In this document: in pieces, positions 1 through 356 of the stretch | Position numbering within the stretch: position 1 is the stretch's first letter | Layout of the letters: each line of letters begins with the position of its first letter | From: Escherichia coli | GTDB taxonomy: Bacteria; Pseudomonadota; Gammaproteobacteria; Enterobacterales; Enterobacteriaceae | Assembly: GCF_003334385.1 (NCBI RefSeq) | Contig: NZ_QOWN01000193.1 | Length of the DNA: 356 nucleotides | Strand: one strand, 5' to 3' | Made by a program: the position numbers and the translations under genes | Notes under the pieces: generated by a model | Database searches by the model: none | What the model saw: only the letters and a program-made list of their open reading frames with translations | What the model was told of the DNA's origin: nothing

Positions 1-356
1 GGTGAAGGTGATGCATATATTCCGCCTCATACAGGTCTGCCAGCAAACAGTACCGATATTGCACCACCAGATATTCCTGCTGGCTTTGTGGCCGTTTTCA
101 ACAGTGATGAGTCATCGTGGCATCTCGTTGAAGATCATCGGGGTAAAACGGTTTATGACGTGGCTTCCGGCGACGCGTTATTTATTTTTGAACTCGGTCC
201 GTTACCGGAAAATGTTACCTGGTTATCCCCGGAAGGGGGGGTTCAGAAGTGGAGCGGCACAGCCTGGGTGAAGGATACGGAAGCAGAAAAACTGTTCCGG
301 ATCCGGGAGGCGGAAGAAACAAAAAACAGCCTGATGCAGGTAGCCAGTGAGCATAT
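1..356 (+). CDS. tfa: Phage tail fibre assembly protein (Tfa family), internal fragment, partial at both 5' and 3' ends; reading frame begins at position 1
   Basis: Frame 1 is open across the whole window: 118 sense codons with no TAA/TAG/TGA, last 2 nt incomplete. Translation: [118 protein letters not shown]. From memory this closely resembles the N-terminal and central part of E. coli prophage tail fibre assembly proteins (TfaE/TfaQ/TfaR-like, lambda Tfa family), including the motifs [37 protein letters not shown] and [18 protein letters not shown]. The specific paralogue cannot be assigned. No start or stop codon of the gene lies in the window; the in-frame ATG at 334-336 is an internal Met. 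The ORF track did not report this frame, presumably because it has no stop in the window. Confidence 0.85.

Follow-up and report, generated by a model that had tools for sequence, protein, structure and literature searches.

The window, by which we mean the whole stretch of 356 bases analysed here, lies within the coding sequence of a phage tail fibre assembly gene (tfa). In the Escherichia coli genome SCU-104, it corresponds to L001:20001-20356, within the CDS annotated as tfa (L001:19926-20507). This CDS is intact and encodes 193 amino acids; it starts with ATG, and its only stop is the terminal one. The features of the window, numbered from its first base, are listed below.

Positions 1-356, + strand: internal part of tfa in frame 1, codons 26-143 and two bases of codon 144, of 193 (open frame, Pfam, PHROG, identity to the SCU-104 CDS, third-position bias).
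Positions 1-342, + strand: part coding for the N-terminal module, residues 26 to about 140 (alignment with tfaX-like ORFs, Pfam, and the literature on Mu Tfa, from which its likely role is taken).
Positions 343-356, + strand: first bases of the conserved C-terminal module (...SEHI...), of which about 50 more codons lie past the window (alignment, match to Mu gpU).
Positions 269-356, + strand: match to the first 88 of the 199 model positions of Rfam IS009 (RF02111), inside the CDS (86.8 bits, E 1.7e-20).
Positions 188-241, + strand: substitutions private to this allele at nt 188, 239, and 241 (S88F, E105G, and F106V), at which all other distinct homologues differ from the window.

Frame 1 of the + strand runs through the window without a stop (118 of 118 codons in a six-frame ORF scan of the 356 bases). 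It is the sole open frame of the six, and each of the five remaining frames contains 3-9 stops. The translation of the window matches the Pfam domain Caudo_TAP (PF02413) over residues 47-118 of 118 (i-E 9.9e-12) and the PHROG 105 family, 'tail fiber assembly', over all 118 residues (E 3.9e-56). The full protein of 193 amino acids matches PHROG 105 with an E value of 5.9e-98 and carries both Caudo_TAP_N (PF28596) and Caudo_TAP (PF02413) on record. The sequence family and the intact frame are thus directly visible. No model was matched in an NCBIfam profile search of the Tfa protein; this null result reflects the coverage of that library and is not counted against membership in the Tfa family.

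Comparison with homologues reveals how this DNA is constrained. The 54 distinct homologous DNA sequences that cover the region of the window are all ungapped, and none of them contains an in-frame stop. Variable columns fall predominantly at third codon positions of frame 1 (49 of 83, chi-square p = 4e-6). Furthermore, when the 885 differences from the window are read in frame 1, 526 prove synonymous, compared with 141 and 245 in the two other frames. The third-position bias and the lack of stops are a direct observation of coding constraint in frame 1. Other frames and the other strand were considered as genes and rejected, as their ORFs span just 24-89 amino acids, each in a frame with 3-9 stops. 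The longest, an 89-aa ORF in frame 2, is a shadow of the real frame, given the 141 synonymous differences in frame 2 versus 526 in frame 1. The repeats within the window (one 10-nt direct pair and one imperfect 10-nt inverted pair) are at chance level, and an Rfam match to SNORD113 (18.6 bits, E 0.46) is also due to chance.

Directly upstream of tfa in SCU-104 is a side tail fibre gene (stf) of 990 amino acids, located at L001:16954-19926. The stop codon of stf overlaps the start codon of tfa (GCA TAATG). The genes that precede tfa are arranged as portal, major capsid, tape measure, tail assembly genes, J, lom, and stf, which is the order of the lambda late operon, and tfa closes this lambda-like operon. 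Gene order and the start/stop overlap are read directly from the locus, and both recur widely. Of 91 related loci, 89 have an upstream ORF that ends in ...KNIAFNYIVRLA (the NYIVRLA end), with a stop that overlaps the tfa ATG. In all eight listed places that encode the identical protein, a tail-fibre ORF ends at the tfa start, and the downstream genes are common to all of them. Beyond the minus-strand genes that follow tfa in SCU-104 are the host genes ompT, envY, ybcH, and nfrA, a neighbourhood that we take to be that of the cryptic prophage DLP12 on the K-12 map.

It is therefore with high confidence that we regard the window as an internal piece of an ordinary lambda-type tfa gene, located behind the stf gene of a lambda-like E. 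coli prophage. An earlier note on this DNA had described the frame-1 translation as a chaperone of the Tfa family, encoded in the late region of a phage or prophage immediately downstream of stf. The Pfam and PHROG matches bear out the family, while chaperone activity would follow by analogy with homologues, and the lambda-like late operon of SCU-104 with its abutting stf gene agrees with the placement. The note had also anticipated a full length of roughly 190-200 amino acids, with 50-60 further codons and a stop downstream of the window. The protein has 193 amino acids; 25 codons precede the window, and 49 full codons and the stop follow it. The tfa gene is already known and sits in its known place, and nothing unusual is hidden in the window.

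Close relatives of the window are abundant. In a megablast search, the window matched 40 phage records annotated as tail fibre assembly genes, 38 of them with at least 80% window coverage. Among complete E. coli genomes, 4063 of 5426 (about three quarters) contain a homologous match, with a median of two and a maximum of seven matching places per genome; matches on this scale greatly exceed what chance would give. The annotations at these places read tail fiber assembly protein, tfaQ, or tfaR. Scanning viral contigs added 80 further loci whose Tfa proteins are 93-96% identical. Of the 5,426 complete E. coli genomes, SCU-104 alone contains the window at an identity of at least 99% (NZ_CP053284.1 1292824-1293179, 100%), and the next best match is 97.8% identical. 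The exact 356 bases are present in eight independent isolate or metagenome assemblies, namely SCU-104 and seven more, and the identical protein of 193 amino acids is on record in at least 24 contigs. The sources of the eight listed places with the identical protein are NCBI isolates or JGI and ENA metagenomes, and all eight contain the 356 bases of the window exactly.

The closest well-known counterpart is Tfa of phage lambda (orf-194; J02459 21973-22557). The lambda gene is 94.4% identical to the window at the DNA level, and the proteins, of 193 amino acids here and 194 in lambda, are 92% identical. In both cases, tfa directly follows stf, which has the same ...NYIVRLA end and overlaps the tfa start. 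The two genes differ at 20 nucleotides in the window. The amino acid differences of lambda Tfa include S63A, F88S, V97F, E103G, G105E, V106Y, S110N, and N134K, and the extreme C-terminus differs too. In lambda PaPa, a frameshift divides stf into orf-401 and orf-314 (PMC7291167), whereas it is a single ORF of 990 amino acids here.

The copies in K-12-type prophages are also close. The tfaQ gene of K-12 MG1655 (in Qin) shows 97.2% DNA identity and 94% protein identity, and a tfaR-annotated gene from strain BHUCD02 (tfaR belongs to Rac in K-12) shows 97.8% and 94%, respectively. However, the tfaQ/tfaR-type copies encode 191 amino acids and have a gene for a Pin-type recombinase (pinQ or pinR) after them, and K-12 tfaQ follows a mere remnant of stf. 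The gene analysed here encodes 193 amino acids, stands behind a complete stf, and has a manganese catalase gene, not a recombinase gene, after it. An invertible host-range switch of the Pin/Gin/Cin type was also considered. No recombinase gene was found after tfa, either in the locus identical to the window or in the eight places with the identical protein, where the next gene is the manganese catalase gene on the opposite strand. An invertible tail-fibre segment at this locus, as opposed to the K-12-type loci with pinQ and pinR, is excluded on these grounds.

The third known system that is informative here is phage Mu. Residues 127-192 of the full protein match the Mu tail fibre assembly protein U (PDB 5yvq_B, residues 113-175; E 1.1e-9 in a phmmer search against the PDB); just 127-143 of these residues fall inside the window. 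The two-module architecture and the C-terminal module are shared with Mu protein U (PDB 5YVQ chain B; PMC9608196). The N-terminal module, to which nearly all of the window belongs, has no similarity to the Mu protein that phmmer detects. In Mu Tfa, the N-terminal domain is non-conserved and binds the distal part of the fibre, while the C-terminal domain is conserved and helical and mediates trimerisation and correct assembly (PMC9608196, PMC7291167). Mu also differs in being a myovirus, and its fibre binds lipopolysaccharide (PMC7291167).

A boundary between two such modules can also be placed within the E. coli genes. Some 1 kb downstream of tfa, beyond a methyltransferase gene on the minus strand, there is a second, truncated tfaX-like ORF of 88 amino acids (L080:5365-5631), and similar copies are found at about 5393-5591 in L045, L037, L057, L070, L073, and L075, and at L029:8166-8364. 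The tfaX-like ORFs align with tfa only from ...SEHIAPLQDA... on, at about position 343 of the window, and the N-terminal module is absent from them. What they have in common with tfa is the conserved C-terminal module alone (...IAPLQDAVDLEIAT...WPTSPAE). This breakpoint of homology, in the last 14 or so bases of the window, marks the boundary of the two Tfa modules. Because the tfaX-like alignment starts there, the window is almost wholly N-terminal and would encode the presumed fibre-binding module.

These comparisons suggest how the gene may work. Since the start of tfa overlaps the stop of stf (TAATG), tfa is very probably translated by coupling to stf. Lambda Tfa helps Stf trimers assemble and forms part of the virion (PMC9608196, PMC7291167). 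The 92% identity to lambda Tfa points to a similar role in fibre folding and trimerisation and to binding of the fibre C-terminus. By analogy with lambda and Mu, Tfa would aid folding and trimerisation at the receptor-binding C-terminal end of the trimeric Stf, and it probably remains bound to the fibre tip. Within the protein, the N-terminal module, for which nearly all of the window codes, would attach to the fibre tip as in Mu Tfa, and the conserved helical C-terminal module, which begins in the last 14 bases of the window, would drive multimerisation. We infer both the chaperone activity and this division of labour from homologues. The window marks the end of the tail module of a lambda-like prophage, a mosaic part of the accessory genome with a bearing on phage host range. 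Its importance beyond correct annotation is little.

The neighbouring stf gene is mosaic. When L001:16954-19926 was compared with L004:564-3926 and L002:2982-3926, the first 494 amino acids of Stf proved 97% identical to the StfR-annotated homologue, the middle showed weak or no similarity, and the last 230 or so amino acids were 79% identical, with indels in His-rich GAHxH repeats.

The allele in the window is distinguished by three substitutions. Positions 188, 239, and 241 are the only ones in the window at which every other distinct homologue differs. The substitutions lengthen homopolymer runs, a run of five T at 185-189 and a run of seven G at 235-241. A sequencing error was considered as their source and is ruled out by the identical 356 bases in the eight independent assemblies. 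The substitutions are real. The allele is always paired with one Stf C-terminus, which is at least 99.2% identical over 240 amino acids. The nearest other Stf tip (L035) is 97.5% identical and is paired with the common Tfa allele. Because this tip carries the common allele, simple hitchhiking by linkage can explain the pairing of allele and tip. Co-adaptation of the private substitutions with the Stf tip was rejected on the same observation, together with the fact that the pairing comes from a single lineage. More generally, Stf C-termini are 63-83% identical over 240 amino acids among loci whose Tfa proteins are 94-97% identical. By this measure, Tfa is far more conserved than the tips it would serve. 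Since the Stf tips vary widely while Tfa barely does, Tfa cannot recognise the most variable parts of the fibre tip.

This conservation bears on whether Tfa might be mainly a fibre-tip adhesin like the T2-type gp38, one that sets receptor specificity and whose private substitutions alter host range. Both lambda and Mu Tfa stay in mature virions, and bound Mu Tfa contributes to receptor recognition (PMC9608196, PMC7291167). Moreover, the three private substitutions all lie in the N-terminal module, in an allele tied to one Stf C-terminus. However, a primary determinant of specificity would be expected to vary with the tip, whereas Tfa remains nearly constant across widely differing tips, and the ordinary allele behind the L035 tip allows the linkage to be read as hitchhiking. 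We consider an adhesin of this kind quite improbable. A more serious competitor, although still an unlikely one, is that tfa, although it looks intact, has no function, is carried along by a decaying (cryptic) prophage, and no longer serves in fibre assembly, like tfaD/tfaX, tfaQ, and tfaR in K-12. Most E. coli genomes contain several copies of the gene, many of them in cryptic prophages, and K-12 tfaQ persists behind its truncated stf remnant. In SCU-104 itself, a small tail gene between the tape measure gene and an L-like gene (L001:10401-10730) has an internal stop and is marked as a pseudogene. Given this stop, a prophage that is complete in other respects may be defective, and its tfa may currently play no part in building virions. 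Nevertheless, full length is seen in the matched locus for stf and tfa (990 and 193 amino acids) as well as for the other head and tail genes, and the third-position bias and the lack of stops among homologues indicate continuing purifying selection on the family.

Another competing explanation assigns an RNA function to part of the window. Positions 269-356 match model positions 1-88 of Rfam IS009, which is listed as an sRNA gene, and they could belong to a small RNA that is made or processed from the tfa region and acts as RNA. The score of 86.8 bits is below the gathering score of 117 bits, as the match is cut at the 3' end of the window. In the extended locus (L001:20269-20467), all 199 model positions are matched at 227.4 bits, above the gathering score. 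Full-length matches above this threshold are also present in lambda tfa, K-12 tfaQ, and the tfaR-annotated gene (L002, L003, and L004 at 4269-4467), and the 199-nt stretch folds modestly better than shuffled sequences (z = -2.1). On the other hand, what IS009 covers is the 3' half of lambda-type tfa genes, read on the coding strand and wholly inside the CDS. When L001:19700-20800 was scanned for consensus signals, the + strand showed nothing resembling a promoter, and no terminator-like site was seen on either strand. Across 46 distinct sequences, not one of the 23 model pairs showed a compensatory double change, a test of low power as these sequences are at least 93% alike, and the pair 81-89 is broken in 13 of the 46. 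In addition, 31 of the 51 variable columns in the IS009 region are third codon positions, as expected of coding sequence. Unlike an sRNA gene as listed in Rfam, the match here sits in a translated gene, with neither promoter- or terminator-like signals of its own nor support from covariation. Because such sites and compensatory changes are lacking, the match is best read as conservation of coding sequence, that is, an overlap of annotation, and not as a separate element. It is very improbable that IS009 is a small RNA of this kind, and equally so that a discrete, stable RNA starting at position 269 arises from the 3' half of lambda-type tfa mRNAs and acts in trans in lysogens. If it did, tfa genes in cryptic prophages would be retained partly for an RNA function. 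The claim of the earlier note that the window holds nothing beyond one known gene stands as far as no RNA element separate from the CDS is supported, but it overlooked that positions 269-356 also match the 5' part of IS009. In practice, an Rfam scan will report the 'sRNA' IS009 in the 3' half of every lambda-type tfa gene, and the label alone is no evidence of a non-coding RNA.

Two observations from the surroundings of tfa and from its database matches may be added. Between tfa and ompT, a minus-strand cluster of stress-type genes (L001:20627-24013) encodes a manganese catalase, two DUF892 ferritin-like proteins, a KGG general stress protein, and a SAM-dependent methyltransferase. The cluster is kept in all eight places with this tfa allele, as far as each contig reaches, and it could represent either cargo of the prophage or a host island at its junction. 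Among the phage records, MW057783.1 (48,361 bp), named 'Campylobacter phage CJLB-4', matches the window at 21968-22323 with 94.4% identity, which equals that of the lambda records, and at lambda-like coordinates. It looks like lambda sequence under the name of a Campylobacter phage and is possibly a contaminant or a mislabelled record.

What the first reader, a model, noticed from the sequence alone, without database searches (positions are those of the whole stretch)
2..271. Supplied ORF (frame 2) is probably an artefact; the real gene is the unreported frame 1
The track ORF begins with GTG at position 2, at the very edge of the window, with no room for a ribosome-binding site. It runs entirely inside the Tfa reading frame, shifted by +1. 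Its product ([30 protein letters not shown]...) is hydrophobic and basic, which is typical of off-frame translation of a real gene. The real frame was missed because it has no stop codon within the window. Annotating from the track alone would give a wrong 89-aa hypothetical protein.
Basis: seen in the sequence. Interest (0 to 1): 0.15.

Follow-up and report, generated by a model that had tools for sequence, protein, structure and literature searches.

The report
Off-frame ORF inside tail-fibre chaperone gene

Summary
The window is an internal piece (codons 26-143) of a lambda-type tail fibre assembly gene, tfa. It is 100% identical to an annotated CDS in an E. coli SCU-104 prophage and 94% identical to lambda orf-194. 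Frame 1 is the real frame. It has no stop in 53 distinct relatives, dN/dS is 0.09, it hits PHROG_105 at E=4e-56, and the full protein hits Pfam Caudo_TAP at E=2e-42.

The frame-2 ORF (2-271) exists but is not a gene:
- In context it starts at an ATG 12 nt upstream, so the GTG at position 2 is a window-edge effect.
- It has no family hit.
- It is broken by stops in 15 of 53 close relatives and in all 7 divergent tfa genes examined. Both stops in the close relatives come from changes that are synonymous in Tfa.
- Its frame gives an apparent dN/dS of 3.4.
- Its start has no better ribosome-binding site than background.
- An ORF this long in that frame arises in about 10% of synonymous-codon shuffles.
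- Its 36 database "homologues" are frameshifted or rearranged tfa genes, not an independent protein.

Verdict: observation confirmed, interpretation supported, low interest.

Side note: window 269-356 matches the start of Rfam family IS009, which lies wholly inside the tfa coding sequence.

The parts
1..356 (+). Internal part of the tail fibre assembly gene tfa, read in frame 1: codons 26-143 of a 193-codon CDS, plus 2 bases of codon 144. This is the real gene.
   Evidence: 100% match to E. coli SCU-104 NZ_CP053284.1, under the CDS 'tail fiber assembly protein' WP_152066050.1. 94.4% identical to lambda orf-194. PHROG_105 E=3.9e-56. No stop in 53 distinct relatives. dN/dS 0.09. G-rich first codon position, 42% G.
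2..271 (+). The listed 89-codon ORF in frame 2 (the +1 frame of tfa). It is a non-coding by-product of the tfa sequence. In the genome it starts 12 nt upstream of the window at an ATG and is 93 codons long.
   Evidence: No family hits. Apparent dN/dS 3.4. Expected by chance in about 10% of synonymous shuffles. Database hits are frameshift chimeras.
161..163 (+). Frame-2 codon TGG, which is TAG in 14 of 53 distinct relatives (31 of 83 loci). The change is GTG>GTA, synonymous Val in Tfa.
89..91 (+). Frame-2 codon TGG, which is TAG in one relative (L035). The change is again a synonymous GTG>GTA in Tfa.
269..356 (+). First 88 of 199 positions of Rfam RF02111 'IS009', on the sense strand and entirely inside the tfa coding sequence. 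The match is cut off by the window end.
   Evidence: E=1.7e-20, 86.8 bits. Full-length match of 227 bits at L001 5269-5467. No covariation support. Variable sites follow tfa codon phase, 11/7/31.
235..241 (+). Run of seven G, unique to this sequence among the 53 distinct copies. It is created by two private non-synonymous changes (E>G and F>V in Tfa).

Best explanation
The window is part of a functional, lambda-type tail fibre assembly gene (tfa) in a lambdoid prophage. It is read in frame 1.

Tfa is translated from an ATG that overlaps the stop codon of the upstream side-tail-fibre gene by one base (TAATG), with a GAGG 8 nt upstream. By homology, Tfa acts as a chaperone that helps the trimeric side tail fibre (Stf) fold and assemble. 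A variable N-terminal region contacts the fibre tip, and a conserved C-terminal Caudo_TAP region is shared with phage Mu Tfa.

The 89-codon ORF at 2-271 (93 codons in context) is simply the +1 frame of this gene. It happens to lack stop codons in this lineage. It is not translated into a functional protein. An ORF lister reports it only because the true frame runs off both ends of the short window.

Shown: frame identity, conservation pattern, lack of homologues, and the chance expectation. Inferred from family membership: the chaperone mechanism.
For: - Frame and annotation: 100% match inside the annotated tfa CDS, in register with frame 1. The listed rows of the 4,063 E. coli genomes and 40 phage records with a match annotate a tail fibre assembly protein here, apart from a few with no annotation or a generic label such as lambda's orf-194.
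- Family: PHROG_105 E=3.9e-56. Pfam Caudo_TAP E=1.7e-42 over residues 72-192. Mu Tfa structure 5YVQ E=1.1e-9. Protein relatives in 287 phage records down to about 33% identity.
- Gene order: gpJ, lom, tail fibre, tfa, as in lambda. TAATG stop/start overlap and GAGG upstream.
- Selection: frame 1 has no stops in 53 distinct copies. Variable columns fall 18/16/49 by codon position. dN/dS is 0.09 in frame 1 and 3.4 in frame 2.
- Frame 2 is not conserved: TAG at 161 in 14 distinct copies and at 89 in 1, both synonymous in Tfa. There are 2-5 stops in the homologous 270 nt of all 7 divergent tfa genes.
- Frame 2 has no Pfam, PHROG or NCBIfam hit.
- Of the 36 hits in 5.8 billion proteins, 30 are frame-1/frame-2(/3) chimeras and 6 are fusions to unrelated sequence. 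None is stand-alone.
- One such hit was inspected in its contig. It is a terminase-tfa deletion junction where Tfa has lost its start and the gene caller took frame 2.
- Chance: a +1 ORF of at least 89 codons occurs in 9.7% of synonymous shuffles.
- Frame-2 starts pair with the anti-SD at -3.5 kcal/mol, against a gene-wide median of -3.2.
- Tfa function as described in PMC7291167 and PMC9608196.
Against: - Frame 2 stays open in 38 of 53 distinct close relatives, including lambda itself. A 93-codon +1 ORF is in the upper tail of the shuffle distribution (5.6% reach 93 or more). A young, dispensable overprinted gene therefore cannot be excluded by sequence alone.
- I could not inspect any ribosome-profiling or proteomic data for an induced lambdoid prophage. 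The lambda profiling paper was not held and the Ribo-RET supplementary tables were not held.
- The window's four private or near-private changes are all non-synonymous in Tfa. This hints at relaxed selection or sequence error in this particular copy. It does not affect frame assignment.
Confidence: 0.96

Rival explanations
1. The frame-2 ORF is a young overprinted gene, confined to the lambda/Qin/Rac tfa lineage. It would encode a small basic, hydrophobic peptide translated from the ATG 12 nt upstream of the window.
For: It is open in 38 of 53 distinct close relatives, including lambda. Its length is in the top 6-10% of synonymous shuffles. An ATG start is available in context. Out-of-frame internal starts do exist in E. 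coli genes (bioRxiv 10.1101/520783).
Against: - Premature TAG in 15 of 53 distinct copies (32 of 83 loci), from changes that are silent in Tfa.
- Stops in all 7 divergent tfa genes.
- Variation peaks at frame-2 codon position 2, with dN/dS 3.4 and no suppression of Tfa-synonymous change.
- No Shine-Dalgarno above background.
- No independent homologue among 5.8 billion proteins.
- The 74 out-of-frame products reported by Ribo-RET are 2-84 aa, and no tfa gene is named in the text. This is weak evidence, since prophage tail genes are barely expressed without induction.
Confidence: 0.02
2. The gene uses programmed ribosomal frameshifting from frame 1 into frame 2 (+1), or into frame 3 (-1) at the G7 run at 235-241, to make a second C-terminally different Tfa isoform.
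For: A seven-G homopolymer lies at 235-241. Frame 3 is open from about 213 to 350. Many database entries are Tfa N-termini joined to frame-2 sequence.
Against: - The G7 run is private to this one sequence among 53. Relatives have GGGGAGTTT or GGGGAATAT.
- The frame switch points in the chimeric database proteins are scattered over the whole gene, and each cluster has only 1-11 members. That is the pattern of sequencing errors or pseudogenes, not of a fixed slippery site.
- The conserved Caudo_TAP domain lies downstream in frame 1 and would be lost.
Confidence: 0.01
3. This tfa copy is itself decaying (a prophage pseudogene in the making), so neither frame gives a functional product.
For: The four changes private or nearly private to this sequence are all non-synonymous in Tfa: S>F, E>G, F>V, N>S. 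Only 1 of 5,426 E. coli genomes carries this exact sequence.
Against: The full 193-codon frame is intact, with start, stop and coupling to an intact 990-aa tail fibre gene. The lineage as a whole is under strong purifying selection, dN/dS 0.09. The neighbouring tail genes gpJ and lom are annotated as intact.
Confidence: 0.05

Closest known systems
Phage lambda Tfa (orf-194, J02459 21973-22557) and its E. coli K-12 prophage homologues TfaQ (Qin) and TfaR (Rac)
   Same: 94-98% nucleotide identity over the whole window. Same length class (193 versus 194 and 191 aa). Same position directly after the side tail fibre gene. Same Pfam Caudo_TAP domain. The +1 frame is equally open in lambda and tfaQ.
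   Different: Four private or near-private amino-acid changes (S>F, E>G, F>V, N>S) and a G7 run not seen in 52 other distinct copies. The upstream fibre gene here is an intact 990-aa protein, whereas laboratory lambda carries it as the separate orf-401 and orf-314. PMC7291167 attributes that to a frameshift mutation in stf.
Phage Mu tail fibre assembly protein TfaMu (PDB 5YVQ)
   Same: The C-terminal region (query residues 127-192) is detectably similar by sequence, E=1.1e-9. It belongs to the same TFA chaperone family as described in PMC9608196 and PMC7291167.
   Different: The N-terminal two-thirds, which includes most of the window, has no sequence match to the Mu protein. In this family the N-terminal domain is the variable, fibre-specific part.
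Bona fide out-of-frame overlapping genes in E. coli (for example gndA within gnd and the sfsA internal ORF, as reported by Ribo-RET)
   Same: The frame-2 ORF is embedded in a longer gene on the same strand, in a different frame.
   Different: Those cases have direct initiation or peptide evidence. The frame-2 ORF here has none. It also lacks an SD, is interrupted in many relatives, and at 89-93 aa is longer than any of the 74 reported products, which range from 2 to 84 aa.
Rfam RF02111 IS009
   Same: Window 269-356 matches model positions 1-88. The full model matches at 227 bits in genomic context.
   Different: The family is typed as an RNA gene. Here, and also in lambda, K-12 tfaQ and the K-12 DLP12 tfa remnant, the match lies wholly within the tfa protein-coding frame on the sense strand. 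Its variation follows codon phase and shows no compensatory pair changes.

Membership tests
Tail fibre assembly protein, lambda Tfa type (Pfam Caudo_TAP PF02413 / PHROG_105) | Significant match to the family profile | tested here: met
   Full protein: Caudo_TAP E=1.7e-42, model 1-131 of 131. Window frame 1: PHROG_105 'tail fiber assembly' E=3.9e-56.
Tail fibre assembly protein, lambda Tfa type (Pfam Caudo_TAP PF02413 / PHROG_105) | Gene lies immediately downstream of, and co-oriented with, the tail fibre gene it serves | tested here: met
   Tail fibre CDS at L001 1954-4926 and tfa at 4926-5507, with a TAATG overlap. The same arrangement is seen in lambda, K-12 Qin and 7 divergent phages.
Tail fibre assembly protein, lambda Tfa type (Pfam Caudo_TAP PF02413 / PHROG_105) | Intact reading frame of about 190-200 codons under purifying selection | tested here: met
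   193 codons. No stops in 53 distinct copies. dN/dS 0.09.
Tail fibre assembly protein, lambda Tfa type (Pfam Caudo_TAP PF02413 / PHROG_105) | Chaperone activity: required for folding and assembly of the trimeric side tail fibre | not testable with these tools
   Known for lambda and Mu Tfa from the literature (PMC7291167, PMC9608196). Inferred here by 93% amino-acid identity to lambda Tfa.
Overlapping (overprinted) protein-coding gene, as considered for the frame-2 ORF | ORF kept open across homologues | tested here: not met
   Internal TAG in 15 of 53 distinct close relatives. 2-5 stops in 7 of 7 divergent tfa genes.
Overlapping (overprinted) protein-coding gene, as considered for the frame-2 ORF | Purifying selection in its own frame, or suppressed synonymous change in the host frame | tested here: not met
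   Frame-2 apparent dN/dS is 3.4. Variation peaks at frame-2 codon position 2 (13/38/14). Host-frame pS is 0.146.
Overlapping (overprinted) protein-coding gene, as considered for the frame-2 ORF | Independent homologues or a family match for the product | tested here: not met
   No Pfam, PHROG or NCBIfam hit. All 36 database hits are frameshift chimeras or fusions.
Overlapping (overprinted) protein-coding gene, as considered for the frame-2 ORF | Translation initiation signal at its start | tested here: not met
   Anti-SD duplex is -3.5 kcal/mol for ATG 4990 and for GTG 5002, against a gene-wide median of -3.2. The tfa start gives -5.6, with GAGG at proper spacing.
Overlapping (overprinted) protein-coding gene, as considered for the frame-2 ORF | Direct evidence of translation (ribosome profiling or peptides) | not testable with these tools
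   No data accessible. Literature searches found nothing for tfa genes. Key sources were not held.
Rfam RF02111 IS009 (RNA gene) | Score at or above the family gathering threshold (117 bits) | tested here: met
   227.4 bits at L001 5269-5467. Within the window only the truncated 5' part is present, 86.8 bits.
Rfam RF02111 IS009 (RNA gene) | Secondary structure supported by covariation | tested here: inconclusive
   Of 23 pairs, none has a change on both sides. The covariation score is 0.050 against 0.052 in shuffles. The 46 sequences are 97% identical, so the test has little power. MFE z=-2.1.
Rfam RF02111 IS009 (RNA gene) | Exists as a discrete transcript distinct from the tfa mRNA | not testable with these tools
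   No transcript-end data available. [quoted passage not shown]

The most novel reading that the evidence does not exclude
The frame-2 ORF (93 codons from the ATG 12 nt upstream of the window) is a recently born, dispensable overprinted gene of the lambda/Qin/Rac tfa lineage. It would give a small, very basic (pI about 11.8), mildly hydrophobic peptide during late phage gene expression. The copies with a premature TAG would be natural knock-outs.
Probability: 0.02. Interest if true: 0.35.

Novelty: already known. Interest (0 to 1): 0.06.

Why it matters
It matters only as an annotation caution. On short fragments, an ORF lister or gene caller that needs a start and a stop will skip the true frame when it runs off both ends, and will report an off-frame ORF instead.

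The large protein collection shows this happening in practice. 36 clusters of "proteins" contain this frame-2 text, all from frameshifted, truncated or rearranged tfa genes. Such entries can look like "conserved homologues" to a careless homology search.

The tfa gene itself is well known and biologically ordinary.

The side observation has modest curation value: an Rfam "RNA gene" family (IS009) lies entirely within this coding sequence and shows only coding-type variation.

Tried and rejected
- NCBIfam gave no hit for either frame of the window fragment, so it did not discriminate.
- The lambda ribosome-profiling paper (Liu et al. 2013, recalled from memory, DOI 10.1073/pnas.1309739110) is not held.
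- The Ribo-RET paper's supplementary tables are not held. Its text names no tfa gene.
- Literature searches pairing tfa, tfaQ or tfaR with ribosome profiling or start-site mapping returned nothing relevant.
- The frame-2 database hits at first looked like possible conserved homologues. I rejected that after mapping each one back to tfa DNA: 30 of 36 mix frames 1 and 2 (some also frame 3), with switch points scattered along the gene. The other 6 are fused to unrelated sequence.
- I tested whether the Rfam IS009 model starts at the frame-2 stop codon because of a historical frameshifted tfaD annotation in K-12 DLP12. This was not supported. There the tfa remnant is fused in frame to a terminase fragment, and IS009 lies inside that frame. 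The coincidence remains unexplained and may be chance.
- The promoter/terminator scan around tfa found nothing above shuffle expectation.
- A SNORD113 match at 97-133 (E=0.46, far below its gathering score) was dismissed as chance.
- I considered programmed frameshifting at the G7 run and rejected it, because the run is private to this sequence.

Full report
**What is in the window**

Frame 1 is open for all 118 codons. It has no stop, so it runs off both ends of the window, and the ORF lister by its own rules does not report it. Frame 3 has 9 stops.

**Where it comes from**

The window is 100% identical to E. coli SCU-104 chromosome NZ_CP053284.1 1292824-1293179. It matches 4,063 of 5,426 complete E. 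coli genomes, mostly at 90-99% identity. All 25 listed rows are annotated 'tail fiber assembly protein' (tfaQ/tfaR in K-12). It also matches 40 phage records. One of them is phage lambda at 94.4%, under orf-194, the lambda tfa gene.

In SCU-104 the window is L001 5001-5356, inside the CDS 4926-5507 (193 aa, WP_152066050.1). The offset is 75 nt, so window frame 1 is the Tfa frame, starting at codon 26. The gene order is gpJ, lom, a 990-aa tail fibre gene, then tfa, as in lambda. The fibre gene's TAA and the tfa ATG overlap by one base (TAATG, L001 4924-4928). A GAGG lies 8 nt upstream.

**Frame 1 is a real, conserved gene**

- The window's frame-1 translation hits PHROG_105 'tail fiber assembly' at E=3.9e-56.
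- The full protein hits Pfam Caudo_TAP (PF02413) at E=1.7e-42, across the whole model.
- Its C-terminus matches the solved Mu Tfa (5YVQ) at E=1.1e-9.
- tblastn finds relatives in 287 phage records from Escherichia, Yersinia, Salmonella, Klebsiella, Ralstonia and others, down to about 33% identity.

I collected 83 loci holding the homologous segment, which gave 53 distinct sequences at 93-100% nucleotide identity. Frame 1 has no stop in any of them. The 83 variable columns fall 18/16/49 on frame-1 codon positions 1/2/3. Pooled Nei-Gojobori dN/dS is 0.09. Base composition shows the usual coding signature, with 42% G at codon position 1.

**Frame 2 is not a gene**

1. Start. In genomic context the ORF does not begin at the GTG at window position 2. 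It opens after a TAA at L001 4960-4962, and its first start is ATG 4990, giving 93 aa. The conclusion still holds. The 20 nt before ATG 4990 and GTG 5002 pair with the anti-Shine-Dalgarno at only -3.5 kcal/mol. The median for all positions in the gene is -3.2, and the genuine tfa start gives -5.6.
2. Family searches. No Pfam, PHROG or NCBIfam family matches the peptide, even at permissive thresholds.
3. Close relatives. Frame 2 carries a premature TAG at 161-163 in 14 distinct sequences (31 loci) and at 89-91 in one. That is 15 of 53 distinct sequences, or 32 of 83 loci. Both stops arise from GTG>GTA changes that are synonymous in Tfa.
4. Distant relatives. In all seven divergent tfa genes examined (35-64% amino-acid identity), the +1 frame has 2-5 stops within the homologous 270 nt.
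5. Selection. Within 2-271, variable sites fall 13/38/14 on frame-2 codon positions. Change is concentrated on the position that always alters the amino acid. Apparent dN/dS is 3.4. Frame-2 peptide identity to the window (86%) is lower than nucleotide identity (94%).
6. Chance. In 20,000 synonymous-codon shuffles of this gene (same protein, same codon usage), a +1 ORF of at least 89 codons occurs in 9.7% and of at least 93 codons in 5.6%. Some alternative-frame ORF of at least 89 codons occurs in 40%. The real gene also carries an 85-codon antisense ORF, which shows how common such ORFs are.
7. Composition.

**The apparent frame-2 'homologues'**

A search of 5.8 billion clustered proteins with the 93-aa peptide returned 36 hits. 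That could be mistaken for conservation. The hits have 1-11 members each and lengths of 73-161 aa. Their Pfam labels belong to various real tail proteins.

I mapped each hit back to tfa DNA with tblastn. Of the 36, 30 are mosaics of frame 1 and frame 2 (some also frame 3), and the switch point differs from protein to protein. Many are exactly 114 aa. That is the length expected if translation starts at the tfa ATG, a 1-nt deletion shifts the frame, and translation stops at the frame-2 TGA at window 269-271. The other 6 join frame-2 text to unrelated sequence. None is a stand-alone copy.

I inspected one of them, P0003, in its contig. A terminase gene is joined by deletion to tfa codon ~19, so the Tfa frame has no start. 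The gene caller took frame 2, whose ATG overlaps the terminase stop.

**Translation evidence**

I found none for a frame-2 product, but the evidence accessible to me is thin. No held paper links tfa, tfaQ or tfaR with ribosome profiling of internal starts. The lambda profiling paper is not held. The Ribo-RET study reports 74 out-of-frame internal starts in E. coli with products of 2-84 aa and names no tfa gene in its text. Its tables are not held. Prophage late genes are poorly expressed without induction, so this negative result is weak.

**How the real gene works (inferred from family membership)**

According to PMC7291167 and PMC9608196, lambda Tfa assists assembly of the trimeric side tail fibre Stf and is present in the virion. 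TFA-family chaperones combine a variable, fibre-binding N-terminal domain with a conserved C-terminal helical domain that drives trimerisation.

The window covers most of the variable N-terminal part and the start of the Caudo_TAP region (Pfam match residues 72-192). The one-base stop/start overlap with the fibre gene suggests translational coupling. That is my inference from the sequence.

**Side observations**

(a) Rfam IS009. Window 269-356 matches the first 88 positions of Rfam RF02111 'IS009' at E=1.7e-20. In context the full 199-nt model matches at 227 bits, against a gathering score of 117. It matches at L001 5269-5467, and equally in lambda, K-12 tfaQ and the K-12 DLP12 tfa remnant. 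In every case it lies inside the tfa reading frame on the sense strand.

Across 46 distinct copies, variable columns follow tfa codon phase (11/7/31). None of the 23 modelled pairs shows a compensatory change, and the covariation score equals the shuffle mean. The fold energy z-score is -2.1. So nothing here supports an RNA function beyond the mRNA. The copies are 97% identical, though, so the test is weak. [quoted passage not shown]

The model's first base coincides with the frame-2 stop codon. I could not explain that coincidence.

(b) Private changes. The window differs from the consensus of its relatives at 12 sites. Eight are shared polymorphisms. Four are private or nearly so, and all four are non-synonymous in Tfa. 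Two of them create a G7 run at 235-241.

**Verdict**

The region is an already known gene, and the listed ORF is an off-frame by-product. Interest is low.

Noticed in passing
window 269-356 (+); full match at L001 5269-5467, L002 2769-2967, L003 2769-2967, L092 4911-5109: Rfam RF02111 'IS009', typed as an RNA gene, matches strongly (227 bits in context against a gathering score of 117). It lies entirely within the tfa protein-coding frame on the sense strand, in SCU-104, lambda and K-12 tfaQ, and within the tfa-derived frame of the K-12 DLP12 remnant. Variation follows codon phase (11/7/31), and no modelled base pair shows a compensatory change. The family may simply be a conserved piece of coding sequence. 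The model starts exactly at the TGA that ends the frame-2 ORF, which I could not explain.
   Followed up: partly
window 188, 239, 241, 254 (G7 run at 235-241): The four differences that are private or near-private to this sequence among 53 distinct copies are all non-synonymous in Tfa (S>F, E>G, F>V, N>S). Two adjacent ones turn GGGGAGTTT into GGGGGGGTT, a seven-G homopolymer. This could be relaxed selection in this prophage copy, a real fibre-specificity variant, or base-calling error in the assembly.
   Followed up: partly
proteins P0001-P0036; locus L084 1995-2330: Public protein collections hold at least 36 clusters of spurious 'proteins' containing this frame-2 text. All come from frameshifted, truncated or rearranged tfa genes. 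Some carry real-looking names or Pfam labels because of the in-frame part. L084 is a metagenome contig where a terminase-tfa deletion junction made the gene caller choose frame 2.
   Followed up: yes
L001 4924-4928 and 4914-4917: The tail fibre gene's stop and the tfa start overlap by one base (TAATG), with GAGG 8 nt upstream. This suggests translational coupling of the chaperone to its fibre.
   Followed up: no
L001 5513-5538 (just after the tfa stop at 5505-5507): A perfect 8-bp GC-rich hairpin (AAGCCCGC, 10-nt loop, GCGGGCTT) directly follows tfa. It has no T-run after it and its loop is longer than 8 nt, so the terminator scan did not flag it. It sits at the prophage/host boundary region.
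   Followed up: no
L001 5627-10197 compared with L092 (K-12 DLP12, 577000-586500): The SCU-104 prophage ends near a SAM-dependent methyltransferase gene and ompT. K-12's DLP12 remnant has the same neighbourhood (tfa fragment, methyltransferase pseudogene, second tfa fragment, appY, ompT). SCU-104 also has manganese catalase, two ferritin-like genes and a general stress protein gene between tfa and the methyltransferase. This suggests a more complete lambdoid prophage at the DLP12 site.
   Followed up: no
L001 5215-5472 (-), overlapping window 215-356: An 85-codon antisense ORF lies inside tfa. It appears in truncated forms in the window's ORF list (215..322 and 223..354 on the minus strand). 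It is another long non-annotated ORF, consistent with the 40% chance of some alternative-frame ORF of at least 89 codons in shuffles.
   Followed up: no
L001 1954-4926: The upstream 990-aa tail fibre protein has a long, low-complexity Ala/Ser/Thr-rich N-terminal half. It also has three near-identical repeats of the motif KGIVQLSSATNSTSE...AATPKAVKAA.DLANGKYTAQDATTAQ.
   Followed up: no

Follow-up and report, generated by a model that had tools for sequence, protein, structure and literature searches.

Does a run of seven G inside an Escherichia coli gene mark an unstable site, a sequencing error or an ordinary stretch of coding sequence? This question is raised by the window, the whole stretch of 356 nucleotides analysed here, in which the preliminary description had reported a C4-GGAA-G7 tract and had considered it prone to slipped-strand mispairing and to homopolymer errors. 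The tract could be read directly from the window on the plus strand, with C4 at 227-230, GGAA at 231-234 and G7 at 235-241, in the surrounding sequence TTATCCCCGGAAGGGGGGGTTCAG. Frame 1 is open over all 356 nt and the tract codes for S101-P-E-G-G-V106, so that both the coordinates (227-241) and the encoded residues had been given correctly. The window and the two runs are placed as follows.

1-356, plus strand: codons 26-143 of the 193 codons of tfa, placed by the match to strain SCU-104; the window lies wholly within the gene.
227-230, plus strand: C4 run, comprising the third base of Ser101 (TCC) and the first two bases of Pro102 (CCG), plus the preceding C.
235-241, plus strand: G7 run, comprising GGG (Gly104), GGG (Gly105) and the first base of GTT (Val106).

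On composition alone the G7 run is unremarkable. When the window was shuffled 200 times with its dinucleotide composition preserved, 10 of the shuffles contained a G7 or C7 run (mean 0.09 per shuffle). The earlier statement that long G runs are uncommon in enterobacterial coding sequence was borne out by K-12 MG1655, for which six 50-kb samples (300 kb) were evaluated: two G/C runs of at least seven were observed, as against 31 expected from base composition. This corresponds to about one run per 150 kb, one of the two being located inside nrfE and the other in an intergenic region, and to an order of magnitude of tens per E. coli genome. In approximately 1.09 Mb of redundant prophage loci, 18 G/C runs of at least seven were counted. 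Real E. coli sequence avoids such runs.

The window was found to be identical (100%) to positions 1292824-1293179 of E. coli SCU-104 (NZ_CP053284.1), annotated as tail fiber assembly protein WP_152066050.1. The protein matched the Pfam family Caudo_TAP (PF02413) over residues 72-192, covering model positions 1-131 of 131 (E = 1.7e-42), and the PHROG 105 profile 'tail fiber assembly' (phrog_105) over residues 1-192 (E = 5.9e-98), while none of the NCBIfam models matched the Tfa protein. The annotation and the two profile matches agree with the original placement of the tract inside a Tfa coding sequence. The window shares 97-98% identity with K-12 tfaQ and tfaR and with many other E. coli tfa genes (97.2% for tfaQ), and 94.4% with lambda tfa (orf-194). 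The last value was also obtained for MW057783.1, the record of Campylobacter phage CJLB-4 (48,361 bp), with coordinates within about 80 bases of those of lambda; judged from identity and coordinates only, this record may be essentially lambda DNA. In the locus of the window (L001), stf ends and tfa starts at 5926, with stop and start codons overlapping in TAATG, and tfa directly follows stf in every related locus. By its family profile, its position after stf and its modular fold, the gene is a lambda-type tail fibre assembly gene. Its product probably serves as the folding chaperone of the side tail fibre (Stf).

The tfa gene of SCU-104 is located at the right end of a lambdoid prophage of about 42 kb, inserted at the argU / tRNA-Arg (DLP12) site. 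The prophage carries, in this order, intD, quuD, essD, rrrD, nohD, terminase, head and tail genes, and then J-lom-stf-tfa; rzpD is carried as well. It is a near full-length relative of K-12 DLP12. Downstream of tfa are genes for a Mn catalase, two DUF892 proteins, a KGG protein and a methyltransferase, followed by ompT and envY. Genes for iss and an ompC-like porin were also noted in this prophage, as were a small tail gene with an internal stop and a frameshifted TraR/DksA gene (L152, 39225-39554 and 9396-9613, respectively), and on account of these last two genes the prophage may be decaying or defective. A second tfa copy is present in SCU-104. Across the related loci L127-L135, the same tfa allele follows stf genes with called lengths of 990, 946 and 535 aa, and the stf sequences diverge strongly beyond about 1.5 kb upstream, where a mosaic or repeat-collapsed fibre gene is possible.

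The preliminary description had called for an alignment with Tfa homologues at the nucleotide level, in order to establish if the G7 run is conserved. This comparison revealed that other alleles have a run of four or five G at the site. K-12 tfaQ, tfaR and most alleles read GGGGAGTTT (Gly-Glu-Phe, G4), lambda tfa reads GGGGAATAT (Gly-Glu-Tyr, G4), and a P2-type Tfa with the residues DGGC reads GATGGGGGCTGT, with a G5 run only. The motif GGGGA was found at the site in all of 125 tfa copies from IMG/VR. Positions 188, 239 and 254 are C, A and A, respectively, in every one of 78 distinct full-length homologues. Both sets are silent on position 241, since the retrieval pattern held T there, but 239 was left free. 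Separate scans of IMG/VR for the G7 and the G6T3 alleles returned none. At the protein level, EGGV occurred only in the query among 134 proteins (cluster members and 90%-identity representatives), whose typical motif is P-x-G-E-[FY]-Q-K-W-[ND]-G. When a 71-mer around the tract was searched in 5,426 complete E. coli genomes, only SCU-104 carried it, the next best match being 95.8% with three mismatches. On these comparisons the G7 run is not conserved and is unique to one lineage. The C4 part is an ordinary and common synonymous variant (C228): of the 78 homologues, 36 have C at position 228, 41 have G and one has T, and strain 025542-1 also has CCCC.

Ten differences separate the window from tfaQ, four of them at 228, 239, 241 and 254. 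The sequence PGGEYQKWNG, given earlier as roughly that of the K-12 Tfa paralogues, turned out to be that of lambda Tfa; K-12 TfaQ and TfaR have PEGEFQKWNG. Four substitutions are specific to the lineage of the window.

188, plus strand: C to T, TCT to TTT, S88F; S88 is nearly invariant in a 46-sequence alignment.
239, plus strand: A to G, GAG to GGG, E105G; it extends the run from G4 to G6, and G is found in both the G6T3 and the G7T2 alleles.
241, plus strand: T to G, TTT to GTT, F106V; it lies where the G run meets the T run and extends the former from G6 to G7.
254, plus strand: A to G, AAC to AGC, N110S; in the family this residue is N or D.

The origin of the run was approached by querying ten hypothetical intermediates by exact protein, namely reversions of S88F, E105G, F106V and N110S, singly and combined. 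One of them exists: the form with Phe106 restored, PEGGFQKWSG (P0135; HAI8587996.1 and others), was read on 13 contigs, and the sources with this G6T3 form include the runs SRR29490170, SRR19345892 and SRR24884218. The exact-protein look-up of the other nine found them absent from the record, so the order of the remaining substitutions cannot be reconstructed. The P0135 gene (582 nt) differs from the SCU-104 gene at one site, gene position 316 (window position 241), in 7 of 7 loci, and reads GGGGGGTTT where the window reads GGGGGGGTT. Because the outgroups have T at 241, the path runs from GGGGAGTTT through A239G to GGGGGGTTT and through T241G to GGGGGGGTT. As this sequence comparison shows, an A-to-G change turned Gly-Glu-Phe into Gly-Gly-Phe, a form still extant in the same prophage lineage, and a T-to-G change at the run boundary then gave Gly-Gly-Val, the state of the window. 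All four lineage-specific substitutions are nonsynonymous and none is synonymous, which would be consistent with relaxed constraint or with adaptation to an altered Stf. It could mean adaptation rather than drift, a point that counts against an incidental origin of the run.

Neither actual instability nor a homopolymer sequencing error, the possibilities raised at the outset, was evidenced by the sequences available. The entire 356-nt window was identical in 9 of 9 loci read, corresponding to SCU-104 (GCF_013315995.1), four further isolate assemblies from NCBI (GCA_014465035.1, GCA_011318095.1, GCA_013970265.1 and GCA_017160035.1) and metagenomes from JGI (one) and ENA (three), and the complete tfa genes were likewise identical. 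The exact 193-aa protein was read on 24 contigs from NCBI, JGI and ENA sources. No G6 or G8 version was present in the 5,426 complete genomes. Such forms would score 98.6% and the best non-self match was 95.8%, from which the absence of G6, G8 and G6T3 in these genomes follows. The products of one-G loss and one-G gain, as well as that of an insertion giving G7T3, were absent among about 15 billion proteins; the 114-aa product of one-G loss would also result from the loss of one base from the G6T3 allele. These look-ups return in-frame copies only, and frameshifted copies could be missed, as PGAP pseudogenes yield no protein. The count of G-tract length in related isolates that had been proposed earlier thus gave G7 in 9 of 9 loci, the sole variant being a substitution (G6T3). 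The lineage is shallow, with tfa genes and 1.9 kb of downstream sequence identical among its members, and therefore 'stable' spans little evolutionary time.

Frameshift variants are detectable in principle, since the protein collection contains other Tfa alleles (for example P0128, P0080 and P0085) that are frame-scrambled over residues 98-135 or so, starting from the same G-rich region and returning to frame near the A run. The scrambling could be due to compensated indels or to long-read homopolymer errors. Two scans of metagenome contigs, one allowing G5-G9 and the other anchored downstream, came back empty and missed even the G7 allele of the JGI sample, which makes them uninformative. A second homopolymer is found in the window, A6 at 321-326, where lambda tfa has A8. 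At the site of this A run one IMG/VR copy (L103, around 11360) has A5, a one-base deletion that would frameshift tfa.

The position of the run in the protein was evaluated with an AlphaFold2 model based on the 46-sequence alignment (mean pLDDT 77, about 80-84 for the block at S101-G105). In the model, S101-G105 form a turn between strands 97-100 and 106-109, and an N-terminal beta domain (10-116) precedes two helices (118-152 and 158-175). Residues 127-192 match the solved structure of Mu Tfa (TfaMu 5YVQ; E = 1.1e-9). Tfa proteins consist of an N-terminal fibre-binding domain and a conserved C-terminal helical trimerisation domain (PMC9608196). The tract had been said to lie where this sequence appears to differ most from its K-12 paralogues. 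Differences from K-12 and lambda do cluster locally around it, but in the family as a whole residues 101-111 are only moderately variable (mean column entropy 0.56), and higher variability was found for residues 59-66, 158-165 and 186-193. G104 is invariant, in contrast to 103, 106 and 110, which belong to the more variable residues. The codons of the G run are thus predicted to specify a beta-hairpin turn whose neighbours vary across the family.

It had also been proposed that the gain or loss of a single G would truncate the C-terminal region of Tfa, and the predicted products agree with this. In the shifted frames a stop is reached after 9 and 36 codons; the loss of one G would leave 114 aa and the gain of one G would leave 141 aa, compared with 193 aa for the intact protein. 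The whole C-terminal helical domain would be lost in both products.

Published mutation-accumulation lines give an indication of how mutable such a run may be. In lines defective in mismatch repair, covering about 250,000 generations in total, the runs of seven G.C pairs in serW and serX acquired 5 and 2 indels, respectively, and the runs of eight in four tRNA-Leu genes acquired about 25 each; the indel rate climbs exponentially with run length (PMC8510543). From the literature, the rate for a G7 run without mismatch repair can be estimated at roughly 1e-5 per run per generation. With mismatch repair, the rate for such a run should be orders of magnitude lower, well below that of true contingency loci.

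Downstream of the run, an RNA structure was predicted at about 262-311 (z = -2.5), with one of 200 shuffles folding as well. It coincides with the first stem region, or 5' part, of the IS009 model. The Rfam family RF02111 (IS009) matches the window at 269-356; the full match spans 6269-6467 of L001 and reaches 227 bits, the gathering score being 117. It begins 28 nt after the G7 run and does not include it. What the family matches is in fact the conserved 3' half of tfa itself, read on its coding strand. In a study of EHEC, IS009 was listed among the RNAs inside genes. A separate candidate, a hairpin formed by C4-GGAA-G4 with a GNRA-type loop, was rejected, being no more stable than shuffled sequence (z = -0.5).

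Two alternative explanations concern position 241 itself. It may be supposed that the true sequence is G6T3 or some other form, and that the seventh G of this multi-copy gene is due to a T-to-G miscall, to faulty polishing or to a homopolymer error. T-to-G miscalls following G runs are a known type of Illumina error, the two alleles differ solely at the base right after the G run, and SCU-104 does have two tfa copies. Allele and flanking haplotypes are, moreover, incongruent in two assemblies, L128 and L147. An artefact is nevertheless very unlikely. The identical G7 was present in a complete genome, in four other NCBI isolates and in JGI and ENA metagenomes, with the protein on 24 contigs, and 13 contigs carried the G6T3 form. 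The ENA assemblies ERZ27242145 and ERZ27281439, whose accessions lie close together and whose contigs share the k141_ naming, differ in allele, and a strand-specific miscall should not repeatedly win the consensus. The incongruence bears also on the other explanation, according to which 241 would be a recurrent-mutation hotspot where transient misalignment toggles between G6T3 and G7T2 (Phe and Val); this is compatible with an origin by two substitutions and adds hypermutability to it. Run-extending base substitutions are a classic outcome of transient misalignment. In the loci L127-L151, compared over offsets -700 to +315 relative to the start of tfa, the G6 and G7 states do not fully follow the upstream stf haplotypes, and the states at 241 and at stf offset -594 are found in all four combinations. 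L128 has G7, with G6-type (B-type) stf upstream of about -700 and G7-type (C-type) sequence thereafter, and judging from this pattern it looks like a simple recombinant. L147 has G6, yet both of its flanks match the G7 loci L130-L135, a background otherwise found only with G7; the match includes the end of its contig, about 2.58 kb from the tfa start, where L130-L135 diverge from the remaining loci. To account for L147, a single event has to be assumed: a conversion patch, a recurrent T/G change at the boundary of the run, or an assembly error. With L128 explained as a recombinant, L147 alone is left for the hotspot, and this locus could also be due to a short patch of conversion or to faulty assembly. 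Tail-fibre genes recombine often, and a hotspot at 241 is regarded as unlikely.

It was also considered that the run acts as a contingency locus or a programmed frameshift site, at which slippage in DNA, RNA or translation would switch Tfa and the side fibres on and off. A coding G7 is rare and more slippage-prone than the average sequence, a one-base shift would truncate Tfa before its conserved domain, and an RNA structure is predicted downstream. The properties of contingency loci, length variation among close strains and a tract kept across homologues, were not observed here: no length variant was found in the 5,426 complete genomes, the nine loci or the look-ups of frameshift products, and the tract is missing from all other homologues and is only two substitutions old. 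Seven G are also shorter than typical contingency tracts. The features of programmed frameshifting are likewise absent from the site. The phase is GAA GGG GGG GTT, which is not an X-XXY-YYZ heptamer, and the run begins at a codon boundary after A. The predicted structure starts about 21 nt past the run instead of 5-9 nt, and K-12 tfaQ and lambda tfa, both without the run, have nearly the same sequence there. The alternative frames end after 9 and 36 codons rather than in a conserved extended product, and such products are not on record. A switch of this kind is highly improbable. An equally slim chance is given to a nascent contingency tract that grows by substitution (G4 to G6 to G7), with 241 as a site of recurrent mutation, and that already causes heritable, reversible loss and regain of side tail fibres in a natural E. 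coli lineage.

The G7 run is very probably an incidental homopolymer in a rare, lineage-specific tfa allele, arisen as the by-product of two amino-acid substitutions. The allele is an ordinary one, already catalogued as WP_152066050.1. The run itself would have no function and would raise the local frameshift risk moderately. A frameshift in it would delete the conserved C-terminal helical domain and abolish side-fibre assembly, a loss that would be tolerated because lambdoid phages are viable without side fibres. The run thus makes a dispensable prophage gene slightly fragile at this point. The conspicuous homopolymer is a genuine, reproducibly assembled allele that matters little, and since the allele is genuine its annotation as an intact tfa can stand. 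Both run-building steps are legible from living alleles, which makes this locus a small, clean case of a homopolymer built by substitution in a tolerant loop.

The sister allele P0135, from the same prophage lineage, is identical to the gene at 581 of 582 positions and shares its context, with Mn catalase, DUF892, KGG, methyltransferase and ompT genes downstream. P0135 has T at 241, G6T3 and Phe106, whereas the gene of the window has G at 241, G7T2 and Val106. Lambda Tfa (orf-194), TfaQ and TfaR belong to the same family and length class and occupy the same position after stf; they have G4, and the window gene differs from them by its G7 as well as by S88F and N110S. In laboratory lambda the frameshift is located in stf, where the split reading frames orf-401 and orf-314 are visible in the lambda record. 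This split is a fixed stf frameshift and shows that a lambdoid phage tolerates the loss of its side-fibre module. In contrast to lambda, the lineage of the window has an intact tfa with no frameshift seen.

The poly-G/C contingency loci of Haemophilus, Neisseria and Campylobacter resemble the tfa run in that a coding run is involved and a one-base change truncates the product. Tracts of these organisms are usually longer, conserved at their locus and variable in length both between and within strains. The tfa run, in contrast, has seven bases, is confined to one lineage and shows no length variation. The native runs of seven and eight G.C pairs in tRNA genes (serW/serX and leuPQVT) are of similar length and are indel hot spots in lines defective in mismatch repair (PMC8510543). 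In contrast to the tfa run, which is recent and has no such role, the tRNA-gene runs form the T-psi-C stem and are conserved for that reason.

What the first reader, a model, noticed from the sequence alone, without database searches (positions are those of the whole stretch)
1..356. Scattered amino-acid differences from remembered E. coli K-12 Tfa paralogues suggest a divergent or mosaic allele
Compared with my recollection of TfaQ/TfaR-type sequences, this fragment appears to carry substitutions at several places (for example DESSW against DEASW, FIFELG against FISELG, ENVTW against ENFTW, ETKNSL against ETKKSL), with the rest near-identical. Tail fibre and tfa genes are known to recombine between prophages, so a variant allele is expected rather than surprising. 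The comparison cannot be verified without a database.
Basis: inference. Interest (0 to 1): 0.15.

Follow-up and report, generated by a model that had tools for sequence, protein, structure and literature searches.

The report
Rare mosaic prophage tfa allele
The window is an internal piece of an ordinary prophage gene for a tail-fibre assembly chaperone. This is a rare but already catalogued variant, built by the routine gene-shuffling between related prophages plus four amino-acid changes of its own.

Summary
The window is nt 76-431 (codons 26-143, frame 1) of a 582-nt tail fibre assembly gene (tfa, RefSeq WP_152066050.1). It lies in a near-complete lambda-like prophage at the tRNA-Arg/DLP12 site of E. 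coli SCU-104.

K-12 TfaQ/R/D already carry DESSW and ENVTW, and TfaD carries ETKNSL. Against TfaQ the real differences are S88F, E105G, F106V, N110S and N135S.

The allele is real. The identical 582 nt occur in 10 independent assemblies, but in only 1 of 5,426 complete E. coli genomes.

Mosaicism holds once the whole gene is used. Gene nt 1-354 is TfaR/Q-type, and nt 355-582 plus about 1.6 kb downstream is the type resident at this locus. The junction lies at window 280-328 (max-chi2 p=5e-5). Inside the window alone the test is not significant.

The substitutions at window 188, 239 and 241 were found in no other allele. The one at 254 was shared by a single allele. Their effect is unknown, and the Stf tip they accompany works with ordinary Tfa alleles elsewhere.

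Verdict: ordinary, already catalogued, low interest.

The parts
1..356 (+). Internal part of the tfa coding sequence (codons 26-143 of 193, frame 1). The gene overlaps the stop codon of the upstream side tail fibre gene stf by 1 nt.
   Evidence: Frame 1 is open. Exact match to NZ_CP053284.1 1292824-1293179, inside CDS HHJ22_RS06195 / WP_152066050.1. Pfam Caudo_TAP E=1.7e-42. PHROG 105 'tail fiber assembly' E=6e-98.
1..279 (+). Segment with a TfaR/TfaQ-type backbone, encoding most of the N-terminal domain. Leaving aside sites 93, 188, 228, 239, 241 and 254, only site 172 differs from the BHUCD02 tfaR allele within this segment.
   Evidence: Difference lists and minimum-mismatch copying path.
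66..87 (+). Three linked synonymous sites (A66, T78, T87). This is one of two common haplotypes in the family (ATT 15 alleles, GGC 29) and differs from K-12 tfaQ/tfaR (GGC).
188..188 (+). C->T giving S88F. Found in none of 61 other distinct alleles.
   Evidence: The best non-self match to window 180-262 in 5,426 genomes is 95.2%.
235..241 (+). G7 run created by A239G (E105G) and T241G (F106V). Both states are absent from all 61 other alleles.
   Evidence: The exact motif has 0 hits in viral, metagenome and species-representative collections. It is present in 10 independent assemblies.
254..254 (+). A->G giving N110S. Shared by 1 of 61 other alleles (L032).
280..328 (+). Recombination junction interval (protein residues 119-135). 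Both parental types are identical to the window here. It falls at the boundary between the N-terminal and C-terminal modules.
   Evidence: Max-chi2 places the breakpoint between 279 and 329, as does the copying path. C-terminal homology to Mu Tfa starts at residue 127. N-only and C-only PHROG families meet at residues ~100-136.
329..356 (+). Start of the 'locus-type' segment. With the junction interval (280-328) it forms an unbroken 228-nt identity to L018/L019 that runs to the end of the gene. Near-identity to L019 continues for ~1.6 kb downstream.
269..356 (+). First 88 of 199 positions of Rfam family IS009 (RF02111). This sRNA candidate family lies wholly inside tfa on the sense strand.
   Evidence: 86.8 bits, cut at the 3' end. 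The full-length match in the genome scores 227 bits against a gathering score of 117. It is also found in K-12 tfaD/Q/R and lambda tfa. No covariation supports its structure.

Best explanation
The window encodes residues 26-143 of Tfa. Tfa is the small chaperone that helps the side tail fibre (Stf) of lambda-like phages fold into a trimer. The gene sits in a near full-length lambda-like prophage integrated at tRNA-Arg, which is the intact counterpart of K-12's DLP12 remnant.

The allele is a patchwork made by homologous recombination between the nearly identical tfa genes of lambdoid prophages and phages.
- Its 5' 354 nt are TfaR/TfaQ-type.
- Its 3' 228 nt and the downstream DNA are the type resident at this chromosomal locus.
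- The upstream Stf tip module is shared with prophages at other loci.
- The junction (window 280-328) falls in a 49-nt stretch identical in both parents, at the boundary between the variable N-terminal fibre-binding module and the conserved C-terminal helical module.

On top of this patchwork the lineage carries four missense changes: S88F, E105G, F106V and N110S. The first three were found in no other allele, and N110S was found in one. They most likely arose as point mutations in this prophage lineage.

Shown here: gene identity, context, rarity, authenticity of the allele, the junction, and family-wide recombination.

Inferred: the recombination mechanism (from published lambda x Rac crosses), the chaperone function (from homology), and the origin and neutrality of the four private changes.
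For: Identity and context:
-.
- The prophage runs intD ... Q-like, lysis, terminase, head, tail, J, lom, stf, tfa.

Authenticity:
- The exact 193-aa protein and the exact 582-nt DNA occur in 10 separate assemblies (NCBI isolates, JGI and ENA metagenomes).
- All sit in front of the same Mn-catalase/DUF892/KGG/ompT neighbourhood.

Rarity:
- Only 1 of 5,426 complete genomes is >=99% identical; the next best is 97.8%.

Mosaic:
- Copying path L004 (gene nt 1-354, 8 mismatches) followed by L018 (gene nt 355-582, 0 mismatches).
- Max-chi2 36, p=5e-5.
- A 19-difference patch at window 66-279 sits in otherwise ~99.7% identical DNA compared with L019.
- Family-wide, Rm>=13 inside the window, 336 of 780 site pairs fail the four-gamete test, and the PHI-like test gives p=0.0005.
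- The Stf tip is identical in 24 other genomes at other loci, where it is followed by different tfa alleles.

Mechanism precedent:
- Lambda x Rac crossovers were mapped experimentally inside the 95%-identical tfa region (PMC3945230).

Module boundary:
- and PMC9608196.

Private sites:
-.
Against: - The direction of exchange is not determined. L018/L019 or the TfaR-type alleles could themselves be the recombinants, because every allele in this family is a patchwork.
- Inside the window only one informative site (329) lies to the right of the junction, so the window alone gives p about 0.3.
- The origin of the four private changes is open. They lie within 67 nt and all are nonsynonymous (4N/0S against 34N/55S in the family, one-sided p=0.025, chosen after the fact). 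That would also fit a short conversion tract from an unsampled donor, or selection.
- The second tfa copy in SCU-104 could not be retrieved, so it was not examined as a possible donor.
Confidence: 0.85

Rival explanations
1. The cluster 188-254 (S88F, E105G, F106V, N110S, possibly with the rare synonymous 228C and 93C) was imported in one step. It would be a short gene-conversion tract from a more divergent, unsampled tfa homologue rather than a series of point mutations.
For: The family exchanges short multi-site blocks, for example 162/165/168/171, 198/199/201 and 273/277/279. Four changes lie within 67 nt. The clustering statistic gives p about 0.003, though it was chosen after the fact.
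Against: No donor was found. The states are absent from 61 other distinct alleles. No other place in 5,426 genomes comes closer than 4/83 differences. The exact 239/241 motif has 0 hits in IMG/VR, JGI metagenome contigs and 100,044 species-representative genomes. A tract from a divergent donor would normally bring synonymous differences too, but all four private changes are nonsynonymous.
Confidence: 0.15
2. The four private missense changes are adaptive and retune the chaperone's N-terminal fibre-binding domain to the particular Stf tip encoded just upstream.
For: All four are nonsynonymous and hit positions that are otherwise invariant or nearly so among 61 alleles. Published work describes the N-terminal domain as the fibre-binding, variable module (PMC9608196). 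SCU-104's Stf has a distinctive hypervariable tip segment.
Against: The same Stf tip (0-2 mismatches over the last ~450 nt of stf) occurs in 24 other complete genomes. In all five examined it is followed by tfa alleles carrying S88, E105, F/Y106 and N110. The 4N/0S excess is weak (p=0.025, chosen after the fact). The prophage has an internal stop in a tail gene and a frameshifted TraR-like gene, which fits relaxed constraint equally well.
Confidence: 0.08
3. The distinctive bases, especially the G7 run at 235-241, are sequencing or assembly errors in one genome.
For: Only one complete genome carries them. Homopolymer runs are error-prone. The same prophage has genes flagged 'internal stop' and 'frameshifted'.
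Against: The identical 582-nt gene is present in 10 assemblies from different projects and assemblers, including Illumina-style metagenome assemblies. The changes are substitutions that keep the reading frame, not indels.
Confidence: 0.01
4. The allele diverged from TfaQ/TfaR by point mutation alone, with no recombination.
For: Overall identity is high (97.2%), and within the window the junction test is not significant.
Against: There are 25 differences from tfaQ/R in the last 151 nt of the gene, against 10-11 in the 356-nt window. The last 228 nt are identical to L018/L019, which differ at 19 sites upstream. Four-gamete incompatibilities are pervasive.
Confidence: 0.02

Closest known systems
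E. coli K-12 TfaQ (Qin) and TfaR (Rac), b1373 / WP_000885611.1
   Same: Same gene family, and the same position directly after stf. Within the window they are 97.2% / 96.9% identical in nt and 95.8% / 94.9% in aa. They share DESSW and ENVTW.
   Different: S88F, E105G, F106V, N110S and N135S (plus N83D against TfaR). The last 151 nt differ at 25 sites, and the C-terminus is ...APDIEWPVIPEV instead of ...AQDIEWPALP. No pin invertase lies downstream.
Phage lambda Tfa (orf-194, NP_040605.1)
   Same: Homologous over its full length. 94.4% nt and 93.2% aa identity in the window, with the same stf-tfa arrangement.
   Different: Eight aa differences in the window (A63S, S88F, F97V, G103E, E105G, Y106V, N110S, K134N), and a different C-terminal tail.
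K-12 TfaD (DLP12), the positional counterpart
   Same: Same chromosomal site (tRNA-Arg prophage next to ompT). Shares ETKNSL, DAVDLE and TSTAPDIEWP with the window allele and its 3' part.
   Different: TfaD has lost its authentic N-terminus through a deletion fusion. It differs at S81F, E98G, F99V, N103S and A111T in its own numbering, and at the extreme C-terminus.
IMG/VR alleles L018/L019 (prophages at the same locus)
   Same: Identical over gene nt 355-582. L019 is also ~99.7% identical for 1.8 kb downstream.
   Different: 19 differences within window 66-279.
Phage Mu Tfa (gene U product, PDB 5YVQ chain B)
   Same: The C-terminal helical region is homologous (residues 127-192, E=1e-9). Same modular plan (PMC9608196).
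   Different: The N-terminal domain is not detectably similar in sequence. Mu's gene lies in an invertible segment.
Rfam IS009 (RF02111)
   Same: Window 269-356 matches model positions 1-88. The full gene reaches 227 bits against a gathering score of 117.
   Different: The family lies on the sense strand inside a translated gene. Its proposed pairs show no compensatory change in 37 distinct sequences, so the match reflects coding conservation.

Membership tests
Lambda-type tail fibre assembly protein (Pfam PF02413 Caudo_TAP; PHROG 105) | Significant match to the family profile over most of the protein | tested here: met
   Caudo_TAP residues 72-192, E=1.7e-42. PHROG 105 residues 1-192, E=5.9e-98. 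No NCBIfam model matched.
Lambda-type tail fibre assembly protein (Pfam PF02413 Caudo_TAP; PHROG 105) | Gene lies immediately downstream of the side tail fibre gene in a tail module | tested here: met
   stf is at L001 8954-11926 and tfa at 11926-12507, a 1-nt overlap, following J and lom.
Lambda-type tail fibre assembly protein (Pfam PF02413 Caudo_TAP; PHROG 105) | Conserved C-terminal helical region shared with structurally characterised Tfa (Mu) | tested here: met
   5YVQ_B, query residues 127-192, E=1.1e-9. Only residues 127-143 of this region lie in the window.
Lambda-type tail fibre assembly protein (Pfam PF02413 Caudo_TAP; PHROG 105) | Chaperone activity: required for Stf trimer assembly | not testable with these tools
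   Needs a phage complementation or co-expression assay.
   10-11 nt differences in the window and 35-36 over the gene. The 3' third is of another type.
Recombinant (mosaic) allele | Significant change of nearest relative along the sequence | tested here: met
   Whole gene: max-chi2 36, p=5e-5, breakpoint at window 279-329, plus the patch against L019. Inside the window alone it is not significant (p about 0.3).
P2/Mu/e14-type Tfa in an invertible host-range segment (TfaE) | High similarity to TfaE and an adjacent pin/gin-type invertase | tested here: not met
   38% aa identity to TfaE. No recombinase is annotated downstream; the next gene is Mn catalase.
Rfam IS009 sRNA (RF02111) | Score at or above the gathering threshold | tested here: met
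   227.4 bits against 117 for L001 12269-12467. The window alone holds 88 of 199 positions and scores 86.8 bits.
Rfam IS009 sRNA (RF02111) | Base pairs maintained by compensatory change (evidence of a selected structure) | tested here: not met
   0 of 23 pairs change on both sides. The covariation score of 0.058 is reached by 500/500 shuffles. Fold z-score is -2.1.
Rfam IS009 sRNA (RF02111) | A discrete transcript distinct from the tfa mRNA | not testable with these tools
   Needs Northern blot or RNA-seq. [quoted passage not shown]

The most novel reading that the evidence does not exclude
The private missense changes (S88F, E105G, F106V, N110S) all lie in the fibre-binding N-terminal domain, at positions otherwise invariant or nearly so in the sampled family. 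They could be a selected retuning of the chaperone, for example altered specificity or a role beyond Stf folding, rather than neutral drift in a decaying prophage. The evidence does not exclude this, but the same Stf tip works with ordinary Tfa alleles elsewhere.
Probability: 0.07. Interest if true: 0.25.

Novelty: already known. Interest (0 to 1): 0.07.

Why it matters
It matters little. Tfa proteins, their two-module build and the constant reshuffling of stf/tfa genes among lambdoid prophages are textbook, and this allele already has a RefSeq accession.

Three modest points are useful:
- It is a clean worked example of a crossover at the N-module/C-module boundary of tfa. That matches where lambda x Rac recombinants were mapped experimentally.
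- It is a caution that a 356-nt window cannot by itself demonstrate mosaicism in a family that is 95-98% identical.
- It is a reminder that Rfam's IS009 'sRNA' hits are really the 3' half of tfa coding sequences.

Tried and rejected
1. Sequencing error at the G7 run. Rejected: the identical gene is in 10 independent assemblies.

2. Co-adaptation of the private Tfa changes with the upstream Stf tip. Rejected as a requirement: the same tip is followed by ordinary tfa alleles in other genomes.

3. Search for a donor or for intermediates carrying the private states. Nothing was found.
- The 21-mer spanning 239/241 had 0 hits in viral contigs, metagenome contigs and genome contigs.
- The 20-mer spanning 188 gave three chance hits unrelated to tfa.
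- The 83-nt sub-query against 5,426 genomes matched nothing closer than 95.2%.
- The metagenome collection evidently lacks the JGI contig that does carry the allele (L010), so that negative result is weak.

4. Breakpoint test restricted to the window: not significant.

5. IS009 as a structured RNA: no covariation support.

6. The frame-2 ORF (window 2-271, 89 aa) is open in only 45 of 62 alleles, so it is not a conserved overlapping gene.

7. No promoter-like or terminator-like sites were found in the window.

8. I could not retrieve the second tfa copy in SCU-104, because the search tool lists only the best place per record. Intragenomic conversion between SCU-104's own prophages was therefore not tested.

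9. I did not run structure prediction or deep homology searches. They would not change the verdict.

Full report
**What the window is**

Frame 1 of the + strand is open across all 356 nt. It reads [118 protein letters not shown]. The other five frames carry 3-9 stops.

The window matches one record at 100%: E. coli SCU-104, NZ_CP053284.1 1292824-1293179. There it is nt 76-431 of a 582-nt gene annotated 'tail fiber assembly protein', WP_152066050.1.

The protein matches Pfam Caudo_TAP (E=1.7e-42) and PHROG 105 'tail fiber assembly' (E=6e-98). Its C-terminal 66 residues align with the solved Mu Tfa, 5YVQ_B.

The gene overlaps by one base the stop codon of a 990-aa side tail fibre gene. It closes a near-complete lambda-like prophage: intD at tRNA-Arg, then exo/bet/gam, repressor, O/P-like replication genes, Q-like antiterminator, lysis genes, terminase, head, tail, J, lom, stf and tfa. 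On the far side lie Mn catalase, two DUF892 genes, a KGG stress protein, a methyltransferase and ompT. This is therefore the intact counterpart of K-12's DLP12 remnant, and K-12 tfaD is its positional equivalent.

**Checking the observation**

The comparison strings it 'remembered' as TfaQ/TfaR (DEASW, FISELG, ENFTW, ETKKSL) are those of lambda Tfa. K-12 TfaQ, TfaR and TfaD read DESSW, FISELG and ENVTW. TfaQ/R read ETKNNL and TfaD reads ETKNSL. Only S88F (FIS->FIF) is a real difference from TfaQ/R.

True differences inside the window:

| Reference | nt differences | aa differences |
|---|---|---|
| K-12 tfaQ | 10 (sites 66, 78, 87, 93, 188, 228, 239, 241, 254, 329) | 5 (S88F, E105G, F106V, N110S, N135S) |
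| K-12 tfaR | 11 | 6 |
| lambda tfa | 20 | 8 |
| K-12 tfaE | not alignable as DNA | 38% aa identity |

**Is the allele real, and how common is it?**

Homologues of the window occur in 4,063 of 5,426 complete E. coli genomes, at 7,809 places. Only SCU-104 is >=99% identical, and the next best is 97.8%. The best phage record is 97.2% and the best plasmid record is 97.2%.

The exact 193-aa protein is nevertheless on record from many sources. The identical 582-nt DNA is present in 10 separate assemblies: NCBI isolate drafts plus JGI and ENA metagenome assemblies. All have the same downstream neighbourhood, with 0-1 mismatch in up to 5 kb downstream and about 1.4 kb of collinear stf upstream. It is a genuine allele of one closely related prophage lineage, not a sequencing artefact.

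**Mosaic structure**

I compared the gene with 61 other distinct alleles: 80 IMG/VR loci plus the K-12 and lambda references.

- A minimum-mismatch copying path splits the gene in two. Nt 1-354 is closest to a TfaR-type allele (L004, 8 mismatches). Nt 355-582 is identical to L018/L019.
- L018/L019 differ from the window at 19 sites upstream of the junction. TfaQ/R-type alleles differ at 25 sites in the last 151 nt of the gene.
- Max-chi2 for either parental pair is about 36, p=5e-5. The breakpoint lies between window 279 and 329.
- Against L019, a prophage in the same chromosomal context, there are 2 differences in window -178..65, 19 in 66..279, and 6 in 280..2100. This is a short divergent patch in a ~99.7% identical background.
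- The upstream Stf tip is yet another module. Its last ~450 nt are identical in 24 other complete genomes at other loci (next to sitABCD, a Qin-like site, next to cif), and each is followed by a different tfa allele.
- Family-wide, at least 13 recombination events are needed within the window alone. 336 of 780 informative site pairs fail the four-gamete test, and a PHI-like test gives p=0.0005.
- Linked multi-site blocks reassort among alleles: 66/78/87, 162/165/168/171 and 273/277/279.

Within the 356 nt alone, only one informative site (329) lies to the right of the junction. The breakpoint test there is not significant (p about 0.3). A statistic chosen after seeing the data (two disjoint 30-nt clusters of four differences from tfaQ) gives p about 0.003, while two other dispersion measures are not significant.

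**Where the junction falls**

Window 280-328 encodes residues 119-135.
- Homology to the Mu Tfa C-terminal region starts at residue 127.
- PHROG families that match only the N part (residues 1-99, 2-129) or only the C part (102-192, 115-192, 126-192, 136-191) meet in the same zone.
- Published work describes Tfa proteins as a variable N-terminal fibre-binding domain plus a conserved C-terminal helical domain (PMC9608196).
- Lambda x Rac crossovers were mapped experimentally inside the 95%-identical tfa region (PMC3945230).

Homologous recombination between co-resident or infecting lambdoid elements is therefore the inferred mechanism.

**The private changes**

- Sites 188 (S88F), 239 (E105G) and 241 (F106V) are found in none of the 61 other alleles.
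- Site 254 (N110S) is found in one other allele.
- The synonymous states 93C and 228C are found in 3 and 14 other alleles.
- In all 5,426 genomes, no other place matches window 180-262 better than 95.2%, which is 4 of 83 differences.
- The 239/241 motif is absent from IMG/VR, the JGI contig collection and 100,044 species-representative genomes.
- A239G and T241G together create a G7 run at 235-241.
- All four private changes are nonsynonymous, against 34N/55S in the family. The one-sided p is 0.025, which is weak and chosen after the fact.

I tested the obvious functional idea, co-adaptation with the distinctive Stf tip, and found no support. The same tip is paired with tfa alleles carrying S88/E105/F-or-Y106/N110 elsewhere.

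The prophage has an internal stop in a gpM-like tail gene and a frameshifted TraR-like gene, so relaxed constraint is a plausible alternative. I cannot tell apart neutral or slightly deleterious point mutations (favoured), an imported tract from an unsampled donor, and selection.

**Other features in the window**

Rfam IS009 (RF02111) matches window 269-356, which is model positions 1-88.
- In the genome the full 199-nt match scores 227 bits against a gathering score of 117. It lies wholly within tfa on the sense strand.
- K-12 tfaD/Q/R and lambda tfa match equally well.
- Across 37 distinct sequences, none of the 23 proposed pairs shows a compensatory change, and the covariation is no higher than in the shuffles. 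The fold z-score is -2.1.
- PMC5331693 excludes IS009 from its ncRNA analysis, in a list of Rfam RNAs that should naturally carry ribosome footprints.
- The hit therefore reflects coding conservation. There is no evidence here for a structured RNA.

No promoter-like or terminator-like sites were found. The 89-aa frame-2 ORF is open in only 45 of 62 alleles.

**Verdict**

This is a rare, catalogued, recombinant allele of a very well known prophage gene. Novelty: already known. Interest: low.

Noticed in passing
window 269-356 (L001 12269-12467 for the full match): Rfam family IS009 (RF02111), listed as an sRNA gene, coincides with the sense strand of the 3' half of tfa in SCU-104, K-12 tfaD/Q/R and lambda. 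Its consensus structure shows no compensatory changes in 37 distinct sequences, so cmscan 'IS009' hits in prophages are effectively tfa coding-sequence hits.
   Followed up: yes
L104 2884-3786 (E. coli A20, NZ_CP028755.1 2084039-2084941): In a prophage at the same chromosomal site, a 300-aa 'macro domain-containing protein' gene is inserted between stf and tfa. This is an unusual cargo gene splitting the normally overlapping stf-tfa pair.
   Followed up: no
window 235-241: The two private substitutions A239G and T241G fuse GGGG-A-G-T into a run of seven G inside the coding frame. Such a run is a potential slippage-prone tract. It is present in all 10 carriers.
   Followed up: partly
L004 2926-3501 (E. 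coli BHUCD02 tfaR) versus L005 4412-4987 (MG1655 tfaR): A K-12-sized genome carries a tfaR that differs from MG1655 tfaR only at window-equivalent sites 66, 78 and 87. These three clustered synonymous changes form the alternative ATT haplotype and look like a very short conversion tract.
   Followed up: partly
L068 1-337 (IMGVR_UViG_2671180490_000011): This stretch is 100% identical to the SCU-104 stf 3' end plus the first 47 nt of tfa. It is followed by an N and then the body of an stf gene, giving a chimeric 736-aa ORF. It looks like a scaffold-join artefact in the source draft genome.
   Followed up: partly
L001 2401-2730 and L101 10396-10613: The SCU-104 prophage is almost complete, but a gpM-like tail gene is annotated with an internal stop and a TraR/DksA-like gene as frameshifted. 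The element may therefore be defective.
   Followed up: no
L105 3957-4805 (E. coli SC477): The type III effector gene cif sits just downstream of a tfa that follows the same Stf tip module as SCU-104. This illustrates that one fibre-tip module travels among prophages with different cargo.
   Followed up: no
L001 11579-11740 (Stf residues about 875-930): Stf has a hypervariable segment of ~50 residues, rich in indels and H-x-H repeats, just before a ~60-residue C-terminus that is conserved across all alleles compared. SCU-104's version matched none of the 14 comparator loci but is 100% identical in 24 other genomes.
   Followed up: partly
window 2-271, frame 2: There is an 89-aa alternative-frame ORF on the + strand. 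It is open in 45 of 62 alleles, so it is not conserved as a gene.
   Followed up: yes

Follow-up and report, generated by a model that had tools for sequence, protein, structure and literature searches.

A lambdoid tail-fibre assembly gene of Escherichia coli and the probable katN, ybcY and ompT cargo compartment downstream of it

Lambdoid phages have variable accessory DNA beyond their tail-fibre genes, familiar as the b region and morons of lambda and as the T3SS 'exchangeable effector loci' of EHEC lambdoid phages. In EHEC, the operon z1921-z1924 is located on the cryptic prophage CP-933X and is homologous to Salmonella yciGFE-katN (PMC5363993). Its gene Z1921 was named KatN and shown to have catalase activity (Wan et al. 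2017, PMC5363993). [quoted passage not shown]

Here, we describe a 356-nt stretch of E. coli DNA (the window) in which a reading of the letters alone had seen nothing novel. That sequence-only reading pointed instead to the flank beyond positions 300-356, on the ground that the DNA just downstream of stf-tfa in lambdoid prophages often carries site-specific invertases, morons, or effector or virulence cargo. The best overall explanation, to which we assign a probability of roughly 85%, is that positions 300-356 are tfa codons and that the gene leads into a compartment with katN, ybcY and ompT cargo in a DLP12-like prophage. The tfa gene, the prophage type, the cargo operon and its location on a prophage have all been described before.

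The window within tfa

Frame 1 of the plus strand is open over all 356 bases, with stops in both other plus-strand frames, and its translation ends in ...LMQVASEH. In E. coli SCU-104, the window lies at 100% identity within the gene for WP_152066050.1, annotated as a 'tail fiber assembly protein', whose ORF runs 151 nt past the window and ends in TAA (window-equivalent 505-507), as anticipated by the earlier statement that the gene continues past position 356. The full-length protein matches the Caudo_TAP domain (Pfam PF02413) over model positions 1-131 of 131 (i-E = 4.9e-41) and PHROG 105 'tail fiber assembly' (E = 5.9e-98), and its residues 127-192 resemble the Mu gpU chaperone (5yvq_B in the complex structure 5yvq). 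Bases 300-356 are thus plain coding sequence of tfa, and the encoded protein is a predicted side-tail-fibre chaperone of a lambdoid prophage.

Lambda tfa and K-12 tfaD, tfaQ and tfaR are 94-97.8% identical in DNA to the whole window (94.4% for lambda orf-194/tfa and ~97% for tfaQ/tfaR), and they share with the SCU-104 gene both the Caudo_TAP domain and the place immediately after stf. The differences are local. The SCU-104 allele has a run of seven G residues that is in frame and reads ...SPEGGVQKW..., where K-12 TfaD has ...SPEGEFQKW..., and it is full length, whereas K-12 tfaD is N-terminally rearranged. Its last five codons (VIPEV*) differ from the lambda-type AVPVME* and the DLP12 TNPVRE* because the katN module described below starts right after the codons ...DIEWP.

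The expectation that nothing novel would be found in the window held: it contains tfa codons, and the sole additional annotation that falls on 300-356 is a match to the Rfam family RF02111 (IS009). A functional small RNA at 269-467, in the 3′ part of tfa, would make this match a real feature of the segment. With the flank included, the family reaches 227 bits (gathering score, 117; the window alone gives no IS009 match at threshold), it also matches the 3′ part of K-12 tfaD, and recent surveys include it among prophage-associated sRNAs; the segment moreover folds modestly better than its shuffles (z = -2.1). However, the match is on the sense strand and wholly within an intact CDS with a Pfam domain, and 29 of the 44 variable columns among 46 distinct tfa sequences are third codon positions. 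None of the 23 model pairs carries a compensatory (two-sided) change across the 46 sequences, which is a weak test at ~3% divergence, and a shuffle control of the pair changes equals the observed values exactly. The match therefore looks like the conservation expected of tfa codons; a genuine RNA keeps a small chance, and we consider a functional sRNA here quite improbable. What IS009 describes appears to be the 3′ coding portion of tfa, so that automated annotation will report an 'sRNA' in every such gene.

The SCU-104 prophage and its cargo

Among 5,426 complete E. coli genomes, 4,063 contain sequence resembling tfa, with 7,809 places in all. The exact 356-nt sequence occurs in one of the 5,426, that of SCU-104 (NZ_CP053284.1, 1292824-1293179), a rectal-swab isolate from a healthy student; the next-best match has 8 mismatches (97.8%), and no phage record or fetched locus exceeds 97.5% identity to the window. 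We infer the downstream flank from this single exact-match genome. The segment analysed, L001, is NZ_CP053284.1 1280824-1305179 and places the window at 12001-12356, such that a window-equivalent coordinate is the L001 coordinate minus 12000; a second segment, L002, covers the 45 kb upstream.

The prophage map of SCU-104 is that of a complete lambdoid genome: it begins at a tRNA-Arg gene (argU) and proceeds through intD, exo/bet/gam, a cI-like repressor, O/P, ninE-rusA-Q, lysis genes and terminase to the head genes, tail genes, J, lom, stf (990 aa) and tfa. The order J-lom-stf-tfa is compact at its end, the last base of stf and the first of tfa overlapping at L001 11926. On the right, the element is closed by attR, where 47 bp from the 3′ half of argU (CTTCTAAGTCGTGGGCCGCAGGTTCGAATCCTGCAGGGCGCGCCATT) recur as a direct repeat that lies between ompT and envY and coincides with the annotated end of K-12 DLP12. 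The att-bounded element spans ~46.8 kb, with tfa as its last structural gene, and is a DLP12-like lambdoid prophage inserted in argU. Tail gene M has an internal stop, and therefore the prophage may be defective and its cargo now just vertically inherited.

A flank made up only of an attachment site or core host genes would have refuted the expectation of cargo after tfa. Instead, the 5.1 kb between the tfa stop and attR contain six intact genes, all on the strand opposite to tfa (Table 1).

Table 1. Features of the window and of the SCU-104 flank in window-equivalent and L001 coordinates.
Feature	Window or window-equivalent	L001	Strand	Remarks
tfa, internal part	1-356	12001-12356	+	frame 1; residues 26 to ~144 of 193
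G7 homopolymer	235-241		+	inside tfa; in frame in the window's allele, codons ...E-G-G-V...
Rfam RF02111 'IS009' match	269-356 plus 111 nt beyond	12269-12467	+	199-nt model; 227 bits
tfa codons only	300-356		+	~residues 125-143 of the 193-aa protein
Full tfa ORF		11926-12507	+	SCU-104 record; starts 75 nt before the window
Hairpin after tfa	513-539	12513-12539
katN, Mn catalase, 296 aa	627-1517	12627-13517	-	Pfam Mn_catalase, 1e-84
yciE-like, DUF892, 168 aa	1536-2042	13536-14042	-	E. coli YciE structure 3ogh
yciF-like, DUF892, 166 aa	2079-2579	14079-14579	-	E. coli YciF structure 2gs4
yciG-like, KGG-repeat, 60 aa	2658-2840	14658-14840	-	Pfam KGG, twice
Ancestral tfa hairpin	~3303-3341	15303-15341
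ybcY-like SAM methyltransferase, 222 aa	3345-4013	15345-16013	-	Pfam Methyltransf_12
ompT, 317 aa	4244-5197	16244-17197	-	NCBIfam omptin, 704 bits
attR	~5620-5666	~17620-17666		exact 25-mer match extending to 47 bp

This space corresponds to an accessory ('b-region' or moron) compartment of three units transcribed towards tfa: the yciG-yciF-yciE-katN module (2.8 kb), the YbcY-like methyltransferase and the outer-membrane protease OmpT. The module consists of four co-oriented genes for a small KGG-repeat stress protein, two ferritin-like DUF892 proteins and the di-manganese catalase, and full-length PHROGs families already exist for all six cargo proteins. An alignment of KatN to Anabaena Alr3090 (6j42) places GELAAA, EELSHLE, AAEARAK and TREAAHM on the corresponding di-manganese ligand motifs (E ... 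ExxH ... E ... ExxH, assigned by inspection of the alignment), and similarity extends to the L. plantarum Mn catalases. With 167 bits, KatN misses the 350-bit equivalog cut-off of NCBIfam NF052557 (ManCatBAC); by its sequence it is a member of the Mn-catalase family but not a ManCatBAC equivalog.

Comparison with K-12, in which the right arm of DLP12 reads tfaD-ybcY-tfaX-appY-ompT-attR, delimits the module. The two prophages have in common the argU site and the attR between ompT and envY, and their ybcY genes are 97% identical in DNA and their OmpT proteins 99% identical in amino acid sequence; ybcY, ompT, attR and envY are collinear with K-12 at 97-98%. SCU-104 carries 2.8 kb of additional DNA (L001 12490-15297) that K-12 DLP12 lacks, whereas K-12 has in its place a tfaX-appY segment missing from SCU-104, and the head and tail genes kept by the SCU-104 prophage are absent from DLP12. 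The left break is right after the conserved codons ...DIEWP, the module bringing its own last five tfa codons as well as its own hairpin; the right break immediately precedes the CCGCAG...CTGCGG hairpin, which in K-12 comes directly after tfaD. The katN module has thus been inserted between tfa and its ancestral hairpin/terminator.

The hairpin brought in by the module (AAGCCCGC-N10-GCGGGCTT) has a predicted stability of about -16 kcal/mol, with z = -3.6 on both strands. On the minus strand it is followed by a strong T-run and therefore looks like the katN terminator. To judge from this arrangement, it most likely terminates the convergent katN transcript and insulates that transcript from the late operon. 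Promoter-like matches are at chance level (14 found, 14.3 expected). By analogy with the 99%-identical EHEC protein, the operon would be expressed from the lysogen under RpoS and OxyR, independently of phage late transcription. The published EHEC work further suggests that it would detoxify H2O2 and that KatN may be exported into host cells where T6SS-2 is present.

These observations support a cargo of the moron or virulence-effector kind, represented by yciGFE-katN and ompT. All six cargo genes lie upstream of attR and hence inside the att-bounded element, and the module shows the presence/absence polymorphism and sharp boundaries of a moron, with edges at L001 12490 and 15297 and its absence from K-12 DLP12. 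Of the cargo kinds proposed beforehand for this flank, the moron or virulence type is thus present (katN operon, ompT), and a site-specific invertase is not: no serine invertase or recombinase ORF or annotation was found between tfa and attR in SCU-104. A search of the downstream ORFs with defence profiles, also proposed, gave no PADLOC match in the SCU-104 cargo beyond two at E = 0.003 that are noise, while positive controls from other loci score from 1e-140 to 0, and defence-system cargo in SCU-104 was accordingly rejected. Elsewhere in the prophage, PADLOC marks among the accessory ORFs just an orphan methyltransferase and one weak PDC-S42 match. The SCU-104 cargo is the known katN operon together with the classical DLP12 passengers ybcY and ompT, and is nothing new in kind.

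The missing invertase bears on the possibility that stf-tfa forms a Din-family invertible host-range switch of the e14, Mu and P1 kind, with the invertase just downstream. The K-12 genes tfaR and tfaQ, 97% identical to the window, are presumably followed by pin genes, and in two IMG/VR loci the gene next to tfa on its downstream side encodes a serine recombinase of 196 aa (best NCBIfam matches XisF, 5e-24, and Mpi invertase, 1.6e-23, all below the curated cut-offs). In SCU-104, by contrast, where the stretch from tfa to attR is free of recombinase ORFs, self-BLAST showed neither tfa nor the stf C-terminus to have a copy in inverted orientation, the inverted repeats are just 15-21 nt long with 76-87% complementarity, and no AAACCNNGGTTT-type core occurs near stf-tfa. 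The inverted-repeat crossover sites that had been suggested to flank the stf C-terminus and tfa were therefore not convincingly found in SCU-104. The systems of e14 (Pin), Mu (Gin) and P1 (Cin) have an adjacent serine invertase that the SCU-104 stf-tfa lacks; with the repeat search, self-BLAST and Din-core pattern search all at chance, a switch of this type was excluded for SCU-104, and we give the idea almost no credence for the window.

Cassettes after tfa and the spread of katN

To assess whether cargo is general at this site, 80 IMG/VR loci with a 93-96% identical Tfa were fetched and their downstream ORFs clustered, and the first gene after tfa was tallied wherever the flank extended for 600 nt or more (~55 loci). 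A YbcY methyltransferase comes first in 26 loci, a figure that includes the reference loci of SCU-104, O157 and K-12, and the katN operon in 10, four of them reference loci. PD-T4-3 with an EcoRII-like type II RM pair accounts for 8 loci (the RM pair is not in the available flank of three). Avs2, a type XII RT-TIR retron, DRT UG17 (with its SLATT partner in the one locus with sufficient flank), PDC-S31, a Pin-like serine recombinase and cdtABC are each first in 2 loci, and a McrBC-like pair in 1; a DinI-like gene and several unknowns make up the other first genes. At least ~15 different genes thus occupy the first position downstream of a 93-96% identical Tfa, and the general claim that cargo is often found downstream of stf-tfa is borne out by the Pin-like invertase, the defence systems and cdtABC among them.

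All tfa junctions have ...ACTGCACCTGATATTGAGTGGCC in common and then diverge within the last few codons, and many loci share the CCGCAG...CTGCGG hairpin beyond the junction. The last ~20 nt of tfa, after ...DIEWP, and this hairpin may constitute a shared recombination joint at which whole cassettes are swapped. If the joint is real, the cassettes exchanged through it comprise stress operons, toxins, RM, Avs, retron and DRT systems, and invertases. The locus provides a worked example of the spot right after tfa as a cassette site.

The tfa allele is no guide to what follows it. Alleles nearest to the window (96-97.5%) carry PDC-S31, YbcY, PD-T4-3/RM or McrBC-like cargo, and the other katN-linked alleles are 94.7-95.2% identical to the window; the allele does not predict the cargo class, and the flank cannot be guessed from the window. 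This unpredictability, the abundance of tfa-like sequence (7,809 places in 4,063 genomes), the break in prophage homology right after the ...DIEWP codons and the variety of at least ~15 first-downstream genes would all allow the window's own genome to have another flank after tfa, whether toxin genes, a defence system, an invertase of the Pin type or att directly; yet one genome of 5,426 is exact over the 356 nt, the next best already has 8 mismatches (97.8%), and no phage record or fetched locus is above 97.5%. We regard a different flank as unlikely and retain the katN, ybcY and ompT compartment of SCU-104 as the preferred reading.

The katN gene is present in 382 of the 5,426 complete E. 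coli genomes, and the 3′ end of tfa is contiguous with the katN cluster in 381 of these 382. The module occupies at least three integration sites: argU in SCU-104, att-lambda (ybhB-bioA) in three strains isolated from bovine, urinary and river-water sources, and the CP-933X site in O157. In KKa014 a fibre of the S74-peptidase type stands in place of the tail fibre, and the last ~140 nt of tfa are still joined to the module. The cluster is also found on IMG/VR prophage contigs. The whole cluster is absent from a collection of 50,697 phages, in which just ~75%-identity fragments and the chromosomal yciE ends of PPompW records were matched. A plasmid origin was rejected, as 72,556 plasmids gave no match to the cluster. 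Reported as a trait of pathogenic E. coli, katN is thus also carried on prophages by healthy-carrier, river-water and bovine isolates.

Could the cluster instead belong to the host chromosome, as an island that simply borders the prophage? A paralogous yciGFE is a core locus beside ompW in K-12, katN is chromosomal in Salmonella arizonae and diarizonae (gene order trpA-yciG-yciF-yciE-katN-ompW), and, as noted, the phage collection lacks the whole cluster. The SCU-104 cluster nevertheless lies inside the attL-attR repeats, and its DNA matches the chromosomal yciGFE of E. coli at just 74% identity; its conjunction with a preceding tfa in 381 of 382 katN-positive genomes, its three different prophage integration sites and its presence on IMG/VR prophage contigs likewise speak for a phage-borne module, and we hold the island interpretation to be very improbable.

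How the cassette came to be phage-borne is a matter for a more tentative proposal. The gene order yciGFE-katN is also found in Salmonella, Enterobacter and Klebsiella loci, and the closest KatN among species representatives is 85-87% identical (Kosakonia, Phytobacter); with a best KatN of just this identity, the donor lineage was not found among the species representatives. Prophages integrated at ompW have a right end that abuts yciE in the same relative orientation, which makes capture by aberrant excision plausible. It is possible, though we think it rather doubtful as a whole, that the katN cassette was picked up when a prophage integrated on the ompW side of yciGFE-katN in an enterobacterium other than E. 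coli excised aberrantly, much as in specialised transduction, and that it is now spreading into commensal E. coli, with the end of tfa and the hairpin as its recombination joint. In SCU-104, no ompW remnant was detected between tfa and katN, and just yciE-yciG align to K-12, at 74%.

Comparison with known systems

The closest described relative of the SCU-104 module is z1921-z1924 of EHEC. SCU-104 KatN is 98.99% identical over 296 aa to KatN of the O157 strain F765 (WP_000488340.1, the same accession as EDL933 KatN, Z1921), and for the YciE/F/G-like proteins and the methyltransferase the identity with O157 is 100%. Gene order, orientation and the position directly after stf-tfa are as in EHEC, and the DNA of O157 and SCU-104 is collinear at 96.9% from tfa to ybcY. 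The two loci differ in the integration site, which is argU/DLP12 in SCU-104 and a different one (CP-933X) in O157; in the DNA between the methyltransferase and ompT, where a tfaX-like fragment, IS66/ISEc8 and an alpha/beta hydrolase are present in O157 but not in SCU-104; and in the host, since SCU-104 is a healthy-carrier isolate and not EHEC.

The chromosomal yciGFE(-katN) sigma-S stress locus of K-12 and Salmonella has the same four-gene architecture. Relative to SCU-104, the K-12 chromosomal proteins are 88% (YciE), 80% (YciF) and 93% (YciG) identical, and KatN of Salmonella arizonae/diarizonae is 84% identical. The SCU-104 module differs in being prophage-borne, in its 74% DNA identity to K-12 yciGFE and in having neither ompW nor trpA as a neighbour.

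With the lambdoid cargo sites, SCU-104 shares a variable compartment between tfa and attR and a conserved 3′ junction of tfa. Other lambdoid prophages carry T3SS effectors (PPompW), cdtABC, RM, Avs2, retron XII or DRT UG17 at this place; in SCU-104 the cassette encodes neither a T3SS effector nor a defence system but a stress/catalase operon.

Cargo downstream of tfa

The katN module, the 2.8-kb prophage cargo yciG-yciF-yciE-katN that SCU-104 carries relative to K-12 DLP12, is inserted after the tfa codons ...DIEWP and immediately before a CCGCAG...CTGCGG hairpin; in K-12, this conserved hairpin lies directly 3′ of tfaD. The hairpin is kept in many other cargo classes together with a motif of ~45 nt (GGCTGGTGAACTTTCNATAGTGCGAGTATTGAATGATTTCCAGC), beyond which the sequences diverge, and the two elements may constitute a cassette joint. 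Inspection of the first 6 kb 3′ of tfa in IMG/VR loci L100-L179, which encode Tfa proteins of 93-96% identity, identified PD-T4-3 plus an EcoRII-like RM, Avs2, a retron XII RT-TIR, DRT UG17 with SLATT, PDC-S31, a McrBC-like pair, cdtABC, and a Pin-like invertase, along with several ORFs that lack annotation (clusters C59, C85, C55, and C11).

In strain KKa014, stf is truncated and is followed by a tail fibre annotated as 'pyocin knob domain-containing S74 family peptidase', while tfa is reduced to its last ~130 nt, which are still attached to the katN module. This arrangement looks like a tail-fibre swap in which the cargo joint was left in place.

A 114-nt ORF situated after yciG is annotated as 'capsid protein', and ORFs beside the tfa 3′ ends of K-12-like strains are annotated as 'nucleocapsid protein'; both labels look spurious.

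Coordinates of features in tfa, the SCU-104 prophage (L001, and its upstream 45 kb, L002), and other loci
Feature	Coordinates	Remark
G7 homopolymer	window 235-241	within tfa; in frame in this allele
Rfam RF02111 'IS009' match	window 269-356; L001 12269-12467	sense strand, 227 bits
Possible cassette joint	L001 12490 and 15297-15341; L004 18598-18650	...DIEWP codons / CCGCAG...CTGCGG hairpin
stf tandem repeats	L001 10329-10724	
Damaged genes (tail gene M; TraR/DksA)	L001 2401-2730; L002 13396-13613	
Passengers (ompC/nmpC-type porin, iss/bor, lom)	L002 26486-27568, 29359-29652; L001 8290-8889	
KKa014 tail-fibre region	L008 2922-6881	
ORF after yciG	L006/L007/L008 9673-9787	
PPompW_132418 effector genes and right end	L010 3109-7676 and 8824-9289	

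Prophage and host context

The katN carriers include SCU-104, KKa014, KS-NP019, and Ec-U14-2, whose sources are, in that order, a healthy carrier, river water, bovine, and urinary. The presence of katN in these four isolates, classed here by source alone, is at odds with a published remark that non-pathogenic E. coli are without the gene (PMC5363993).

PPompW_132418 is a lambdoid prophage at ompW whose tail genes are followed by espO, two copies of nleG, and espM. The chromosomal yciE abuts the right end of this prophage, in the orientation that the phage-borne yciE/katN cluster has with respect to tfa.

In the SCU-104 prophage, tail gene M contains an internal stop and the TraR/DksA gene is frameshifted; the otherwise complete prophage may be non-infectious. 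Its further passengers, all of classical types, are iss/bor, lom, and, in the interval from Q to the lysis genes, an intact ompC/nmpC-type porin. The stf gene harbors three tandem 132-nt repeats (100/92/64% identity) and several shorter in-frame repeats, a repeat structure typical of the fibre shaft. Elsewhere in the same genome (record positions 905001-955000), the ETT2 type III secretion island is degraded, several of its genes being frameshifted or interrupted by stops.

Features within tfa

The 3′ part of tfa matches the Rfam family RF02111 'IS009', which also matches K-12 tfaD. Because variation across this region is codon-like and a search for compensatory pairs within it yielded none, the family probably models coding sequence. 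The G7 run is a possible slippage site, as judged from its sequence; the residues around it read SPEGGVQKW, whereas the equivalent stretch of K-12 TfaD reads SPEGEFQKW.
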